From Cyanobacteriota bacterium erpe_2018_sw_21hr_WHONDRS-SW48-000092_B_bin.40 (lineage in GTDB: Bacteria; Cyanobacteriota; Vampirovibrionia; Obscuribacterales; Obscuribacteraceae): DNA of 64,000 bases. Shown piece by piece: positions 1 to 64,000 of this stretch; within the stretch, counting starts at the first letter, position 1; each line of letters begins with the position of its first letter. The stretch is taken from the NCBI GenBank assembly GCA_030917395.1, contig JAUPUU010000106.1, positions 2,806-66,805 of the forward strand. The letters are read 5' to 3'. Below the pieces are notes generated by a model. That model did not search any database. It was not told the DNA's origin and saw only the letters and a program-made list of their open reading frames with translations. The translations under genes and the position numbers were made by a program.

Positions 1-486
1 GATACTTCAATCGGAGCGGTTGAAGCCTTAGCCAAGAAACAGAAAATAACAATCTCCAACTCTATTGACAACAATCTAGAAGCCTATATAGACTCCGAAA
101 GAATCACCCAAGTGGTAGTCAACCTGCTCTCCAATGCCTTAAAATTCTCGCCCAACAGTTCAACCATAAGCATCAGCGCTAAAGCAGTCGACTCGTCCAA
201 GCAAAACGAAAAATCAGGCCTGCAACAAGAAGGCATGTTAAGGGTCGAGATAACCGACCAGGGGCGGGGCATTCCTGCCGATAAAGCAGCCAGCATTTTT
301 GAGAGGTTCAGCCAGGTTAAAAATGAAGACGGCCGCAGCAATCGCGGTAGCGGACTCGGCCTGGCAATATGTAAAGCGATTATCGAGCAGCATGGGGGAG
401 AGATTGGGGTAGAATCAGTTGAAGGAAAAGGCAGCACATTCTGGTTTACCCTGGCATCCCATAGCAAGTATTACCTGGAAAACTGA
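1..486 (+). CDS. Sensor histidine kinase, C-terminal fragment (5' end lies outside the window)
   Basis: Frame 1 is open from base 1. The translation has HATPase_c motifs: N-box VVNLLSNALKFSP, G1 DQGRGIP, G2 GSGLGLAICKAIIEQHGGEI. Its stop overlaps the start of the next gene (TGATG). Confidence 0.85.
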   Translation, partial: DTSIGAVEALAKKQKITISNSIDNNLEAYIDSERITQVVVNLLSNALKFSPNSSTISISAKAVDSSKQNEKSGLQQEGMLRVEITDQGRGIPADKAASIFERFSQVKNEDGRSNRGSGLGLAICKAIIEQHGGEIGVESVEGKGSTFWFTLASHSKYYLEN

Positions 487-1175
487 TGGCAAAAATTCTT
501 ATAGTTGAAGACGACCCGCAGTTGGCTGACTTGATTGTTCAATGCCTGGCCCGCGAAAATCACTTAGTGGAACACGTTGACAATGGTGCCGACGCCCTAA
601 GCCAGGTCAAACTATACATTTTTGATTTGATAATCCTTGACTGGAATTTGCCAGAAGTAACTGGACTTGGCATTCTCCAAGAATTTCGGGCGCGCGGCGG
701 TGTCACGCCAGTGCTTTTCCTCACCGGTCGACGCGAGCTCGCCGACAAACTAGAAGGGTTAGACGCCGGAGCTGATGACTACCTCACCAAACCCTTCGAC
801 TCGAGAGAGCTAAAATCTCGCGTAAGAGCTCTATTGAGACGCCCAACAGCCCTAGTAGGCGACGTTTTACAAGTCGGCCCACTAGAGCTTGACCCCAAAG
901 ACTTCAAAGTTACATTAAGCGGTCAAGAGATAAAGTTAGTTCCAAAAGAATTTGCTCTATTGGAATTTTTGATGCGCCATCCAGGAGAACTCTTTGGCGT
1001 AGACAAACTGCTTGACAGCGTTTGGCCCTGCCAGTCTGACTCAACCCGCGAAGCGCTTACTACTTGCATCAAAAGGCTGAGAAAGAAACTTGATGGCGAT
1101 TCGGAAAGCTCATACATACGCAACGTTCACGGAGTTGGCTATGGCCTTTTCGTTGAACCAAACAAGACAACCTAA
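486..1175 (+). CDS. OmpR-family response regulator (receiver plus winged-helix)
   Basis: The receiver has KILIVEDD, phospho-Asp context LIILDWNLP and TKPF. The C-terminal trans_reg_C-like region has LVPKEFALLEFLMRHPGELF and VHGVGYGL. The gene is translationally coupled to the upstream kinase. Confidence 0.9.
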   Translation: MAKILIVEDDPQLADLIVQCLARENHLVEHVDNGADALSQVKLYIFDLIILDWNLPEVTGLGILQEFRARGGVTPVLFLTGRRELADKLEGLDAGADDYLTKPFDSRELKSRVRALLRRPTALVGDVLQVGPLELDPKDFKVTLSGQEIKLVPKEFALLEFLMRHPGELFGVDKLLDSVWPCQSDSTREALTTCIKRLRKKLDGDSESSYIRNVHGVGYGLFVEPNKTT

Positions 1176-1191
1176 TTAGCAATAAATAGCT

Positions 1192-1818
1192 CTAAACAGC
1201 TAAAGGCTGCCCAACAAGACGCTCAATCTTTGCAAGGGCTTGTTCTGTCTGCTCTTGCACCAATGCAGCGTCATGACCTTGAACCTTGACGAAAGTAACA
1301 TCGTCAATGCCAATAAAACCAAGCACCGTCCGCAAATAGGGCTCTAAGAAATCTGCGGCCTTATAGGGCAGTTGATCATAGTTGCCACCACTTGCGGTGA
1401 AGACAATTACTTTCTTGTGCTGGCCCGAAAGCAGCGCAACCGGGGCACCACCATCATAGGCAAAAGTTTTACCAGGAAAGACAATCATGTCAATATAGGC
1501 TTTGAGCACGGCAGGAACACTAAAGTTGTACATCGGCGCGCCCAAAACAATGACATCAGCGGCCACCAGCTCATCTGCATAAACTGAAGACTCCTTATAG
1601 AGCGCTTCCATCTCGGCCGTGCGCTTATCAGCCTCAGTATAAAGAGTGGCGATGCCAGCTTCACTGACATAGGGAACCTTTTCCGCCACCAAATCATGGC
1701 GCACAATTTGGCTGCCTGGGTTGGTCTCCTTAAATCGAGCCACATAGGCCTCAGTCAGCTGCCGCGTAACCGAAGTAGCGGAACGGCTGCTCGAATCTAT
1801 ACAAAGTAACTTAGCCAT
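1192..1818 (-). CDS. azoR: FMN-dependent NADH-azoreductase
   Basis: MAKLLCIDSSSR... and GAPMYNFSVPAVLKAYIDMIV match the AzoR/flavodoxin-like fold. I moved the start to the ATG at 1818 because a GGAGGG Shine-Dalgarno precedes it. The 1869 start in the track adds 17 unlikely residues. Confidence 0.8.
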   Translation of the reverse strand: MAKLLCIDSSSRSATSVTRQLTEAYVARFKETNPGSQIVRHDLVAEKVPYVSEAGIATLYTEADKRTAEMEALYKESSVYADELVAADVIVLGAPMYNFSVPAVLKAYIDMIVFPGKTFAYDGGAPVALLSGQHKKVIVFTASGGNYDQLPYKAADFLEPYLRTVLGFIGIDDVTFVKVQGHDAALVQEQTEQALAKIERLVGQPLAV

Positions 1819-1925
1819 GAATGGCCCTCCTGTGCAAATCACTAAATCGAAGATACAATGATTTAGCAAGACTATCCATGCTCAAAACGCTTGCTTTATT
1901 GTCCAATCGTCCAAAGTGGCACTAG

Positions 1926-2939
1926 ATGACTGAATCCTTAGACATAACTGAATCGTTAGACATAGCTGCCTCTATTGCCGAACCTATAGCAGAGCCAAGC
2001 TCACAACACCTAGCTGATCCGCTATCGGAAGTATTTCAATCAATCCGCATCAGCGGCAAGATTTACTCACCCTGCCAATTTACCGCCCCCTGGGGCATGT
2101 CCGTCTCCGGCTGCTCTGGCCACGCCCTCTTTTACATAGTTAGCCGCGGCAGCGCCCTGCTAACCATAGCTAATGAGAGTCCCATGACCCTGACCGGCGG
2201 AGACTTAGTGTTATTGCCCCAGGCAACCAGTCATACCCTAAAGGACGCGCCGGACAGCCCAGTTGTCGGCATCGAAACTCTAATCGATTTTGAAAATCCT
2301 GGCCCAATTACGCTTGGGGGCGGCGGCCTGAGAACAAGCATGGTGGCGGGCTGCTTCACCTACGAATTTAACGCTAACCATCCCTTTATTGCCGCCTTGC
2401 CGCCAGTTATGCACCTAACAGCCGATGACATAGAAAGCGAACCGTGGCTCAACTCTACTTTTCAATTTCTTGTGCACGAAGCCAGCCAACCAAGACAAGG
2501 CTCGGGCCTGGTCATTGCTCGCCTGACCGACCTTCTATTTATGCAAATCATGCGCGCCCACATGCAGCGCATTAAAGATTGCCCCCGCAGCCAGGGCTGG
2601 CTTAAAGCAATGGCTGATCCCCAGATCGGCCAGGCCATCTCACTCATGCACAAGCAACCAGACGCACCGTGGACGGTGGCAGCACTGGCCGCAAGAGTAG
2701 GTATGTCACGCTCGGCCTTTGCTCAAAAGTTCAGCCAATACACCGAGACAACACCAGTTGATTACTTAACTTTCTGGCGCATGGAAAAGGCCAAAGAAAC
2801 ACTAAACTCAACCAACAAAGGGCTGGCAGAAATTTCTCAAAGCGTTGGATATCAATCAGAAGCTGCGTTCAGCAAAGCTTTCAGACGAGTAGTCGGCATT
2901 TCACCAGGACTTTTCCGCCACGGCAAAAGCAAAGCTTAG
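1926..2939 (+). CDS. AraC-family transcriptional regulator (N-terminal cupin-like, C-terminal dual HTH)
   Basis: The C-terminus has WTVAALAARVGMSRSAFAQKFSQ and SVGYQSEAAFSKAFRRVVGISPG, typical of the AraC HTH. It is divergent from azoR. Confidence 0.8.
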   Translation: MTESLDITESLDIAASIAEPIAEPSSQHLADPLSEVFQSIRISGKIYSPCQFTAPWGMSVSGCSGHALFYIVSRGSALLTIANESPMTLTGGDLVLLPQATSHTLKDAPDSPVVGIETLIDFENPGPITLGGGGLRTSMVAGCFTYEFNANHPFIAALPPVMHLTADDIESEPWLNSTFQFLVHEASQPRQGSGLVIARLTDLLFMQIMRAHMQRIKDCPRSQGWLKAMADPQIGQAISLMHKQPDAPWTVAALAARVGMSRSAFAQKFSQYTETTPVDYLTFWRMEKAKETLNSTNKGLAEISQSVGYQSEAAFSKAFRRVVGISPGLFRHGKSKA

Positions 2940-2941
2940 CG

Positions 2942-3043
2942 TTAGCGACTAGCCTTTTTCTCGGCCTTGGCCACTTTCTTCTCTTTCATAGTCTTAGAAG
3001 CCTTCTTTTTGACTTCTTTCTTTTTGACTTGCTCTTTACCCAT
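2942..3043 (-). CDS. Possible small lysine-rich protein (33 aa), not in the ORF track
   Basis: Hand-read: MGKEQVKKKEVKKKASKTMKEKKVAKAEKKASR. GGAGG lies 5 nt upstream of the ATG. It has no homology basis. Confidence 0.35.
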   Translation of the reverse strand: MGKEQVKKKEVKKKASKTMKEKKVAKAEKKASR

Positions 3044-3192
3044 GACCGCCTCCAACAAATAACCTTAAAGTTTATGTTACAGCACCGCGAGCTTACACAC
3101 CAATCACTGGCATATCAATAACGATAATGACGACGATAGCGACAAAATAGCCCTATCAAAGTTACTATACCCAAACAGTTCAGGAGTAACAG

Positions 3193-3834
3193 ATGTCAAT
3201 AAAATCGATCTGCGGGGCCTTAGCCCTTGCCAGCGTGATCTCAATCAACTTCGTTTCAGCCGCCCCCAAGGCTAGTAAAGAAAAACCAGCTGCAGCCCCA
3301 GCCGCTGCCGTTTGGAAAATAGACTCCGCTCACACCACTGCCGATTTTTCAGTGCGCCACTTAATGATCTCCAACGTCAAGGGTCACTTCTCCAAAGTTA
3401 GCGGCAACGTTGACTATGATGGCAAAGATCTGAAAACACTAAAAATAGACGCCGAGATTGACGTGGCTTCCGTCGATACTGGCGAGAAAGGCCGCGATGA
3501 GCACCTCAAAGGCGCCGATTTCTTTGACGCTACAAAATTCCCCAAAATGACTTTCAAATCGAAGAAAGTTAAGAGCGCCGGCAAAGGCAAATTCACCGTC
3601 ACTGGCGACCTCACCATCAAAGGCGTAACTAAAGAAGTAACTCTTGATGTTGACGGCCCCACCGAGCAAATCAAAGATATGCAAGGTGGCACCAGAGTTG
3701 GTGCTTCAGCAAGCACAAAAATCAACCGCAAAGATTTTGGTGTGTCATGGAACAAAGCTCTAGACAATGGCTCTAGCGTAGTCGGTGACGACGTTAAAGT
3801 CAGCATTGACGTTGAAGCAGTAAAACAAAAATAG
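3193..3834 (+). CDS. YceI-family periplasmic (polyisoprenoid-binding-like) protein
   Basis: A signal peptide is followed by WKIDSAHTTADFSVRHLMISNVKGHF and DFFDATKFPKMTF, the YceI signature. AGGAG precedes the ATG. Confidence 0.85.
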   Translation: MSIKSICGALALASVISINFVSAAPKASKEKPAAAPAAAVWKIDSAHTTADFSVRHLMISNVKGHFSKVSGNVDYDGKDLKTLKIDAEIDVASVDTGEKGRDEHLKGADFFDATKFPKMTFKSKKVKSAGKGKFTVTGDLTIKGVTKEVTLDVDGPTEQIKDMQGGTRVGASASTKINRKDFGVSWNKALDNGSSVVGDDVKVSIDVEAVKQK

Positions 3835-3844
3835 AATCGGGAAA

Positions 3845-4492
3845 GTGTCATTAAGTAAATTGCCAAAAGAGCTCTACAATTCGCTTTTGGCCAAAGTGAC
3901 AACATTAGGCGAAAACCGGCGATTGCTTTTGGGCATCGCCGGCTTTCCGGCTTCGGGAAAAAGCACCTTAGCTAAAGACCTGGCCAAAGGCATCAACAAA
4001 GATCTGAAGAACAAAGTAGCAATTGTTGTGCCCATGGATGGCTTTCACCGCAGCAATGCCGAACTGAAAGCCTGGGGCATTTGGGAGCTGAAGGGAATCC
4101 CTGATAGCTTTAACCCCGAAGCCTTCGTCAATCTGCTCACTGGCTTACGCGAAAATACCAGTAGCACCGTTGGCTGCCCAGCTTTTGATCGAAAAATTGA
4201 AGAACCTAGTGACAATGCCATCTTGGTACAACCAAGCCACAAGTTAATTGTCATCGAAGGCAATTATTTGCTCCTGGCGAACGGCACCTGGGGCAAAATT
4301 AAACCCTTGCTGGACGAGACCTGGTACATCGAAAGCAACTTTCAAAAAATCGAACCGCGTCTGCTCGAGCGCCATATAAAAGGCGGTCGCAGCCCAGAAG
4401 AAGCGCGAAAGAAAATGGAATCAACCGATCTTCCTAATGCCCGACTGATCGAGACAACAAAGGCTATGGCTGATCACGTCATTCCTATTTAA
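3845..4492 (+). CDS. P-loop nucleoside/nucleotide kinase family protein (uridine-kinase/PRK-like)
   Basis: Walker A GIAGFPASGKST, then PMDGFH and VIEGNYLLL. The start is GTG. Confidence 0.7.
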   Translation: MSLSKLPKELYNSLLAKVTTLGENRRLLLGIAGFPASGKSTLAKDLAKGINKDLKNKVAIVVPMDGFHRSNAELKAWGIWELKGIPDSFNPEAFVNLLTGLRENTSSTVGCPAFDRKIEEPSDNAILVQPSHKLIVIEGNYLLLANGTWGKIKPLLDETWYIESNFQKIEPRLLERHIKGGRSPEEARKKMESTDLPNARLIETTKAMADHVIPI

Positions 4493-4499
4493 GAATTAG

Positions 4500-4522
4500 A
4501 ATTGCCCCAACTGGGGGCAATT
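4500..4522 (+). terminator. Stem-loop just after the kinase gene (9-bp perfect stem, no U-tract)
   Basis: AATTGCCCC-aactg-GGGGCAATT begins 8 nt after the stop codon. The lack of a T-run makes intrinsic termination uncertain. Confidence 0.35.
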
Positions 4523-4601
4523 CCCACTGAAGCTTGAGAAATAATCATCATTTCAGCTACCTTGCAGTTATTATTGTAGCCAGGCAAGGCGGAGTCACTG
4601 A

Positions 4602-5192
4602 ATGAGTCACACAGGCGGCGGGCATGGCCATGGCGGTCATCACGGGGTTCAAGGCGGGCATCCAGACCAATCAGCTTCATGGAGTAGCGCTCTTCAAGGT
4701 GGAGAGAGGCCTATTACGTCCCTGCCAAATCCTACAATCCTGCCTATCTTTTTCGCCTTAGTGGTTTTTGTCATTATGCTCTTACCCTTCATCATTAACT
4801 GGGGAGAGGGAGGCGTTGAATTGCCTTGGGCGCAGAAGCAAAGCCAGGTAAGCCAGGACCTACAGCAGAGTGGACTGCCCGAACGGGCCAGTGAGCAGCA
4901 ATCACCAGAGATTTATCAGGCAGCAGGTCAAGCCGCAAGTCAGGCTACCAGCTCAGCGGCAGTGCAAGAGCAAGCGACTAGTGCTCCACCAGCAAGCTAC
5001 GAGCAGCAACTCTTGTATGCATCACAACAGAGCTACGGCCAAAATGCTAATCAGCAAACCCAAGCCGTAAACCCTGCCGCACAGCAAACCTATGCGGCCC
5101 AGCCAAACTATTCACCAGCTGGCTCAACCCAAGAAAATTTTGCTCCTTCAGCTCAAGCACAAAGACGACATCGTGTTTGGGTAGAGCGTTAG
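4602..5192 (+). CDS. Hypothetical single-pass membrane protein (His/Gly-rich N-terminus, Q/A/S-rich C-terminus)
   Basis: MSHTGGGHGHGGHHGVQGGH, then one hydrophobic span ILPIFFALVVFVIMLLPFII, then a low-complexity Q-rich tail. No family was recognised. Confidence 0.5.
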   Translation: MSHTGGGHGHGGHHGVQGGHPDQSASWSSALQGGERPITSLPNPTILPIFFALVVFVIMLLPFIINWGEGGVELPWAQKQSQVSQDLQQSGLPERASEQQSPEIYQAAGQAASQATSSAAVQEQATSAPPASYEQQLLYASQQSYGQNANQQTQAVNPAAQQTYAAQPNYSPAGSTQENFAPSAQAQRRHRVWVER

Positions 5193-5201
5193 AAGCGACT
5201 T

Positions 5202-6491
5202 TCATAGACCCAGCACCTCCCTGCCGCCCAAGTATGGCTGCAAAGCTTTGGGCACATTGATAGTGCCGTCTTGATTTTGATGATTTTCCAGAAGGGCAAT
5301 CAAGATACGCGGAGAAGCGATGGCCGTATTGTTCAAGGTATGAACATACTTTTTCTTTCCATCACCATCGATATAGCGTATGCCTAAACGCCGGGCTTGA
5401 AAGTCATGAAAAGTAGAGCAAGAATGTGTCTCACAATAGGCTCCACGGCTCGGCATCCAAGTTTCAATATCATGCTTACGCACCTGGCCAAGGCCCATAT
5501 CACCGGTACAAACTGCCACCACCCGATAGGGCAGCTCTAGCGCTTGCACTATCTCTTCGGAGTTCTTGAGCAAGCGTAGATGCTCTTGTTCAGACACTTC
5601 TGCATCATTGGCACAAAATACAACTTGTTCTACTTTCTGAAATTGATGCACCCGATAAAGGCCTTTGGTATCGCGACCAGCGGCCCCAGCTTCTCGACGA
5701 AAACAAGTAGAGATGCCAGCAAAACGCAGAGCGCTATAGCCTTCTCCGGCCCCAGCGCCAGCTAGACCATCGAAAGTGCGATTGGCTTGCATTGCAACAA
5801 TGCCAACTTCAGAAGTGCCGGTCAAATAGCGCTTGCCGTCTTCTAACTCGTAAGCATTATCTTCGCCCAGAGGGAAATAGCCAGTGCCGAACATGGCCGC
5901 CTCGTTCACCATCAGCGGTGGCAAGACAGCCGTAAAGCCCTTGGCTAAAACATGGTCTAGGGCAAAGCGCAGCACCGCTAGTTCAAGCAATGCCCCGTCG
6001 CCAATCAAACCATAAGCTCTGGAGCCAGCAGCAAAGCGAGCCCCTTCAAAATCGACCATGCGATTAAGCAAAGCCAGTTCAATATGATCTCGTTCTTTGA
6101 ATGGCCTCTTCACCACTTCGCCCAGGCGATAAATTTCAACGTTGCCGCTATCATCAGCGCCCTCAGGCACCCCCTCAGCGGGCAAGCCCGGCACATGGGC
6201 CATTAGCTTATGATATTCAAGCTCTACAGCCTTAAGCTCGCTTTCTTTGATCACCAATGCCGCGCCAATTTCTTTAGAATGGGCAATATGGCTGGCACGA
6301 TTGGGGCCATCGCTAGTGACCAGATCAGAAGTGCGATTGCGCTGTTCACGCAATAGGTTTACTTCCTTACCAAGCAAACGCCTCTCTTCGTCAACAATCA
6401 AAAGACGGTCCAAATCGAGGTTTATGCGCTTGGTCGCAATAGCCTGCTTGAATGCATCCGGGTTATTTCTTATTAGTTCAATGTCTATCAT
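5202..6491 (-). CDS. serS: Seryl-tRNA synthetase
   Basis: The N-terminal coiled-coil arm begins MIDIELIRNNP. Class II motifs include FRREAGAAGRDTKGLYRVHQF and GTSEV. I prefer the ATG at 6491, which follows AAGAGG by 5 nt, over the GTG at 6494. Confidence 0.95.
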   Translation of the reverse strand: MIDIELIRNNPDAFKQAIATKRINLDLDRLLIVDEERRLLGKEVNLLREQRNRTSDLVTSDGPNRASHIAHSKEIGAALVIKESELKAVELEYHKLMAHVPGLPAEGVPEGADDSGNVEIYRLGEVVKRPFKERDHIELALLNRMVDFEGARFAAGSRAYGLIGDGALLELAVLRFALDHVLAKGFTAVLPPLMVNEAAMFGTGYFPLGEDNAYELEDGKRYLTGTSEVGIVAMQANRTFDGLAGAGAGEGYSALRFAGISTCFRREAGAAGRDTKGLYRVHQFQKVEQVVFCANDAEVSEQEHLRLLKNSEEIVQALELPYRVVAVCTGDMGLGQVRKHDIETWMPSRGAYCETHSCSTFHDFQARRLGIRYIDGDGKKKYVHTLNNTAIASPRILIALLENHQNQDGTINVPKALQPYLGGREVLGL

Positions 6492-6684
6492 CACTACCTC
6501 TTATAAAGCTTATGGCTCTGCCTTCTACCGGTAGCGAGGCACAAAAAAGAGGCCTCGCTTGGGCGGGCCTCTAAAGTTCAAATCACTAAATCTATGAATT
6601 GAAAGACAAGCAGCACCCGCATCTCGAATAATTCGATGATGATGATGATGACGATATTCTTGCTGCTCGATTTATGTAACTCAT
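6478..6684 (-). CDS. Putative serS leader ORF with seven consecutive Ser codons
   Basis: Hand-read: ATG at 6684, then MSYINRAARI-SSSSSSS-NYSR... with the run TCG TCA TCA TCA TCA TCA TCG at 6654-6634. The frame stays open across the terminator and stops at 6478, inside serS. It is not present in the supplied ORF track. Confidence 0.45.
6544..6573 (-). terminator. Intrinsic-terminator-like hairpin (candidate attenuator) in the serS leader
   Basis: On the minus strand the RNA reads AGAGGCCCGC-CCAA-GCGAGGCCUCU followed by UUUUUU. It lies about 50 nt upstream of the serS start. Confidence 0.6.
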
Positions 6685-6690
6685 CTTTCC

Positions 6691-6718
6691 ACTATAAGTG
6701 CTAGCCAAACTTTGTCAA
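6691..6718 (-). promoter_or_regulatory. Sigma70-like promoter for the serS leader
   Basis: TTGACA (6718-6713), a 16-nt spacer, then TATAGT (6696-6691). The leader ATG follows 6 nt after the -10 element, which implies a leaderless or near-leaderless transcript. Confidence 0.45.
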
Positions 6719-6831
6719 CGACTGAAAAGCTTCCAAAAAGTTTAGAATTTGCGCCAAGCAGCACAAATGCCAGCTAGACTAACTTTCTTGAACTGTTTGG
6801 AAATGTTGCTAGCGAGACAAATACAGTGACA

Positions 6832-7506
6832 ATGAAACTAGAGATTTATTCAGACATCATTTGCCCATGGTGCTACATCGGCAAAGTTAGGCTAGATAAA
6901 GCGCTGAAGACCCTTGGCGGCAAGGTCAATTTCAAAGTAGTCTGGCGCCCTTTTGAACTCAATCCATCAATGCCAGCAGAAGGAATGGACCGCAAAGAAT
7001 ATCGCACCTGCAAGTTTGGCAGCTGGGAGCGTTCTCTTGAAATGGATAAAGAGATAACCGCCAAAGCAGCTGCGGACGGACTGACCTTCAACCTCGACAA
7101 ACTCACACGCACGCCAAATACTTTCAATGGCCATCGCCTGCTCTGGTTCGCTGAAAAGAGCGCGGACAAAGCCGGTATCCAAGAAGAAGCTGAGAAAGAC
7201 ATTCAGGATACAATCGCAGAACTTCTCTTTCAGCGCTATTTTTGTGAGGCCGCCGATATCGGTGACATCAATATTTTAACGGAAGTCGCAGTCGAAGCTG
7301 GCTTAGACAAAGCAGAAGTACAAGCCTTTTTGCTATCAGACCAAGGTGTGGCCGAAGTAAAAGCAGAAGCGCAAAGAGGCATCCGCCTGGGCATCAGTGG
7401 CGTACCAGCCTTTGTCTTAGAAGGTGATGTCATTGCCTCCGGCGCCCAAACCCCAGAACACTTTATAGAATTGCTCACTCGCGTCTATGCCAATTACTCA
7501 GCTTGA
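6832..7506 (+). CDS. DsbA-family (FrnE-like) thiol oxidoreductase
   Basis: MKLEIYSDIICPWCYIGK carries a CxxC in the DsbA/FrnE context, and GVPAFV lies near the C-terminus. I prefer the ATG at 6832 over the GTG at 6826. Confidence 0.8.
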   Translation: MKLEIYSDIICPWCYIGKVRLDKALKTLGGKVNFKVVWRPFELNPSMPAEGMDRKEYRTCKFGSWERSLEMDKEITAKAAADGLTFNLDKLTRTPNTFNGHRLLWFAEKSADKAGIQEEAEKDIQDTIAELLFQRYFCEAADIGDINILTEVAVEAGLDKAEVQAFLLSDQGVAEVKAEAQRGIRLGISGVPAFVLEGDVIASGAQTPEHFIELLTRVYANYSA

Positions 7507-7626
7507 ATTTAATCGGGAGAGGCAAGAAAGAATTTTCTAGTGCTCCTCTGAAGCAAGAAAAACAATGTGCTAGGGTAAACCGACTAGATCTACTAAACAT
7601 ACGAACAGACATGGAGATAAAAGGCA

Positions 7627-8355
7627 GTGCACACCGAATTACTCGACTACGCCGACGACAAACAGATCTGCGAAGCCTTTGTGGCCTATGACGAAACAAA
7701 GAAAGAAAAACGTCCCGCCGTTTTGATCTGTCATGCCTGGGGCGGCCAGGGTGCTTTCGAACAAGAGAAAGCAAAAAAATTGGCCGAGCTCGGTTATGTT
7801 GGCTTTGCCCTCGACAATTATGGCAAGGGTAAACGCGGCAGCTCAATGGAAGAGAATGGCAAATTGATGCAGCCTTTCATGGATGATCGTGCCATGTTGC
7901 GCCAGAGGCTCCTAGCCGGCCTGGCAGCCGCCAGAAAACACCCCATGGTAGGCGACAACATTGCAGTGATTGGCTTCTGTTTTGGAGGCCTCTGCGCCCT
8001 TGATCTGGCTCGCGTCTCTAGCAAAAATTCTGGTGACAAAGGCGTCAATGGAGCAGTTGCCTTCCACGGCCTCTTCCACCCACCAGCCCTGGGCAAACAA
8101 GAAGAGATCGCCGCCAAAGTCTTGATTTTGCACGGCTATGATGACCCCATGGCCACCCCAACCGATGTTCTTGCCATTGCCAAAGAACTGACCGATGCTA
8201 AAGCTGACTGGCAGCTCCACGCTTACGGCCACACCAGCCATGCCTTTACTAATCCAGAAGTAAACATGCCTGAAAATGGCTTGCAGTACAACGCTACTGC
8301 CGATAAGCGCTCATGGCAATCGATGCAGAACTTCTTGAGCGAAGTGCTGGGTTAA
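7627..8355 (+). CDS. Dienelactone hydrolase family protein
   Basis: PAVLICHAWGG, the nucleophile-elbow-like IGFCFGG, and ILHGYDDP...HAF. The start is GTG. Confidence 0.8.
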   Translation: MHTELLDYADDKQICEAFVAYDETKKEKRPAVLICHAWGGQGAFEQEKAKKLAELGYVGFALDNYGKGKRGSSMEENGKLMQPFMDDRAMLRQRLLAGLAAARKHPMVGDNIAVIGFCFGGLCALDLARVSSKNSGDKGVNGAVAFHGLFHPPALGKQEEIAAKVLILHGYDDPMATPTDVLAIAKELTDAKADWQLHAYGHTSHAFTNPEVNMPENGLQYNATADKRSWQSMQNFLSEVLG

Positions 8356-8367
8356 GCGAAAAGGGCC

Positions 8368-9330
8368 TCACTTAGAATCTGTTTTTTTCGCCGGTACAAA
8401 CTCGGCCTTAAGCGCATCTCGAAGCTTCACAGCCTCAGTTAGCTCTGGGTCGATGGCGGCTGCCTTCTCGAAGTCAGCAAGAGCTTCTTGATAGTGCTTA
8501 GTCTTCAGCAGGGCAAAGCCGCGCAAAAAAATAGCGTCAGCATTATTAGGCTTTCTCACCAGGGCCTTGTTGAGAAGCTCCGAAGCCTCAGCGTAGCGAT
8601 CACTTTGCATTAGCTCTCGAGCTGCAAGAACGTAGTAGCGATCTCCCAGATCAAAAGGGATAGTTTGAGCATACTTAAAAAGCCCATAGATAGAGGCAAT
8701 GAGCAGGAAAGTTCCCAGTACTGGATGCCTTGAAAGTGGCTTGTTACCACGGGGTAAATAGAAAGTACCGCAAAGAAAACCAGACACCAAGCCACCTAGA
8801 TGGCAAAAATTGTCAAAGCCGAAGGTAAAACCCAGCACAATATTGAGAACAAGAAATGCTGTAGCCGACTTACTACCAGCCAGAAATGCTTCTTTACCCA
8901 TCTCTTTGCGATGAGCAAAAAAGAAAGCAAATAGCGAACCATAAACTCCAAAAATTGCCCCCGAGGCGCCAGCCGAGACCACTCCCGGATTGAAGAGCAG
9001 ACTGAGGCAAGATCCACCGAAGCCAGAAATGAAATAGAGATTGACAAAGCGGCGAGTGCCAAAGAGTTCCTCCGCCGACTGACCCAAATTCCACAGGGCC
9101 GCCATGTTGAAAGCAATATGGACGAAGCCAATATGCAAGAACATAGAGGAGAACATGCGCCACCACTCACCATTAAGAGTGCGCGGACCGAAATTAGCCC
9201 CCCAGTGGAGAAGCATTTCGGAACTTGGAGCGCTTATTGCCTTGCCACCAGAAACCACACACATAGCGGCGAAAACCGCTAGGTTGGCAATGACTATCAA
9301 ACGTGTAGCCGGAAACTTACTTTCGGACAA
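8368..9330 (-). CDS. Rhomboid-family intramembrane serine protease fused to C-terminal TPR repeats
   Basis: Multiple TM spans, WRMFSSMFLHIGFVHIAFNM, a GASGAIFG catalytic Ser motif and a FCHLGG His motif. The C-terminus is TPR-like (YAEASELLNKALVRKPNNADAIFLRGFALL). Confidence 0.8.
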   Translation of the reverse strand: MSESKFPATRLIVIANLAVFAAMCVVSGGKAISAPSSEMLLHWGANFGPRTLNGEWWRMFSSMFLHIGFVHIAFNMAALWNLGQSAEELFGTRRFVNLYFISGFGGSCLSLLFNPGVVSAGASGAIFGVYGSLFAFFFAHRKEMGKEAFLAGSKSATAFLVLNIVLGFTFGFDNFCHLGGLVSGFLCGTFYLPRGNKPLSRHPVLGTFLLIASIYGLFKYAQTIPFDLGDRYYVLAARELMQSDRYAEASELLNKALVRKPNNADAIFLRGFALLKTKHYQEALADFEKAAAIDPELTEAVKLRDALKAEFVPAKKTDSK

Positions 9331-9420
9331 TATATCCCTTTCGAAGCTGGCCCTTTCTAAGTTAAGACTCTAGGCCGGCACTTTGGCAATTGAAAGCTAT
9401 CTTCATGCCTTCTTGCCTTC

Positions 9421-10938
9421 CTACCTTGCGGCCACAGCTTCGCTACTGACACCATATTGCAAGAGCAGCGGAGTGAGCTTAGCGTCAATTAGCTTCTTCG
9501 CCAAAACCAGATCAACTTGATCCGGTCTCTCTATATTGGAGCACAGTTCGTTCAAAATTTCCTCGCAAACCACACCAGCTTCAAGAGCGAGTTTGTATGG
9601 GTGGTTGCTGAAAGTGACTAGGGAGTAGCGAGAGCGATAAGCGCCAGCAAATTCTTTCTCTAAAAGCTTTTCCACACCCTTGCCGAGCAAGAATTTAGGG
9701 TCGCCTACTTTGTCGCGCATTTCAGTGAAGTTCTCAACCGCCATATCAGCTATGGCATCACAATTTGGTTTGCGTCGCTTGACCAATTCATCAAAAATGA
9801 TTTGCCAGTTATATACGCCTTCTTGCGCCCGTCGCTGCTGAGCAGCATCGGCTACGCTTTCTGGTGCCTCGGTTGAAACCTTCTCGCGTTGATCAATATA
9901 GAGACTGCCACCACGAGCAATGTGCTCATCAATACACTCTTCCAAGATAGTGAGATCTTCAAAACCACAGTTAGCGCCCTGACCAAAGAAAGGCACAATG
10001 GCATGAGCAGCGTCACCTAGCAATAGAGCTCGGCCATCAACGTTCCAGGGATAAGACTTCACCGTGTCCATATGGCCAGTGGGATTAGCGAAGAAATTGT
10101 CCACCAGATTTGGTATCAGAGGCACAGCATCAGCAAACTCAGAGTTAAAGAATTCCTCAACCGCTTCTCTTGTGGTCAAGCCCTCAAAGCTGTTCGGCCC
10201 GACAAAGGGCAGGAACAAAGTACAAGTGAAACTACCATCAAAGTTAGGCAAGGCAATGAGCATATAGGCGCCCCGAGGCCAAATATGCAGAGCATGCTTT
10301 TCCATCTGAAAAGCGCCATCAGGAGCGGCTGGAATAACCAGTTCTTTATAGCCATAATCAAGCCGTGATGAAGTGCAGTTATAACCATACTGCTCGGTTA
10401 TATCATCGCGAATCTTAGAAGCCGAGCCATCAGTGCCAATGACGATAGCCGCTTTCACGGCATACTCTGCATGAGGTTTTACCGACTCATCAACAAAAGC
10501 CACAGCATTGGTAGGAATATCCAAACCATCTGCCTTCTGTTGAAAATGGAAGCGCACAGCGCCAGTGGCTTCGGCTTTAGTCATGAGCATTTGATTGAGG
10601 CTAGCGCGCGAAATTGAGTTGATATACTCATCATCACTTTTGCCATAGGGTTGATAAGTCAACTCACCGGTTTTGGAGTGCATCATGCGGCCGCGCATGG
10701 GCACAGCTTGCAACAGCACATCATCATCAAGGCCAGCCAAACTCATGGCCTTTAAGCCCCTGGTAGAAATTGCCAGGTTAATAGAGCGACCAGCAGAAAT
10801 TTTCTCTTTGCGCATATCAACTCGACGTTCATAAACGTCGATCTTGAAACCACGCTTGGCCATCAATATTGCTAGAAGCGAGCCCACCAGGCCAGCGCCA
10901 ACAATTGCTATTTCAGCTTCTTTTGTTGCTTCAACCAT
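9421..10938 (-). CDS. kmo: Kynurenine 3-monooxygenase (FAD-dependent)
   Basis: Dinucleotide-binding IAIVGAGLVGSLLA, then GRSINLAISTRG and LLGDAAHAIVPFFGQGANCGFED. AAGGAAGG precedes the ATG. Confidence 0.85.
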   Translation of the reverse strand: MVEATKEAEIAIVGAGLVGSLLAILMAKRGFKIDVYERRVDMRKEKISAGRSINLAISTRGLKAMSLAGLDDDVLLQAVPMRGRMMHSKTGELTYQPYGKSDDEYINSISRASLNQMLMTKAEATGAVRFHFQQKADGLDIPTNAVAFVDESVKPHAEYAVKAAIVIGTDGSASKIRDDITEQYGYNCTSSRLDYGYKELVIPAAPDGAFQMEKHALHIWPRGAYMLIALPNFDGSFTCTLFLPFVGPNSFEGLTTREAVEEFFNSEFADAVPLIPNLVDNFFANPTGHMDTVKSYPWNVDGRALLLGDAAHAIVPFFGQGANCGFEDLTILEECIDEHIARGGSLYIDQREKVSTEAPESVADAAQQRRAQEGVYNWQIIFDELVKRRKPNCDAIADMAVENFTEMRDKVGDPKFLLGKGVEKLLEKEFAGAYRSRYSLVTFSNHPYKLALEAGVVCEEILNELCSNIERPDQVDLVLAKKLIDAKLTPLLLQYGVSSEAVAAR

Positions 10939-10961
10939 TTTTCGCCTTCCTTTTTAGAGCT

Positions 10962-12281
10962 CTACTTTTGCCCAGCAAAATTCTTTACCACTTCATAAAA
11001 TCGATAGACATCTTCAAAGGTGTTATACATAGCCGTTGGCGTTGCGCGAATTATATCTGGTTCGCGAAAATCGCAGACTACTCCTTTTTGTTTAAACTGC
11101 TCTAAAAGCTCTTTGCCATCGCCTTTAAAACGAATGCTGAGCTGACTGCCACGCTGAGCAATATCAGATGGCGTGATTATTGAGCAAAAGCCTTCAACTG
11201 AATTGAGCAAATATTCCATAAAAGCAGTGAGCTTATCGCCTCGCTGACGCAGCTTTGGCATGGTGGCTTGATCAAATAATTCTAGCGAAGCGCGCAAAGC
11301 TGCCAGTTGGAAAATCGGTGGATTGGAAAGTTGCCAACCTTCTGCACCGGGCATGGGGTCAAAGACTGGAGCCATTTTGAAGCGCTCTTCTTTATTGTGC
11401 CCCCACCAACCAGCAAAGCGTGGCAAGTCAAAAGAGTGACCGTGTTTTTCATGAACGAAGCAACCCGATAAACCACCCGGGCCAGCATTCAAATATTTGT
11501 ACGAACACCAGACGGCAAAATCGACTTGCCAATCATGCAACTTCAGCTCTAAATTGCCCGCACCGTGGGCGAGATTAAGACCAAACTGCGCTCCTTGGGC
11601 ATGGGCCTCCGCAGCAATTTTCTCGACCTCAAAAGCCTGGCCGGTAAGATAATTGACATTGCCCAAAAGCACTAAAGCAACTTCACCGCCATGCTGCTTG
11701 AGAGTGGCAAGAATATCTTCGGTCACAAGAGTATCAGCACCAGGTCTGGGAGTTAGCTCGATTATTGCAGTGGCTGGATCAAAGCCATGGAAGCTGGCTT
11801 GTGACGCGACAGCATATTGGTCAGAGGGAAAAGCATTTTTCTCTACGACGATTTTGTAGCGCTCTTTTGTTGGTCGATAGAATGACACCATCATCAAATG
11901 CAAATTGACAGTGAGGGTATTCATCACCACCACTTCAGACGGCTTGGCTCCTACCAGACGAGCACTCATATCAGTGACAAATTCGTGGTACGGCAGCCAG
12001 GCATGACGGGCATGCAAATGGCCTTCAACCCCAAGCTTAGCCCAATCTTCAAGCTCAGCATTGATATACTCTTTGGCTTTGCGCGGCTGCAGCCCAAGCG
12101 AATTACCAGCCAAATAGACACAAGAGCTGCCGCCACTGGCAGCCAGATCGCTAGGCAAAACAAACTGTTCTCGTATGTGACTTAACTGATCGCCTTGATC
12201 GAGCGATTTAGCAAATTCAAGAGAATTCTCAAACTGATAAGGCATCTGATTCGACTCGTTCTTTACTTTCAGGCTGTCCAT
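10962..12281 (-). CDS. kynU: Kynureninase (PLP-dependent)
   Basis: VYLAGNSLGLQP and WCSYKYLNAGPGGLSGCFVHEKH (PLP-Lys context) are typical of kynureninase. Confidence 0.9.
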   Translation of the reverse strand: MDSLKVKNESNQMPYQFENSLEFAKSLDQGDQLSHIREQFVLPSDLAASGGSSCVYLAGNSLGLQPRKAKEYINAELEDWAKLGVEGHLHARHAWLPYHEFVTDMSARLVGAKPSEVVVMNTLTVNLHLMMVSFYRPTKERYKIVVEKNAFPSDQYAVASQASFHGFDPATAIIELTPRPGADTLVTEDILATLKQHGGEVALVLLGNVNYLTGQAFEVEKIAAEAHAQGAQFGLNLAHGAGNLELKLHDWQVDFAVWCSYKYLNAGPGGLSGCFVHEKHGHSFDLPRFAGWWGHNKEERFKMAPVFDPMPGAEGWQLSNPPIFQLAALRASLELFDQATMPKLRQRGDKLTAFMEYLLNSVEGFCSIITPSDIAQRGSQLSIRFKGDGKELLEQFKQKGVVCDFREPDIIRATPTAMYNTFEDVYRFYEVVKNFAGQK

Positions 12282-12288
12282 TTTATCC

Positions 12289-12341
12289 CCTTGCTAATGC
12301 TTGCCTTGCTAATTCTTGCCTTGCTCGCTTTTGCCCTTGCT
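12289..12341 (-). repeat. Four phased copies of CCTTGCT (AGCAAGG on the mRNA strand), 15-16 nt apart, between nbaD and kynU
   Basis: Copies lie at 12289, 12304, 12319 and 12335. The last mRNA copy runs into the kynU Shine-Dalgarno (AGCAAGGGGATAAAATG). Confidence 0.6.
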
Positions 12342-13353
12342 AGTTCATGCCAAGCCACTCTAAAGCCGTTCCACTCAATAATCGCTCTTTCACATCGACA
12401 CTTACATCAGTCAACGACTCAATCATTTTGCCAGGCTCAGCTTCCATCAAGGGGAAGGGATAATCGCTGCCCAAGGCAATGCACTTTTCACCAAAAAGAT
12501 TGAGGATGAAACGCAGAACATTAGCATCGTGAACCAAAGCATCAACATAAAAACGACCGACATAGTTGCTAGGACAAATGGGATTATCCACAGCACAAAG
12601 ATCTTGGCGGGTAGCGAAGCCATGGGCAATGCGCCCTAAAGTCATGGGAAAAGCACCGCCACCATGGGCGAAGGCAACTCGTAACTTAGGCAAGCGCTCA
12701 AAAACGCCACCAAAGATCATTGAACAAATTGCTAGCGACACTTCAGCGGGCATTCCTACCAGCCAGGGCAACATATACTGCGACATGCGATTTTCTCCCA
12801 TCATGTCCCAGGGATGCACAAAAATTGCAGCACCAAGCTCACTAGCAGCTTCGAAAACAGGAAAGAGCCGCTCTTCATTCAAGTTCCAATCATTGACATG
12901 AGAGCCAATCTGCACTCCCCGTAAACCCAGCTCTTTAACGCAGCGGGTCATTTCTTTGATAGCTAAATCTGGATCTTGCATAGGAATAGTACCCAAGCCA
13001 GCAAAGCGCTGGGGATACTGACGCACAATCTCAGCAATGTGATCATTGAGGTGACTGGACAAATCAAGACAGTCTTTTGCCTGAGCCCAGTAACTGAACA
13101 TCACAGGCACGGTGGACAGAACCTGCATAGTGACGCCTAACTGATCGCAATCTTTGATGCGGGCAGAAGGCTCCCAGCAATTTTCTTCAATGTCACGAAA
13201 GAACTTGCCATCGTCACGCACCATCCGCGCACAGCAGGGCTTATGGTGATCAAGCTCAATGAAGCCACCGTAGCCATACTTGTCTTTAAACTTCGGCAAG
13301 TGCTTGGGCAAAATATGAGTGTGGATGTCGATCTTCTTCATGCTTATTACCAT
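12340..13353 (-). CDS. nbaD: 2-amino-3-carboxymuconate-6-semialdehyde decarboxylase (amidohydrolase_2)
   Basis: [10 protein letters not shown] (metal-binding HxH), FVHPWDM and LGSDYPFP are ACMSD-like. An alternative ATG lies at 13341. Confidence 0.8.
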
Positions 13354-13363
13354 TTAGGTTCAG

Positions 13364-13906
13364 CTATTTAGGTTTAACAACTTTAGTGCCGCACTTCTTG
13401 CAGAGAGTATTTTCACTGGCGTAGAAGCGGTCAAAAATAGGTGGAAACTGGGTGGCAATATTTGTCAGAGGAAAATACTCTTCGTAGAGTTTTTCACCGC
13501 ACTTTTCGCAGAACCAGATAAAGCCATCTTCTTCACCAGGCTGCCGCTTCTGCTCAATAACTAAACCGACGGTATTGGCCGGACGCCGCGGAGAATGAGG
13601 CACGCTAGGCGGCAGCAAGAAAATCTCTCCTTGCTTAATTGCCACATCCTCATGCTTGCCCTGGTCAAAAACCTTGAGGGTGATATCCCCTTCCACCTGA
13701 TAGAAAAACTCTTCGCCACCGTTAACATGATAGTCAGTACGCGAATTAGGGCCGCCGACGACCATAACGATGACGTCACTGTCTTCCCAAATCAGCTTAT
13801 TGCCCACTGGAGGCTTGAGCAGATGACGATTGTCGTTAATCCAACCCATGAAATTAATAGGTGCAAGGCGAGACACAGAACACCCCCAAGCTTTGACTAA
13901 GGTCAT
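13364..13906 (-). CDS. nbaC: 3-hydroxyanthranilate 3,4-dioxygenase
   Basis: The cupin core has PINFMGWINDNRHLLKPPVGN, DYHVNGGEEFFYQVEG and PPSVPHSPRR. A C-terminal CxxC...CxxC site is present (CEKCG...CKKCG). Confidence 0.85.
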   Translation of the reverse strand: MTLVKAWGCSVSRLAPINFMGWINDNRHLLKPPVGNKLIWEDSDVIVMVVGGPNSRTDYHVNGGEEFFYQVEGDITLKVFDQGKHEDVAIKQGEIFLLPPSVPHSPRRPANTVGLVIEQKRQPGEEDGFIWFCEKCGEKLYEEYFPLTNIATQFPPIFDRFYASENTLCKKCGTKVVKPK

Positions 13907-14085
13907 AAGTCTACAAAGCCCGAAGGCCAGAATGTATATAAAAATGCCTACAACTTAGATAAATCAGATAAGCTTTATATCCGCTGTCTCATTGACTAAT
14001 CGGCTAAGCGGCGTGACTGGCGGCCTACGAACTCCCAGGGCCTGAGGCTATCTAAAACCAGAGAGTATCTAGAATCAGAAAGCAC

Positions 14086-15615
14086 CTAGGGCTTGAGAGG
14101 CAAGGGCTCAAATTCGTAGTACTTGCGCCCTGGAATTGGCGCCATATCATAATTAGTCAAAACAGCCTGCACCAGGTTAGGAAAGTCAACAATAGTGCGA
14201 CTTGACCCTGGCACGATTTTATAGGTTACATCTCGACTCAACTTGGCCCAGGCTTTCTCTGCTGAAGTGATGGCCGGGTCGTAAACAAGCAAATTGCAAG
14301 GCCCCTTACCTGCATTAATGCGAGCATAAACAACCCCAGGCATACGCCTCAGTAGGTAATTTAAGGCAGCCAACTTGCAATCGCATGACAAGTGCGAAGC
14401 GTCCATCAAGCTGGTTTTGTAGTGCAGAGCACTCCCGCTCAAATATTTGACGCCAGCAGCGATCGTGCCGGCTACGGCGAGACGGCGGGGCGACGGCTCT
14501 TGCGACAGCGACTTGCTGGCCAAAACCCTAAGCTCCGCCAGTGCCGCCGGGCGCTTTCCTTCCACAACCAGCCGAGCACAATGGGCTAGCACGTACTGAC
14601 CCTCTTCTGGGGCCAAGGCAGCGGCAGTGCCATAACACTGAGAGGCACTAGCAAAACATTTAGCAGCTTCAAAGTTGCGACCAAGAGCATAAAACAGTTC
14701 AGCATCAGCGCCATGGTTTGCGTTCACCTGGTCAAGAATAAAACGCTCCAGCTTAACAGTGGGCAGACCCCCACTAGAGGCCAGGACCGGACAGTTAGTC
14801 GACATAGCAAGCAGCAATTGGCGCTCGTTGACAGACCCAGTCATTAGGACCCTGAGATGAGGCCCGGCTACTTTCAGATTCTTTGCTGCTAGAGCAGAGC
14901 GCACTAGCATCTGCAGAATCTGCCGGCTTTCGGGCTGTAGTAGGTAAGCCTTTTGATAAAGGGCCAATGCCTTTTCTGGCTCATCAATAGCCAGGCAAGT
15001 CTTGCCCAAGCGATCAAGCTGCCCGGCGCGAAACTGCGCCGAACCAGAAGCGCTCAAGGCCAGAGCTTGAGCCCTAGTCAGTTCAACCTGTGCAGTTTTG
15101 ACGCTACCAGCTGGATCGTTGGCCTTGGTCTGCGCCAGCCCTAAGTGACTGAGAAAATCATCGGCCTTAAGCTCCACAGCCTTGGTGAAGATCTGCTGGG
15201 CATACTGCCTATCACCAATGATCTGCTGATATACAGCAAAATTGTAGGCCGCCTCAGGGTTCTTCGGTTCGGCTTCAAAGCGCTCGCGGGCGCGGTAAGA
15301 AAGCTCTGTCACATTCGAATAGATACTGACAGGGCTGCTGCCAGAACTATTAACAGAACTACTAACAGGAGCAGACTTTGATTGTGACCGAGGGTTAGAT
15401 TGCAAGTTAGATTGAGGGCGAGATTGAGACTGCGGAGCGGCAAGAGCTGGCAAAGCAATTTGCTGCAAGAAAAACACCGAAGCCAATAAGCCGCTCAGAG
15501 CGAAAACACTAGAGCTAGAGCGACTTTGAAACAAGTTACAAATTAGCCCTAGGCAAATCAAACCAGAAGTTAGAGCCAGTGCCAGGTGAGCTAAACACAC
15601 CCATACTGCCACCAT
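14086..15615 (-). CDS. Secreted TPR-like repeat protein; start uncertain
   Basis: A hydrophobic N-terminus and S/Q-rich linker are followed by TPR-like helices. The 1615-end start overlaps the upstream kinase by 80 nt. A TTG just after the kinase stop is an alternative start. Confidence 0.55.
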   Translation of the reverse strand: MVAVWVCLAHLALALTSGLICLGLICNLFQSRSSSSVFALSGLLASVFFLQQIALPALAAPQSQSRPQSNLQSNPRSQSKSAPVSSSVNSSGSSPVSIYSNVTELSYRARERFEAEPKNPEAAYNFAVYQQIIGDRQYAQQIFTKAVELKADDFLSHLGLAQTKANDPAGSVKTAQVELTRAQALALSASGSAQFRAGQLDRLGKTCLAIDEPEKALALYQKAYLLQPESRQILQMLVRSALAAKNLKVAGPHLRVLMTGSVNERQLLLAMSTNCPVLASSGGLPTVKLERFILDQVNANHGADAELFYALGRNFEAAKCFASASQCYGTAAALAPEEGQYVLAHCARLVVEGKRPAALAELRVLASKSLSQEPSPRRLAVAGTIAAGVKYLSGSALHYKTSLMDASHLSCDCKLAALNYLLRRMPGVVYARINAGKGPCNLLVYDPAITSAEKAWAKLSRDVTYKIVPGSSRTIVDFPNLVQAVLTNYDMAPIPGRKYYEFEPLPLKP

Positions 15616-16960
15616 GCTTTTCTATGCAATATTTTGCCACTAGTAAACTTTTGCCGTTGCCTAGAGCATTGGGATCGCCGTCTGTTGAAGGCTGCCTGAA
15701 GCGATCGAAAATAGCTTTCTTTTGATCTTCCGAAAGTCCACAACCGCGGTCGATGAACTCAACTCGCATGCGATCGGGTTCTTCCACAATCTGCACCCGC
15801 ACTTTGCTACCCCGAGGCGACACTTTAATAGCGTTAGACAAGAGTGTTTGAATCACCTGGAACATGCGCGCTTCATCGGCCATGACTTCGCCGTCGGGCC
15901 CGTTGATTTCAAAGACCAAATCAGCTTCGCGGATGTCATGCAACATCGAAAGCACACCCTGCTTCACCAGCACCATAATGCTGTTCGGGCTCAACTCCAC
16001 ATCAAAGCTGCCAGTCTCAAGTTTGTCCACTTCGACCATAGCGTCAAGGGCCAAAATTGCCTTCTGCATATCGCCAAGAGCGGCTTCGCCCCGACCCTTA
16101 CCTGGTGCGTCCAGATTGCCATAGAGCCCCTGCAGGGTTTGTTTGATAAAACCCATTGCCCTGGCCAAAGGCGTCTTAATCTGCTCTGACACCACTTCAA
16201 TAAACTTCTGCTTGATAGCAACAAGCTCAATTCTCTCGTTAATATCAAGAGCCGTGCCTAAATACATCAAGACACCGCCGACATTGATACGCTTCAATGA
16301 AAATTCGACTGATATCTTGCGGTCATGGTCAGTCTTGACCTGCATTTCGGTCTGCTTATCAACATAATTGAGCAATGTAGACTCAGCTTGCTTGCCCGTT
16401 CCGCTAATGGGAAAAACAGAATGAATCGGACGAGCATCAAGGCCAATGGCCCCGGTGTCCATCATATTTTCAAGAGCCTTATTAGCAAATTCAATTTTGC
16501 CTGAGGTCGTAGCCAAGAAAACCCCAACGGGCAGGGCATCTAGCACTATTCGCAATTTCTCTTTGCTCTCTTTGCGAGTATCCATCATGGGAGCAGCAGC
16601 GGCCTGCCCCTTGGCTTTCTCAGCCACTAAAAGCGTAGCGTTATCAACCTCTGACCATTGGGCTGTCCAATTCATGGAAACCACAACCTTGTCAGGACAA
16701 ACAATTCGTCCTTCAAACGACTTGGCCTGATTCATAAAACTAGTAGCAAGAAGTGCTTGCTGAGCCAAAAGCACATCTTCTGGATGAATAATATCAAAAA
16801 GCGAAGTGCCAAGAAGCTCGTTCGGCGAGACTTTCCAAGCAGCGAAACAAGTCGGGCTTACACTAAGAAAATGTCCATTGCCGTCTACCGACGCGATTAC
16901 TTCCACAGATACTTCACAGCCAGCTTTGAGGGATTTTAATGAACTGGACGATGCTACCAT
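15536..16960 (-). CDS. PAS-domain sensor kinase-like protein with an atypical H-box
   Basis: Two PAS-like regions precede the H-box position, which reads FIEVVSEQIKTPL (Glu where His is expected). HATPase_c is intact (LLSNAIKVSP, DRGCGLS, GNGKSLLVAKYCIEKHGGSMGV). Confidence 0.8.
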   Translation of the reverse strand: MVASSSSLKSLKAGCEVSVEVIASVDGNGHFLSVSPTCFAAWKVSPNELLGTSLFDIIHPEDVLLAQQALLATSFMNQAKSFEGRIVCPDKVVVSMNWTAQWSEVDNATLLVAEKAKGQAAAAPMMDTRKESKEKLRIVLDALPVGVFLATTSGKIEFANKALENMMDTGAIGLDARPIHSVFPISGTGKQAESTLLNYVDKQTEMQVKTDHDRKISVEFSLKRINVGGVLMYLGTALDINERIELVAIKQKFIEVVSEQIKTPLARAMGFIKQTLQGLYGNLDAPGKGRGEAALGDMQKAILALDAMVEVDKLETGSFDVELSPNSIMVLVKQGVLSMLHDIREADLVFEINGPDGEVMADEARMFQVIQTLLSNAIKVSPRGSKVRVQIVEEPDRMRVEFIDRGCGLSEDQKKAIFDRFRQPSTDGDPNALGNGKSLLVAKYCIEKHGGSMGVFSSPGTGSNFWFDLPRANL

Positions 16961-17077
16961 CTGTAGAAATAGCCAGTCAATATAAACACTATACTGGTTT
17001 CTCGACCGCTATAATTCAGAACGCTAAACAGTTAGAGAAAAGCAACAAAAACAACCCCGGCAACATGGAGTAAAGCG

Positions 17078-19522
17078 GTGAAATTGCTGAAGAAGCTTGA
17101 ATACGTCAGGCAACTGATAAAAGACGGCAAACTCAATGAAGCCTACAGCGAACTTGTTTCAGCAATCGATGAGCAGCCCTCAAGCTCTGGCCGCAATGGT
17201 GCTCAGAGCGGCACCCTTAGCACCGAGTTATTGGCAGTGGTGGCCGGATTGATCAAAGCTCTCTCGCTTGGCTCCAATTTTCGCCTGGCAGACGACTTAA
17301 TTGCCCGAACAGTAAATCGCATCGAGCCGAAAGACGACCACCTCTTTCTCACTCTTTCTGACGAGCTAGTGCACCAGGCCGAAGTAAATGTCAACACCAC
17401 GAAAGAAAATGCCGCTCGCTGCGACAAGTTGCTAGACCAAGCCATTCGCATCAGAGAAGTGCTAGTCGGTGCCGACGGCCCCACAGCTGAGCTAATTATC
17501 GAATCGGTCTTAAGCAACCTGCAACGCGCTCGTCACAGCGCCAATAACAACATGGCCCCAGAAGCCGGGGCCAGACTGGCGCGCTGTCGCGTTCTTATGA
17601 GCGAACTTGAGCGCCTGATGGTAACCATCAAGCGCCCCGGCCCTATTCTACTTGCTCGAGTTTGCACATTGCGAGCATTTTTTGCTCACTCATCGGGTCA
17701 AAAAGCTGCAGCCCGCGACAACTTTACTCTAGCCTTGTCTATCTTTGAAAAAATCGCCGTTAGTAACAGTTTAGAACGCTCTGATGTCTTGGACATGTTC
17801 ATGGAGCAAGCCCCACACTTCGCCCTCAATCAAGAAGAGAAGCAAAGTTTAGAGCACATCAAGCAATCAAAAATTATTCCAAAGAGACAAGGAACGCTGC
17901 ATAAAATTCGTGCTTTTCCTACTTTGCAGCACATCGAAGAGATCATGGAAAAGGCTCGCACCAAGGCCGGCAAAAGCTTCTATCTTACTTCGCTGGGTTT
18001 TCTTGGCGCCCAATCGCTCACAGTCTCAGTCGTTTGCGACAAAGAAAGCCGCGACCTAAATTTCAAAATTGAGCCCTCCAAAACAGAAACATCGAAACAC
18101 GAAAGCATTCTGCTCACCAGCGATGATGCTGCCGAGGTGCTAAGACACATCAAAGATCTCTGGCGCAAAATGCAGGCCAAACCAAGTAACAACTTGCCGG
18201 CTAACCTGCAGAAGCTAACCTACAACCCCGAGGCTTTCGATACTCCGGCAAAAAAAGAAGATTGGGCAGTAAAACCAGCTCCCAAAAGCTACTCCGAACA
18301 ATTCGAGCCAGAAATATTTCAAAACAGTCAAGCCACCTATGGTTCTCTAGAAGCACACAAAGCAAAAGAAGCAGCCGCTTTTGAAGGCAATCTCAAAGCA
18401 ATGCCGAGCTTTGGTCTTTTGCAAACAATAGGCATCAACCAAAACACCGGCTTGCTCGAAGTTAGTCAACGGGATGGCATGCTGCGCGTCTATTTTGACA
18501 ACGGCAAACCAGTACACGGTTCTTCGGCCGCCCAGGAAGGTCTTGATGTACTCTACGAGTTTGTCCTACAAGAAGAAGGTTTCTTCCGTTTCATCCCAGA
18601 GAAACGCCCAGCACAGACCACTATCCGCGTAAAACTCGATAGCTTTATTTTAGAAGCCGCTACTCTTTTCGATCAAACCAAATATTTAAAATCACTGGGT
18701 CTGACAATGTACTCTGGCCTCTTTTCAAAAGAGTCAGTATCAGAAGAACAAGAGCTAGCCAAAATATTAGACAAACGCGGCGTCAAAGCCGACGCACACA
18801 TTTGGCAATTTTACCAAGCACTAGAACAGCACCCCATTGTCGCCGACGCCGTCGAGCAGGCCGGTCTACCCTTACGACAGTGGACACCAGCCTTGTATAA
18901 GCTAGTGCAGAGCGGGCTCGTCAATATTTCAAACGATCGCCTTGACGATGAAGATCTTACTCAAAACCTGGTCACCAATTGGAGCTACGATCGCAAAGCC
19001 GTAGATAAACTGGCAGCCACTCTCTACGACCAGCGCAGCGGTTTGCTTAGATTTGAATTTTTGGTATGGACCATCGAGAAAGAAGTCGAACGCGCTCAAA
19101 CTCAGATGTGGCCCTTATCGATAATGATTTTTGAATTTCGCAAACAAGGCAAAGATGTCTCAAAACTGAGCGCCCACGACAAAGAGTTGGTACAAACTAC
19201 ACTAGCCGAAATCTCAGACTGCAAGCGCTCAATTGACTGGCTCTGCCACTTCGAAGAAGAACAATTTGCACTCTTGATGCCCGGACTCGATGCCGCTCTC
19301 GCTGCCATGTTCGCTAAAAACTTCGCCGACATTTGCAATCGCAACTTAGGCAAACTAAGGGAAGGACACTCAGAGTGGGAATATAGCTTTGGGGTCTCAA
19401 GCATGCCAGGCGACACAATTGAATGGCAGAAAATGGTGGGCTTTGCCTGCGAGGCACAACGCAAAGCTCGAATCGCTAGAAGTGGTTTTGCCGCTCACCA
19501 AGACGAAAAGAAACCAAGATAA
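17078..19522 (+). CDS. Large signalling protein: helical N-terminus, DUF4388-like domain, degenerate GGDEF-like C-terminus
   Basis: FGLLQTIGINQNTGLLEVSQRDGMLRVYFDNGKPVHG...GFFRF resembles DUF4388. In the C-terminus HFEEEQFALLMPG sits where RxGGDEF is expected. The start is GTG. Confidence 0.65.
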   Translation: MKLLKKLEYVRQLIKDGKLNEAYSELVSAIDEQPSSSGRNGAQSGTLSTELLAVVAGLIKALSLGSNFRLADDLIARTVNRIEPKDDHLFLTLSDELVHQAEVNVNTTKENAARCDKLLDQAIRIREVLVGADGPTAELIIESVLSNLQRARHSANNNMAPEAGARLARCRVLMSELERLMVTIKRPGPILLARVCTLRAFFAHSSGQKAAARDNFTLALSIFEKIAVSNSLERSDVLDMFMEQAPHFALNQEEKQSLEHIKQSKIIPKRQGTLHKIRAFPTLQHIEEIMEKARTKAGKSFYLTSLGFLGAQSLTVSVVCDKESRDLNFKIEPSKTETSKHESILLTSDDAAEVLRHIKDLWRKMQAKPSNNLPANLQKLTYNPEAFDTPAKKEDWAVKPAPKSYSEQFEPEIFQNSQATYGSLEAHKAKEAAAFEGNLKAMPSFGLLQTIGINQNTGLLEVSQRDGMLRVYFDNGKPVHGSSAAQEGLDVLYEFVLQEEGFFRFIPEKRPAQTTIRVKLDSFILEAATLFDQTKYLKSLGLTMYSGLFSKESVSEEQELAKILDKRGVKADAHIWQFYQALEQHPIVADAVEQAGLPLRQWTPALYKLVQSGLVNISNDRLDDEDLTQNLVTNWSYDRKAVDKLAATLYDQRSGLLRFEFLVWTIEKEVERAQTQMWPLSIMIFEFRKQGKDVSKLSAHDKELVQTTLAEISDCKRSIDWLCHFEEEQFALLMPGLDAALAAMFAKNFADICNRNLGKLREGHSEWEYSFGVSSMPGDTIEWQKMVGFACEAQRKARIARSGFAAHQDEKKPR

Positions 19523-19525
19523 ACC

Positions 19526-19939
19526 TTGCGAGGGGCCATGGGCTCTAGTGAAGATATTGTGCATGACGGTGCAAAGCAGCGAGCCTGGCGAGCAGCTAAG
19601 CTTCGCGAAGCTATAGACAACCAGACGCCATCAGAAATTATGGAAGCACGAACAGGCATCTCTGTGCCTCGCTTTGGCATCGACGGAATAGACAATATAG
19701 ATGACATAGATGGCATAGATGAAGGGGCAGCCGCACCCCAGTCGGCCTTCACTGAACACGATATCAAAGCCTTAGCAAAAGCCATAAGTGAAACTGTATT
19801 TCTACTGCCTGAGCAAGGCATTGTTTTCACCAAGGTACAGCTGGCCAAAGAACTCGGCGTCACCCTTGACGCTATGCTATCCATGACCGATGAAGGCTAC
19901 GAACGCCTAGGGCTCGTGCAAATTAAACCGAGCAGGTAG
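19526..19939 (+). CDS. Hypothetical protein with an acidic GID/NID repeat
   Basis: It lies 4 nt downstream of the previous gene. It contains GIDGIDNIDDIDGIDEG and a possible HTH-like segment (FTKVQLAKELGVTLDAMLSM). No family was recognised. Confidence 0.4.
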   Translation: MRGAMGSSEDIVHDGAKQRAWRAAKLREAIDNQTPSEIMEARTGISVPRFGIDGIDNIDDIDGIDEGAAAPQSAFTEHDIKALAKAISETVFLLPEQGIVFTKVQLAKELGVTLDAMLSMTDEGYERLGLVQIKPSR

Positions 19940-19965
19940 AGAAGGCTTCTCAAAGCAACTTCAAA

Positions 19966-20268
19966 CTAAAGTGCAGTCTTCAATTCTCGCGAAGCCACCG
20001 CTTGGGTTTTGCTGAACTGTTCAAGATCTGCCTGGACTTGCCTGTATACGACTTGCTTTATGTATTGCTGATAGGATACTCCCATCAGATCGGCTACTTT
20101 TTTTACCATGTCGACCTGAGAAGCACCCCAGCGAAAATTGACACGGCATTCCTCGTCGGCAGCTGCGATTTGACGTACGGCTTCAGCATGCTCATCGGCG
20201 GAAAGCTCTACAGCCCCCATTTTTAAGACTTTAGTCTTGTCAAATTTTCCTCTTGGTTCTCTCTTCAT
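19966..20268 (-). CDS. BrnA-like ribbon-helix-helix antitoxin
   Basis: The C-terminal VNFRWGASQVDMVKKVADLMGVSYQQYIKQVVYRQVQADLEQ follows the RHH/BrnA pattern. The start overlaps the upstream ORF's stop by 1 nt. Confidence 0.6.
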   Translation of the reverse strand: MKREPRGKFDKTKVLKMGAVELSADEHAEAVRQIAAADEECRVNFRWGASQVDMVKKVADLMGVSYQQYIKQVVYRQVQADLEQFSKTQAVASRELKTAL

Positions 20269-20540
20269 CAGCTCGTCCTCTGAAAGCAGCTAATTATCAT
20301 TATTTTGGTTTGCTTTGCATCCAACCAGTACCAGTAGATGCCTCGGGTATCTGTATATGTCTCAAACCTGTTGTTATCTGTATTTTCGACTTCTTCAGTT
20401 CCTTCAAACCAAACTTCAATTGCATCTTCAGGCTGGAACAATCCGCGCGCATAGATATGAAGCATCCCCGGCGGATCCATATCGTATTTGAAGAAGAACT
20501 CATACCCCTCATATCTAACTACTTCGTATTTCTTGGACAC
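20268..20540 (-). CDS. Putative toxin partner (BrnT/DUF497-like; weak)
   Basis: A 90-aa ORF sits immediately upstream of, and coupled to, the antitoxin. Its C-terminus KIMIISCFQ resembles the IRIISAR ending of BrnT. The similarity is by eye only. Confidence 0.4.
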   Translation of the reverse strand: MSKKYEVVRYEGYEFFFKYDMDPPGMLHIYARGLFQPEDAIEVWFEGTEEVENTDNNRFETYTDTRGIYWYWLDAKQTKIMIISCFQRTS

Positions 20541-20610
20541 GACTCCCTCGTGCTAGCCAGCCAGACAACACCAATATACCCATAACATAGCAATATTACA
20601 CCTAAACAGG

Positions 20611-20621
20611 GGCAATTTGCC
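20611..20621. promoter_or_regulatory. Perfect 11-bp palindrome, candidate operator of the TA pair
   Basis: GGCAATTTGCC lies about 70 nt upstream of the toxin start. Confidence 0.25.
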
Positions 20622-20737
20622 ACCGTATATCCACGTAACCGTTTTATTCAGTTATCTCGCCCAAAGCCAGTTAGCTCGTGTCTAATTGATGTCCACATGC
20701 CTCCCTTAAACTGACGAAGTCGAAAGCGAAACAAGGG

Positions 20738-21541
20738 GTGCAAATCATGGCCTGCGAATTTGAAACCACCGACCGCAAATTCATCCTCAAAGCGAATCAA
20801 TACGATAGCGGATATCTTCGCCACCCCGAAAATGCTCTAGCCGATTTGAGCGAGCAGCTAGCCGGTAAAGATACTGCTGCAGCCAACAAGGTTCTCGTTG
20901 ACAGCCACTTACTACCGGGCCTTAATATAGTTGCCGCAAGAGACGAAGCTGGTATCATGCGTGACACCACTGGCGCAAATGTTCTTCTCACTGAGAAGGA
21001 ATTGCGGCAGCATGCAGCCCAGGAGCTAAAAGAAATAACTGACGGTGCCAAGCTCGCCACAGAAGCCTTTGATCACTTACATTCAGGTTTTGACGGCCCT
21101 CTGGGCCTCTTATTCCCTGCTCAAATGACAAAGGACGACATCGGCTCAGCACTCAAAAACAAGAACCTCACGCCAGAGGAAATAGCCGGCCTCAATATCA
21201 TGCAGGAGAAATTCGGCCAGATGAGCTTCTTCGACACATCGATAAGTCGCGAGGATATGAGCAGCTATCCAGAGTTCCAACGTAAACTCATGGACTCCAA
21301 ATTGAGCAATTTTATCGACAATCCAAGTTACCACTCAGAGCCCAGAAGCACCGACGCTTATGAATACTATGGTAGAAGATCTAACCCATACAACCGCGAC
21401 TGGTCCTCGCAACAAAGCAAAGAAGACAGTGACGCCAACCCAAGAACTTTCTCTCTATTCGACTGGAACGATCCCGGTACCTGTATGCCATTTAGGCAAA
21501 CAGAACTATCCTCCCTGAAGTCAAACCGCCCTAAGTTGTAG
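20738..21541 (+). CDS. Hypothetical protein (orphan)
   Basis: A 267-aa ORF in an AT-richer stretch. No motifs were recognised. An ATG at 20747 is an alternative start. Confidence 0.5.
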   Translation: MQIMACEFETTDRKFILKANQYDSGYLRHPENALADLSEQLAGKDTAAANKVLVDSHLLPGLNIVAARDEAGIMRDTTGANVLLTEKELRQHAAQELKEITDGAKLATEAFDHLHSGFDGPLGLLFPAQMTKDDIGSALKNKNLTPEEIAGLNIMQEKFGQMSFFDTSISREDMSSYPEFQRKLMDSKLSNFIDNPSYHSEPRSTDAYEYYGRRSNPYNRDWSSQQSKEDSDANPRTFSLFDWNDPGTCMPFRQTELSSLKSNRPKL

Positions 21542-21597
21542 GGAGTTGAAATTCATTGCCTAGAGCGAGAAGTATTTTGCTGATTGGGACGGCAGCT

Positions 21598-21690
21598 CTA
21601 AGCTTGACTGAGCGACATTGCCGCCTTAAGGAATCCAAAAATTGCCAATGCTGGAATTACGAGAAGGGGAACGATAGTCCAAAGTTCCAT
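21598..21690 (-). CDS. Possible 30-aa hydrophobic peptide, not in the ORF track
   Basis: Hand-read MELWTIVPLLVIPALAIFGFLKAAMSLSQA, a single TM helix. GAGGT lies 5 nt upstream of the ATG. Confidence 0.3.
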   Translation of the reverse strand: MELWTIVPLLVIPALAIFGFLKAAMSLSQA

Positions 21691-22052
21691 GGGACACCTC
21701 ACTTTTGCAAATGGCTGCTACAGCCACTTGCTTGTTACCTTTTTGTTACCGCATGTGCACCACACGCGATGTGAGAATTATAACTACGCACAGGAAAAGT
21801 GCATGGAATGACAGTTGTACATTTACAAATGGATCATTCAAATTCAAATTGTAATTGGCCGAACAGGCTAGCTGGTTGGGCCTAACGCTGCTTTGTAAAG
21901 CAATCTTGTTAATGAAGTTTACCGACTCTTTGGTGGCACCGCTAGCAGACGCAACCAAAGTCTCGACTGGCACTAAACGGCTATGCCAACATGGCGCCAG
22001 TTAGACTGAACGAACCGCTATAAACTGATTCAGCTCCACGATTTTCGTCCTA

Positions 22053-22445
22053 CTATTCCGCGATATCGGAGAAATCATCTCGTGTTACGACTACAAGCAG
22101 GGGCGGCTCGAAATGATTATTGTCATAAATCAGTTTCTCTGGAGCCCAAACATCGTACCCGTCAGGAGTAATACAATCCAGTATCAGTAGAGCCTGATTA
22201 GAAAAATGGATGTTAACTCCCGTCGGCTCACGATCATCCACCGTCACTACCGTGGCTCCCACCAAATCGTCAAGGCCAATTACTCCAGGCAATATCTGGT
22301 AGAGACAATTGCATAACATTCCTGTTTTGTCATCAAATACAAGGGAGAAATTATGACAGTCTTTATTCCTATCGACAGACAGCAGTGTCAAACCCTCCAT
22401 CGTTTTAAGAGGGTGCGATTGAAACTCTAGACTTAGTTCTCCCAT
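22053..22445 (-). CDS. Hypothetical protein (orphan, acidic)
   Basis: A 130-aa ORF with no recognised motifs. It is divergent from the next membrane protein. Confidence 0.5.
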   Translation of the reverse strand: MGELSLEFQSHPLKTMEGLTLLSVDRNKDCHNFSLVFDDKTGMLCNCLYQILPGVIGLDDLVGATVVTVDDREPTGVNIHFSNQALLILDCITPDGYDVWAPEKLIYDNNHFEPPLLVVVTRDDFSDIAE

Positions 22446-22602
22446 GGCGTCTCCGCGATATCGAATCTAGGAAATTGTTGCGAACTACAGGGTGCTAGGG
22501 AAGTGCGGGCCGCAGCTCTCGGCATATCCACCGGATCCCTATCCGCTTCTGTTTCCTGTTTACCCGGTAAGTAGATTTATACACTGAGGTTATAATTAGC
22601 AG

Positions 22603-23331
22603 ATGGAGACCTCAAAATCATCACTATCGCAATTCCTCCTCCTCAATGAGCGCAACCTATTCTGGCTCTTTGTCGCTTCTTGCCTTGTTTTTGTTGCCAA
22701 CTGGTTTCTTGCTACCCACGGCTTCATCGAAATCGAAAATGACCGCCTGCGCCTGCTGCTCACCGCTGTGAGCATGTGCAGCCCTGTCATTGGCATTATC
22801 ATGCTCTTTTCTCAAGACTGCCGCAACGAAGTTCCAATTATTGCCGCACTGGTCTTTGTCTCAATGCTGCTAATGTGGCCGACCGCTACTATTACCTGCT
22901 TTGCCATACTGCTTTTCTGCTGGACCAATAAAAGCCGAGCCTTGGGCATTGGCATTCTATTAATTGTGCAGGTCTTCGCCGGAATTTTGCTTCTCACCGA
23001 AAAAACAGACGCTCACCAAATTGTCGAAATAGCACGACTGACAATGCCTAAGCACGAACTAGTGCTCAGAGGGTTGACTAAAGACGGAACCTATTGCACG
23101 AGCCTGGTCTTGCAAGAAGACTATCCAGTTATTACCGGCCTCCGTCTAGTCAAAACTTTTTATCGCCTGAAAGACGACGAATATGACTACAAAAAAGAGC
23201 TATTCAGCCTAAGCCCAGTTGACGACAGTCATGCTGGATTGGTTATTCAACACGGCCCGCGTTCGCAGCGCGTTGTTATCGACCTGACAATTAAAAATCG
23301 CTGGTCTGAGTTTGATGAGAACGTCTATTAG
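22603..23331 (+). CDS. Hypothetical membrane protein (about 4 TM N-terminus plus soluble C-terminal domain)
   Basis: Hydrophobic spans occupy the first ~135 aa, followed by a ~100-aa soluble tail. No family was recognised. Confidence 0.55.
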   Translation: METSKSSLSQFLLLNERNLFWLFVASCLVFVANWFLATHGFIEIENDRLRLLLTAVSMCSPVIGIIMLFSQDCRNEVPIIAALVFVSMLLMWPTATITCFAILLFCWTNKSRALGIGILLIVQVFAGILLLTEKTDAHQIVEIARLTMPKHELVLRGLTKDGTYCTSLVLQEDYPVITGLRLVKTFYRLKDDEYDYKKELFSLSPVDDSHAGLVIQHGPRSQRVVIDLTIKNRWSEFDENVY

Positions 23332-23347
23332 CCGATATCCTTGCCAA

Positions 23348-25012
23348 TCACTTAAGAACAGGCCGAACAAATTTAGCACCAGGGCGATATTCCGCAGTAT
23401 TAAATACGGTGTCACACACCTGCTCGTGCTTTGATTCTTTAGATTCTTGCGTACACACTTTTAGCTTCCAAATAGAGTTACCTTTACCCCAGTAGGCATG
23501 CCGCTCACGATAGACAATGTCGAGGCGTTCATAGACAAACTCGGTGACCAAGCCATGAATATCTTTGTCTTTGCCAAAATCAAATTGGTGAATGGGCATG
23601 ACCTCAACAAAGCGCTCATAGGTGCCATGATAACGGCGCTGTGCCTTAGCGCAGGCCTCCACCGAAGGTGAATCAGAAAAGTGCTTCAACTCAATGAAAT
23701 TACCAGAGTCAATACGACTTTGCACCCGCAGAAGCACGGCCTTATCTGCCGCAGCCGCTGGCGCATATAACGCGGGAGCATCGAAGGAAACCACACCGCA
23801 GTCTATCCGCTCAACTTTCTCTCCAAACTGAGCGGCAATAGCTTGTTTTTGTTGCTTACTCTGATTTTCGTAAATCAAAAGACCAACACAACCACATGCA
23901 ACTAGAACACCGCACCAGAAAGACAACAATATCTTTTTCTTCAAAGATCGCTTTCGCTTCGAAAGCTTAGCATTGCTGCCAGAGAACAAAATTTCTTTTA
24001 GTTCTGCGGTGATACCAGGCTGCAAGCCCTTTAGAGCATCTTTGAGTTCATCAAAACTTTCGAAGCGATCACCTGGATCTTTCTCCAAAGCTTTATTGAC
24101 AATTTTAACCATTCGCGGCGGCACAGTGGCACCACTTTTCGACAAAGAACGGGGTGCTTCGTTGATATGCTTATTCATCATTTCATACGATGTATCGCCG
24201 TCTATCGGCAATTTTCCTGATAGCACCTCATACATAACGCAGCCAAAAGAATAAATATCAGTGCGAAAATCAATTGGGCCACCGGTACACTGTTCCGGAG
24301 ACATGTAGGCTGGAGTGCCAAGCACTTCACCAGTCATAGTCAAATGCTCACGATTATTCTCTTCATCCGACACTACTTTGGCCAGACCAAAATCTAAAAT
24401 TTTGACAGTATCAGAGCCGTCCTCGGCCCTATCGAGCAGAATGTTCGAGGGTTTGATATCGCGGTGAATCAAACCAATCGCATGGGCTGCAGCAATGCCA
24501 TCGCAGGCCTGCAAAAAGATCTTAAGAGCGCGGTCGCTATCCAAGCGCTTGTGCTGGGCAAGAACATCAGCCAAGGTTGTTCCCGGCGCCAATTCCATAG
24601 CCAAGTAGGGCTGCCCCTCAGGCAAAACGCCATAGTCATAAACAGCGGCTACATTGGGATGAACCAGAGTGCTGATTGACTCGGCCTCATGCTGAAAACG
24701 CCTGATTTTCTCAGGCTTGTCGACAAATTCGGCATGCAGAATCTTGATTGCCACAGAGCGCCGCAATCCCTTCTGTTCAGCTTTGTACACAGTGGCAAAG
24801 CCGCCCATCCCAAGCACTTCGACAATTTGATATTTATCAGCAATTAGCTTGCCGATGAAGGGGTCGCGCCGCACCACCGCAAGAAGGCTATTGTCATCGG
24901 GACAGCGCTCCATCTCAGGGCTATATTTGATCTGGCAGGAGGGGCAGACTTTGCCAGTCACTAGCGAACGAGAATCCAAATCCATCAGACTTCGCCTTTT
25001 GACGCTCAACAA
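23348..25012 (-). CDS. Ser/Thr protein kinase with N-terminal zinc-ribbon, one TM and an extracytoplasmic C-terminal domain
   Basis: CPSCQ...CPDD, then Hanks motifs GMGGFATVYKA, AIK, HRDIKPSNILL, DFGLAK and GTPAYMSPE. The TM span is ILLSFWCGVLVACGCVGLLIY. Confidence 0.9.
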   Translation of the reverse strand: MLSVKRRSLMDLDSRSLVTGKVCPSCQIKYSPEMERCPDDNSLLAVVRRDPFIGKLIADKYQIVEVLGMGGFATVYKAEQKGLRRSVAIKILHAEFVDKPEKIRRFQHEAESISTLVHPNVAAVYDYGVLPEGQPYLAMELAPGTTLADVLAQHKRLDSDRALKIFLQACDGIAAAHAIGLIHRDIKPSNILLDRAEDGSDTVKILDFGLAKVVSDEENNREHLTMTGEVLGTPAYMSPEQCTGGPIDFRTDIYSFGCVMYEVLSGKLPIDGDTSYEMMNKHINEAPRSLSKSGATVPPRMVKIVNKALEKDPGDRFESFDELKDALKGLQPGITAELKEILFSGSNAKLSKRKRSLKKKILLSFWCGVLVACGCVGLLIYENQSKQQKQAIAAQFGEKVERIDCGVVSFDAPALYAPAAAADKAVLLRVQSRIDSGNFIELKHFSDSPSVEACAKAQRRYHGTYERFVEVMPIHQFDFGKDKDIHGLVTEFVYERLDIVYRERHAYWGKGNSIWKLKVCTQESKESKHEQVCDTVFNTAEYRPGAKFVRPVLK

Positions 25013-25087
25013 CCAATATTCCCACTATATTTACATTTGGAACCATTACTAATATTTTGCAAGATCATGTAAGCCTCTGGGTACAAA

Positions 25088-26644
25088 TTGGGTATGAAGA
25101 ACCATTTGACCCAGATTCTCAAATCTTATTCGGGAGAACTGGCCCAGCTAATGCCAACCGCCCTCAAAGATGGCGAGGGTTCAAAGCAAAAGCAAAAACT
25201 GAAGAACACAATCTTAATCACGGCTGCTATGGCCCTGCTTCTGATTGTGGCCAGTCTGTTTCTAGGTAATAAATTCGAACTGATAATAATGGCGCTCATT
25301 GTTATTGGGCTGTTGTTTTATCTTTATCGCAGCCAAAATAAATTTCTCAAGCAGCACGAAGAGCAACAATTGAAGTTGCACTCAATGGCCTCAGCAGTAG
25401 AAGAGCGCAATCGCGAACTGAAGCGGCTGATAATGATTGATCCTCTCACCGAGGTCATGAACCGGCGGGGATTTGAAAGGGTCTTGCAAGCAGAAACAAA
25501 TCGGGCAAAGCGGAACAACACTCAAAATTTTGCTTTGCTTATCGACTGCGATGATTTTAAAGGGGTGAATGAAAAGTACGGTCACTCAGTTGGCGATATC
25601 GTCTTACAAGAGCTCTCGTCACGCCTACAGAAGGCTGTGAGACCATCCGATCACGTCGCTAGAATCGGTGGTGATGAATTTATGATTCTTGTCACAGACG
25701 CTGATCAATCGACAACGTTACAGGTGGCAGAAAGAGTAAGGTTGGCGGTGGCAGAAACACCAATAAACTTAGCCGATGGCGTTACTAAAATTACAACTAG
25801 TACCGGTGTCACAGCACTCTCAGATAATTTGATGTCGATTGAAGAAATACTAGCGGCGGCCAATTCAGGCCTTAAAATCAGCAAACGCTCAGGCAAGAAT
25901 AGTGTTTCATTCTCAAAACCAGACGGCCAGGTCAATGAAATGGCTGAGGTGCTAGAGAAGCTGCGTAGCGGTGCGGGCTTGCGAGCCGTATATCAGCCAA
26001 TAGCGCAGCTTAGCAATCAGCATGTGATTGCCTACGAAATTCAGCCACGTGGCTTAGTCGGTGTTTTTGAACAACCGGAAGCATTTTACAAACTGGCCCG
26101 TGAACACAATCTGCGCACAGCAGTAGACTTACGTTGCCTCAAGCTATGCCTCAGTATGATGAACAAACTTCCAGACGCCGGCGATTGCCATGTCAAAGTT
26201 TTTTCTTCAACTTTGCTTGATATACCTGTCGACGGCCTCGAAGAAATTTTCAAAGTAACTGATCGCAAATTGTGCCTGGCCATAAGCGATCAAGAGTTTC
26301 TGGCAGACCCGCTTTGTCTGAAAAGCCACATAGATAAATTGAAAGAACTAGGTGTTTCTATTGCTATTGATCAGGTAGGCTCGGGCTTTAGCTCATTAGA
26401 AAGTCTATTTTTGCTTCAACCGCAATATCTCAGACTAGACAAGAACCTTACTAAAAAATGCGAAAGCGGCGAGCAGCATCAACTTTTCTTAAAAAACTTG
26501 GTCAAATTAGCAGCACAGATTAGTGCTAAAACTATTGCAGAAGGCATCGAATCTCCAGACCATTTACGCATAATGGCCGGATGCGGCATCGACTACGGCC
26601 AAGGATTATTCTGGGGAATGCCGGTGGCTTTTGGTGACAAGTAA
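25088..26644 (+). CDS. Membrane-anchored GGDEF diguanylate cyclase with a degenerate EAL domain
   Basis: GGDEF is intact (RIGGDEFMIL). The EAL-like domain reads YEIQPR, VFSS, AISD, IDQVGSG and RLD where EALxR, N, ExxE, DDFGTG and KxD are expected. Confidence 0.85.
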   Translation: MGMKNHLTQILKSYSGELAQLMPTALKDGEGSKQKQKLKNTILITAAMALLLIVASLFLGNKFELIIMALIVIGLLFYLYRSQNKFLKQHEEQQLKLHSMASAVEERNRELKRLIMIDPLTEVMNRRGFERVLQAETNRAKRNNTQNFALLIDCDDFKGVNEKYGHSVGDIVLQELSSRLQKAVRPSDHVARIGGDEFMILVTDADQSTTLQVAERVRLAVAETPINLADGVTKITTSTGVTALSDNLMSIEEILAAANSGLKISKRSGKNSVSFSKPDGQVNEMAEVLEKLRSGAGLRAVYQPIAQLSNQHVIAYEIQPRGLVGVFEQPEAFYKLAREHNLRTAVDLRCLKLCLSMMNKLPDAGDCHVKVFSSTLLDIPVDGLEEIFKVTDRKLCLAISDQEFLADPLCLKSHIDKLKELGVSIAIDQVGSGFSSLESLFLLQPQYLRLDKNLTKKCESGEQHQLFLKNLVKLAAQISAKTIAEGIESPDHLRIMAGCGIDYGQGLFWGMPVAFGDK

Positions 26645-27068
26645 TGAAAAAGAAAGAGAGAGTCGATTGCAGACAATCGTCAAAAGACTAAAACCAAATC
26701 AAGATATTTTTGCTGAAATCGAGTCGCTCTGCCTGAAAGAGAACATACATGCCGGAGTAATTTTGTCGCTGGTCGGCTCAGTCAGAAAAGCAGCTTTGCG
26801 CTTTGCCAATCAAGAAAATGCCAGCGTAATCGATGGCCCCCATGAAATAGTTTCAGTGACAGGCACGGTCTCGAAGACTGGCTGTCACATACACATATCA
26901 ATTTCCGACGGCACCGGCACCACAATTGGTGGCCATCTTCTACCAGGAGCGATAGTCTACACAACAGTAGAGTTGGTAATACTAGACATGAGCGAAAGCT
27001 GCTCTTTCACCCGCAGTCACTGCGAAATGTCAGGATTTGAAGAACTAGTAGTGATTGAGAAGCTGTGA
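26631..27068 (+). CDS. PPC (DUF296) domain protein; start uncertain
   Basis: HAGVILSLVGSV...GPHEIVSVTGTVS...CHIHISISDGTGTTIGGHLLPGAIVYTTVELVILD fits the PPC/DUF296 pattern. The listed start overlaps the previous gene. An internal TTG is possible. Confidence 0.65.
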   Translation: MVTSNEKERESRLQTIVKRLKPNQDIFAEIESLCLKENIHAGVILSLVGSVRKAALRFANQENASVIDGPHEIVSVTGTVSKTGCHIHISISDGTGTTIGGHLLPGAIVYTTVELVILDMSESCSFTRSHCEMSGFEELVVIEKL

Positions 27069-27126
27069 GAATGATTACTATTCGCTACTTACGAGAGGCT
27101 ATTTGCGAATAGCTACTTAAATCTAG

Positions 27127-28257
27127 CTACTTGCCTGAGGCGCGAATTTTCAAGGCATCGCCAAACGAGCTTAAGCCAGCTCCATAATTGCCGTTGCGAG
27201 CATAGGCATCGGCCAAGAAAAATGCTACAGCGGGGTTCTGCGGGCTAGTTTTCTTCAAGGCCGCCAACTTAGCCAAAGCAGCATCGTGGTTGCCATCAAA
27301 TTCTTCTTCTACATGGGCGCGATAGGCAGCGGCCCAGATGTCTTTCGGGTCGCGCTTAATTAGTTCGCCCAGTTGACTGAGACACTTTTGATAATAAATG
27401 CGAATCTGCGGCTCAGCCCAAGGCGGAACGTCATCCAGAGCACCGGGTATGCGCGGTATAGCCGAAGCAATTGGTCTTGTGCCAGTTAGAGCAGAAGCAA
27501 GAATTGCAGCACCACCTAACAAACCAGCGGTGGTCTTGTTTTGCTTTTTCGGCATGATACCAGCCATGCGCTTTTCTAAATTAACTTTATTGCGAGCTTT
27601 AGTGGCAAACAAGTAAGCCTGCATGTAATAGCCCCAGCCAAGGCCATAGCGAATGCAGTTGTTGTTAGGCTCGTCTTGCAAAGTTAACTCATACTGACCG
27701 ACAGCGCGATTGAAATAATCAGGGTCGCCAGTGGCCTGAGCCAAATTGCGAGCACGGCGCACCTCTTTCAGGGCCTGCTCGACCTGACTGGTGCGAGTTA
27801 AGGCCACAGCATAAATGAAAGCAGCCTCGGGGCTGGTGGGATATTGCTGAGCTTGCTGAGCCGCCTGAGCCAAATCGCAATAAGGGGTAAGGGCATCCTG
27901 GCCGGTGGAACCAGACAAAATCACCCCAGGGCGCCAAACGGTGGTCGATCGCGGGGCGTTATCGTTGTTATCAAACTTGGCCGTGCCAGCCTGAAGCGGC
28001 TGAGCAGGAGGCGCAGGAGTGGTCGGCGTTACCGGACTAGCAAACTGATTGACCAAATCAGGCGACATTACGCTTTTAACTTCTTCTGGCGGTTGTGTTA
28101 CCTGCGGTGGTGCTGGAGCGGGCACATTGCGCTGCAGGCGGAAGGACGATTGCGATTGATTGACCTCAACGCCCCCTTTCTGCACAGGAGCCGCCAGAGA
28201 CATTGAAGGACACGAGCTAGTGAGCAAAAGAAGGGCAAAAATTGGCTTAAACTTCAA
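27127..28257 (-). CDS. Secreted TPR-like protein
   Basis: A signal peptide and P/Q-rich linker are followed by helical repeats. No enzymatic motif was seen. Confidence 0.55.
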   Translation of the reverse strand: MKFKPIFALLLLTSSCPSMSLAAPVQKGGVEVNQSQSSFRLQRNVPAPAPPQVTQPPEEVKSVMSPDLVNQFASPVTPTTPAPPAQPLQAGTAKFDNNDNAPRSTTVWRPGVILSGSTGQDALTPYCDLAQAAQQAQQYPTSPEAAFIYAVALTRTSQVEQALKEVRRARNLAQATGDPDYFNRAVGQYELTLQDEPNNNCIRYGLGWGYYMQAYLFATKARNKVNLEKRMAGIMPKKQNKTTAGLLGGAAILASALTGTRPIASAIPRIPGALDDVPPWAEPQIRIYYQKCLSQLGELIKRDPKDIWAAAYRAHVEEEFDGNHDAALAKLAALKKTSPQNPAVAFFLADAYARNGNYGAGLSSFGDALKIRASGK

Positions 28258-28318
28258 AAGAATCTGTCCTTAACAAAATAAACGACCTCACTCAATTGTG
28301 CCCACAATTGCGCTCAAT

Positions 28319-28648
28319 TTATTGCCGGGAAAATAGCTTTTCTAACCCTTCGCCAGGCTTAAGGCGATAAAGAGCGACCAAAACATAAAGGGACATTGCA
28401 ATATTGCCCAAACAGGCTATGGCAAAAAACAAGAAAACTTTCAACGGAAGCGACTTTTCCCTATAGCAGACCCAGAGAAAGAAAGAGAGGAAAGCGAAAT
28501 AGGCATCAAAAAGTGTTGCTTTAAACCAGACATCATTCAACACCACCGGTGGTATCGCCAGTATGCTCTCCTGAGTAGCACACCAGACAGTGAGAGCAAG
28601 CATGAAAATGAAGATTAACGCATAAAGCAACCGCAATGAAACAATCAT
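28319..28648 (-). CDS. Small membrane protein, DUF1475-like
   Basis: The pattern LALTVWCATQESILAIPP...WFKATLFDAYFAFLSFFLWVCYRE...LGNIAMSLYVL matches my memory of DUF1475. It overlaps the upstream gene by 4 nt. Confidence 0.55.
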   Translation of the reverse strand: MIVSLRLLYALIFIFMLALTVWCATQESILAIPPVVLNDVWFKATLFDAYFAFLSFFLWVCYREKSLPLKVFLFFAIACLGNIAMSLYVLVALYRLKPGEGLEKLFSRQ

Positions 28649-29391
28649 GACTTAAGGCCTTGTTTTGACGACTCTAACTTTACTTTTAACCCATTTAGCA
28701 CTGTCGGCAAATAGCCCTTCACCTGAGAGGCAAGCAGCCAGGGTGGCAAAGCAAGACCACCATCTAAATGAATGCTATAGGTCACCAATGTCGCCAAATC
28801 TTTTGACGCTGAATCTTTGTTCAGAAAATCTTTGGTCGTTGAATCCTTATTGGCTGAATCCTTGCTTACAGGATCTTTGGTCAACGCAGCTTTAGCCACC
28901 GACTCAAGCTCCCAGGCCCCCATCACTTCCTTGAACGACCCAGATCTTCTCTTCCACTTAATCAAACTAGGCTTGGTCTCGATCAAATTAACAACATAAT
29001 CAAACTTGATTGGTCCACCAGGCTTAACCACCTGCCTCACCAACTTAACTTCCCCCTCATTGCCAATCACCTTACACAGACTCAAGTTGGTGAAAATCTC
29101 AGGAGAGCGATCGTAATCAACTAAAGTCGACCAGACCCTTTCACGAGGCGCATTAATCAACACCGAACCAACTACATAAGTGTGGTTGTCACGCTTCTCT
29201 ACGCGCACCTGAGGCTGCTCTGTGACCATTTTTGCCACCTGCTGATTTGCTTGATTTACTTGACTTGCTTGACTGGAACGACCGGGTGGGAGACCCGGCT
29301 GAGCGTTGGCTTGCTGCAGGGCGCAGCAAAGCAAAACATAAATGAGTAAGCTCGGCCGACTAAAGACAAGCCCAATGCTCTTCAAGACCAT
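28645..29391 (-). CDS. Secreted SRPBCC (cyclase/dehydrase, START-like) protein with a KDS-rich insertion
   Basis: A signal peptide precedes RERVWSTLVDYDRSPEIFTNL. The low-complexity insert is TKDPVSKDSANKDSTTKDFLNKDSASKD. Confidence 0.7.
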   Translation of the reverse strand: MVLKSIGLVFSRPSLLIYVLLCCALQQANAQPGLPPGRSSQASQVNQANQQVAKMVTEQPQVRVEKRDNHTYVVGSVLINAPRERVWSTLVDYDRSPEIFTNLSLCKVIGNEGEVKLVRQVVKPGGPIKFDYVVNLIETKPSLIKWKRRSGSFKEVMGAWELESVAKAALTKDPVSKDSANKDSTTKDFLNKDSASKDLATLVTYSIHLDGGLALPPWLLASQVKGYLPTVLNGLKVKLESSKQGLKS

Positions 29392-29411
29392 TCCGCCTCA
29401 GTCTCCGCTTA

Positions 29412-29449
29412 GGGAAAAAGTGGGGCTGCCAAAACAGGCTAGCAGCCCC
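29412..29449 (-). terminator. Intrinsic terminator after the fasciclin gene
   Basis: On the minus strand the RNA reads GGGGCUGC-12 nt loop-GCAGCCCC followed by ACUUUUUCCC. It starts 12 nt after the stop. Confidence 0.6.
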
Positions 29450-29460
29450 ATCTATAAACG

Positions 29461-30015
29461 CTATTGTGGCATCAATACCTTGTCAATGACGTGAATGACG
29501 CCATTTGTACATTTGATATCAGTAGCAGTGACATTGGCATCACCCACCATCACTTTACCGTCGGTTTCTTTGATGGCAACGCTTGAGCCCTCAAGAGTCT
29601 TAGCCGATTTCAGCTTCACCACTTTCTTCGCCAGAACTTCACCATTGACCACATGGTAGGTGAGAACTTTAGCCAACTTCGCCTTATCAGCAAGCAGGGC
29701 GTTTAAGGCATCAGCTGGCACCTTAGCGAAAGCGGCATCATCTGGAGCGAAGACTGTGAATGGTCCCTTCCCCTTAAGGGTTTCAACCAATCCAGCTGCG
29801 CCTAGAGCTTTTGCCAAAGTATTGAACTTTCCAGCAGCTACAGCAGTATCGACAATATCTTTCTCAGCAACTTCGGCCGATTTTTCCGATTTCGCCATCT
29901 TTGAAGAGCAAGATGGCGCAGCCAGGGCTTCAGTCAGTGGAGCCCAGGCAAAAACACATGCCAAAACTGGGCTTACCGCCCGACAAATGCCTTTACTTAA
30001 TCTGTTTGACAACAT
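29461..30015 (-). CDS. Fasciclin (FAS1) domain protein, secreted
   Basis: [32 protein letters not shown] and [13 protein letters not shown]. Confidence 0.9.
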
Positions 30016-30066
30016 AAATCCTCCAGCTACCTAGTAGGCAGCAAAACTCTAATGACTAATGAAAGT

Positions 30067-30092
30067 TTGACTGAAAATACATTTATAGTCAA
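30067..30092. promoter_or_regulatory. Imperfect 26-bp palindrome, candidate TetR operator
   Basis: TTGACTGAAAATACATTTATAGTCAA has 10 of 13 positions symmetric. It lies 40 nt upstream of the TetR start. Confidence 0.35.
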
Positions 30093-30132
30093 TCCTCTAT
30101 TCGTTAATTGTAAAATGTGTCAGGAGACAAAA

Positions 30133-30750
30133 ATGAACCTATCTAGACGCGAAAAAATCCTAGAAGCGGCAACCTGGCTATTTGGCTACTACGGCTTTGA
30201 AAAAACCACTGTAGATGACATCGCCGACCGAGCATCAATTAGCAAAGGCTCTGTCTATCTTGAATTTCAGAACAAAGAAGCAATTCTTGTTGCTGTAGTT
30301 CAACAATTCACCAGCCGCGAACTTGAGCGCATAAACCAGTTGGTAAAAGATGCCAAGGCACCTTACCTAAGCGTGCTGCGCGAGCTTCTGCACGGCCACG
30401 TAATGTCTTACTGGTCAATTGCTAGCGGCCAACTGCATAGCCCCGAGGTAATTGCCTCAGCCAATCCATCTATCATGGCTGAAATTATGAACTTCCAGGG
30501 CGCCATATTTTTACAGATTGCTTTCTTGCTTGAAAAAGCTGCCAGCAATAAGGAGATCGCCCCGGCCAAGGCCCCCGAAGATTACTTCTATCAAGCTGAG
30601 CTAGTCTGCTATCTACTTGCCGCTCTCTTTCCACCCTATGACCGCCTCAAAGCGCGCGATCCCAGGTCATTTACCGAAGCGACCCTGCGCAAATACGCGG
30701 ATAGCATGATTTCTATGACTCTAGCTGGCGTTCGCGCTGGCCTTGAATAA
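30133..30750 (+). CDS. TetR-family transcriptional regulator
   Basis: REKILEAATWLFGYYGFEKTTVDDIADRASISKGSVYLEF (TetR_N HTH). The ATG at 30133 follows GGAGA. The track start at 30052 is unlikely. Confidence 0.85.
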   Translation: MNLSRREKILEAATWLFGYYGFEKTTVDDIADRASISKGSVYLEFQNKEAILVAVVQQFTSRELERINQLVKDAKAPYLSVLRELLHGHVMSYWSIASGQLHSPEVIASANPSIMAEIMNFQGAIFLQIAFLLEKAASNKEIAPAKAPEDYFYQAELVCYLLAALFPPYDRLKARDPRSFTEATLRKYADSMISMTLAGVRAGLE

Positions 30751-30758
30751 ACGCGCTC

Positions 30759-30816
30759 AACAGACACCTATAACAGAAGCCTTCAACAGAACTCTTTAAC
30801 AGACTACTTGAACAAA
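30759..30816. repeat. Five hexamers (AACAGA x4, AACAAA x1) phased at exactly 13 nt in a convergent intergenic region
   Basis: Hexamers start at 30759, 30772, 30785, 30798 and 30811. The 7-nt spacers are unrelated to one another. Confidence 0.6.
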
Positions 30817-30828
30817 AGTGCCCGAAAC

Positions 30829-31854
30829 CTATTCAAGAATTTTGCGCGCAGCTGCTAAATCTGCTTTCGACTTTTCCATATTGCCCATACGAGCGTACAA
30901 ATCAGCCCGTTCTTTATAGGCTATAGAGCTGGGCTCAATGACAATGACCTTGTCTAAATCTTTCAAAGCAGCAGGGTAATTTTTCAGCTGTTTATAGATG
31001 CTACTGCGCAAGCGAAATGCATCGGGATCGTTCGGCACAATCGCCAATAGGCGAGCAGTCTCTTTCAGTGCTTCTTCTGGTTTACCGGCTTTGATCAAAC
31101 AATTGATTATCTGATGGCGCGCCCAATCGGAAGCATGATAACGATCCGACTGACGAAAAGCCTCTGCCGCTTCAGCATAACGCCCCATCTGCTCAAGAAT
31201 ACCGGCTTTGGTGCTATAAACCGAAACAAATTTACCCATATATTTCTCAGCATCAAGAGCTGCTTTATAAGCCTGATCATAGCGCTTAAGCATATTAAGT
31301 ACTCTAGCTTTAAGCAGATAGGCACTGTTGTATTTCACTGGGCACTTGAGTGATTGATTGACATAGGTTAGCGCCTCCTCAAGCCGATCTTGCAACAAGG
31401 CAATTTCAGCTAATCGACAATAGGCTTTACTGCAATTCTTATCGAGGGCAATGGCTTGCTTTAAAAACTTTTCGGCTTTATCGGCATCGGCAGTATCGTC
31501 TAAGTCATCCATGTAAGTGAAGGCAGAGCCGCAAAGCACATCAGGAGTAATGCAGTTTGCCTTGCGCAGTTTCTCAAAGATCACTTTTGCTTCGCTAATA
31601 TGCTTGTTGTCTCTAAACTCCTCACCAATGATGCACAAGAAAGCAACTTCATCAGGTGTGTAACTATTTTTGTGGTTAAAAATCAGCTTCTTGTACCTGG
31701 CCTCATTGACCGGAGCTAAAGCAAAATCATCCGAAGCGAAAGCAGCATTGCTTGAAACAACCCCAGCGGCAAGCAAAAGAAGAACTCTTGTAGTTAAGCG
31801 AACACCGAAGAACATAGCCAGCCTCGAACGCCCTAAAAACATCTTGCCCAGCAA
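30829..31854 (-). CDS. Secreted TPR repeat protein
   Basis: A signal/anchor sequence is followed by several canonical TPRs (for example YCRLAEIALLQDRLEEALTYVNQSLKCPV and AYKERADLYARMGNMEKSKADLAAARKI). Confidence 0.7.
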   Translation of the reverse strand: MLGKMFLGRSRLAMFFGVRLTTRVLLLLAAGVVSSNAAFASDDFALAPVNEARYKKLIFNHKNSYTPDEVAFLCIIGEEFRDNKHISEAKVIFEKLRKANCITPDVLCGSAFTYMDDLDDTADADKAEKFLKQAIALDKNCSKAYCRLAEIALLQDRLEEALTYVNQSLKCPVKYNSAYLLKARVLNMLKRYDQAYKAALDAEKYMGKFVSVYSTKAGILEQMGRYAEAAEAFRQSDRYHASDWARHQIINCLIKAGKPEEALKETARLLAIVPNDPDAFRLRSSIYKQLKNYPAALKDLDKVIVIEPSSIAYKERADLYARMGNMEKSKADLAAARKILE

Positions 31855-31939
31855 AAGCGCGATTCACTCCTCATGCGGAAATAACCAACAAGCCCGCCTG
31901 TAGACGAGCGGCGAATAAATACAAACTTAAACCAAAACC

Positions 31940-31977
31940 TTGGTCAATTTGTTTCACCAATATGTTAATTTGGTCAA
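31940..31977. promoter_or_regulatory. TTGGTCAA repeats and inverted repeat, candidate TetR operator
   Basis: TTGGTCAA (31940) and TTCACCAA (31953) form an inverted repeat. A second direct TTGGTCAA lies at 31970, just upstream of the TetR ATG at 32004. Confidence 0.3.
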
Positions 31978-32003
31978 ACAATAAATGTCCACAAATAAGA
32001 CGC

Positions 32004-32621
32004 ATGGCAAGACCGAAAACTATCCCCAATAGAGCTGAATTGATCATTGGCGCTGCCGAAGAATTATTTGCGCGTTATGGCTATGAGCGCACTAGTATTG
32101 ACGACATTGCCCGCCACCTTGGTATTGGCAAAGGCTCTATTTATCTAGATTTTCGCACCAAAGACGACATCCTCTTCACTGTCATCTCTAAACATGCTGA
32201 GTCTATGAAACAGCTCATGCAAGAGAAGCTTGACAATGTTGGTAGCTCGCCACTGGCTGCCTTGAAAGAAATTCTTGAGCACAGTATTGCTATGGTTTAT
32301 GACAATGTCACCCGCGACATTCATACACCGGAAGCATTGCTCCATACCTCTTTAACTATGAAAACTCGCTTTGCTCACTTCTTTGTCTTTAAGCGCACCG
32401 CTGTTCTTAACTTGCTGCAAATGGCCGCAAAAGCTGGTGAAATCGCACCAGAAAAGGCGAGTGAAGAAATGGCCATAACAATTTTGATGACCACATCTAC
32501 GCTCTATCCGCCATATTTCAATAACTACACTGAGTCTGAAACCACAATCAAGAAGCCACAACTGATAAAGCAAGCCAAGCTCACTCTAGACTTGTTGATT
32601 GACGGTTTGAAGGCCCGCTGA
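32004..32621 (+). CDS. TetR-family transcriptional regulator (paralog of 30133..30750)
   Basis: AELIIGAAEELFARYGYERTSIDDIARHLGIGKGSIYLDF. Both paralogs share a C-terminal L(F/Y)PPY motif. Confidence 0.85.
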   Translation: MARPKTIPNRAELIIGAAEELFARYGYERTSIDDIARHLGIGKGSIYLDFRTKDDILFTVISKHAESMKQLMQEKLDNVGSSPLAALKEILEHSIAMVYDNVTRDIHTPEALLHTSLTMKTRFAHFFVFKRTAVLNLLQMAAKAGEIAPEKASEEMAITILMTTSTLYPPYFNNYTESETTIKKPQLIKQAKLTLDLLIDGLKAR

Positions 32622-32656
32622 GTCGAGCCTCGAAGGCAAGTTCTGATTTCAAGATA

Positions 32657-33325
32657 TTACTTCAAGTACTTGGCGAACCAGTCCTGGGCCAGGTGCGCCA
32701 CTTGTTCTAAAGAGCCTGGCTCCTCAAACAAATGCGCCGCGCCATCGATCACAGCTAAGTGTTTTGCACAGGCCAATAGCAAAACTGCTTCTTGGTTGAG
32801 CTTTAGCACATCTTGATCATTAGCACCGACAATGAGCAAAGTCGGAGCATGAACATCCTCAAACACATCAGCCGCTAAGTCGACTCTACCACCGCGAGAA
32901 ACTACTGCACTAACAAATTTACTTCTTCTCTCAGCAGCAACAAGAGCAGCCGCGGCTCCAGTACTAGCCCCAAACAATCCAATCCTCAAACCCTTGGTAT
33001 TTTCATCAACGACCATGGCGTCGATCACGGCAACGAGTCGCTCAGAGAGAAAATCAATGTCGAAACGATGCTCACCACTAGCAGTATCATGATGCTCTTC
33101 TACTTGACTGAGCAGGTCAACGAGCAAAGATCCCAAGCCTTTGCTATTAAGTGCACTTGCCACAAACTGGTTTCTCGGACTAAAGCGACTACTAGCGCTA
33201 CCGTGAGCAAAAATTACGAGACCAGAAGCGTGTTCAGGCACTACTAGATCAGCAGTCAAACTTGTTTTGCCCGAATGAATAGTGAGTGAAGTTCTTACTT
33301 CCTGAGTTCGCGAACCGAATTTCAT
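32657..33325 (-). CDS. Alpha/beta hydrolase (dienelactone-hydrolase-like)
   Basis: LVIFAHGSASSRFSPRN, the nucleophile elbow GLFGASTGAAAAL, and a late GAAHLFEEPG. Confidence 0.75.
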   Translation of the reverse strand: MKFGSRTQEVRTSLTIHSGKTSLTADLVVPEHASGLVIFAHGSASSRFSPRNQFVASALNSKGLGSLLVDLLSQVEEHHDTASGEHRFDIDFLSERLVAVIDAMVVDENTKGLRIGLFGASTGAAAALVAAERRSKFVSAVVSRGGRVDLAADVFEDVHAPTLLIVGANDQDVLKLNQEAVLLLACAKHLAVIDGAAHLFEEPGSLEQVAHLAQDWFAKYLK

Positions 33326-33340
33326 GTCTTGCTCCTTCGA

Positions 33341-33381
33341 AAAGCAAAATTCTGCCTCTCCATTACTTTAAAAGAGGCAGA
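33341..33381 (-). terminator. Intrinsic terminator downstream of the HEAT-repeat gene
   Basis: On the minus strand the RNA reads UCUGCCUCU-13 nt loop-AGAGGCAGA followed by AUUUUGCUUUU. Confidence 0.6.
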
Positions 33382-33477
33382 AATCCGCGACATCAGCCGT
33401 AAGACTTAACCAGAGAAATCATCCCGCTAACTTTAAGGAAACAGCAAAACCAGCTCTGTTGACAGCTAAGAAACCAC

Positions 33478-34029
33478 CTAAACTGGTGCCCAGTTAGTGC
33501 CGCCGGTGCTGAAGACATCAATGAACGGCGCGTGAATATTGACTCTAGCCGCAGCCTTAATCCTTCGCCCCAAAGTGTCTTGAGCCCGAGTGGCCACATA
33601 TGGATTTTCATCAAGCGCTAGCTCACTGAGCACTGGTGATGGCATGTTATGGTTTTCGGCCAACGAATAGCGGACATCGGCGTCTGGGTCGTGGGCCAGT
33701 GCCATCAGGATGCCCACTGGAGCAGCGGGGTTGTCGGCTACGGCAGTGCGAACCGCAGGATGCTTATCTGCAGCCATCTGCGCCAGTAATTCAGGCGCAT
33801 CGCCGAGGTTCTCAACCACCGCAACCAACAAATTAGGGTCACGGGCTGGCAAGAACAACTGTTCTTTCACTGTATTGGTTCGCAAAACCGATGCATTCTT
33901 ATAAAAAACACGCAGCCAACTGCTTGCCGAGACCGAGCGGCCCGAACGAGCCAGCCGAGAACGTTCTGCCCTCAAACGAATTTTGATCATTTGAAATGCA
34001 GAAGCATTTTGCGTTTTCTTCTTAGACAT
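33478..34029 (-). CDS. HEAT/LRV-type repeat protein
   Basis: Repeats DKHPAVRTAVADNPAAP, HDPDADVRYSLAENHNMP and LDENPYVATRAQ. I prefer the start at MSKKK (34029) because GGAAGGAAGG precedes it. Confidence 0.6.
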   Translation of the reverse strand: MSKKKTQNASAFQMIKIRLRAERSRLARSGRSVSASSWLRVFYKNASVLRTNTVKEQLFLPARDPNLLVAVVENLGDAPELLAQMAADKHPAVRTAVADNPAAPVGILMALAHDPDADVRYSLAENHNMPSPVLSELALDENPYVATRAQDTLGRRIKAAARVNIHAPFIDVFSTGGTNWAPV

Positions 34030-34185
34030 AAAGACCTTCCTTCCTTCGAGCACGATCGCTCCGAAGTGAGTCGACAGGCCTTGCGACCACAATGAAGCGA
34101 TAAAAGTTCCCAAAATGAACATATTGAATAAGATTAAAATTGTCGAAATTGTCAATAATGCCGCTCACAGCAACGCTTCATGAGG

Positions 34186-35703
34186 TCATGGCTTTTTATT
34201 AGGCAATCTCACTCTAAATGTCGTACCAGCAAATGGTGCCGATATACAAGCTATTGACCCCCCTGCGCTCTCAACGATACGACCAGCAACATAAAGGCCC
34301 AACCCCGAAGGCTTTCGTGTAGCAGAGCGAGACGGTGTTACACGCTCAAAAAGACTAGGCAGAAGCTCTGGATCAACACCATCTCCATCATCTATGACTT
34401 GCAACACCAGGGCATTGTCACTATCAAGATCTGCGGAAAGTATAATTTCGCTACCATGCTGGGCATGGGTGCAGGCATTATGCAAAAGATTGATTAATAC
34501 TCGATGGAGACAAAATGAATCGCAATAGACAAAATTGCAATCGTCAGCAATTTTTATTGAAGCAGTAAGATTGCGCTCGACAAAAAATGGTTCTAACTCT
34601 TGCAAGCAAGACGCAACAATATCGACCAGGTCTTGAATAGCTACATATGGCTTACTCTCAGCCACTTCATCTTTATGAACATAAAGCAAATTGCTGACCA
34701 TACTGATCATCTTCTGGTTACTTCCACGCAGCTTCAAGATTGCCTCTTCAAGCTTATCGCTCAACTCACCAAATTGACCTTTTGCGATCGCACTCAGTAC
34801 TCTATCGGCGCCGATCAAGGGGACTTTCATTTCATTCATCATAGCCATATTTAGCGCTTCCATTTCTTGTGTGCGTTCAACTCTCTCTGTAACGTTCGCG
34901 GCAATCAAAATCAAGCCGGTGACTATATCTCGCTTGCTGTCCTTAATCGGCCAAATGGCAATATCCCAATACTCAGAGCGCTCGCGAGTAATGCTATCTA
35001 CTCGCACTTCAAAGTTAGCAATGCGGCAGGGCTTGGCTGTGCGCAACACTTTCTCAAAACAAACAACAGGCAACTGCGGAATGAAATTGAAAATACGCTT
35101 GCCCTTTAAATTCTCGCCAAGATAAGAAAAACCTTCCACAAAAGCTTGATTCGCTTCAGTCACAAACAATCTAGTAGAAAGCTTGGCTGTAGCAATCGGA
35201 GAATATTCAATAATCTGCTTGGCAGTAGCACCATCGCCTTTAATAGCTTGAAACTTTGCCTTCTCTAAGCGCCCACGCTCAACAGCAAAGCGAACGGCAC
35301 GCACCAGGTCTACACCGGTAAGATGGTCACGGGTGATACAGTCTTGCGCACCATTTTGCAGAACCTGCAAAGCCAATTCACCGTCAGTGAAGTTGGTTAA
35401 AACCACAATCGGTGTGCCCGGAAAGAGCGAGTGAACTCGGGCAAGGTCACTCAAAGTCGAATCATCAAGTAAAGGCAAATCTAAAACCAAAACATCAAAA
35501 TGCCGAGCGGCAAGTACTTTCATGCCATCGTCGAGGTTAGTTACCCGTCCAACATCGACTAATCCCCTTTGTAGTTCACGCACCGCTCTCTCTGCATGAT
35601 CGTCTAACAAGTGATTCTCGCCCAATTGTCGATTGCTCTGAACAATCAAGACACTAAGCGGCAATTTTATGCCAGCCAAATCTAAGAACAAAAGCGAGTC
35701 CAT
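34186..35703 (-). CDS. Receiver-PAS-kinase-like hybrid protein with an atypical H-box
   Basis: The receiver has FDVLVLDLPLLD. A PAS-like middle region follows. The H-box position reads AMMNEMKVPL (Asn where His is expected). HATPase_c is intact (LINLLHNAC, DDGDGVD, GLGLYVAGRIVESAGGSI). Confidence 0.8.
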   Translation of the reverse strand: MDSLLFLDLAGIKLPLSVLIVQSNRQLGENHLLDDHAERAVRELQRGLVDVGRVTNLDDGMKVLAARHFDVLVLDLPLLDDSTLSDLARVHSLFPGTPIVVLTNFTDGELALQVLQNGAQDCITRDHLTGVDLVRAVRFAVERGRLEKAKFQAIKGDGATAKQIIEYSPIATAKLSTRLFVTEANQAFVEGFSYLGENLKGKRIFNFIPQLPVVCFEKVLRTAKPCRIANFEVRVDSITRERSEYWDIAIWPIKDSKRDIVTGLILIAANVTERVERTQEMEALNMAMMNEMKVPLIGADRVLSAIAKGQFGELSDKLEEAILKLRGSNQKMISMVSNLLYVHKDEVAESKPYVAIQDLVDIVASCLQELEPFFVERNLTASIKIADDCNFVYCDSFCLHRVLINLLHNACTHAQHGSEIILSADLDSDNALVLQVIDDGDGVDPELLPSLFERVTPSRSATRKPSGLGLYVAGRIVESAGGSIACISAPFAGTTFRVRLPNKKP

Positions 35704-35840
35704 AGACCCTCCCTGAACGGCTCGAAGCTCAAATTAGCAACCTACTAGCATCGTAGCAATGGCAGCACAAAGAAGTAATCGGTTGATCGGCGGATAAATC
35801 ACTTCCGATGCTTCGACTAAGACCCCTTAAAGAGTCGACT

Positions 35841-35871
35841 CCCGGAAGGTTGATGGCCTCAACCTACCGGG
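35841..35871. other. Strong 13-bp stem-loop in the 337-nt untranslated region upstream of 34186..35703
   Basis: CCCGGAAGGTTGA-tggcc-TCAACCTACCGGG has 12 of 13 positions paired. There is no adjacent T-run on either strand. Confidence 0.4.
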
Positions 35872-35988
35872 ATTCGTCTCTACCCCCACGGTAACTTTAT
35901 AAAATTGTGCTCTTCGCAGAACTCAGTGCTTTCGATTAGCGACTTGGGTGCGGTGCGTTTGCTCTATTAAACTAATGGCAACAACGTG

Positions 35989-36015
35989 AAAAAGACGTGA
36001 CTAAAAAATCACGCC
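35989..36015 (-). terminator. Intrinsic terminator after the N/Q-rich protein gene
   Basis: On the minus strand the RNA reads GGCGUGA-UUUUUUAG-UCACGUC followed by UUUUU. It lies 26 nt after the stop. Confidence 0.5.
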
Positions 36016-36040
36016 TCAATTATTTTTTCGATTTCGAATC

Positions 36041-37120
36041 TTAACGCATGCGACCGGAATTCATTAATACTGAATGCTGCAAAATCGAGAACTGTTGCTT
36101 GAGCTGGCCGTAGCGCATCTGCACAGTGGCATTTGGGCCAGCCTGGTTGAACTGGGTCTCAAAGTTGCTAAAGGCCGTCGCCATCAATTGCACCTGCATC
36201 TGCTGCTGGCCAAAACTATTGGAGCGGGCCAAACTATTGCCAGAGTTCTTAACGGTTGACTGCAATTGCTGCAAGGCATTGGCCATAGCAAAAATAGCAG
36301 AGGGATTGCTGGCATTAAATCCACCCGAACCGACCGACTTCTGAGCGAAACTAGAGAAGTCGCGCATGGCGTTGTTCAAGTCGCTGACGCGGCCGCTTAC
36401 GTTAACGCTGGTATTGGCAAACTGATTGCCAAAGTTGTTGTTGAAACCAGGATTATTAAATCCGCTGCTGCTGTTACCGAAACTATTGGTTCCAAAATTG
36501 TTGAAACTATTGTTGCCATTGAAAGCAGGATTAAATGCCGGATTGAAACCATGGTGAAAACCTGAGTGCATGCCAGATTGATTAACTCCGGCTTGGTAAT
36601 AGGGATTTCCGTAGGGATTAACGTTGGCATTGATGTTCGGGTTACCATAAGGATTGGCATTAGGATAACCATAGGGATTGCCGCCAAAATAGCCTATTTC
36701 GTTCTTTATATTCATCCAACGCGATGGCACGTCAGGAGAGTTACTAGCCAAGCCGATGAAATTATCAACACTGGCAGCACTGGCTTGCAGACTAGCAAAC
36801 TGCGGATTACCAAATTGGCCATTCTGATATTGATTATTATTCGAGCTGCTAGGAGCCCGTTTTACATCCTGGGTAAAGGCTTGCAACGCCGTGCAAAGCT
36901 GCATTTCCTGGCTTCCCACGGGCGGTGGCCACTTACCTTGCAGGGTCAAAGCGGTCTGCACCGAACGCACTAGCTGATCAGTGTCACGCTGCAAACTGTC
37001 ATTTCCACCCGCCTGCACTGCCGGAGCTTGCAACAGCGCAATGACAAACAGAGCCAGGGCAGACCTATGACTGAGGCGAAGAAAATTTGTCAAATTCTTG
37101 TGCATACCGGGCTTGTTCAA
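36041..37120 (-). CDS. Secreted N/Q/G-rich low-complexity protein
   Basis: A signal peptide (ALALFVIALLQAPAVQA) precedes a central region of NPYGNPN, FNPAFNPAFNGNN and NNFGNQF repeats flanked by Q-rich helical ends. Confidence 0.6.
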   Translation of the reverse strand: MNKPGMHKNLTNFLRLSHRSALALFVIALLQAPAVQAGGNDSLQRDTDQLVRSVQTALTLQGKWPPPVGSQEMQLCTALQAFTQDVKRAPSSSNNNQYQNGQFGNPQFASLQASAASVDNFIGLASNSPDVPSRWMNIKNEIGYFGGNPYGYPNANPYGNPNINANVNPYGNPYYQAGVNQSGMHSGFHHGFNPAFNPAFNGNNSFNNFGTNSFGNSSSGFNNPGFNNNFGNQFANTSVNVSGRVSDLNNAMRDFSSFAQKSVGSGGFNASNPSAIFAMANALQQLQSTVKNSGNSLARSNSFGQQQMQVQLMATAFSNFETQFNQAGPNATVQMRYGQLKQQFSILQHSVLMNSGRMR

Positions 37121-37133
37121 TTTTGATCTCCTT

Positions 37134-37481
37134 TTAGTTCGCCAAATCGTCTTTGACCACCAACTGGCCCTTATTCAGGCCAAACTTGGTCTTCTTGCCA
37201 ATAACTAAGTCGATAGAATTGACCAAATCTGGTTCTATCCGATTATGAAAAGTACTCTGGGCGTCTACCATTGCGCCGTCTACAACCACATCTGGTGGCA
37301 CATCCTGAAGCACACGAATGACCGTTCCTTGAGCCGTGTTAGCCTCAAGCTTCTCCGCCTTGTGCATAGCAACTTCGCTCACAGCGATTTCACTGCCAGC
37401 ATAGTATCCCGCCCCCATAGCGATGGGCACGAGGAACAAGAAATACTTGATTGGCTTCAGGGTGGTGTCTTTCTCAGTCAT
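37134..37481 (-). CDS. Small membrane-anchored SAF-domain-like protein
   Basis: An N-terminal TM span precedes VIRVLQDVPPDVVVDGAMV...VIGKKTKFGLNKGQLVVKDDL, which resembles the SAF/CpaB N-terminal pattern by eye. Confidence 0.5.
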   Translation of the reverse strand: MTEKDTTLKPIKYFLFLVPIAMGAGYYAGSEIAVSEVAMHKAEKLEANTAQGTVIRVLQDVPPDVVVDGAMVDAQSTFHNRIEPDLVNSIDLVIGKKTKFGLNKGQLVVKDDLAN

Positions 37482-37490
37482 TTAATCTAT

Positions 37491-37835
37491 TCACTTGAGG
37501 TCCGGCAGAATATCATGCTTGGCTAAATGATGACCTTTCGCCAGCGCCCACTTGGTTTTGCGCCCGATGCAATCAGAGGCAAAAGAAAAAGCATCAAGGG
37601 CGATGTGGTCGACAGTTTCGTAGTGTTCATCAATATTACTGCTGTCAATTTCAGCCCCAGCAGGAATATCTTTTGTCAAAGCCACTAGCTTGATGCGCAA
37701 CGGCTCAGCGCCAATAGCAGGGCTCTGCTGGGCGGAATGCCAGACATTGAACCAGCCCCAATAATAGGTTGCACTGGTACAAGCCAGAAAGGCAAACATC
37801 ACTCCTAATATCACTAATAATTGCTTTGCAGCCAT
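37491..37835 (-). CDS. Small membrane-anchored SAF-domain-like protein (paralog)
   Basis: An N-terminal TM span precedes LVALTKDIPAGAEIDSSNI...CIGRKTKWALAKGHHLAKHDI. The layout matches the neighbouring gene. Confidence 0.5.
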   Translation of the reverse strand: MAAKQLLVILGVMFAFLACTSATYYWGWFNVWHSAQQSPAIGAEPLRIKLVALTKDIPAGAEIDSSNIDEHYETVDHIALDAFSFASDCIGRKTKWALAKGHHLAKHDILPDLK

Positions 37836-37843
37836 TGCCCTAT

Positions 37844-37906
37844 GCCGTTAAATTTGCCGCTAGGCTTGCCTTCAAACCAGTCTTCAAGCTAGCCGTTAAA
37901 CTTGCC
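37844..37906. repeat. Two copies of a 15-mer (GCCGTTAAAYTTGCC) 48 bp apart in a divergent promoter region
   Basis: Copies lie at 37844-37858 and 37892-37906 with one mismatch. They sit between the SAF operon and the 38074 gene. Confidence 0.5.
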
Positions 37907-38073
37907 ATGAAAATAATCGCTCAGCCTAAAATCGTAGCACTAATGGGCCACTCAACCCCCGTCAGTATTGCGCCAGGAGCGAACGAGCTTAATGTAGTGT
38001 GCGTATTCCCCCCATTACAACCAGAGATGGATTGCCTTATCTTATGGATTAGCAATCGACTCAGGAGCCAGCA

Positions 38074-39657
38074 ATGTCTGATCAGCCAAAAGAAAACCCG
38101 GTCTTCAAAAGCTTTAGCGGCGGGCTTAATCTAAACTCAGTAGACATTCACAAGAGCCTAGGGCCCAAAGCTACAGACGCTCCTGCATCAACCGCCAAAG
38201 ATTTACCCGGCCTAACTGTACAAACAGAACCAACTCTGCGCCGCTTGCCAGCAACAACCGAGCAAGCTGCTCCGACTGATACAACTCTGCGCCGCTTACC
38301 AGCAACAACCGAACAAGCTGCTCCGACCGAGACTATTCTTCGTCGAGTGCCAGAGCCAAAGCCAGTTCCGCCACCTATCAAAGATGATGAAATTCCCCGC
38401 CCACACCGCAGCAAACTCACTGCCGGTCAAGAATTGAGCAATATGGTAGAAATTCCATCAGCCTTGCTCTCGGGTTTCATGATGGCCAAGCGCGGCAGTC
38501 AAAACGCTGCCGAATCAGCCGGCGCTAAGGTTGCCACCCTAAGCGACCACGCCATTCCACAAAGCCTTGCTACTGATTTCAATATCAGTCGTGAAGACCT
38601 GACCACAAGACTGAGAAGCAAACTCACCCAAGCAAGCACAACAGCAGATGCCGCATTTCAAGCTGACCCTACTCTGCTTGACAAAGGCTATCGCTTCGAA
38701 TTCGAAAAAGCCAACCTGGCTGATGACCTGGTCAAGAAACTCCATCGCCCAGGCGACCTAGATGAAGTACTCAAGGCCATCGACAATGTGCCCAAAACAG
38801 CTCTAACTCCTGAGCAACTGGTGCAAGTCAGTGAATACTCTGAACACCTCGGCAAGAGCCCACTTTTGCAACAAGAAGAACTGACAAAATGGACCGCCGA
38901 ACTCGACGTACATGCTGAGAAATTCAGGAAGGCACTAGCTGAAGCTGGCCCTGGCGGTACTAGTGAACTAACCGAAGCTGGTCGCGCCGCCAATCTTGCT
39001 GAGAAAGAATTTTATGGCAGCTTGCAGAATCTACGCGCCAATATTGGCTTGAGCAAACACGCTGCTGATTTGGAAATGCAAGAATTGATGAAAAGCAATC
39101 CATCGCTCTTCGAAACAGGTAGAAGATTTGAATTTGATCCAGCCCTCAGCGCCGAAAAAGTTGCCGAGCTGAAACGCCCAGAACAACTCAAAGGTCTGCT
39201 TGGCCAAATTGAAAAAACTCACGCTCCTGGTGCTGAAAAGCTCATCACCAGCCAGGGAGAACACCTCGCAGCCCTGAAAGGCTTGAGCAAACACCCAGTT
39301 ATCGAAAGCGAAGGCTTGTCAGATATGGCTGCCACTCTAGAGAGAAATGCTGGCAAAATTATTGAATCGAGAGGCAAAGCTTTCAGCTTACTCGGCCAAG
39401 AACAAGCAAGTTTCATGAAAACCAGCTTGCTCACCTTAGGCGCTGGTGTAGGCATCAACTGGGCTGTGGACAAATTAGCATTCCGCGACCAAACCGCTGG
39501 CGTTCTAACCCATGGCGCTAACATTCTCGGACCAGGTATTTTGCTCTCAAACTACAAACCACAGATAAAGCTGGGCGTAATTGTTGGTTCACACGTCTTG
39601 GCCCGCATCGCCGAGATGCCCAGCAAAGACCACCTAGAAAGCTCTTTCAAGAAATAA
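38074..39657 (+). CDS. Hypothetical repeat protein with a C-terminal hydrophobic region
   Basis: It has tandem 17-aa repeats (TLRRLPATTEQAAPTD/ET), two ~130-aa internally duplicated helical modules (each with R-F-E-F) and C-terminal TM-like segments. Confidence 0.6.
   Translation: MSDQPKENPVFKSFSGGLNLNSVDIHKSLGPKATDAPASTAKDLPGLTVQTEPTLRRLPATTEQAAPTDTTLRRLPATTEQAAPTETILRRVPEPKPVPPPIKDDEIPRPHRSKLTAGQELSNMVEIPSALLSGFMMAKRGSQNAAESAGAKVATLSDHAIPQSLATDFNISREDLTTRLRSKLTQASTTADAAFQADPTLLDKGYRFEFEKANLADDLVKKLHRPGDLDEVLKAIDNVPKTALTPEQLVQVSEYSEHLGKSPLLQQEELTKWTAELDVHAEKFRKALAEAGPGGTSELTEAGRAANLAEKEFYGSLQNLRANIGLSKHAADLEMQELMKSNPSLFETGRRFEFDPALSAEKVAELKRPEQLKGLLGQIEKTHAPGAEKLITSQGEHLAALKGLSKHPVIESEGLSDMAATLERNAGKIIESRGKAFSLLGQEQASFMKTSLLTLGAGVGINWAVDKLAFRDQTAGVLTHGANILGPGILLSNYKPQIKLGVIVGSHVLARIAEMPSKDHLESSFKK
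38230..38350 (+). repeat. 51-bp tandem repeat (about 2.4 copies) inside the CDS
   Basis: actctgcgccgcttgccagcaacaaccgagcaagctgctccgac recurs 51 nt later with 3 substitutions. A third, degenerate partial copy follows. Confidence 0.8.
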
Positions 39658-39780
39658 GCTCTAAACGTTTAGACGAGTAAACAAGCACTTCAATCGCGTT
39701 AACTTCGATTGAAATAGCCTGACATTATTGCCAAAATGGTCACTAACATCTTGGTTACTAATGGAGCCTCGCATATTTTT

Positions 39781-40392
39781 ATGAGCAAATACAATAAATT
39801 ATCGAAAGATGATGCTGCCGTATTATTAGTCGACCATCAAGCTGGTTTGCTCTCGCTGGTGAGAGACTTCACCCCTGACGAATTCAAGAACAACGTGTTA
39901 GCCCTGGCTGACCTGGCAAAATTCTTCAACTTACCGACAATTTTGACCACAAGCTTTGAGCAAGGCCCCAACGGCCCACTCGTGCCCGAGCTCAAAGCCA
40001 TGTTTCCAGATGCTCCATATATTGCTCGCCCTGGCCAAATTAACGCTTGGGACAACGCCGATTTCGTCGCCGCAGTAAAGAAAACTGGACGCAAACAATT
40101 GATTATTGCCGGTGTAGTTACCGACGTTTGTGTTGCCTTCCCCGCTCTTTCAGCGCTGGAAGAAGGTTTTGAAGTATTTGTTGTCACCGATGCCTCTGGC
40201 ACATTTAACACCACAGTGCGCGATGCAGCCTGGAGTCGCATGACTCAAAACGGTGCGCAATTGATGAACTGGTTCAGTGTCGCTTGCGAATTGCACCGCG
40301 ACTGGCGCAACGACATCGAAGGGCTTGGCGCCTTGCTCTCCAATCACCTACCGGCCTACAGCAATTTGATGCAGAGCTATTCGCAGAAGTAA
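39781..40392 (+). CDS. Isochorismatase-family (YcaC-like) cysteine hydrolase
   Basis: AAVLLVDHQAGL, QLIIAGVVTDVCVAFPALSALEEGFEVFVVTDASG (catalytic Cys context). The ATG is at 39781. Confidence 0.85.
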   Translation: MSKYNKLSKDDAAVLLVDHQAGLLSLVRDFTPDEFKNNVLALADLAKFFNLPTILTTSFEQGPNGPLVPELKAMFPDAPYIARPGQINAWDNADFVAAVKKTGRKQLIIAGVVTDVCVAFPALSALEEGFEVFVVTDASGTFNTTVRDAAWSRMTQNGAQLMNWFSVACELHRDWRNDIEGLGALLSNHLPAYSNLMQSYSQK

Positions 40393-40594
40393 GTGCTGGC
40401 TGCGCAACCAATCTAATAATTAACAAAAAACGAGTGGCTGCACCCAGTCGCTGGCAATTCAAAAGACTGCAACTAGTCAATTGGTGGGCTTAGCCGGCGG
40501 CGTGGCGCTGACGTAGGCCAAATTTGGGTATGACTATTTTTGCTAGGATGAAATTCATGGTTCTTTTACCAAGTCGAGATTCGAGAAGCATTAA

Positions 40595-41956
40595 ATGCGC
40601 CGCAAGAACATTCCTTCACTACCGCTGCTCTTATCGCTTCTTTCATCGCTTTCAGTAGCGACCGAAATTACCTTTGCTGGCGCCAGCTATGCTAACAACG
40701 GCGTCACAGACTACTTCCCGCCCCCTGTACCAGTCGTACCAAATCAACGACCGCTAACTTCAGGTGTTAGCAGCACTGGCCCCTTGCAAGGCGGCATCAA
40801 AAGCGAAACACAACTAAATCCATCACTGCGGCTCTTTCCTCAATTTCAAGGTCAAGTCAACGGCAATGGCGCCTACGGTCGCCCGTTGTCACCCCTTAGA
40901 GATTCATACACCCCGGAACAAATTCGCGGCAATGTACACACAGGCGGCACCAATGGTGGCATAAACGGCGGGCCAGTGGAGCTGCTCGGCGACACCGCCA
41001 GAGGTGGCAACGGCAGAATGTACGGCTTGATTGCGCCCATATCTTCCTATACCAGGACCCCGGCTCACGGCGTGGTCAACTATGTTCCAGGCTCAAATGT
41101 CACATCAATATTTAGTGGCAGTAGCAGGTCGGTTGACACCACCCCCAATCACTACCAGACAGTTGGTAAAGGCGTAACAGTTCTATCACCGGAGCTAGCA
41201 GTTTCGTCCGTGCCAGTTCCTGTTACTGCGCAACCGACCACATTTTTCGGCGGACGCATGGTAGGCTCTGCCTTAGGTACGCTAACAAGTGCTATTCAGC
41301 CTGCACTGCAAATGATTGCGCCGGGAATATACACAGTTAGTAATTTACGAACCAGTCTTCCTCAAGTTGAAGAGACTCATTACATCACCAAACACGGTAT
41401 CACTACAGCACCGGGTTATGAAGTAACTATTACGCCACCAGGCCAAAGTAAAGAGACCTTGGGCGGCCGCTGGTCAGCCAATCAGCCGACACCAGTTAGC
41501 TTGAGCGCTGTGCCAGGCACCCTGCAATCGCAGAGAATTTTCACCCGGATAGAACCAGTTAGTGAGATGGCGAGAACCCGTGTACTCACCCAATTCCAAG
41601 CACCACCTTGCGACACTTGGCCGCAATGGTATCGCGTCGTAGCTAAAGCAATCTACACTCGCTGGCAGACAGCCGATGTCTGCCCGGGAACAGCAAAACT
41701 TGAAGTGACAATCAAACCAGACCACGACATTTCCGGCCGAGTGGTCGAATTCATTCCTGCCACTGACGTTGAACGCAATATACCAAGAGAAACAGAATTC
41801 AGAGAGACAGCTGTGCAGATTGTTGATCAAGTGGGCTTCTTTGAAATTCCTGATTTCCCCAAGCCACCAGCCAATCAAGTTACCTTTGATATTGACCTCA
41901 AACGCACTGTTGATGGTCCAACTGGTGTTTCAATTGTAGGCGTGCCAGCGAAATAA
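40595..41956 (+). CDS. Secreted hypothetical protein
   Basis: A signal peptide and G/P/T-rich middle region are present. The C-terminal ~100 aa vaguely resembles a TonB-C-like fold, but this is unsupported by motifs. Confidence 0.5.
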   Translation: MRRKNIPSLPLLLSLLSSLSVATEITFAGASYANNGVTDYFPPPVPVVPNQRPLTSGVSSTGPLQGGIKSETQLNPSLRLFPQFQGQVNGNGAYGRPLSPLRDSYTPEQIRGNVHTGGTNGGINGGPVELLGDTARGGNGRMYGLIAPISSYTRTPAHGVVNYVPGSNVTSIFSGSSRSVDTTPNHYQTVGKGVTVLSPELAVSSVPVPVTAQPTTFFGGRMVGSALGTLTSAIQPALQMIAPGIYTVSNLRTSLPQVEETHYITKHGITTAPGYEVTITPPGQSKETLGGRWSANQPTPVSLSAVPGTLQSQRIFTRIEPVSEMARTRVLTQFQAPPCDTWPQWYRVVAKAIYTRWQTADVCPGTAKLEVTIKPDHDISGRVVEFIPATDVERNIPRETEFRETAVQIVDQVGFFEIPDFPKPPANQVTFDIDLKRTVDGPTGVSIVGVPAK

Positions 41957-42151
41957 GCGAGATATGCACTGCCTGCAATATCTGTCAGCACATTAATGTC
42001 GCTAACACTATTTAACAGCGGACCAGCGACTGCAGAACAATCTACACCACGCGGTTTTAGTTAAGGTGAATCCAACTAAGCTCTTTAGAACCTAGCACAA
42101 GGCGATAAAGTCTAAATTGACAAACTGGCTTACCAATGCCTTAATTCACAA

Positions 42152-43516
42152 ATGGCTGACACCTATTTAGAGCACACATATCATTATTTAACCCCTAGCG
42201 TTCTAAAAACTAGCTCGGGGTCGGCGAAGCTTCTGCTTGCAACATCTAAGCAGGCAGAAATTTACCCCTATTTTTTTGAGGGCAACCTGCTTCAACCACA
42301 CGCCACTGCCAAGCTCTTACTGGTTTTATCGAAGCTGGTAAGCACTCGATTCTATACACCTACGAATATGTTAGAAAAAGCGATTGCCGAAGCAGACCCT
42401 GTTGTCACCAGTGGCGGTGGCTTACTAAGATTCGAAGGATTCAGCGCCTGTTGTAGCACTTATGCGCGCATAGATATAACGCCAGAAGGATACAAAGGGG
42501 AGATTGTCGAAAACGGCACAACCAATGTTGACTTTAATGCTCCAATGCGAGCCACACTAGCTATGATACGAGATCAAGATCTCCTTGCTCTTTCAGTCGG
42601 GGAAGCAGAAGTAGTACTCAAGCATGGACCTGAGCAAGTGGTCGAAAAGAAAGTGAAGCTTCCTTATCGCTGGCTCAAGGGGTTCGTAGAGGTTCAAGCC
42701 TATCAGGCAAAGATGGAACACTGTCTAACTCTAGGACGCGCCGAAACAATTAAATTCCTGCGTTCGATTCCCAGTCAGACATCTAGTCACTCTGACTTCT
42801 GGGCAATACCGGCCGGAAAAGGCTTGAGGCTCACACAGATGGCAAATTCTTCAGGTGTGAAGGTGGGTGGGCTAGAACGACTACGCCTATTGCGAGACTT
42901 AGCACCTCTAGCGGATCAGCTGCGGATATTCGCACCATCCAACGGCGAATCATCCGAATGGCAATTGAAGTGTGGCGGTCTCAACTTTACTTTGACATTG
43001 ACGGCTGAGTCTTCACGCGGTTTCTCCGGCGAAGGACAGGTATTAGATAGCCTCGCATTTGCTCAGTCAAACAACGTATCTAAAGTATTGGCAGCCCTAA
43101 AATGGCAATCTAAACTAGAGCCTGAAAGGCTAGCAGCCATCTGCGAAATTGAGAACGACAAAGTAAAACAAGCTCTGAGCATTCTCGGTTCGAGAGGTTT
43201 GGTCGGCTTTGATGTCGATCGTGGATACTTTCACAGAGAGCTGCCGTTTGATATAGAAAAAGTTGAGACAGTTCATCCCAGACTGATAGCTGCGCGAAAA
43301 CTTTTGGCAACCGATCGCGTCACTATCAACAAAAGCCATGAAGATTCAATCGAAGCTTACGTCAGTGGAACAGATACCAGACATTTTGTGCGACTGGCAT
43401 CTGCCGAAGAAAAGTGCACCTGCCCCTGGCAGGTGAAATACGAAGGCGCACGCGGATCGTGCAAGCACATTCTTGCTGTCAAACTAATGGTAAATCAACT
43501 AAACAGTAACATTTAA
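42152..43516 (+). CDS. SWIM zinc-finger family protein
   Basis: The C-terminal SWIM signature is EKCTCPWQVKYEGARGSCKHILAVKLM (CxC...CxH). N-terminal conserved-looking blocks are DPVVTSGGGLLRFEGFSACCSTYARIDI, GTTNVDFNAPMR and KVKLPYRWLKGFVEVQ. Confidence 0.8.
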   Translation: MADTYLEHTYHYLTPSVLKTSSGSAKLLLATSKQAEIYPYFFEGNLLQPHATAKLLLVLSKLVSTRFYTPTNMLEKAIAEADPVVTSGGGLLRFEGFSACCSTYARIDITPEGYKGEIVENGTTNVDFNAPMRATLAMIRDQDLLALSVGEAEVVLKHGPEQVVEKKVKLPYRWLKGFVEVQAYQAKMEHCLTLGRAETIKFLRSIPSQTSSHSDFWAIPAGKGLRLTQMANSSGVKVGGLERLRLLRDLAPLADQLRIFAPSNGESSEWQLKCGGLNFTLTLTAESSRGFSGEGQVLDSLAFAQSNNVSKVLAALKWQSKLEPERLAAICEIENDKVKQALSILGSRGLVGFDVDRGYFHRELPFDIEKVETVHPRLIAARKLLATDRVTINKSHEDSIEAYVSGTDTRHFVRLASAEEKCTCPWQVKYEGARGSCKHILAVKLMVNQLNSNI

Positions 43517-43545
43517 AATAAAAAGGTACCTCGAGTCGATTAGTA

Positions 43546-46152
43546 ATGGAAAAGTCAGACGAAAAACTGCAAACTTTCGATGCCATCTTGTCGGCGCGAA
43601 GCCCATCTGAGCTTCAAGCATTCTTGCATGGATCGACTGACACCGAGCGCTCAAAATTTGCAACCAGAGCGATAGCCAACTATAAGGCGGCCTGCAAGCC
43701 AAGCGAGGAGACGACTGAAGTTGGCGGATTTGTCTTCCATACAGGTCGGAGTCATGTAGATACTTTCGACGCTCTAGCTGTTCTAGTTACGGCAAGCGAA
43801 AAGCAGCTAAAGAGCCTCACCTGGGGAATATTACTGTCGAAGCCTTTTGATTTCAGTATTCTAAAAGAACTAAAACCCAAAGCATTGCGATCTTTCGGTG
43901 ACGTACTACTAGAACAGAGCGACAGTTACTTTAATCTGGTGCTAGAGCTGTGCAAAATAGACGTATGTCAAACCCCAACAAGTGATGCGGCCGTATTTGC
44001 CTGGCAAAACACAGGCAGCAGACATTTAATACACGATGCCAAAGCAGAAGACATTAGTCCACTATTGCTAGAGCCAAACTTTCTCAACGACACTATCTGG
44101 CGCTTCTTTGAAGCAAACAGCAATCAGGGGCGCAGCCTAGCCTCCCTCGACCGATATAGAGCAGACGGAGGATGGGCCCATGTTATCAAATCCCTTGCCG
44201 AACAAGGTCATATTTCAAGGGACAGGCTCCTTCGCGAAAGTCTAAGAGCACTGAGCAGAGACTTCCCTCAAAATAGCTCTAGTTGGTTCTCTAATTTTCA
44301 TGAGTTGTTGCGGCCATCCATCGAAGAAAGAATGGCGCTGACAGAACAATACGCCAACTTACTCGGCAGTACGATACCACCAACAGTATCATTTGCAGTC
44401 AAAGCGCTGACAACCATAAACAAATCACGGCCACTGCCACAAGACTTACTTGTAAAATACATTCCACTGACATTTAGACTCAGACAGAAGGGTCCGATCG
44501 TTGCAGCATTGGCTCTGCTAGAAGATGGAGCGACGCTCGATCCAGTCTTTGCGCAGCAATGCACCCATATAGCAGTTGATGCGCTGCAGCATGATGCCTT
44601 AGACGTGCAGGCGAAAGTCTGCGACATACTTGAGCGCTTTGCTAATACTAACGACGGAGAATTGAGCAAGCAACTAAAAACCTATGCAGACACAATTTCC
44701 TCCAGTGCTCGGCGACGATTAAGACCTCTGCTCGGGACACTAGAAGATACAGAGTTTCAGCCGGTTAAATCAGCTGCATCAACCTACGTCAGTGCAGATG
44801 AACAGACAACTGGCTGGCCTTTGAGCTATTGTGAACGAGTGGTGCCAATCCAGAACGCTATTGAACTTTTATCAAAGTCCGCCTACTGCCTGGAGCATCC
44901 GCATCTAGTAAATGAAATGGAGCAGGTGACTGACGCCATTGCGCGAATTCCAATTGTATACAATGAACCAACTAACAACCTAATCGCGCCGCTAAGAGCA
45001 AGAGCCTTAAAGCTACTCACAGGAAACCGGTCGAACAAGCAACAGCTACAAATTGCCTATGCCGATTTCATTCAATGTGCCTTAGAGCCCACGGCAGATC
45101 TGCGCTTGCACGAAACAGATAAGTTATATCCTCTCGTTGATTTTGTGCAGCTGCAATTTAAAGCCATTCTTCTTCGCATAAAAAAAGGTATTTACCTGCC
45201 GCTACTAAGCACACCGACTCACATTGGTGGTTGGATAGAGGCAACACAATTGATCGAGCGTCACAAGGAGTGGAACGCGGCAGGCCTGAATCCGACGGAC
45301 ATCGACTTGACATTAACTCTTTTGCGAACACCAGAGGGAGAAAGAGCAAAGCTTACTAGCCATAAGGATATTTGCATCGATTTGAGAACCGCATTTGAGA
45401 CCGTAAGTTCGACGGCACCGGCTGAATCGATCAAAACAGCCCACCAGTCAAAGGATACTAGCTCAGCACTTTGCCTAGCGGCCACATACATGCGTGGTCC
45501 AATCGATACAGCTTACTTGCCAGATTTTGGCACAGGGGCACTGCTAAGATATGCTCAAGAACCATCGACAATCAACTTGCAAGCAATTTGCCTTCCGGGC
45601 TTAAGGGAATGTGTGCTAGCCGCTGGTGTGCGCCAAGCAGCAGTCACTCTTGATGGATTCTCAGCATATGAACATGGCATATCCAGCTATTTTTCATTGT
45701 TGAGTCAATCGGGTGCTCCACTAGAAACAAAAGCTTACGAACTCATGGCCATTGGACTAATTCATAGCGACATTGCATGTTTAGTATTAACTCGAGATGC
45801 CTGCATCTGCGCAATTGATGAAAGAAGACTCTCAGTGTCCAAACTCGGAAGGAGACTTTCTGCTTACATTCACTCAGGGAAGAACCGACCAAAACGCCTT
45901 GTAGCATCGCTTTCTGAAATCGCTCGCTTGAGCGAAACTCATGCTAGTGCCGTAATTCAGATTCTCGAAAGCACTCTGCAAGGCGAAATGCGAATGGTAC
46001 CGGTTGGCCTTGCTAGCTTGCTTGAGTTTTACCAAGAACTGCTAGTCGAACAAAATGGTTCGATCAAGAACATCGACACGCGCAAATATCTAGAAACATT
46101 GCCAACTGGAGGCAAGACATCAAAACTTGCTAAGGCTTTGCTTTCGATGTAG
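43546..46152 (+). CDS. Large (868 aa) predicted all-helical protein of unknown function, partner of the SWIM protein
   Basis: It starts 29 nt downstream of the SWIM gene. No catalytic or nucleotide-binding motif was seen. Composition is HEAT/ARM-like. Similarity to DUF4132/DUF6493-type partners is from memory only. Confidence 0.6.
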   Translation: MEKSDEKLQTFDAILSARSPSELQAFLHGSTDTERSKFATRAIANYKAACKPSEETTEVGGFVFHTGRSHVDTFDALAVLVTASEKQLKSLTWGILLSKPFDFSILKELKPKALRSFGDVLLEQSDSYFNLVLELCKIDVCQTPTSDAAVFAWQNTGSRHLIHDAKAEDISPLLLEPNFLNDTIWRFFEANSNQGRSLASLDRYRADGGWAHVIKSLAEQGHISRDRLLRESLRALSRDFPQNSSSWFSNFHELLRPSIEERMALTEQYANLLGSTIPPTVSFAVKALTTINKSRPLPQDLLVKYIPLTFRLRQKGPIVAALALLEDGATLDPVFAQQCTHIAVDALQHDALDVQAKVCDILERFANTNDGELSKQLKTYADTISSSARRRLRPLLGTLEDTEFQPVKSAASTYVSADEQTTGWPLSYCERVVPIQNAIELLSKSAYCLEHPHLVNEMEQVTDAIARIPIVYNEPTNNLIAPLRARALKLLTGNRSNKQQLQIAYADFIQCALEPTADLRLHETDKLYPLVDFVQLQFKAILLRIKKGIYLPLLSTPTHIGGWIEATQLIERHKEWNAAGLNPTDIDLTLTLLRTPEGERAKLTSHKDICIDLRTAFETVSSTAPAESIKTAHQSKDTSSALCLAATYMRGPIDTAYLPDFGTGALLRYAQEPSTINLQAICLPGLRECVLAAGVRQAAVTLDGFSAYEHGISSYFSLLSQSGAPLETKAYELMAIGLIHSDIACLVLTRDACICAIDERRLSVSKLGRRLSAYIHSGKNRPKRLVASLSEIARLSETHASAVIQILESTLQGEMRMVPVGLASLLEFYQELLVEQNGSIKNIDTRKYLETLPTGGKTSKLAKALLSM

Positions 46153-47683
46153 CCGCTGCGCCAAGATCGGTATCCCACGGTATCTTCATCCACGGGCTAT
46201 TTTTCTCGGTCAGCAGCATCTTGTAAATGCGACTGTATTCCTTCTCATCTTTTTTCCAATGTTCTTCACTCCAGAACCTTCGACCAACCAAGTATTCTTC
46301 GCCCATCTGCTGCCAACTGCTGTAATTGCTCCGCAATCTTTTTGCCACAGGCAGAAGCAACTCATTTGCCTCTTGCTCGCTGACAAAACCAAGCCTGAAG
46401 CCCCAACGCACAAGACAAACATAACGACAAAGATCCCAAGCAAGAATGCCCCTGGCTCCAAACTCTTGACCGTACTTTTCGACAACAGACATGCGATTAC
46501 TAAAGTCACCACTAGCAATATCACTAGTAACATCCAAAAGTTGATCTAGTTGCATACCATTGGTTTGATATTTCACATACTCTTTCCAAGTGTGATTAAA
46601 ACCGCCATCACCCTGCAAAGCTTTTAGTTGGTCGAGTAATTCTTCACGAGACTCAATCCCCCACCATTCCGCAAGAGCCTCGCGTTCAGTGTCGTTGTTC
46701 TCCTCGGTCGCGGCATCGCCTCGCAATGAATTGCAACCCTCATCATGCTTGGTAAACATCAATGCTGAGCAGGCAAGAGCCCAACGCATGGGCAAAGATA
46801 CACCATGGGCAGCATCATAATCGAGGTCATCGAGAGTGAGAAATGACACTTTATACCAATCAGGCTCGGGGGCATACCGAGCGGCTAAATTCAAATCAGC
46901 CCGAGCTTTAGCTAAGTTACCCATAGCGGCATAGCAGTCAGAGCGCGCACTGTAGGCCCCGTGATCTTTAGGGTCTAACGCAATCACTTTATCGTATTGC
47001 TTGACGGCTAAACTTGGATTGCCAACATCCCACAAATAACCGGCAATAGTATTGAACTCATAAACTGAAGAAGCCGGCAAACTCAAGGCTATGCCGACAT
47101 CAGCTTGGGCTTCGTTGGGTAGATTCAGACTTTGCTCTGCTCTTGCTCGACATAAATACAAAGGAGCATATCTAGGTGCGCGACTAATTCCCTCAGTGGC
47201 GTCCATTCTAGCTTTGGCAAACTCGCCCTTCTTACGATAGGCGCATGAACGACCATACCAATGCACATAATGCTGAGGGCCCAAACTTATTGCTTTGGTG
47301 TAGTCTGCAATTGCCTGATCATATAAGTCTTTTGCTAAATACTCATTGCCGCGATCATTGTATGCCTCTTCCAAACCCGGATTCAATTCAATCGCTCGAT
47401 CGTACTCGGCAATGGCCTTATCTTCTTCAAATTTAGCCGAATAGACAGTCGCGAGACCACAGTGAGCATCAGCAGACTTATCGTCGACTGCCAGCTTATT
47501 GTTGAACAAGGCGGCGGCTTCTTTTAATTTGCCAGCGCGACAAAGGGCTAAACCTTGCTCGCGCAAAGCATGATTTTCTTCAACCACAGGCTGCGTACAG
47601 GCACACAGAGAAGAGAAAGCAATCCAGGTAGCCAAAAGAGATAAGGTCTCAGTCGCGAAATTCTTAGACACCGATACCCCCAC
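46130..47683 (-). CDS. Lipoprotein-like TPR protein with a C-terminal DUF1266 domain
   Basis: An N-terminal signal with Cys is followed by about 7 TPRs (AIAEYDRAIELNPGLEEAYNDRGNEY and others). The C-terminus has AEWWGIESREELLDQL...GILAWDLCRYVCLVRWGFRLGFVSEQEA, the DUF1266 pattern. Confidence 0.7.
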   Translation of the reverse strand: MGVSVSKNFATETLSLLATWIAFSSLCACTQPVVEENHALREQGLALCRAGKLKEAAALFNNKLAVDDKSADAHCGLATVYSAKFEEDKAIAEYDRAIELNPGLEEAYNDRGNEYLAKDLYDQAIADYTKAISLGPQHYVHWYGRSCAYRKKGEFAKARMDATEGISRAPRYAPLYLCRARAEQSLNLPNEAQADVGIALSLPASSVYEFNTIAGYLWDVGNPSLAVKQYDKVIALDPKDHGAYSARSDCYAAMGNLAKARADLNLAARYAPEPDWYKVSFLTLDDLDYDAAHGVSLPMRWALACSALMFTKHDEGCNSLRGDAATEENNDTEREALAEWWGIESREELLDQLKALQGDGGFNHTWKEYVKYQTNGMQLDQLLDVTSDIASGDFSNRMSVVEKYGQEFGARGILAWDLCRYVCLVRWGFRLGFVSEQEANELLLPVAKRLRSNYSSWQQMGEEYLVGRRFWSEEHWKKDEKEYSRIYKMLLTEKNSPWMKIPWDTDLGAAATSKAKP

Positions 47684-47688
47684 CTCTT

Positions 47689-48897
47689 CTATTTAACCTT
47701 GCTAGCCCGCAGCCGCCTTAGCTCTTCCCGCACCCGAGCGAGCTCTTCACTCGGTGTGGCCGCTTTCTTAGTATGCCTGGTCTCAGGCGCCTTAGTCATG
47801 GCGGCGATCATGCCGCGACGCAGACCAAAAGAAACGAGAGGGTCGGAAGTGATACTGCTGACGATATCATATTGAGCACCAAGAGTAGTAAGCTCGTCGT
47901 CCAAAATCTGGGCAAGCTCCTGCCCGGCGGCATCATCACCTAATTGCAAGAAGAGAAACTGGGCCTCTTGGGGCGAGCGAACACGCTTAGAGGCCGCAAT
48001 CAAAATGTTTTCGATCTCGTCATTAGAAACCAGGGCATCGGTAATCACAACCACTAAGAGCGGCTTGCGATTGACATTCTTGAAGTGTCTGTCAATCACT
48101 TCATTGAGAGGAGTAGCTAAATTAGTACCACCACCCGGATGTCGATTATGCAAAAATTGGCGGACATTGGCTGCGGTGCAATTGGTAAAAATCTCATGGT
48201 TACTCTCAAAAGTGCAGAGAGTAAATCCGCCGCTACCAAGGCGCTCTGCCTCTTTGGCCAAACTGACAATTTCTTTGCTACACCACTCCCACTTTGTCAT
48301 TGGTGGAGAATTCAGCCTGTCGTCCATCGAGCCTGATGAGTCGACCATAACGACGATTTCATAATTTTTCAAAGTACGCCAATCAACCGACTCAGTGGCA
48401 GCGGCAGCTAGAACCCGCGCGGCTTCTAACTTTCGCTCTTGCTCAGGAGAAGTGACAGCAGCGGAAAGCTTCAAATTCGGATTCTTTTTTGCCGCTTCGC
48501 GAGCAGCATCAGCTGCCAGATTATCGGGAGTGTACTGCAAAGCCACAGTGTATTTCTTACCAGCACGCTCGATAGCAAGAAACATTTTGTTCTGACCAAT
48601 CTGGCCGTTGAGGACGCGATCTCCTTGCGCTAAACCAGCATAAGCAGCAGCAGAGCCCATTCGCACCTTCTCAATTACAGTAGGCAATTTATTGTCTTTG
48701 ATGGTGATTCCAGAAGCGGCGCAAGCACCAGCCAAAACATTGACCTCGCCTGATAGCGTTATTGAACTGCTAGACGGCGACTTTGCCTGGGCAGCAGTTT
48801 TTGACTGCGGAGCTGAATCTGTTGGGAGCGCAACAACAAACGAGCCGACAATGCAGAATAAGCCGCCCCCAAGGCCAAGCACAAGCCCTAACTTCAT
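47689..48897 (-). CDS. PDZ plus von Willebrand factor A (VWA) domain protein
   Basis: The PDZ-like segment is VRMGSAAAYAGLAQGDRVLNG. The VWA MIDAS motif is VVMVDSSGSMDD, with a later GGGTNL. Confidence 0.75.
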   Translation of the reverse strand: MKLGLVLGLGGGLFCIVGSFVVALPTDSAPQSKTAAQAKSPSSSSITLSGEVNVLAGACAASGITIKDNKLPTVIEKVRMGSAAAYAGLAQGDRVLNGQIGQNKMFLAIERAGKKYTVALQYTPDNLAADAAREAAKKNPNLKLSAAVTSPEQERKLEAARVLAAAATESVDWRTLKNYEIVVMVDSSGSMDDRLNSPPMTKWEWCSKEIVSLAKEAERLGSGGFTLCTFESNHEIFTNCTAANVRQFLHNRHPGGGTNLATPLNEVIDRHFKNVNRKPLLVVVITDALVSNDEIENILIAASKRVRSPQEAQFLFLQLGDDAAGQELAQILDDELTTLGAQYDIVSSITSDPLVSFGLRRGMIAAMTKAPETRHTKKAATPSEELARVREELRRLRASKVK

Positions 48898-49805
48898 TTA
48901 GACTTACCCGATGCAACAGCGCGCTTTTTCGGCTTCGTACTGCTACCAAGCGACAAGGCCGTAGCGCTCATTGACTCAGGCAGCGGCTTAACTGGTGCTT
49001 CAACCTCATCAGAGTAGTTTATATAGTTCTTCACTTTGCTAGAGCTCAACGATGGCATCACCCGAATTGTACTCTTGCCACAGTTAGTCTGACTCAAAGC
49101 GTTAGCGGCATGATTGCGCAGGTCGGCAACCTTGCGAAAATACTCTTCGTCGAGGGCTCGCAACTCTCGCTGGTAAAAGTTAGCATCACTGGCGCTCTGC
49201 TGATAAGACGTCGGTGAATAGTCTCTTGGGCTATGACGCATGCGGGAAGAATAGCGTTCACTCGCCAACCTTTTCGCCTGGGTCAACTCATCTCTGAGCC
49301 TATTTTCAGCCTGAATCTGCTCGTCGGTTAGTCGCTTCTGAAAGGCGTTCAACTCAGTTTCTTTTTGGTGCGCTGGCGATTTCAAGGCAGCAGCCAAAGC
49401 AGCTTCTTTTTGCTGCAGAAGCTTCTCAAGACCCTGCTTCGAAAATTCCTTTAGCTGCGCCGAAGCATTACTATTCAAACACTGCCGGTACTCAAAAATT
49501 GCTTCGTCGGCTTTGCCCAACTTAGACAAAGTGTTGGCCAAATAATATCGAATTTCCATGTCGGTTGGCTGCTGCGTCAACGCCAACCGGCCACTGGCCT
49601 CGGCCAGCTTAAAATCGCCATGATTATACTCAGCAATGAGCTTCTTCTTAGCACTACCAGCTTGATCAGCACGACCGGCTTGATCAGCACTGTCGAAGCC
49701 GCCAGCCGCTGAAGACTGAGCAGTTGCAGCGGTGATTGTTATCACCACCGCCAAGCAGCACAGCCTAAATTGTCGAGCGAAGCCTTGAATCATCAATTTA
49801 TCCAA
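48894..49805 (-). CDS. Secreted TPR plus coiled-coil protein
   Basis: A signal peptide precedes a TPR pair (LAEASGRLALTQQPTDMEIRYYLANTLSKLGKADEAIFEYRQCL) and then a long charged helix. The stop overlaps the VWA gene start. Confidence 0.6.
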   Translation of the reverse strand: MDKLMIQGFARQFRLCCLAVVITITAATAQSSAAGGFDSADQAGRADQAGSAKKKLIAEYNHGDFKLAEASGRLALTQQPTDMEIRYYLANTLSKLGKADEAIFEYRQCLNSNASAQLKEFSKQGLEKLLQQKEAALAAALKSPAHQKETELNAFQKRLTDEQIQAENRLRDELTQAKRLASERYSSRMRHSPRDYSPTSYQQSASDANFYQRELRALDEEYFRKVADLRNHAANALSQTNCGKSTIRVMPSLSSSKVKNYINYSDEVEAPVKPLPESMSATALSLGSSTKPKKRAVASGKSK

Positions 49806-49849
49806 TTAATGATCTAAGTTTACCCCGCCCAACAACTTTGGATCTTGAT

Positions 49850-50284
49850 TTAGTGTCTGATTACTCTGTGGTTCCAGGTTTGAGTCTTCCAAGTCTTTAC
49901 TTTAGCCTTGGGGCGCACTGCAGTCTTCCGCACGGTGGTCTTCGAGCGATTTGAGGCCGTGGTAGTCGTTACTGGCACACCCGCAGTAACTGATGACTGT
50001 GTAGTGGTTCGGCTGGTGTTATTGCCCGGGGCGAGACTGCTGCTAGCTGACGAAGACTGCCTATCAACTATAGCCGATTGGCTAGAGTTCGAAGTACCAG
50101 CCTGGGTGGAGTTCTGCGAACTTGAACTAGTCGTGGTGGTTGAGCCCATGGGTGGCGCTTCACTGCTGCTCTGGGTCTGAGCCATGCTGCTCGACTGTGT
50201 TTCGCCGGCGTAACAGGTGAGAGTACCGAGTGGCACTGCGCACAAAGCGGCAGCCAGGGCGAATGCCTGCTTTAAATTCGACAT
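49850..50284 (-). CDS. Secreted Ser/Thr-rich low-complexity protein with a basic C-terminus
   Basis: A signal peptide is followed by ~100 aa of S/T/Q-rich sequence and then KTTVRKTAVRPKAKVKTWK. Confidence 0.5.
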   Translation of the reverse strand: MSNLKQAFALAAALCAVPLGTLTCYAGETQSSSMAQTQSSSEAPPMGSTTTTSSSSQNSTQAGTSNSSQSAIVDRQSSSASSSLAPGNNTSRTTTQSSVTAGVPVTTTTASNRSKTTVRKTAVRPKAKVKTWKTQTWNHRVIRH

Positions 50285-50348
50285 GATTACTTTTCCTCTT
50301 CATTCCGTGGTCTGCCAGCCGACGGGAGCGCAGAGTGAAAGTTCCGTT

Positions 50349-50903
50349 TTAGCTCTCAGTTAACGTTTTCAGCTTTGCAAGGCCCTTTGCAAAGTCTTTT
50401 CCGCACATCTCATCCATGTTGCAGAAAATCTGCATTACTTTGCATATAAAGGGAGCATCGCCACTCATAGCCCAAGTAACCTTGGTCATATCGCCTTCAG
50501 GCGCAAAGGAAAAATTGACCTTATTGTCACCCTTGAATGGCTTGAGAAAGTGCAAATCTATTTTTACATTGGAAGGCTCTGCCACCTCAGTAATTTCCAT
50601 ACTGCCTGAACCAACTTCATCATTGCCGTCCCAAGAATAGACAGCGCCTTTACCCTTCTCAGCGCCACTAAAGGTGCTCTTCATCTTGGGATCTTTTTCT
50701 TCGTAGGGAGACCACTGCTTCCAGTTATGCAGATCATTTACCATACTAAACAGCTTTTCAGGAGAAGCCTTAATCACAGCCGAACGTTCAACGGTGAACG
50801 TATCTGGCTTGCTTGCGGCCATGCCTAAAATTACCACCAGTGCCAACCCGACAAGGGCAACAACACCTATTGCTATTTTCTTGATCATCAGTTTCTTCCT
50901 CAA
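50349..50903 (-). CDS. SRPBCC-family protein with an N-terminal membrane anchor
   Basis: FTVERSAVIKASPEKLFSMVNDLHNWKQWSPY is typical of the polyketide-cyclase/SRPBCC fold. Confidence 0.75.
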   Translation of the reverse strand: MRKKLMIKKIAIGVVALVGLALVVILGMAASKPDTFTVERSAVIKASPEKLFSMVNDLHNWKQWSPYEEKDPKMKSTFSGAEKGKGAVYSWDGNDEVGSGSMEITEVAEPSNVKIDLHFLKPFKGDNKVNFSFAPEGDMTKVTWAMSGDAPFICKVMQIFCNMDEMCGKDFAKGLAKLKTLTES

Positions 50904-50913
50904 ATAACTTCAA

Positions 50914-51375
50914 TTAATTCAGTGGCCGATTGAGCTGAGTACGCCATTGACTTGGATCGGGGCCAGACTCGGGACCAACCATATAGACCTCCCAGAGGTC
51001 TTCAGCAGATTCATGACCCTGGGCTTCAATCCATTGCAAAAACTCGCCCCAGGCCTCACCAAGGCCTTCATATCCGCCCTGATAAACAGTGCGAGCGACA
51101 GTATGCGCAGGCATCTGACCAGCCTTAACTCGCCCAACTGGTGTCACCGGTGATGCCACAGGAACGCAAATTTCAAAATCAAAAGTATCATCTGGTCTTT
51201 TTAGGTGGTGCGTAAACCAGGGGCCAGTAGGCTTCATCCCCTGGGCGGCAAGAGCCTCAAAAATCTCCATTATGCCTGGTCCCATAACAGTTTGAATCTC
51301 TGCTCTGGGAACAACAATATGAATGGAGGCAGTTTCTTGCGCAGGAGCATCTACCACTATTGGTGCTTCAATCAT
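50914..51375 (-). CDS. GyrI-like small-molecule-binding domain protein
   Basis: GPWFTHHL, FDFEICVPV, GGYEGLGEAWGEFLQWIEAQGH and WEVY are present. Confidence 0.75.
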   Translation of the reverse strand: MIEAPIVVDAPAQETASIHIVVPRAEIQTVMGPGIMEIFEALAAQGMKPTGPWFTHHLKRPDDTFDFEICVPVASPVTPVGRVKAGQMPAHTVARTVYQGGYEGLGEAWGEFLQWIEAQGHESAEDLWEVYMVGPESGPDPSQWRTQLNRPLN

Positions 51376-51393
51376 TTAAAAACTTTCCTCTCT

Positions 51394-51906
51394 TTATTTG
51401 AGCTTTGCCACTAGTGCCGCAAGCTGATCTGTAGCAATGCCCCAACCTTCATAGAAGCCCATTTTCTCGTGAGCTTCGCGGTCGGCCACTGTCCAATGCA
51501 ACACGCGAGCAGTATATTTAGTTTTGCCTTCATGCTCTTCAAAGGTAAGAATGCCAGTCATGAACGGCTTTTCGGATGGTACCCAAGCGCTGGTATAAGC
51601 ATCAGTAAAAACTAAACGCTCATTCTTCACGACTTCTAAATAGATTCCCTCATTAGGAATCTGGGTGCCATCAGGAGCCTGCATCACAATCACATTTGAG
51701 CCACCAGCGCGCAAATCTACTTCTGCAGATATGGTCTTGTATGGTGGTGGCGTAAACCATTGAACGATCAAATCTGGCTCAGTCCAAGCTCTAAATACCT
51801 TTGATGGAGGGGCATCAATGATGCGGGTCAAAGTTAACTCGCGCTCCATATTGTTGGCGGTCTCTTTATGTTCAGGTACCGTCGATGTAGTTTCTGGCAT
51901 GGTCAC
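51394..51906 (-). CDS. SRPBCC/AHSA1 (Aha1-like) domain protein
   Basis: ELTLTRIIDAPPSKVFRAWTEPDLIVQWF and GIYLEVVKNERLVFT are present. Confidence 0.8.
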   Translation of the reverse strand: MTMPETTSTVPEHKETANNMERELTLTRIIDAPPSKVFRAWTEPDLIVQWFTPPPYKTISAEVDLRAGGSNVIVMQAPDGTQIPNEGIYLEVVKNERLVFTDAYTSAWVPSEKPFMTGILTFEEHEGKTKYTARVLHWTVADREAHEKMGFYEGWGIATDQLAALVAKLK

Positions 51907-51912
51907 TCCTTA

Positions 51913-52518
51913 TTAGTGTTCAAACAAAGACTCTAAATAGCGACGCAAATGCATCATGCTTTGCACCGCAACCTCTGGGCTTTGCTTGGCTTTGGCAAAA
52001 ATAAATGCCCCTTGTATAACTGATTGAATGAAATAGCCGACGCTTTCAGACGTCCAGCTAGCCTTTGGTGCGTAGAGTAATTTAGCGTCCTCAATATCGT
52101 GCGCCAATTCTCTTACATGGGCTGTCATCCCGGCATCACAGGCCTCACGCACGCTCGGATGGGTTGCATAAGCTTCTTGCACCATGGTGCCGAGCAAGCA
52201 CGTGTATTGAGAGATTTCAGCGCCCAACATAGCGATGCGAAAATCGATGTAGCCGAAAAGGCGGTCACGCGGATCTTCAAGAGCTTGATACGGCGCGGCT
52301 GCAAAAATCTGCTCCGCCATATTGCTAAATTGCTCAGCAGCAGCAACGCCAAGCTGATCTTTGCTTTCAAAATGATGGAAGAAGCCGCCCTTGGTTACAC
52401 CCGCAGCCTGGCAAATGTCATCGACGGTTGTGGCGCTGTAGCCCTTGGCGCGAATCAGGTCGCGAGCGGCGTCAAGCAGCTTGGTGCGGGTTTCAAGACT
52501 ATTGCGGGTGCGGGCCAT
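51913..52518 (-). CDS. TetR-family transcriptional regulator
   Basis: KLLDAARDLIRAKGYSATTVDDICQAAGVTKGGFFHHF. It is the first gene of a four-gene same-strand cluster. Confidence 0.85.
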   Translation of the reverse strand: MARTRNSLETRTKLLDAARDLIRAKGYSATTVDDICQAAGVTKGGFFHHFESKDQLGVAAAEQFSNMAEQIFAAAPYQALEDPRDRLFGYIDFRIAMLGAEISQYTCLLGTMVQEAYATHPSVREACDAGMTAHVRELAHDIEDAKLLYAPKASWTSESVGYFIQSVIQGAFIFAKAKQSPEVAVQSMMHLRRYLESLFEH

Positions 52519-52520
52519 TG

Positions 52521-52559
52521 GTTAGGTAAGTAGGCAGGTAAGTAAGTAAGTAGGTAGGC
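52521..52559. repeat. GTAA/GTAG microsatellite-like tract immediately upstream of the TetR start
   Basis: gttaggtaagtaggcaggtaagtaagtaagtaggtaggc. On the mRNA strand it is a C/U-rich, SD-less 5' region. Confidence 0.6.
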
Positions 52560-52599
52560 ATGTCTCTTTTTTGAAATTTGGATTAGGCCCAAAATTCAG

Positions 52600-52615
52600 T
52601 ACCGACTAGTTGGTA
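52600..52615. promoter_or_regulatory. 16-bp near-palindrome, candidate TetR operator
   Basis: TACCGACTAGTTGGTA has 7 of 8 half-site positions symmetric. It lies about 80 nt upstream of the TetR start. Confidence 0.3.
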
Positions 52616-52789
52616 TGTAATTTAACAGAAAGAACCGGGTGCGTCAAATAGACCGAAACTAGGCGGACTGAAGTGGGTCCGGCAAGATTTGAGCTTGCGC
52701 CACAGCAATTTCTATCGAATTGACTTCCGTCGGACTGCAAGATACGCTCGATAAATGGACTATCGCTTGAGTTACGCGGCTGAGAGTCA

Positions 52790-54175
52790 ATGAAAAGCAA
52801 GAGCAAATCAAAGGTGGCTGCAAATGACGAAGCCACACACGATCGAGGTCTGTTTGCAAGACTTGAGACTAGCTTCAAAACCCTAGTTATTAGACTCTCG
52901 ATCGAACGAGAATTAGACGAGGAAGTAATTCGTTTGCGTAAAGCCTCTCAGATGCTCGCTGTAACTGGCCTTAAGAAACAGCGAACTCGGCGGCAGGAGC
53001 GAGCGCGTAAGAAAACTCCGAAGGCGTCTAATAACGCGACGACTAAGAGCCTGCCAAAAGTATTGACCATGCAGCAGAAACCTATCGCTCAAAAGGAGCC
53101 TCTCTATAATTCGAGCGATCTTCTATCACTACTCAGTAATACAAAAGTCTCGATCAGACGAAGCTTGATGCCAAATCATAGCGATCGGGAACGCCGAGCT
53201 AAAGCAATCTTGCGAAAACTGGCAGACAGAATAACCGCCTGCCAGAACCTCATCCAGGAGGCATCTATTCGACAACATGAACTTCAGACTAAAGCACAGC
53301 AAGTAAGGCGCGTGGCGGACAAACTGAATCGCCGCGCAGCCAGGCAGAAAAAATCTAACGAACTCTTGCCGAAACAAGTAGCAGAAGCAAATCGACAGGC
53401 AAGCAAATTAGAGCGCTCATCTGCCAAATATGCAGAGTTACAAAAACTTAGACTACCAATACTTAAAAGTTGCCTAGAACGACTTGAAGACGACAGCCAG
53501 AAAATGGAAATGCTACTTATCACAAGCACGACCCAGGCGATGACGGAGCTGCTGAAGAGCACTAATGCTTTGATTAACAAGACTGTGCCTCGTAGCACAG
53601 CTAGCGCTCAAGCTATTGCCAGAATGGAACAAAGAGTCATCGAACGGGAAGCAAAGCTTGCCGATGCATTGGATGTTAATGGCTGCATCATCAAACTTTC
53701 GCCGACAATATTTGAGGGAATGGAAGAAAAAGTTGCAGCGAATGAAGCGCTAGCTAAAGCTTCTTTGGAAAGCATTAGCAACCTTCCTGCAGTAGAAACA
53801 CAATCAATGAACTTAGAACAAGTAAAACAAGCATTAGCAAGTTACGCCATTGCCAGCAAGGAAATCACAAACAGCTATGAAGCCTTTGCGAAAATCGAAG
53901 AACCAATTAAGGAGCTAATTGTGACCTGGAAGGAACGGGAAAAGGTTTGGCAAAATCGACAGTCTAGCGCTGAACTAGAAAAAAACGCGAACTTGGCAAA
54001 AGAAGCAAATAAGCGCGTCCGCACCGCAACAGATACCATTGGCCATCTGGAACAATCACTTGAGGCCATCCCCGCTATCAAAGAGCCACTCCAAAAGCGA
54101 CTAGACGAAATAGACTTGGTACAGGCAAAGCTGGCAGAGCGTTTAGCTGAGCTTGAACAAAAAACAGAGCAATAA
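52790..54175 (+). CDS. Long coiled-coil protein (K/E/Q/A-rich), unknown function
   Basis: A 461-aa ORF with heptad-like charged composition throughout. No enzymatic motif was seen. Confidence 0.55.
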   Translation: MKSKSKSKVAANDEATHDRGLFARLETSFKTLVIRLSIERELDEEVIRLRKASQMLAVTGLKKQRTRRQERARKKTPKASNNATTKSLPKVLTMQQKPIAQKEPLYNSSDLLSLLSNTKVSIRRSLMPNHSDRERRAKAILRKLADRITACQNLIQEASIRQHELQTKAQQVRRVADKLNRRAARQKKSNELLPKQVAEANRQASKLERSSAKYAELQKLRLPILKSCLERLEDDSQKMEMLLITSTTQAMTELLKSTNALINKTVPRSTASAQAIARMEQRVIEREAKLADALDVNGCIIKLSPTIFEGMEEKVAANEALAKASLESISNLPAVETQSMNLEQVKQALASYAIASKEITNSYEAFAKIEEPIKELIVTWKEREKVWQNRQSSAELEKNANLAKEANKRVRTATDTIGHLEQSLEAIPAIKEPLQKRLDEIDLVQAKLAERLAELEQKTEQ

Positions 54176-54179
54176 ACCA

Positions 54180-54290
54180 ATGCCAATTGATTTACAGGCC
54201 CGCTATCTAGGCTCACTCCTCGGAATGGCTACAGGAGACGCTGTAGGGACAACCTGCGAGTTCGCCAGACCAGGCACCTTTATAGAGGTA
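54180..54290 (+). pseudogene. N-terminal remnant of an ADP-ribosylglycohydrolase-family gene
   Basis: MPIDLQARYLGSLLGMATGDAVGTTCEFARPGTF matches the ARH N-terminal motif (GxAxGDAxG...EF). Family-like sequence stops at about 54290 and the frame ends soon after. Confidence 0.4.
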
Positions 54291-54545
54291 TCACTTTGTT
54301 CCTTGCACAACAGCAGCGCTAAAGGCTTTGCTGATAGCACTAATATACGCTCCCTGCGTCATACCAAGCAGCAAGTTCAACAACATCAAGCTCAAAAACC
54401 AGGCGAATAGCATAAAAGCTACTCGACTGCGAAACCACCTGCTGCTAAAGAGCAACACGACCAAAGGAGTCCAATAGTAATAGAGATAAACCGGCCCCCA
54501 GCCATTGTCGCGGATGAAGATCGCAAGTGGCGGACAGACACACAC
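54291..54545 (-). CDS. Doubtful small membrane ORF (GTG start); the hydrophobic frame is open further upstream without a start codon
   Basis: It has 2-3 hydrophobic spans. The frame is open from 54666 and encodes another TM-like stretch, but the only canonical start is the GTG at 54545. It may be a gene fragment. Confidence 0.3.
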   Translation of the reverse strand: MCVCPPLAIFIRDNGWGPVYLYYYWTPLVVLLFSSRWFRSRVAFMLFAWFLSLMLLNLLLGMTQGAYISAISKAFSAAVVQGTK

Positions 54546-54660
54546 AATAAAAAGTAATAAGTACAGCAGCCAGACTGAATTGAGTGGGTAGAACCAAACA
54601 AATCTAGCGAACCCAACAGAAGGTTCGTCTAAAAACTCTCCAGCACGCCGAAAGAATGTC

Positions 54661-55044
54661 TTAACCTACTTTCTCCTCGACAATCGACTCTACTTTTTCA
54701 GTATAGAAGCCAATGCGTTCTTTTAACTCGGCAACGGCCGCATGCGGAGTCTCAAAAGAGAAGGCCGCATTCGCCGAACTAGCGTCGCCGCTCTTGAGAT
54801 TGAAGTACGAGACATCACCTTTGTATGGGCAATAGCTAGTCTTCTCACTACGCTCCAATAATTCCATCTTAACGTCTTTGCGCGGGATGACAAAACGCTC
54901 AGGGCTGCTAGGCTGCTTTAGAATAACGGCCTCTGTGGTATCGGCAACAACTACACCACCGAACTTAACCACGACCCGCGAAGGGCTGTGTTCAACAGTA
55001 ATTGGGTGGCTTGGCCCAGGTATTAGCACCATCTTGTCGCTCAT
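54661..55044 (-). CDS. DUF427 domain protein
   Basis: VVADTTEAVIL...YCPYKGDVSYFNL...AAFSFETP fits the DUF427 pattern. Confidence 0.8.
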   Translation of the reverse strand: MSDKMVLIPGPSHPITVEHSPSRVVVKFGGVVVADTTEAVILKQPSSPERFVIPRKDVKMELLERSEKTSYCPYKGDVSYFNLKSGDASSANAAFSFETPHAAVAELKERIGFYTEKVESIVEEKVG

Positions 55045-55108
55045 TTATTACTCCAATGCTATCTAATTCTAATTAGTTCTATTTACAAGCTCTTGCTGCT
55101 AATTGCTA

Positions 55109-56191
55109 CTAATTGCTGCTAGCGCTACTAACAATATCTTGCAAGGCAGCCAATAGCTTATCGTTTTGCTCTTTTGTGCCAACAGTTATCCTAACTCTAG
55201 CAGCCAAACGAGGTAGATTCCACCAGCGCACTAATATTGAGCGACTCTTTAACTCTTGGTAGATTCTCTCTGCACTTGCCCCAGCCGGAACTTCAGCCAA
55301 GAGAAAATTAGAATGAGACCTAGGCATACTAAATCCCAAGGCCTCAAGAGCTGAATACAAACGCTCTCGTTCTGAGCAAACACTACTCCAAGTAGAGCGA
55401 GCATATTCTTGATCTGCAAGTGCTGCTGTGGCCGCGGCAATCGAAACCACATCACAGGGATACGAATCGCGCACCTTGACCAATTCCTTTAGCAAAGATG
55501 CCTGTCCAATGGCATAACCGAAGCGCAAGCCAGCCAGCGAATAGCCCTTAGACATACTGCGCAGAATTACTATATTGCTATATTTGTGCACCAATGGCAG
55601 TGCCGAATCATTAGCAAAATTGATGTAGGCTTCATCAATTAAAACCACTCCACGAAAATTCTTCGCTACACTTTCAATCGTCTCCAGTGGCTCAAGGTGA
55701 CCAGATGGGGCGTTGGGATTTACTATCAAGAGAAGAGCAGCATCTGTAGTTTCGATACCGGCTGGCAGCTTCCACTCGGTACCAGCAATATCGTAAGACA
55801 AGACCAGAGGTCTAGCTGCTTGTATCTTTGTCAAAACCGGATAGAGCGAATATGAAGGCTCCAAAAAGGCTACGGTGTCGCCTTCGCCGGCACAAGTGCG
55901 AATTATGACATTGAGCAAATCATCGCCGCCGTTGAAAGTCAAAATCCAATCAGCTGGAACGCCGTGCAACTTCGCCGCCTCTTCCCGAAAAATTCGGGCT
56001 GTCGGGTCCGGATAGCGTCGCACTAGTTCTGCCCCATTAGCCGCAATCGCCGCAATCGCTGCCAAAGCTTTGGGCGAAGGAGGATAAGGGTTTTCGTTGG
56101 TATTGAGCTTTATTGTAGTTGTATCGCTCGGCTGCTCACCGGGGGCGTAGCCTTCAGTTTGCGCTATGTCGTCTCGCACTAGATTGGTCAT
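55109..56191 (-). CDS. hisC: Histidinol-phosphate aminotransferase
   Basis: IKLNTNENPYPPSP and the PLP-Lys context LRSMSKGYSLAGLRFGY are present. It is the last gene of the his cluster. Confidence 0.9.
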   Translation of the reverse strand: MTNLVRDDIAQTEGYAPGEQPSDTTTIKLNTNENPYPPSPKALAAIAAIAANGAELVRRYPDPTARIFREEAAKLHGVPADWILTFNGGDDLLNVIIRTCAGEGDTVAFLEPSYSLYPVLTKIQAARPLVLSYDIAGTEWKLPAGIETTDAALLLIVNPNAPSGHLEPLETIESVAKNFRGVVLIDEAYINFANDSALPLVHKYSNIVILRSMSKGYSLAGLRFGYAIGQASLLKELVKVRDSYPCDVVSIAAATAALADQEYARSTWSSVCSERERLYSALEALGFSMPRSHSNFLLAEVPAGASAERIYQELKSRSILVRWWNLPRLAARVRITVGTKEQNDKLLAALQDIVSSASSN

Positions 56192-56265
56192 CTTCAGATC
56201 CTTTACCGTTTATCGAGCGGAAGTTTACCGAGGGGAATAGAAAGCGAGTGACCGCAAAAAAGCTG

Positions 56266-57609
56266 CTAAATCAATCGCGCCCTCGCAGCCGCGGCATGAG
56301 CCGTTAAGCCTTCCAGATCGGCAAAACCAGCAGTAAGCATAGATAATTCCTTGGCGGTACCGCTCAGATGCAACCAGCTCTGACCGCGCAAGAAAGTGAA
56401 TGGATTCAAACCACCAGCAAAGCGTGCAGCGCGATTGGTAGGCAGTGTGTGATTAGGCCCGGCAGCATAATCTCCGTACGGCACAGTAGCGTTGTAACCC
56501 ATAAAAAGAGCGCCATAGTTCTTCAACTGCGACTTGAGAGCAACCGGATCTTTTACCTGCAACTGCAAATGCTCCGGGGCAACATTGTTGGCGGCAGCAA
56601 CACAAGCTTCCAAAGAATCAAGAACAACAATGGCACTAGAAGCTAAGGCAATATCAATGTAGTCAGGCAGACTAAGGGTACTAACTTTCTCAACTATGAG
56701 AACAGCCACAGCCCGGGCTAAAGCCTCGCTGTCAGTGAGCAAATAAGAACGAGCATTAGGGTCATGCTCTGCTTGCGATAGCAAATCGAGAGCGAGCCAC
56801 TCAGCATTAGCGCCGCTGTCAGCGACAATGGCTACTTCACTTGGTCCGGCCAGCATATCAATACCAACTCGTCCGTAAACTTGGCGTTTTGCTTCCGTGA
56901 CATAGGCATTGCCAGGACCGACAATCATATCAACTGATTTGATGCTCTCAGTGCCATAGGCCACAGCAGCTATAGCCTGTGCGCCTCCAGCCTCGTGGAA
57001 TTCGGTTACTCCAGCAAGCGAGCCAGCATATAATATTTCGTCTTTCAAAGATGGTGAGACAATACAAATGTCTTCCACGCCAGCAACCTGAGCCGTGACG
57101 GCAGTCATCAGAGCAGTAGAGGGCAGCGGATAGCGGCCAGCTGGAATGTAGCAAGCGACGCGGGCCACAGGCTTGAAATCAAAGCCAGCCTGATACTCAC
57201 CACAATCAACGGTCACAGGCTTAGCCACAGCCACTACGGCCTCAGCAAAACGACGAATACGCTTCGCAGCTTCATCTAAGATATCTTTTGTTTCTTGAGG
57301 CAATCTCTCAAGCAAAGCTTGCTTGGCCACAGCATCGAGTATCACCGTTTTCGGTGCTGGGTCCTTGAAACGCTCAGCCAAAGCAGCAAGAGCCTTGTCT
57401 CCGGAGACGCGTACTTGAGAAATAATATCTCTGACTGAATTCTCTAATCTCAGCTCAGCGGCTACGGCATCACCGGGCTCGGCAGAATCAACCGATAAAG
57501 ACGGAGATTGCTCGCACTCACTCGGTGCCTCAGTCAAGGAAGCAGCCCACTGACGAGCTTGCTCAGCAACAAGAACCGGTATCAATTCAGCAGTTTTACT
57601 ATCTTTCAT
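56266..57609 (-). CDS. hisD: Histidinol dehydrogenase
   Basis: IPAGRYPLPSTALM, GPGNAYVTEAKR, SQAEHD and HTLPT are present. Confidence 0.9.
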   Translation of the reverse strand: MKDSKTAELIPVLVAEQARQWAASLTEAPSECEQSPSLSVDSAEPGDAVAAELRLENSVRDIISQVRVSGDKALAALAERFKDPAPKTVILDAVAKQALLERLPQETKDILDEAAKRIRRFAEAVVAVAKPVTVDCGEYQAGFDFKPVARVACYIPAGRYPLPSTALMTAVTAQVAGVEDICIVSPSLKDEILYAGSLAGVTEFHEAGGAQAIAAVAYGTESIKSVDMIVGPGNAYVTEAKRQVYGRVGIDMLAGPSEVAIVADSGANAEWLALDLLSQAEHDPNARSYLLTDSEALARAVAVLIVEKVSTLSLPDYIDIALASSAIVVLDSLEACVAAANNVAPEHLQLQVKDPVALKSQLKNYGALFMGYNATVPYGDYAAGPNHTLPTNRAARFAGGLNPFTFLRGQSWLHLSGTAKELSMLTAGFADLEGLTAHAAAARARLI

Positions 57610-57651
57610 TTGTTGATTCCTAGCACTAATTTCTCGATCATCTAAGTAGCT

Positions 57652-58887
57652 TTATCTTCTTCTACCAGCCAACTCTGATTCAATTTCTTTCCACTCAATG
57701 CCTTCATCTACAGCTAACACGCTGGCAAAATAGAGAAGATCGGCAATCTCCCAGCGCAAATTTTCTTTTGAGGAGTGGGATACCACCTCATAGGCTTCTT
57801 CCATAATTTTCTTGAGAAGCAAGCGTCGATCGGCAAATAATGTTTGAGTATAAGACTTAGATGGCGGCTCGGCTTTTCTCGATTGCAAGGTCTCAAACAA
57901 CTCGTTCATTGAGAACTTACGATCAGCCGAAACGGTGCCAAAGCAGCTATAAGTATCGTTGTGGCAGGCGGCCCGATTCTGCATAACAGTAAAAAGTAAA
58001 CAGTCGCGGTCACAATCGACCCGACAAGAAATAAGCTGTTGCGAATTGCCAGACGTCAGACCCTTCTCCCAAATTTCATTACGAGAGCGGCTGAAATAGA
58101 CGCCTTTACCTTCACGCAGGGCTCTCGCCAGAGATTCCGCAGTGCTATACGCCACCATGAGAACCTGGCCACTAAGATCTTGCACAACAGTTGGCACAAG
58201 TCCGTCAGCATGAAACTTGACGCTCTTAACTACAGATTCCACCGGGTCAATTAAGCCCGTGTAGAGCGCCATCCCCACTTGCACGTCAATACCAAGCCCT
58301 GAAATCTCAATGACTTCATCTAGCGTGGCGATACCGCCAGCAACGGTAAGCTGTCCAGGCAAGCGCTTTCTCAGCTTTTTGATGGCAGCAATATCCATTC
58401 CTTGTAAGCAGCCTTCGCCTTCCACAAAGGTGGCAAGAAAACCAGAACAATAAGGAGCCAGTCGCTCTGCCCTCTGCCAAATAGTCTCGCCGGTGGAATT
58501 CTCCCAACCTTTATCCACAACTATTTCGCCGCGATGATCAAGAGCTACCATTATTTGCTGCGGTGCGAATTTCTCAAGAAACTCGGGTGTGGCCATGGTG
58601 CCGACAATCAGGCGCTTAGCGCCAGCTTTCAAATACTCGCGACCAGACTCAAAATCACGAATGCCACCACCTACTCGCACATCGGCAACGCGACAAATGT
58701 CTTTGATTAGCTCTCTATTGTTGCCTTTGCCCATAGCCGCATCAAGATCGATAACGGCTATCTCGCCGCAGCGATTAAAGTCGCGAGCCAACTCTAGCGG
58801 GCTGCGCTCACTTTCAAGAACGAACTCTTTGCCCTGCTTCAGCTGCACGGCCTTGCCATTTATGATATCAATGCTTGGAATTAACAT
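57652..58887 (-). CDS. hisA-hisIE: Fused HisA-like isomerase / PR-AMP cyclohydrolase (HisI) / PR-ATP pyrophosphatase (HisE)
   Basis: Residues 1 to ~215 are HisA-like (LIPSIDIINGKAVQLKQG, VIDLDAA, VGGGIR, VAGGI). The middle region is HisI-like (GLVPTVVQD...VLMVAYS...YFSRSRNEIWEKG...DCDRDCLLF...ACH). The C-terminus is HisE-like (SYTQTLF...KIMEEAYEV...EIADLLYF). Confidence 0.85.
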   Translation of the reverse strand: MLIPSIDIINGKAVQLKQGKEFVLESERSPLELARDFNRCGEIAVIDLDAAMGKGNNRELIKDICRVADVRVGGGIRDFESGREYLKAGAKRLIVGTMATPEFLEKFAPQQIMVALDHRGEIVVDKGWENSTGETIWQRAERLAPYCSGFLATFVEGEGCLQGMDIAAIKKLRKRLPGQLTVAGGIATLDEVIEISGLGIDVQVGMALYTGLIDPVESVVKSVKFHADGLVPTVVQDLSGQVLMVAYSTAESLARALREGKGVYFSRSRNEIWEKGLTSGNSQQLISCRVDCDRDCLLFTVMQNRAACHNDTYSCFGTVSADRKFSMNELFETLQSRKAEPPSKSYTQTLFADRRLLLKKIMEEAYEVVSHSSKENLRWEIADLLYFASVLAVDEGIEWKEIESELAGRRR

Positions 58888-59696
58888 AAGCGAACTGTGA
58901 TGCCCTCGTTCTTAAGAGTAGTTTTGACTTGGTTGACTGTAAATAATCCATCATGAAAAATGCTGGCCGCAAGCGCCGCATCGGCCTGGCCCAGTGAGAA
59001 TACATCAACAAAACTCTGGGGATTCTTAGCTCCCCCAGAAGCAATTACCGGAATAGGAAGGCCAGAGAAAGCCAGAACCATTTCAATGTCAAAGCCCTCT
59101 TGAGTGCCATCGGCGTCCCACGAGGTTAACATGAACTCGCCAGCGCCAAGCTCAACACATTGCTGCGCCCAAACCCAAGCATCTAAACCAGTCGATACAC
59201 TGCCACCTTTAGTCAAGACCTCCCAGGCCGGTCTATCAGATCTATTTGTCGAAGATTTTGTACTAGAAAACTCACAGCCAACCTTGCGGGCATCAATGGC
59301 TACGACACAGCACTGTGAACCACAGGCCTCAGCAATTTCAGCAATCAACTGGGGGCGTTGCACTGCTGATGAGTTGATAGAAACCTTATCAGCTCCAAGT
59401 GACAATAATTTCTTCACATCATCCAATTTCGAAATGCCACCACCAACGGTGAAAGGAATAGCCAAATGTTCAGCCACAGAACGCACCAAATCGAACACAG
59501 TGCTGCGCTCTTCGCGCGAAGCTGATATATCAAGAAACATTAGCTCGTCAGCACCCTGGCGCTGATACTCAATAGCCAGCTCTACCGGATCGCCGATATC
59601 GCGCAGATTTTGAAACTTAACGCCCTTGACTGTGCGGCCATTAGCCACATCAAGACAGGGAATTATGCGTTTGCAAAGCCCACTAGACAACATCAC
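58881..59696 (-). CDS. hisF: Imidazole glycerol phosphate synthase, cyclase subunit
   Basis: KRIIPCLDV, ADELMFLDI, FTVGGGI and IASGGA are present. A ~20-aa S/T-rich insertion (CEFSSTKSSTNRSDRPA) is also seen. Confidence 0.9.
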   Translation of the reverse strand: MMLSSGLCKRIIPCLDVANGRTVKGVKFQNLRDIGDPVELAIEYQRQGADELMFLDISASREERSTVFDLVRSVAEHLAIPFTVGGGISKLDDVKKLLSLGADKVSINSSAVQRPQLIAEIAEACGSQCCVVAIDARKVGCEFSSTKSSTNRSDRPAWEVLTKGGSVSTGLDAWVWAQQCVELGAGEFMLTSWDADGTQEGFDIEMVLAFSGLPIPVIASGGAKNPQSFVDVFSLGQADAALAASIFHDGLFTVNQVKTTLKNEGITVRLC

Positions 59697-60303
59697 TCAC
59701 CCACCTTTTCAGCAGACCCTCACCAAATTCACCGCTCTTTTCTGGGTGAAACTGAAAGGCTGTAATATTGCCAACAGAGACTGCAGCACAAAATTTGCCG
59801 AAGTAATCAGCCTCATAAAGAATGACAGAGTCACTTTCTGGATTGGCGCAATCTGGCTTTGCATAATAAGAATTGACAAAATAAACGAAGCCCGACGGCC
59901 AACTCGTGTTGTTAACTGGCCTTACTTCATTCCATCCAGTCTGTGGCACTTTGCCCTGAGTAAACTTGACGACATTTCCTTTTACCAGACCTAGTCCAGC
60001 AACTCCAGGAGCCTCTTCACTGGAATCAAAAAGAATTTGCATGCCGACGCAAACTCCGAGAAAGGGGGTACCAGCTTTTACTAATGAGCTAATTGTTTGA
60101 TCAAAGTCGCCAGCTCGCAGTGATGACATCACGGCTCCAAAAGCACCAACGCCTGGCAAAATAATAGGACGCGAGCCATCTGGCGGATTGCCTGCATCAA
60201 CAGCATTAAAATTGACACCAAGGCGAGTCAAACTGCGAGCAACGCTGCCGAGGTTGCCACCAACCGAAGTAACTAAATCTACAGCAAAGCCATTGGCGTT
60301 CAT
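59683..60303 (-). CDS. hisH: Imidazole glycerol phosphate synthase, glutaminase subunit
   Basis: ILPGVGAFG, the catalytic Cys in FLGVCVGMQIL, and FQFHPEKS. It overlaps hisF by 14 nt. Confidence 0.9.
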   Translation of the reverse strand: MNANGFAVDLVTSVGGNLGSVARSLTRLGVNFNAVDAGNPPDGSRPIILPGVGAFGAVMSSLRAGDFDQTISSLVKAGTPFLGVCVGMQILFDSSEEAPGVAGLGLVKGNVVKFTQGKVPQTGWNEVRPVNNTSWPSGFVYFVNSYYAKPDCANPESDSVILYEADYFGKFCAAVSVGNITAFQFHPEKSGEFGEGLLKRWVSDVV

Positions 60304-60387
60304 ACTGGCACTCCCTGCTCAGCCTTCACTCTAAGTTTAGTTTTCGCTCGAATCTCCTGCAATCTAATCACCGACCGCTGTGCAATC

Positions 60388-61077
60388 TTAGCTTTCATCC
60401 AAAACGCCCTTTGTACTTAGATACTCGCCAGTTTCAAGAGGCACGACCGCCTGCCGCAATGCTTTGCCTAGGCCTTTGAAAACAGCCTCAATGACGTGGT
60501 GATCGTTGTCACCATAGAGTTCATGACAGTGGAGAGTGGCTCTTAGTCCATCAACAAAACCTTTGAAAAACTCTCTGAAGAGATTTGGGTCAATGTGACC
60601 GACCTCAAAGTTGCCGAATTGCACTTTCCAGGTGAGATTGCGCCGACCGCACAGGTCAATGGCGATAGTGACTAAACTGCCATCCATCGGATAAGTAAAG
60701 CAACCGGCGCGGTTAATCCCTTTAAGACCACCTAAAGCTTTGAAAATAGCTTCACCCAGAGTTATGCCAGTATCTTCAATTAGGTGATGGGGATCAACTT
60801 CAATATCGCCAACAGCGCGCACCTTAAGACCAAAGCGGCCATGCACTGCAAAGGCCTCAAGCATATGAGACAAGAACGGCAAAGATGTTTCAATGTCCGG
60901 TGGGCTCGGCTGATCTAGATTGACTTCGATAGTGATATCGGTTTCTTTAGTTTTCCTCGTCACCGAAGCAAATCTACTGATCTTTTCGGTCTTTTCGGCC
61001 TTTGCGGTCTTTTCGATCATTCGCTCTTCTCCAACTCGTTCTCTTCCAGCTTGGTCTTTTCCAGAAGCTGTTGTCAT
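60388..61077 (-). CDS. hisB: Imidazoleglycerol-phosphate dehydratase (monofunctional)
   Basis: RKTKETDITIEVNLD, DPHHLIEDTGI and NDHHVIEAVFKGLG are present. The start overlaps the HAD gene stop (ATGA), which supports the long N-terminus. Confidence 0.9.
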   Translation of the reverse strand: MTTASGKDQAGRERVGEERMIEKTAKAEKTEKISRFASVTRKTKETDITIEVNLDQPSPPDIETSLPFLSHMLEAFAVHGRFGLKVRAVGDIEVDPHHLIEDTGITLGEAIFKALGGLKGINRAGCFTYPMDGSLVTIAIDLCGRRNLTWKVQFGNFEVGHIDPNLFREFFKGFVDGLRATLHCHELYGDNDHHVIEAVFKGLGKALRQAVVPLETGEYLSTKGVLDES

Positions 61078-61763
61078 AGTGAAAATACCTGCCTTAGCTC
61101 GTTAACTGATTGTAGAACTATCTGCGCACCGGCTTCGCTAAGAGCTTTAGCCGGCAGAGTGGAAGCAATGCCAATGCGCGTCAGGTTGGCATCGCGGGCG
61201 GCCCACATATCGTCTACAGCATTGCCAATGTAGACTCCATTTTCCAAATTAAAATCTGCGATCAAGTGCAAAAGATAGTCGGGCGAAGGCTTAGGGGCCT
61301 TACCAGGCACATCGTGCAGACAATAGACCCGCTTAAATAAAGGGTCTAAGCGCTCTCCCCAAATGGGATCGTACTCTGGCCGTGTGCGTCCAGTAACAAT
61401 AAAAAGAGGATGCCGCTCGGCAATTGCCAAAAGAAGCTGATCATCAAACAAAGCAAATTCATTGCTTGGAGCCAATTGCAAATATAACGCAGTAGCCTCT
61501 TGCACAATTTTAGAAAATGGCTCGACAAAACCGCGACGACGCAAGAGCTCAGCAGTGGTCACCCAATCGTCGTTGTAGCCGCCTTCTTGCCGTAAGCTGG
61601 CAATCTCTTGATCGGACAACGCTTCTCCCGAATATCTCTGCACCATCTGCTTGATAGTCTCATCAAAACTCTTGGAAGTATCAACGAGAGTGCCATCGAG
61701 ATCAAAGATCACGGCATAATTAGGGTCGCTCATCTGGGGCACTAAGGCCGCTGCGCCACTCAT
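61074..61763 (-). CDS. HAD-superfamily (subfamily IA-like) hydrolase embedded in the his operon
   Basis: Motif I is VIFDLDGTLVDT. A later LFIVTGR and GNAVDDMWAARDAN (motif IV-like) follow. It overlaps hisG and hisB by 4 nt each. Confidence 0.75.
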   Translation of the reverse strand: MSGAAALVPQMSDPNYAVIFDLDGTLVDTSKSFDETIKQMVQRYSGEALSDQEIASLRQEGGYNDDWVTTAELLRRRGFVEPFSKIVQEATALYLQLAPSNEFALFDDQLLLAIAERHPLFIVTGRTRPEYDPIWGERLDPLFKRVYCLHDVPGKAPKPSPDYLLHLIADFNLENGVYIGNAVDDMWAARDANLTRIGIASTLPAKALSEAGAQIVLQSVNELRQVFSL

Positions 61764-62746
61764 TTATCGTATCCTGCAACAATTTTCTCAACTTTATATT
61801 CCAGAATATCGCGAGCACCAAGAGCCACTAGCTTTGGAATCAGGTCCGGCACTTCTTTAGTCGGCACAGCGATTTTGATGGCATAGCCATCGCCATTGTA
61901 AAGCTCTGAAATTGTGGGAGCGCGCATACAAGGCAAATTACTGACCACCCGCTCAAAATCTTCGCGCGATACATTCATTTCAAGCATAACTTTTTGCTTA
62001 GCCAAAAGTGTGCTCTTCATCAACATCGTCATTTCTTCAAGCATGCGACGTTTGATGGGATCTTCAAAGGCTTTCTTATTGCATATGAAGCGCGTTGTGG
62101 AGCGCATTATTTCTTCAACGATTACCAAGCGATTATGCTTAAGAGTGGTGCCGGTAGAAGTATTATCGACAATGATATCGGCATCTTCAGGCGGGAGAGC
62201 TTCAGTAGCGCCGAAGGTCTGCAAGAAAATAGCATCTAATTTATTCTGCTCAATAAAACGCTTGGCCAAATTGCGGTATTCAGAAGCAACAATCAATTTT
62301 CTACCAAAGTTCTTAGTCCTGAAATCGCCGCCATCCAGCAATGCTTCAGGCATAGCAGCCACTATTCGCACTGGGTCGAACTGCAAATCTAGCAATTCAA
62401 CCACATCGGCGTCTTGCTCAACAGTCCAGTCGTAGCCAGAGAAGCCGCAATCATGGCGGCCTAGAGCAACGAGACTAGGAATATTTTGCGATTTCAAAAG
62501 CTTGGTAATAACATGAGGATCTGAACAGATAGGACTGTACGAGCGACCATCAGTAAGAAAATTCATGCCAATTTGACTCAAGAGAGCCATCACTTTTTCC
62601 TGAATGCGCCCCTTAGGAATAGTCAACCGCAGGTCAGTTTTGCCACTACCCTCGAGATTGACAGCGACCTCTGAACTCGTCGCTAATACTCTGGACTCTG
62701 TCTCACTCGCCTTAGCTCGGCTACTCTCATCAAGGGCTTTGGTCAT
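61760..62746 (-). CDS. hisG: ATP phosphoribosyltransferase, long form with a C-terminal regulatory domain
   Basis: LRLTIPKGRIQEKV, DCGFSGYDW and DNTSTGTTLKHN are present, with a HisG_C-like tail. There is a ~40-aa acidic/Ser-rich N-terminal extension. GAGGA lies 7 nt upstream of the ATG. Confidence 0.9.
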   Translation of the reverse strand: MTKALDESSRAKASETESRVLATSSEVAVNLEGSGKTDLRLTIPKGRIQEKVMALLSQIGMNFLTDGRSYSPICSDPHVITKLLKSQNIPSLVALGRHDCGFSGYDWTVEQDADVVELLDLQFDPVRIVAAMPEALLDGGDFRTKNFGRKLIVASEYRNLAKRFIEQNKLDAIFLQTFGATEALPPEDADIIVDNTSTGTTLKHNRLVIVEEIMRSTTRFICNKKAFEDPIKRRMLEEMTMLMKSTLLAKQKVMLEMNVSREDFERVVSNLPCMRAPTISELYNGDGYAIKIAVPTKEVPDLIPKLVALGARDILEYKVEKIVAGYDK

Positions 62747-62769
62747 ATTCTCATCCTCAAAAATTGCAT

Positions 62770-62797
62770 AAAAAAAGAGCCCGCAGGGAGCGAGCTC
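62770..62797 (-). terminator. his operon attenuator (intrinsic terminator)
   Basis: On the minus strand the RNA reads GAGCUCGC-UCCCU-GCGGGCUC followed by UUUUUUU. It lies between the leader peptide and hisG. Confidence 0.65.
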
Positions 62798-62830
62798 TAA
62801 ACAGTTTCGTGCGTAAACGCAAGGTGGCTG

Positions 62831-62884
62831 TTAGTCCGCTCCATCGAGAAACATATGATGATGGTGATGGTTGCGGCCAGTCAT
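62831..62884 (-). CDS. hisL: his operon leader peptide (17 aa, five consecutive His codons)
   Basis: Hand-read ATG ACT GGC CGC AAC CAT CAC CAT CAT CAT ATG TTT CTC GAT GGA GCG GAC TAA, giving MTGRNHHHHHMFLDGAD. It lies 85 nt upstream of hisG. Confidence 0.7.
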   Translation of the reverse strand: MTGRNHHHHHMFLDGAD

Positions 62885-62979
62885 TTCTTACAGAAACCTG
62901 CTAAACGATAACTGAGCTGAGGTTAACATCGCACTGGGCCGATGGCAAGTACTTACTACGAATGTTTAAGGCTGGACAG

Positions 62980-63008
62980 TTGACTCTCTCCATCATTTCG
63001 ATTATATT
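62980..63008 (+). promoter_or_regulatory. Sigma70-like promoter for arsR; predicts a leaderless mRNA
   Basis: TTGACT, a 17-nt spacer, then TATATT. The arsR ATG follows 6 nt after the -10 element. Confidence 0.45.
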
Positions 63009-63014
63009 GGAAAT

Positions 63015-63341
63015 ATGAAAACGAATACAGCCGTAAACGCTCTATCTGCCCTGGCCCAAGAAACCAGACTCGAAATCTTCCGACTCTTGGTGCGCAAAGG
63101 TCAACAAGGAATGGCAGCGGGCGAACTAAGCAGTCACTTTGCCATGCCCGCGGCAACTATGTCGTTTCACCTAAAAGAATTGAGCAGTGCCTCTCTAATT
63201 ATGCCAAGGCGCGAGAGTCGCTCAATCATATATTCTGCTAATTACGATCAAATGCAGCAGTTAATGAGCTTCTTGCTCGAAAACTGTTGCGCCGAAGAAA
63301 GAGAAAATAATAACAATAAGGATGGAGGAAAATGCCAATGA
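63015..63341 (+). CDS. arsR: ArsR/SmtB-family metalloregulator
   Basis: LSALAQETRLEIFRLLVRKG...ELSSHFAMPAATMSFHLKELSSASLI is a winged HTH. A Cys pair (ENCC) lies near the C-terminus. Confidence 0.85.
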   Translation: MKTNTAVNALSALAQETRLEIFRLLVRKGQQGMAAGELSSHFAMPAATMSFHLKELSSASLIMPRRESRSIIYSANYDQMQQLMSFLLENCCAEERENNNNKDGGKCQ

Positions 63342-63865
63342 AAAGATTTCACGTGCATGTAGCCGTGGCAAATCTAGAGCAGTCGATCCAATTCTATTCA
63401 ACGTTTTTTGATGCCGCTCCAACTGTGACAAAAGAAGACTATGCCAAATGGATGCTTGATGATCCACGCATCAATTTTGCTATTTCAACTCGCGGCAGAG
63501 AGCCCGGTCTCGACCATTTAGGCATACAAGTCGAAGATGCAGACTCACTAAAAGAAATATCAATGCGCTTAAAAAAAGCCCAGCAGCCAATTCTTGAACA
63601 AGAACAAACGACTTGCTGTTATGCCAAAGCAGACAAAACCTGGGTGCACGATCCACAAGGAATAGCCTGGGAAAGTTTTCACACCACAGACATTGCCACT
63701 ACCTATGGTGAAGACGCTGAACTTCCTGGACTTCCTGGAGCGCCTGTAGCGCAAGCCTCAGCTTGCTGTACCCCCGAATCAGGAAAAACTTCAGTGCCGT
63801 CAGTGATTTCAGAGAATCAACCAATCAGTATTAGTCTCACAAAAAAGGAATGCAAGAACTCATGA
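63332..63865 (+). CDS. arsI: ArsI/CadI-family glyoxalase-fold metalloenzyme (candidate C-As lyase)
   Basis: KRFHVHVAVANLEQSIQFYSTFF, NFAIS, LDHLGIQV and the vicinal Cys pair in TTCCYAKADKTW are present. It overlaps arsR by 10 nt. See the note on the 3' end in the rejected list. Confidence 0.75.
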   Translation: MPMKRFHVHVAVANLEQSIQFYSTFFDAAPTVTKEDYAKWMLDDPRINFAISTRGREPGLDHLGIQVEDADSLKEISMRLKKAQQPILEQEQTTCCYAKADKTWVHDPQGIAWESFHTTDIATTYGEDAELPGLPGAPVAQASACCTPESGKTSVPSVISENQPISISLTKKECKNS

Positions 63866-64000
63866 GTTGGGACGTAATGGTATTGAACTTTGGTGGCAAG
63901 CCACCCGAAGACCTAGAAGAACTACCAGAAGATCAGAATGCCGATCCATTAGGATCTGCTGAAGAAGTTCGCCATCTCATAACTCATGCACTTCCAGGCG
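63861..64000 (+). CDS. Start of an unknown ORF running off the window
   Basis: ATGA-type overlap with the arsI stop. The frame reads MSWDVMVLNFGGKPPEDLEELPEDQNADPLG... and is open to the window end. No family was recognised. Confidence 0.3.

Follow-up and report, generated by a model that had tools for sequence, protein, structure and literature searches.

The serS Locus and Its Leader

Upstream of the seryl-tRNA synthetase gene (serS) of an uncultured organism lies a short ORF with a run of Ser codons followed by a terminator-like hairpin, and the question raised by this locus is whether the two adjust serS to the supply of charged tRNA-Ser. The window, meaning the whole stretch of 64,000 nt that was analyzed, comes from a genome of the Obscuribacterales (Melainabacteria), non-photosynthetic relatives of cyanobacteria. 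An initial annotation had suggested that serS is controlled by a leader-peptide attenuator with Ser codons, and this proposal is supported by conservation, by compensatory changes and by a footprint-masked co-transcriptional fold. We give a probability of about 0.85 to the reading that the element is a ribosome-mediated (leader-peptide) transcription attenuator, setting serS by charged tRNA-Ser supply; that serS responds to serine or to tRNA-Ser charging is what we infer from the sequence. Re-reading of the minus strand of the window showed the initial observation to be real, except for one misreading, which concerns the length of the leader ORF. The features of the locus are collected in Table 1.

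Table 1. Features of the serS locus in the window, in the order in which they are read on the minus strand.
Feature	Position	Strand	Details
Sigma-70-type promoter	6691..6718	-	-35 TTGACA 6718-6713, 16-nt spacer, -10 TATAGT 6696-6691
Leader ORF	6592..6684	-	30 codons + UAG, MSYINRAARISSSSSSSNYSRCGCCLSFNS (translation); ATG-started in 43/43 distinct leaders
Region 1, 5' strand of predicted protector hairpin 1:2	6632..6669	-	CGAGCAGCA 6669-6661 and the last Ser codons; minimum-free-energy and centroid fold
Putative regulatory codons	6634..6654	-	UCG, UCA x5, UCG (codons 11-17), seven consecutive Ser codons; part of region 1
Region 2, 3' strand of 1:2	6607..6628	-	Holds GCGGGU 6620-6615, with complementarity to the 5' arm of the terminator
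Spacer hairpin separating regions 2 and 3	6578..6602	-	Encloses UAG 6594-6592; itself enclosed by 2:3 in the predicted antiterminated fold
Predicted intrinsic terminator (attenuator)	6543..6572	-	Region 3 AGAGGCCCGC 6572-6563, loop CCAA, region 4 GCGAGGCCUCU 6558-6548, bulged A6555, U-run 6548-6543
Region 5	6530..6541	-	UGCCUCGCUACC; 8-bp pairing of GCCUCGCU with region 4; CGCUACC and UGCCUC are the partners of the serS ribosome-binding site
serS ribosome-binding site	6489..6500	-	SD GAGG 6500-6497, GGUAGUG 6498-6492, ATG 6491-6489
serS, seryl-tRNA synthetase gene (regulated gene)	5202..6491	-	Pfam Seryl_tRNA_N PF02403 and tRNA-synt_2b PF00587

Concerning the promoter, the hexamers and the 16-nt spacer had been read correctly (6718-6691, minus strand); they match 11/12 consensus positions and form the top promoter-like site of a promoter scan within 5000-8000. 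The leader ATG at 6684 likewise stands 6 nt past the -10, as had been stated, and from this geometry transcription would start at or next to A6684. In 32/33 genome loci (from the best 80 of 186 relatives) the leader ATG is preceded at a distance of 6-7 nt by a TTGAC(A) / TAnAnT pair, L013 having a weaker version of this promoter, and in the metagenome leaders the spacing from -10 to ATG is 6-8 nt. A gap of 6-8 nt, mostly 6-7, implies that the leader ORF is probably leaderless. The leaderless promoter geometry is a point that the initial annotation did not contain. The gene upstream is divergent (a DsbA-like gene on the plus strand, from 6826, according to Pfam and the ORF list) and the promoter scan gave no other promoter-like site in the 50 nt that separate the U-run from serS; the terminator is therefore placed inside the serS leader. 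At the downstream end, the serS Shine-Dalgarno (SD) and the ATG at 6491 were confirmed, with the SerRS identity given by Pfam, and the SerRS of the window is 96-98% identical to that of Obscuribacterales MAGs.

The misreading is found between these two points. The leader frame had been described as running 68 codons and ending 14 nt inside serS, but re-translation of the minus strand, which confirmed the ATG and the seven Ser codons, ends it after 30 codons at UAG 6594-6592, before the terminator and 19 nt upstream of its hairpin. Ribosome-terminator interference and translational coupling, put forward as alternative mechanisms, rested on the 68-codon frame and are not needed. Nor is the frame missing from the ORF track, as had been reported, since it is listed there as 6592..6708, from an in-frame upstream TTG. 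The reading of codons 11-17 (6654-6634) was accurate, and so was the statement that the His and Ile repeat frames are closed, neither of them having a start codon after the last stop before the run. The leader of the window has a short ORF, cognate tandem codons and a terminator before the structural gene, as attenuators do.

Conservation among Obscuribacterales

The comparison covered 43 distinct serS leaders, drawn from the window, 33 genome loci and 12 metagenome contigs. The genome loci were taken from the best 80 of 186 relatives, with SerRS identity ranging from 98% down to 53%, while the metagenome contigs were found by a gene-agnostic DNA pattern; serS follows in 11/12 of the latter, and the element is tied to serS in 45/46 occurrences overall. 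All 43 leaders share a common layout of TTGACA / TAnAnT promoter, ATG, Ser run, region 2 (R2) and intrinsic terminator. Among the best 80 of 186 relatives, a terminator together with a short ORF that starts with ATG and holds a Ser run lies 5' of serS in 33/33 Obscuribacterales loci and in 0/47 loci of other phyla (Fisher p = 3e-23). On this comparative evidence, the arrangement of ORF and terminator upstream of serS is more than chance. Conservation of the ATG, the Ser run and the hairpin in orthologous leaders, on which the initial annotation had made its proposal depend, holds for the 43 distinct leaders and extends to the alternative pairings, and the covariation it had called for was found as compensatory changes both in the hairpin of the Ser-codon strand with region 2 and in the terminator.

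Alternative Pairings of the Leader RNA

In a full-length MAFFT alignment (A1), region 5 and the clades L016 and L024 were out of register, and sub-region alignments (A2, A3) and a covariance-model alignment (A4) were used instead. The divergent leaders of the L024-L030 clade escape the covariance model (R1) and were analyzed by hand and with RNAduplex.

The hairpin 1:2 was predicted de novo by RNAalifold in 20 main-clade leaders. The pairing that encloses the Ser run (CGAGCAGCA, 6669-6661, with UGCUGCUUG, 6615-6607), which had been proposed as one of the alternatives, is part of the minimum-free-energy fold, and the predicted protector pairing overlaps the regulatory Ser codons, as it does in attenuators. 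In pair counts 89.9% of the cells are paired, vs 28-58% when the strands are slid, compensatory changes are present and the covariation score was matched by 0/500 shuffles. Region 2 is complementary to both the Ser-codon strand and the terminator 5' arm in 43/43 leaders. Its second pairing, 2:3, has a core of only 6 bp (GCGGGU / GCCCGC), 93.5% paired vs 26-43% when slid among 36 distinct leaders; in the same 36 leaders no covariation was found for 2:3, because region 3 is invariant. The 2:3 antiterminator is backed by this conserved complementarity and by a swap test, in which native partners outpair partners from dissimilar leaders for all five helices, and we treat it as a predicted structure. 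Hairpins analogous to the spacer hairpin of the window appear in the folds of L011, L015, L016, L024 and L025.

The terminator hairpin has a dG of -17.3 kcal/mol (z = -4.4), and 0/200 shuffles fold as well. The GC-rich hairpin and the six U (6548-6543) had been recognized from the start, with the hairpin beginning at 6573 where the correct position is 6572. A simple terminator scan missed it, probably owing to the bulged A, and strand folding recovered it. In every leader the GC-rich stem is directly followed by a U-run; 91.7% of the 3:4 cells are paired and four pairs have compensatory changes, the observed value being reached by 0/500 shuffles. Taken together, 1:2 and 3:4 are 93.6% paired and have seven compensatory pairs in the model-fitted alignment (36 distinct leaders). 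Folding models and pair counts support the predicted classical 1:2 / 2:3 / 3:4 attenuator logic.

According to the attenuator reading, transcription would begin from or next to the AUG of the 30-codon leader ORF, which would hence be leaderless. With Ser-tRNA(Ser) plentiful, the ribosome would pass the seven UCN codons and reach the UAG, and region 2 would fall back on the Ser-codon strand (1:2); where a relative's ORF ends directly behind the Ser run, the terminating ribosome would cover region 2 instead. Region 3, left free, would form the 3:4 terminator, and RNA polymerase would halt at the U-run before serS. With charged tRNA-Ser scarce, the ribosome would stall on the Ser codons and mask region 1, the GCGGGU of region 2 would pair with the GCCCGC of region 3 once this is made, and with 2:3 formed there would be no terminator and serS would be transcribed.

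Modeling of the Switch

In equilibrium folds of the full leader of the window the terminator has a probability of about 0.98, with masked and unmasked Ser codons alike, and it is likewise dominant in most relatives with a footprint masked over the Ser codons. Folding the leader with and without a ribosome footprint, suggested earlier as a check, is thus uninformative at equilibrium. Since the terminator dominates there, the switch, like that of the trp attenuator, would need to operate kinetically, and from the models we infer that the choice between 2:3 and 3:4 is made co-transcriptionally. The equilibrium test was replaced by a co-transcriptional truncation model, in which the RNA ends at the terminator loop. 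Under this model the 5' arm of the window's terminator has a mean pairing probability of 0.37 in the free RNA. The value is 0.76-0.80 when the footprint covers the first or middle Ser codons, and 0.37 again when the ribosome is at the stop codon. A footprint on the Ser codons frees region 2 for the terminator 5' arm in the co-transcriptional fold, and in 31/34 leaders a footprint placed at the middle Ser codon raises the pairing of the arm.

Region 5 and the serS Ribosome-Binding Site

A second, perfect 9-bp partner downstream had been claimed for the terminator 3' arm; a downstream partner does exist, but the pairing found is of 8 bp (AGCGAGGC / GCCUCGCU, 6559-6552 with 6540-6533). The complementarity of region 5 to the serS ribosome-binding site is an observation absent from the initial annotation. 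Pairing 4:5 is 93.2% paired vs 31-47% when slid, with double changes at four pairs, and pairing 5:SD is 80% paired vs 40-55% when slid; no covariation was found for 5:SD in the leaders compared, because the SD is invariant. The L024-L030 clade has different sequences with the same complementarity, namely GGCUCGC / GCGGGCC and CCUUGC / GCAAGG. Region 4 of the main clade holds GAGG and so is SD-like (GCGAGGC, with a conserved bulged A). In the folding model, the mean accessibility of the ribosome-binding site changes from 0.40 to 0.49 when region 4 is free, going up in 33/43 leaders and down in 5, while accessibility of the SD core in the window's clade is unchanged (0.50 vs 0.51).

These pairings give a chance of somewhat under one half, by our estimate, that region 5 acts as an anti-SD and adds a translational lock, making a five-strand relay that starts from the leaderless ORF. 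If the terminator formed but were read through, region 5 would pair with the serS ribosome-binding site and close it; if a stalled ribosome prevented the terminator, region 4 would capture the emerging GCCUCGC of region 5 first and the ribosome-binding site would be open. The terminator 3' arm would then double as an anti-anti-SD. If this is true, an aminoacyl-tRNA synthetase is gated by one stalling event at two levels, transcription and translation, and the link of terminator arm, anti-SD and ribosome-binding site offers a directly testable design for coupled transcriptional and translational control.

The same complementarity, present in most leaders (in L024-L030 in its alternative form), also bears on a reading in which control is purely translational, the stalled ribosome exposing the serS Shine-Dalgarno and the hairpin with its U-run being mainly structural. 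Stalling of this kind has precedents in the mycobacterial poly-Cys leaderless short ORFs and in ermC, and the accessibility gained in 33 of the 43 leaders when region 4 is free is in its favor. However, the modeled effect is small and is absent at the SD core in the window's clade, and every leader has the canonical GC-rich stem directly followed by a U-run, the stem showing compensatory changes, which together are the signature of an intrinsic terminator. Control by translation only is for these reasons improbable.

The Leader ORF and Its Ser Codons

Attenuation by a leader peptide supposes that the short ORF is translated, and the 43 distinct leaders carry signs of translation in the constancy of the ATG, in length changes by whole codons and in synonymous Ser codons. 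All 43 encode ATG-started peptides of 14-30 aa, with a Ser run of 3-7 codons whose first member is at codon 9-13, and in all of them the frame stays open as far as a stop codon located, without exception, upstream of the terminator. Among near-identical genomes the run varies by whole codons (7, 6 and 3 Ser), its codons interchange between UCA, UCG, UCU and UCC, always coding for Ser, and the peptide outside the run diverges freely. Altogether, 203/205 codons of the runs in the 43 leaders are UCN, although AGY makes up 43% of the Ser codons in the window's long ORFs; this bias could reflect an RNA pairing constraint instead of the choice of a tRNA isoacceptor. For annotation purposes, the short ORF should be labeled a leader peptide instead of a hypothetical protein.

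A pairing constraint would also fit a leader that is an untranslated riboregulator binding tRNA-Ser, SerRS or a small ligand, in which the UCN repeat is only the pyrimidine strand of a helix; binding of SerRS would be autoregulation of the kind seen in E. coli thrS. Part of the conservation is explicable by structure in this way, as the UCN strand is always paired with region 2 in the free RNA, and the near-absence of AGY codons agrees with it. However, such a regulator needs neither an in-frame ATG 6-8 nt past the -10 in 43/43 leaders, nor whole-codon lengths, synonymous Ser codons and a stop before the terminator, and the leader matches no T-box or other Rfam family even at E <= 10, apart from a lone sub-threshold match to His_leader. 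We hold it to be very improbable. A T-box riboswitch in particular is rejected, the leader having no T-box motif: neither the window nor 20 loci gave an Rfam T-box match that reached the gathering threshold, and within 6400-6850 there was no match even at E <= 10. The His_leader match (RF00514, 6543-6651) has 26.1 bits and an E-value of 0.032, vs a gathering threshold of 49 bits, and is a frame artifact: read in a different frame, the UCA repeat becomes CAU, and the His frame has no start codon.

It is hardly credible that the short ORF codes for an independent small protein and has a terminator of its own, with serS transcribed from a separate promoter and no regulation involved. In favor of this reading, the terminator is strong and a Cys-rich tail (RCGCCLSFNS) is retained within the window's clade, in which SerRS diverges by about 15%. 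Outside this clade, however, only the Ser run is conserved (e.g., MNKAAHRNSSSSSP, MHKWQYTFSSSSSSQSVEAGRGYAIL), the stretch between U-run and serS lacks a promoter-like site, and the near-constant tie of the element to serS speaks against independence. The 'RCG' codons of the tail coincide with the GCGGG antiterminator, and their conservation is therefore at the RNA level.

Comparison with Known Systems

In Firmicutes, serS is a textbook T-box-regulated gene. The gene, the signal (uncharged vs charged tRNA-Ser) and the output (terminator vs antiterminator) are the same as for the leader described here, but the T-box senses by direct binding of the tRNA, whereas the Obscuribacterales leader is proposed to do so through a translating ribosome. 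If true, the goal of the T-box is attained with a ribosome-based sensor in a sister lineage of cyanobacteria that is uncultured and non-photosynthetic. The trp and his operon attenuators of Proteobacteria follow the same 1:2, 2:3 and 3:4 logic, with tandem codons in region 1, a thermodynamically favored terminator and a kinetic choice, as is proposed here; the serS leader differs in having no membership in their sequence families and in regulating a synthetase gene instead of a biosynthetic operon.

Leader-peptide attenuators have been reported for a small number of synthetase genes only, namely E. coli pheST (pheM), with candidates in Streptomyces trpS and leuS and in Bacillus hisS paralogues (PMC1262725; PMC2965389). 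Attenuators of the pheST type likewise have a short leader ORF rich in cognate codons and alternative hairpins before an aminoacyl-tRNA synthetase gene, and they sense tRNA charging by ribosome speed, the logic proposed for the serS leader. The latter is unlike them in its amino acid and gene (Ser and serS), in its lineage (Obscuribacterales / Melainabacteria), in its apparently leaderless ORF and in the extra region 5, which links the terminator arm to the ribosome-binding site. In agreement with what had been stated initially, the literature searched contains no description of a Ser-codon leader for serS.

A resemblance to region 5 and its predicted lock on the SD is offered by the polycysteine leaderless short ORFs of mycobacteria, the 'Cys ribulon' (bioRxiv 10.1101/834739), where a ribosome stalled on a leaderless homopolymeric ORF alters the downstream pairing and releases a sequestered ribosome-binding site. 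The mycobacterial elements lack a canonical intrinsic terminator and work at the level of translation, whereas the serS leader has a conserved terminator and any translational effect would pass through the terminator 3' arm. The 43 natural sequence variants form a comparative dataset ready for use.

Finally, a leader ORF with five His codons (His5) and a terminator precedes hisG in the same window. A scan of the window for 5'-leader terminators with codon-run short ORFs returned only serS and hisG, and the two leaders together suggest that attenuation may be a general regulatory style in Obscuribacterales genomes.

Architecture of the serS leader

The ORF starting at 6491 encodes seryl-tRNA synthetase (SerRS; Pfam) and is preceded by a leader, the elements of which are listed in the table. 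Its promoter is the top-scoring promoter-like site within positions 5000-8000. The upstream neighbour, a DsbA-like gene on the plus strand from 6826, is transcribed divergently, and no further promoter-like site was found between the U-run and serS; the terminator therefore lies within the serS leader. The hairpin folds with a dG of -17.3 kcal/mol (z = -4.4), a stability equalled by 0/200 shuffles. Nearly all elements of the initial annotation (promoter, ATG, Ser run, terminator and serS start) were re-found on the minus strand, and, as first noted, neither the His nor the Ile frame of the repeat has a start codon. The 68-codon frame described as ending in serS was a misreading, since the ORF has 30 codons and stops at a UAG short of serS. 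Once this frame error is removed, the reading as a Ser-codon attenuator holds, and we assign leader-peptide attenuation of serS, as the core mechanism, a probability of about 0.85.

Features of the serS leader and of a second candidate leader (window positions)
Feature	Sequence	Position	Strand	Remark
Promoter	-35 TTGACA, 16-nt spacer, -10 TATAGT	-35 6718-6713; -10 6696-6691	minus	11/12 consensus positions
Leader ORF	MSYINRAARISSSSSSSNYSRCGCCLSFNS	ATG 6684 to UAG 6594-6592	minus	30 codons; ATG six bases past -10
Region 1	CGAGCAGCA	6669-6661	minus	Ser-codon strand; in the window also this segment
Ser run	UCG UCA UCA UCA UCA UCA UCG	6654-6634	minus	codons 11-17
Region 2		6628-6607	minus	pairs back onto region 1
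Segment of region 2	GCGGGU	6620-6615	minus	complementary to GCCCGC of terminator 5' arm
Terminator hairpin	AGAGGCCCGC-CCAA-GCGAGGCCUCU	6572-6548	minus	one bulged A; 19 bases past leader stop
Regions 3 and 4			minus	terminator 5' and 3' arms
U-run	six U	6548-6543	minus
Region 5 core	GCCUCGC	6540-6534	minus	conserved, directly past U-run
serS start	SD GAGG; ATG	SD 6500-6497; ATG 6491	minus
His leader ORF	MTGRNHHHHHMFLDGAD	62884-62831	minus	five consecutive His codons
His leader hairpin	AGAGCUCGCUCCCUGCGGGCUCU + U7	62798-62776; U-run to about 62769	minus

The gap between promoter and ATG leaves no space for a Shine-Dalgarno (SD) sequence on a transcript from the leader promoter. Because the -10 ends 6-8 nt before the ATG, the leader ORF is probably leaderless. 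An ArsR-family HTH gene (108 aa; 62978-63341, plus strand, start 63015), 6 nt past a TTGACT-17-TATATT promoter, has the same promoter-to-ATG geometry, a hint that this genome uses leaderless starts at other genes too.

Conservation across relatives

A SerRS protein scan with one genome per species provided the best 80 of 186 relatives, namely 33 Obscuribacterales/Melainabacteria MAGs, with SerRS identities from 98% down to 53%, and 47 others (Oligoflexia, Bacillota, Spirochaetia, etc.). Upstream of serS, 33/33 Obscuribacterales loci have a TTGAC(A) -35 and a TAnAnT -10, a leader ATG 6-7 nt past the -10 (6-8 nt in metagenome leaders), and a GC-rich hairpin with a U-run. Their short ORFs hold 3-7 Ser codons, locus L018 having SSASS instead. 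With identical criteria, a Ser-run ORF plus terminator was found in 33/33 Obscuribacterales loci and 0/47 others (Fisher p = 3e-23). A gene-agnostic metagenome scan for a terminator with its downstream partner gave 18 matches: 12 genuine leaders, of which 11 lead into a SerRS start (MIDIE... or the like), and six matches arising by chance in GC-rich stretches of unrelated coding sequence. In total, 43 distinct leader sequences were obtained. When serS upstream regions of relatives were aligned, the ATG, Ser run and hairpin of the initial annotation proved to be kept in all Obscuribacterales leaders examined; judged by this comparison, the layout is conserved in every one of them and the finding is real.

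All 43 distinct leaders start with ATG and have their first Ser codon at codon 9-13, while the rest of the peptide varies freely (e.g., MNKAAHRNSSSSSP, MHKWQYTFSSSSSSQSVEAGRGYAIL, MNQFIEELIASSSSASNQRCGCIIA). Run length differs by whole codons among near-identical genomes (7, 6 or 3 Ser), and the codons vary among UCA, UCG, UCU and UCC. These features together point to a translated ORF of which the Ser run is the only conserved coding feature. Codon choice is strongly skewed: 203/205 run codons are UCN, against a 43% share of AGY among the Ser codons of long ORFs in the window. In genomes whose SerRS proteins are 96-98% identical, the (UCA)n tract at 6634-6654 behaves as a length-polymorphic microsatellite (seven Ser in the window, six in L001, L003, L004 and L095, three in L002), and therefore attenuator sensitivity may differ between near-identical strains. 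The run of L005 is interrupted by a UCA-to-CCA (Pro) change.

Four MAGs (L017, L025, L029 and L003) are titled Oculatellaceae, Bryobacterales, Planktothrix or Flavobacterium psychrophilum despite an Obscuribacterales-type serS locus and leader, probably through bin contamination or mislabelling. Metagenome contig Ga0206986_1001 (L096:1-520, minus) bears a genuine Ser leader, complete with its terminator and region 5, but no serS after it. Past the SD lie a 6-codon ORF (MSDISW*) and a second ORF (MTMTESQNENTIDYLLPENHDLL...), for which Pfam gave no match over 250 nt of gene; either serS was displaced here, or another gene may have acquired the attenuator, both being possible readings.

RNA helices and the switch model

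Five complementary segments recur in the leaders, forming a protector (1:2), a putative antiterminator (2:3) and a terminator (3:4). Unguided RNAalifold on 20 main-clade leaders predicted 1:2 and the terminator. The 1:2 helix is 89.9% paired, against 28-58% when one strand is slid, with a covariation score matched by 0/500 shuffles; pairing in 3:4 is 91.7%, and four of its pairs carry compensatory changes. When 36 distinct leaders were aligned with a covariance model, 1:2 and 3:4 together reached 93.6% pairing and seven compensatory pairs. The L016 and L024-L030 clades build 1:2 from other sequences (CGUCC / GGACG, GUCUUCG / CGAAGNC). The 2:3 core is 93.5% paired (26-43% slid) and showed no covariation, because region 3 is invariant. 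An alignment-free swap test showed, for every helix, better pairing between native partners than with partners taken from dissimilar leaders.

The refolding anticipated under a ribosome footprint did not appear in the full leader at equilibrium, where the terminator wins regardless of masking; it appeared in nascent RNA cut at the terminator loop. Since equilibrium favours the terminator, control of the serS leader must, on this modelling, be kinetic. The trp attenuator likewise favours its terminator at equilibrium and is controlled kinetically. In the model of the window, the 5' arm of the terminator has a mean pairing probability of 0.37 when the RNA is free, region 2 being held by region 1. 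With a footprint over the first or the middle Ser codons the arm pairs with region 2 and the value rises to 0.76-0.80; with a ribosome placed at the stop codon it is 0.37. The middle-Ser footprint raised pairing of the arm in 31/34 modelled leaders. Some relatives have an ORF of 14-18 aa that ends right behind the Ser run, and there a terminating ribosome would cover region 2 itself. The ORF of the window clade crosses region 2 and ends 19 nt short of region 3. Both geometries fit the classical attenuator model.

Region 5 and the ribosome-binding site

The second partner reported downstream for the terminator 3' arm exists, over 8 bp and not 9. GCCUCGC of region 5 pairs perfectly with the arm, including the otherwise unexplained bulged A, and the 4:5 helix is 93.2% paired (31-47% slid) with double changes at four pairs. 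Overlapping bases of region 5 are in addition complementary to the serS ribosome-binding site; in the window the pairings are UGCCUC / GAGGUA and CGCUACC / GGUAGUG. This 5:SD helix is 80% paired (40-55% slid) and showed no covariation. The L024-L030 clade keeps both complementarities by other sequences (GGCUCGC / GCGGGCC, CCUUGC / GCAAGG). A free region 4 would capture region 5 first, as the latter is transcribed ahead of the SD, and antitermination would be coupled to an open ribosome-binding site. Modelled accessibility of this site went from 0.40 to 0.49 on average (up in 33/43 leaders, down in five), with no change at the SD core of the window clade in the thermodynamic model. This translational relay is a tentative hypothesis, at best an even bet, to which modelling lends modest support; the link between terminator and anti-SD is directly testable. 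In L008 and L052 (2920-3003 in each), an insertion of ~55 nt between region 5 and the serS SD contains the direct repeat AUGCUUCAAGCAA twice, and the CGCUACC and GGUAGU segments are both retained.

Comparison with known systems

No T-box was found in the serS leader, and no Rfam family matches it; His_leader scores 26 bits, below its cut-off of 49, and arises from the UCA repeat read as CAU in another frame. Full-text literature searches turned up neither a Ser-codon leader nor an attenuator of serS. Among synthetase operons, pheST has a leader-peptide attenuator. Such attenuators have also been described or predicted for Streptomyces trpS and leuS (PMC1262725) and Bacillus hisS paralogues (PMC2965389), and in mycobacteria leaderless poly-Cys sORFs gate translation (bioRxiv 10.1101/834739). 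The serS leader differs from known leader-peptide attenuators in its apparently leaderless start and possible translational relay. It displays the testable defining features of the class, save antiterminator covariation, and the serine response itself is predicted. The class of mechanism is classical; what is new is the amino acid, the gene and the lineage, with strong support from comparison.

A second candidate for leader-peptide attenuation lies at 62768-62884 (minus), upstream of hisG (62746-61760), and is followed by HisG (Pfam PF01634), a HAD-like ORF and IGPD/hisB. A GGAGCG in its ORF tail is complementary to its terminator 5' arm, and Rfam His_leader scores below threshold on it. The covariance model of serS leaders matches it weakly (26.8 bits, E = 0.036; 62769-62870 against 6542-6651, both minus). 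Read in different frames, one nucleotide repeat gives both the Ser run, (UCA)n, and the His run, (CAU)n; both runs pair with a downstream GAUG, a likeness that could reflect shared ancestry by frame shift, or convergence.

Follow-up and report, generated by a model that had tools for sequence, protein, structure and literature searches.

Gene pair and its surroundings

The locus raises the question of what a SWIM zinc-finger protein and a very large helical protein, encoded side by side by a Cyanobacteriota bacterium of the family Obscuribacteraceae, do together, and to which known system they belong. In the window, by which we mean the whole stretch of 64,000 nucleotides analyzed, the two genes lie on the same strand with a gap of 29 nt (Table 1), and the ORF list confirmed exactly the coordinates of a preliminary description, which had reported two co-directional genes at this distance. 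The SWIM and partner genes make up a self-contained operon. The position of the promoter-like element upstream of gene 1 suggests an mRNA that is leaderless or has a very short leader. This stretch of about 40 nt is nearly identical in a related locus (L036) whose pair is 80% identical, whereas the remaining intergenic DNA has diverged; a generic promoter and terminator scan performed no better than on shuffled sequences. No Rfam families or tRNAs were found across the whole window, and no signal of foreign DNA was found in the composition of the module: its GC content of 47.0%, against 48.0 ± 1.1% in 4-kb windows and 47.8% for the genome, places the slight AT-richness noted earlier within noise.

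Table 1. Features of the gene pair and of the adjoining convergent genes, in window coordinates.
Feature	Position	Strand	Description and basis
Promoter-like element	42118..42147	+	TTGACA, 18-nt spacer, TTAATT; 4 nt upstream of the gene 1 ATG; read from the sequence
Gene 1 (P0001)	42152-43516	+	454 aa clamp-like/winged-helix/SWIM protein; ORF and translation
Two predicted DNA-clamp-fold domains	42263..43021	+	P0001 residues ~38-290, equivalent to one PCNA monomer; AF2 and Foldseek
Predicted winged helix-turn-helix	43037..43246	+	P0001 residues ~296-365, followed by an invariant HRELP motif; AF2 secondary structure
SWIM zinc finger	43406..43495	+	P0001 residues 419-448, CxCx12CxH; Pfam PF04434, 17.1 bits
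Gene 2 (P0002)	43546-46152	+	868 aa alpha-solenoid partner; ORF, Pfam, AF2
P0002 domains	within 43546..46152	+	DUF6493 (8-298), DUF7824 (457-600), DUF7825 (686-866); Pfam
Convergent ORF	46130-47683	-	Overlaps the 3' end of gene 2 by 23 nt
VWA gene	47689-48897	opposite to the pair	Follows the convergent ORF; Pfam

Predicted structures of the two proteins

The AF2 model of the SWIM protein (pLDDT 82, pTM 0.80) predicts three parts in succession: a PCNA/beta-clamp fold, a winged helix, and the SWIM finger. In Foldseek searches of the PDB, the top 50 matches were all PCNA (best E-value 4.7e-10, prob 1.0; TM-score on the target 0.60-0.65 over ~280 columns), and a search of BFVD retrieved viral PCNAs, beta clamps, and poxvirus VLTF-1 (E-value 5e-9). 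The tandem DNA-clamp-fold domains by which the sliding clamp (PCNA/DnaN) superfamily is recognized are thus predicted here (AF2 and Foldseek). While the predicted region resembles a two-domain PCNA monomer, the SWIM protein differs from PCNA and DnaN in having no sequence similarity to them, in its appended winged helix and SWIM finger, in a conserved helix (residues 172-186) that lies between its clamp domains at what secondary structure suggests is the place of the PCNA connector loop, and in that no AAA+ loader gene is linked to the pair. Comparison of clamp domain 1 with domain 2, and of half-domains, using hhalign gave no internal sequence repeat, and PDB sequence searches with both proteins found no solved relative, returning only weak winged-helix matches. 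The winged-helix region itself gave weak profile matches to those of GntR/FadR regulators and TFE (E-values 0.05-0.5). The isoelectric point of the whole protein is mildly basic (8.3), with an acidic first clamp domain (5.6) and a second clamp domain at 9.75.

An alignment of 24 homologs of the SWIM protein contains about 75 invariant residues. The clamp region carries invariant D82, E95, D127, and E165, which correspond to the "DEDE" motif of Mestre et al., and all four residues of the finger (C422-x-C424-x12-C437-x-H439) are likewise invariant, which bears out the canonical CxC...CxH finger that had been described at the C-terminus. The PF04434 score falls just under the 19.6-bit cut-off, and the CxCxnCxH zinc-binding signature itself is present. 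The N-terminal blocks singled out in the preliminary description, DPVVTSGGGLLRFEGFSACCSTYARIDI, GTTNVDFNAPMR, and KVKLPYRWLKGFVEVQ, rank with the best-conserved stretches of the family.

The partner was modeled with helices throughout (pLDDT 86), and Foldseek retrieved generic HEAT/ARM solenoids alone (E-values no better than 1.7e-3, TM-score ~0.15); by its model, it is a generic HEAT/ARM-like solenoid. Its three Pfam domains, DUF6493, DUF7824, and DUF7825, score 76.9, 58.6, and 50.9 bits against cut-offs of 25, 27.5, and 27.4, and are found above threshold in the same N-to-C order in the partners of the two paralogous pairs of this genome. The earlier suggestion that such partners are DUF4132/DUF6493-like is borne out for DUF6493. 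A Pfam scan recognized no enzymatic domain in either protein, in agreement with the earlier reading of the second as all-alpha and devoid of a catalytic motif. The partner's signature is a loop, L554-S-x-P-T-H-x-G-G562-W-I, together with R594; G562 and R594 are 100% conserved in 66 partner proteins. No NCBIfam family matches either protein, and RefSeq labels such pairs "SWIM zinc finger family protein" and "DUF6493 family protein".

Relation to type XIII retrons

Type XIII is one of the most widespread classes of retron (PMC13712802), and the accessory module of its Mx162/Mx65/Ne144/Sa163 group consists of a cluster 114_1 "DEDE-winged helix-SWIM" protein, in which a winged helix was likewise only predicted, and HEAT/ARM or WGR-HEAT proteins (Mestre et al. 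2020, PMC7736814). PADLOC names these accessories SWIM_XIII, HEAT-ARM_XIII, and WGR_XIII. The SWIM protein studied here matches SWIM_XIII (PDLC02972) with an E-value of 3.6e-59 and 198.7 bits. Members of the retron-free subfamily score 186-199 bits with this profile, versus 464-526 bits for copies linked to a reverse transcriptase (RT), and both kinds occur within one Myxococcus genome, whose RT-linked copies gave the higher range and whose RT-less copy reached 186 bits. By BLASTP, residues 12-393 align to a Myxococcus SWIM protein at 25% identity (E-value 3e-16), and the matched gene sits between a gene for a helical protein and an RT gene. From these comparisons, we assign the SWIM protein to what appears to be a sister subfamily of the retron XIII SWIM proteins, and not to type XIII retrons proper.

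The likeness between the two extends over nearly the full length of the SWIM protein and includes the Dx7[D]x4Ex31Dx37E residues given by Mestre et al., the winged helix, and the CxCx12CxH finger; in both, moreover, the SWIM protein is paired with a large predicted alpha-solenoid protein. In contrast, the pair studied here has no RT and no msr/msd match in Rfam, runs from SWIM to solenoid where two Myxococcus loci run solenoid, SWIM, RT, and carries an RGFSGEGQ loop specific to the retron-free subfamily. No RT (RVT_1) was found in the window or among the neighbors examined, RTs are not a recurrent family in the 80 related loci, and the sole RT of the genome, on another contig (C93), has RT_III-A as its best match. 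For msr-msd RNA, no Rfam family scored above threshold in the window, although Rfam may hold no type XIII model. The partner, with its DUF6493/7824/7825 architecture, does not detectably resemble the retron partners in sequence: it gave no PADLOC match, WGR_XIII was touched by 1 of 49 partners at 0.005, and hhalign against retron XIII partners returned a probability of 0.3%. We would like to note that, because of this, the case for one and the same module is carried by the SWIM protein, together with the partner's fold class. Neither the homology to a type XIII retron accessory protein nor the predicted sliding-clamp fold had been recognized in the preliminary description.

Distribution and evolution of the pair

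Of 80 loci, which come from at least 8 phyla, 75 have the partner gene directly downstream of the SWIM gene and in the same orientation. Together with the three SWIM/partner pairs, paralogous to one another, that this genome carries, this puts the pairing far beyond chance. The conserved two-gene module proposed earlier is thereby borne out: the pair is syntenic in other genomes, and the partner has no confident match to a characterized family. No other gene family occurs near the pair in more than about 5 of the 80 loci. The pair is accessory, with 0-3 copies per genome: 38 of the 81 genomes of the order have it, as do 5 of the 12 from the genus and 13 of the 151 from the phylum. It occurs on large plasmids, and no homolog was found in 50,697 phage records.

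In related loci, many SWIM and partner genes overlap by 4 nt (ATGA) or are separated by short gaps, and the pairwise identities of the two proteins correlate (Spearman 0.72, a figure inflated by shared phylogeny); the genes are inherited together and co-diverge, and are often translationally coupled. Median pairwise identity is 45% for the SWIM protein and 25% for the partner; the partner evolves about twice as fast and is sometimes tandemly duplicated, with copies 29-48% identical. In some high-GC loci, SWIM and partner seemed to be fused into proteins of 1079-1410 aa; since their genes are read in different frames, these fusions were rejected as an artefact of longest-ORF calling. At the order level, the SWIM tree is largely coherent, which fits long-term vertical retention better than a fast-moving defense cassette. 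The flanks of related pairs are stable within genera and hold mostly unrelated housekeeping genes rather than defense islands; the paralogous pair on contig C348, for example, is flanked by DapA, DapB, dUTPase, and RNase J.

No functional study was found for any member of the SWIM/DUF6493 family, consistent with the earlier remark that no experimentally assigned function was known. DUF6493 was mentioned in no paper found, nothing useful was found on YehQ or DUF4132, and a mention of YehQ in a crosslinking study proved to be an entrapment-database decoy.

Proposed role and alternatives

We tentatively favor, at just short of an even chance, the reading that the pair comprises a DNA-binding clamp-like core and a variable solenoid subunit and is the retron-less counterpart of type XIII retron effectors. 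The SWIM protein and its partner would form a stoichiometric complex acting on nucleic acid, in which the strongly constrained clamp/winged-helix/SWIM subunit would be the DNA-binding, possibly catalytic, core, and the fast-evolving, sometimes tandemly duplicated solenoid would be a variable recognition or regulatory subunit. The pair may then be the stand-alone form of an effector module that type XIII retrons keep under RT-msDNA control, a relationship like that of Septu to type I-A retrons. Biologically, it most likely serves an accessory function in genome conflict or DNA surveillance, rather than one in a MoxR/VWA chaperone system. A more specific version, which we consider unlikely, is that the SWIM protein forms a PCNA-like ring or open clamp on DNA without an AAA+ loader, and that the variable HEAT solenoid reads or gates that state.

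A different possibility, also with a low probability, is that the SWIM protein is a metal-dependent nuclease acting as a toxic effector, with the solenoid as its sensor or inhibitor. Mestre et al. 2020 (PMC7736814) compared the "DEDE" motif with IS256/MULE transposases and proposed a nuclease on that basis; like those DDE transposases, the SWIM protein has a set of conserved acidic residues and a C-terminal SWIM finger, with which MULE transposases also end (PMC7736814). The four acidic residues, many other polar residues, and the RGFSGEGQ loop are invariant across phyla, a pattern that enzymes show more typically than passive clamps do. Nevertheless, the motif region is predicted as a DNA clamp and not as RNase-H-like, with PCNA or beta clamps as top matches in both Foldseek libraries, and on this ground we rejected a MULE/IS256-like transposase as a candidate. 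Neither Pfam nor PDB sequence searches gave a nuclease or transposase match, and neither terminal inverted repeats nor a transposon-like mobility can be seen at a locus type whose flanks are stable within genera.

It is similarly improbable that the pair assists cellular DNA replication or repair, as an alternative clamp-like platform that comes into use once DNA is damaged, instead of taking part in conflict. The predicted clamp fold, the mostly order-coherent SWIM phylogeny with housekeeping flanks, and the position of one plasmid-borne pair between rep and parA genes would suit such a role, as would the DNA-damage induction of related helical-partner families: in D. radiodurans, the DUF4132 protein DRA0166 and the WGR-domain protein DR2173 are induced by DNA damage through DdrO/IrrE, and E. 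coli MolR, which shares the WGR domain of DR2173, is cited as a member of the LexA regulon (10.1101/2021.07.07.451423). However, these data concern DUF4132/WGR proteins and not DUF6493 pairs, none of 28 proteobacterial loci has an SOS box (CTGT-N8-ACAG) in the 300 nt upstream, and both the patchy occurrence of the pair within the order and genus and the rapid evolution and duplication of the partner argue against a repair factor.

We give a slightly smaller chance to the pair being a scaffold between proteins, or a regulator, that has nothing to do with nucleic acids, such as a substrate adaptor, whose clamp and SWIM finger would bind proteins. Contacts between proteins are a frequent task of both SWIM domains and HEAT solenoids, ZSWIM8-CUL3 is among the weak Foldseek solenoid matches of the partner, and the first clamp domain is acidic, but the winged helix, the basic second clamp domain, and the homology to an accessory protein of DNA-producing retrons point to nucleic acid.

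Lastly, the preliminary description had reported a VWA-containing operon converging on the pair and overlapping its 3' end, no adjacent MoxR gene, and MoxR and VWA genes as frequent neighbors of such pairs. The overlap was confirmed and no AAA+ gene was found near the pair in the window, whereas neither family recurs in the gene neighborhoods of the 80 loci. The E. coli yeh cluster, which comprises the SWIM protein YehQ, the DUF4132 protein YehI/MolR, the MoxR protein YehL, and the VWA protein YehP, also associates a SWIM protein with large helical proteins, and at one locus (L098) a DUF6493 pair is joined by two DUF4132 genes, a HEAT protein gene, and a divergently adjacent bpMoxR AAA_5 gene. 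That the pair belongs to a MoxR-AAA+/VWA system of this kind, with the VWA gene 1.5 kb away on the opposite strand as part of a functional partner operon, is nevertheless very improbable and largely refuted by synteny: L098 is the only such locus found, no MoxR or VWA gene lies beside the C348 paralog, and the 80%-identical pair in L036 lacks the VWA gene and retains only the TPR-DUF1266 gene. Since the partner follows the SWIM gene so regularly and no other family recurs, the MoxR/VWA link is unsupported, and MoxR and VWA stand outside the conserved neighborhood of the DUF6493-pair subfamily, unlike in the yeh cluster. Furthermore, N-terminal hydrophobic, signal-like segments make the local VWA, TPR, and TPR-DUF1266 proteins look exported, whereas the pair looks cytoplasmic, and the E. 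coli control genome gave no match to the SWIM_XIII or DUF6493 profiles.

Implications

If the pair is merely a scaffold without a phenotype, it is an ordinary conserved hypothetical. The predicted clamp fold replaces the earlier guess of a transposase-like DEDE protein with the concrete idea of a clamp-shaped DNA-binding core and a variable partner. We found no account in the literature of how type XIII retron effectors work. The retron-free pair is present in cultured Variovorax, Massilia, Undibacterium, and Streptomyces, and probably also in Bacteroides thetaiotaomicron. Were the clamp-ring reading true, the pair would represent a clamp-based mechanism of DNA surveillance or immunity of a kind undescribed in bacteria, and it would explain how type XIII effectors sense msDNA, with a clamp-like protein holding the retron DNA. 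If the clamp idea holds, it would open a way into the workings of an entire retron class and of a family, about 1800 protein clusters in size, that so far bears DUF labels alone.

The gene pair and its recurrence

The SWIM gene and its partner are co-directional ORFs separated by 29 nt, exactly at the coordinates given in the preliminary description (see table). We clustered all ORFs in 80 loci from a scan of species-representative genomes, spanning Obscuribacterales/Melainabacteria, Planctomycetota, Pseudomonadota (Burkholderiales, Gammaproteobacteria), Myxococcota, Lentisphaerota, Verrucomicrobiota, Acidobacteriota and Armatimonadota. The SWIM gene was recovered in 80/80 loci and a DUF6493-type partner directly 3' of it on the same strand in 75/80, supporting the conserved two-gene module proposed earlier. 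No third family was shared across the 80 loci, the remaining recurrent ones being antisense shadow ORFs or present in five loci or fewer. Spacing between the two genes is typically -4 (an ATGA overlap) to +30 nt, and in three loci the partner is present as two or three genes in tandem (29-48% identity). At L074 (L074:2148-12978), three DUF6493-type partners of 41-48% identity stand in tandem downstream of a single SWIM gene, while L023 and L050 contain two each.

The pair also occurs in Bacteroidota, labelled 'SWIM zinc finger family protein' and 'DUF6493 family protein', and is carried by linear plasmids of Streptomyces. Among cultured bacteria, Variovorax, Massilia and Undibacterium are carriers. 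On a 74-kb plasmid of Chondrinema litorale (L099:4522-14610), it lies between two replication-initiator genes (rep) and parA, in a plasmid maintenance region. A Bacteroides thetaiotaomicron control genome matched both DUF6493 and SWIM_XIII (a PADLOC profile for the SWIM proteins of type XIII retrons) in profile searches, and the pair was absent from all phage records searched.

Features of the pair and its surroundings in the window
Feature	Position	Strand	Remark
453-aa protein	40595-41956	+	signal-like N-terminus; just upstream of pair
Gene 1, P0001, 454 aa	42152-43516	+	ORF and translation
Gene 2, P0002, 868 aa	43546-46152	+	ORF and translation
DUF6493 of P0002	residues 8-298		Pfam, 76.9 bits
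DUF7824 of P0002	residues 457-600		Pfam
DUF7825 of P0002	residues 686-866		Pfam
Three-gene operon	46130-49805	-	proteins look exported; convergent with pair, overlaps its stop by 23 nt
TPR + DUF1266, 517 aa	46130-47683	-	operon gene; hydrophobic signal-like N-terminus
Weak PDZ + VWA, 402 aa	within 46130-49805	-	operon gene; signal-like N-terminus
TPR protein, 303 aa	within 46130-49805	-	operon gene; hydrophobic signal-like N-terminus
TetR regulator, then AHSA1/SRPBCC, GyrI-like and polyketide-cyclase-like small-molecule-binding proteins	50349-52518	-	resembles a cluster for ligand sensing or detoxification

Immediately 5' of the P0001 ATG stands TTGACA-18 nt-TTAATT. The stretch of about 40 nt that contains it is the only part of the spacer kept in L036, the closest relative (80%-identical pair), which suggests a promoter belonging to the pair itself and an mRNA with little or no leader. 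The 453-aa protein encoded just upstream has no Pfam match, is 89% identical in L036, and is missing from the other 79 loci. The module had been described as slightly AT-richer than the housekeeping parts of the window; its GC content of 47.0% is close to that of 4-kb windows (48.0 +/- 1.1%) and of the genome (47.8%), so this remark reflects noise.

The SWIM protein and its predicted fold

Near the C-terminus of P0001 lies the SWIM finger C422-x-C424-x12-C437-x-H439. Though its Pfam score (17.1 bits) falls slightly below the 19.6-bit cut-off, the four ligands are invariant in an alignment of 24 homologs, and the finger is canonical as first described; the sequence blocks quoted for P0001 are likewise present and are among the family's most conserved parts. 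No NCBIfam match was found for P0001, and it matches SWIM_XIII at 3.6e-59. Mestre et al. 2020 (PMC7736814) characterise the SWIM protein accessory to type XIII retrons by a 'DEDE motif, winged helix and C-terminal SWIM (CxCx12CxH)' and find it mostly together with a HEAT/ARM or WGR-HEAT protein. The motif given there, Dx7[D]x4Ex30-32Dx37E, corresponds to the invariant D82, E95, D127 and E165 of P0001.

An AF2 model of P0001 from a 24-sequence alignment (pLDDT 82, pTM 0.80) was compared by Foldseek with the PDB and with an independent viral library. The 50 best PDB matches were all PCNA (E down to 4.7e-10, probability 1.0), with TM scores of 0.60-0.65 on the target over about 280 aligned columns, that is, the whole PCNA monomer. 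The viral library returned giant-virus PCNAs, phage beta clamps, and the PCNA-like poxvirus VLTF-1 (E down to 4.6e-9). In the model, strands and helices succeed one another in residues 40-167 and 189-284 as expected of two clamp domains; after these come a winged helix at about 296-365, with weak profile matches to GntR/FadR and TFE wHTH domains, and a beta-rich C-terminus carrying the SWIM finger. From this, the DEDE-bearing region is predicted to adopt a clamp fold and not that of an RNase-H-like transposase core. Profile searches found no sequence similarity between P0001 and clamps, and no internal repeat was detectable by sequence in the clamp region. P0001 is mildly basic (pI 8.3), and the second clamp domain has a pI of 9.75.

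The solenoid partner

P0002 is of the DUF6493 type, as had been suggested, and its AF2 model (49-sequence alignment, pLDDT 86, pTM 0.76) is an entirely helical solenoid, in agreement with its earlier reading as all-alpha. It has no sequence relative in the PDB, and Foldseek retrieved only generic HEAT/ARM solenoids (FANCD2/I, exportins, importins, CAND1, condensin HEAT subunits) at E >= 1.7e-3 and TM of about 0.15. The strongest signature is a non-helical loop, L554-S-x-P-T-H-x-G-G562-W-I, plus R594; G562 and R594 are 100% conserved (n=66 partners).

Relationship to type XIII retrons

One Myxococcus genome unites three kinds of SWIM copy. Two copies are RT-linked (526 and 464 bits on SWIM_XIII), each flanked by a helical-protein gene and an RVT_1 gene, one of the helical neighbours being a WD40+HEAT protein of 2214 aa with 1678 bits on the HEAT-ARM_XIII profile. 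A third SWIM copy, without an RT, reaches 186 bits, and its downstream neighbour is a DUF6493 partner. Across residues 12-393, P0001 is 25% identical to one of the retron-linked copies (E 3e-16), and the two have DPxxT..FExFS, GTTNVDF and ExKVxxPxxWxxGF in common, whereas the retron copy lacks the RGFSGEGQ loop of P0001. In the SWIM tree, the outgroup is made up of the retron copies, on long branches. Given the score difference, the partial motif sharing and this outgroup position, we place the module, from sequence comparison, as a sister subfamily of the type XIII retron accessory pair.

Type XIII retrons have a SWIM protein homologous to P0001 and a partner of the same predicted fold class as P0002. 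This partner shows no detectable sequence similarity to P0002, the two Myxococcus retron loci run opposite to the SWIM-then-partner order here, and the retrons have an RT where this module has none. No Rfam ncRNA family reached threshold in the window. The sole RT of this genome is of retron type and lies on the 2.5-kb contig C93 (L009:350-1513); among PADLOC profiles it scores highest on RT_III-A (269 bits), ahead of RT_XIII (233 bits).

Genomic neighbourhood

The VWA-containing operon noted earlier does converge on the pair, with its TPR-DUF1266 ORF overlapping the 3' end. This gene is the only one of the operon retained beside the pair in L036, and the convergence is a local accident. Pfam searches of the neighbours likewise bore out that the window has no MoxR gene close to the pair. 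The proposal that MoxR and VWA genes are often nearby is not supported: with no third family shared across the 80 loci, L098 is the sole locus seen tying the pair to a yeh-like MoxR cluster. There (L098:1-9677), two DUF4132 genes, a 743-aa HEAT protein gene and a bpMoxR AAA_5 gene are divergent from the pair and split by an rve/AAA_22 transposon; the HEAT protein has weak WGR_XIII and HEAT-ARM_XIII matches. Flanks are otherwise unrelated among loci and include valine catabolism, cytochrome c peroxidase, histidine kinase, ABC and RND transporter, Ser/Thr kinase and NAD salvage genes. This genome has three pairs, and the one on contig C348 adjoins M16 peptidase, dUTPase, DapB, DapA and RNase J genes.

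Evolution and distribution

Among 1.84 billion 50%-identity cluster representatives, the family numbers 1827 at E <= 1e-3 and 616 at E <= 1e-30. Median identity across phyla is 45% for SWIM proteins and just 25% for partners; their distances correlate (Spearman 0.72, a value inflated by shared ancestry). The pair is carried by 13/151 genomes of the phylum, 38/81 of the order (16/39 of its high-quality genomes) and 5/12 of the genus, in 0-3 copies. Obscuribacterales copies form two well-separated clades in the SWIM tree, with the window's copy in one and the other two copies of this genome in the other; because one genome is split in this way, its copies either are old paralogs or were acquired separately. 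Burkholderiales form a single clade (n=21), and a few rows cross phylum boundaries, such as Myxococcota within Planctomycetota groups. A copy from a Bryobacterales (Acidobacteriota) MAG is nested in an Obscuribacterales clade with full support (L088 versus L079), which reflects recent horizontal transfer or else a mistake in binning. The module is accessory: it is inherited vertically over long periods, frequently lost and occasionally transferred.

Proposed role

We infer that P0001 and P0002 form a complex in which the clamp/wHTH/SWIM subunit would be the constrained nucleic-acid-binding, possibly catalytic, core and the solenoid a variable recognition or regulatory subunit. The effector that is coupled to RT-msDNA in type XIII retrons may exist here in free-standing form. 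We favour a role in conflict or DNA surveillance because of the accessory distribution, the fast-evolving and duplicated partner, the retron kinship and the presence on plasmids, although a defence-island context is lacking and the phylogeny is mostly vertical.

A DNA-damage role is suggested only by analogy with related helical-partner families: in D. radiodurans, DRA0166 (DUF4132) and DR2173 (WGR-domain) are under DdrO/IrrE control, and E. coli MolR, with the same WGR domain as DR2173, is cited as a LexA-regulon member (10.1101/2021.07.07.451423). Against this, no SOS box was found 5' of the pair in 28 proteobacterial loci.

Database labels for both families and the retron-linked homologs were already known; in the library searched, we found no publication on DUF6493, or tying these SWIM proteins to a clamp fold. 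The architecture, linkage, co-divergence and retron homology of the pair, and the absence of RT, MoxR and VWA, are shown here. The pair is related to the accessory pair of type XIII retrons but lacks an RT, and its predicted folds give a concrete, structure-based hypothesis for a system that is widespread but unstudied.
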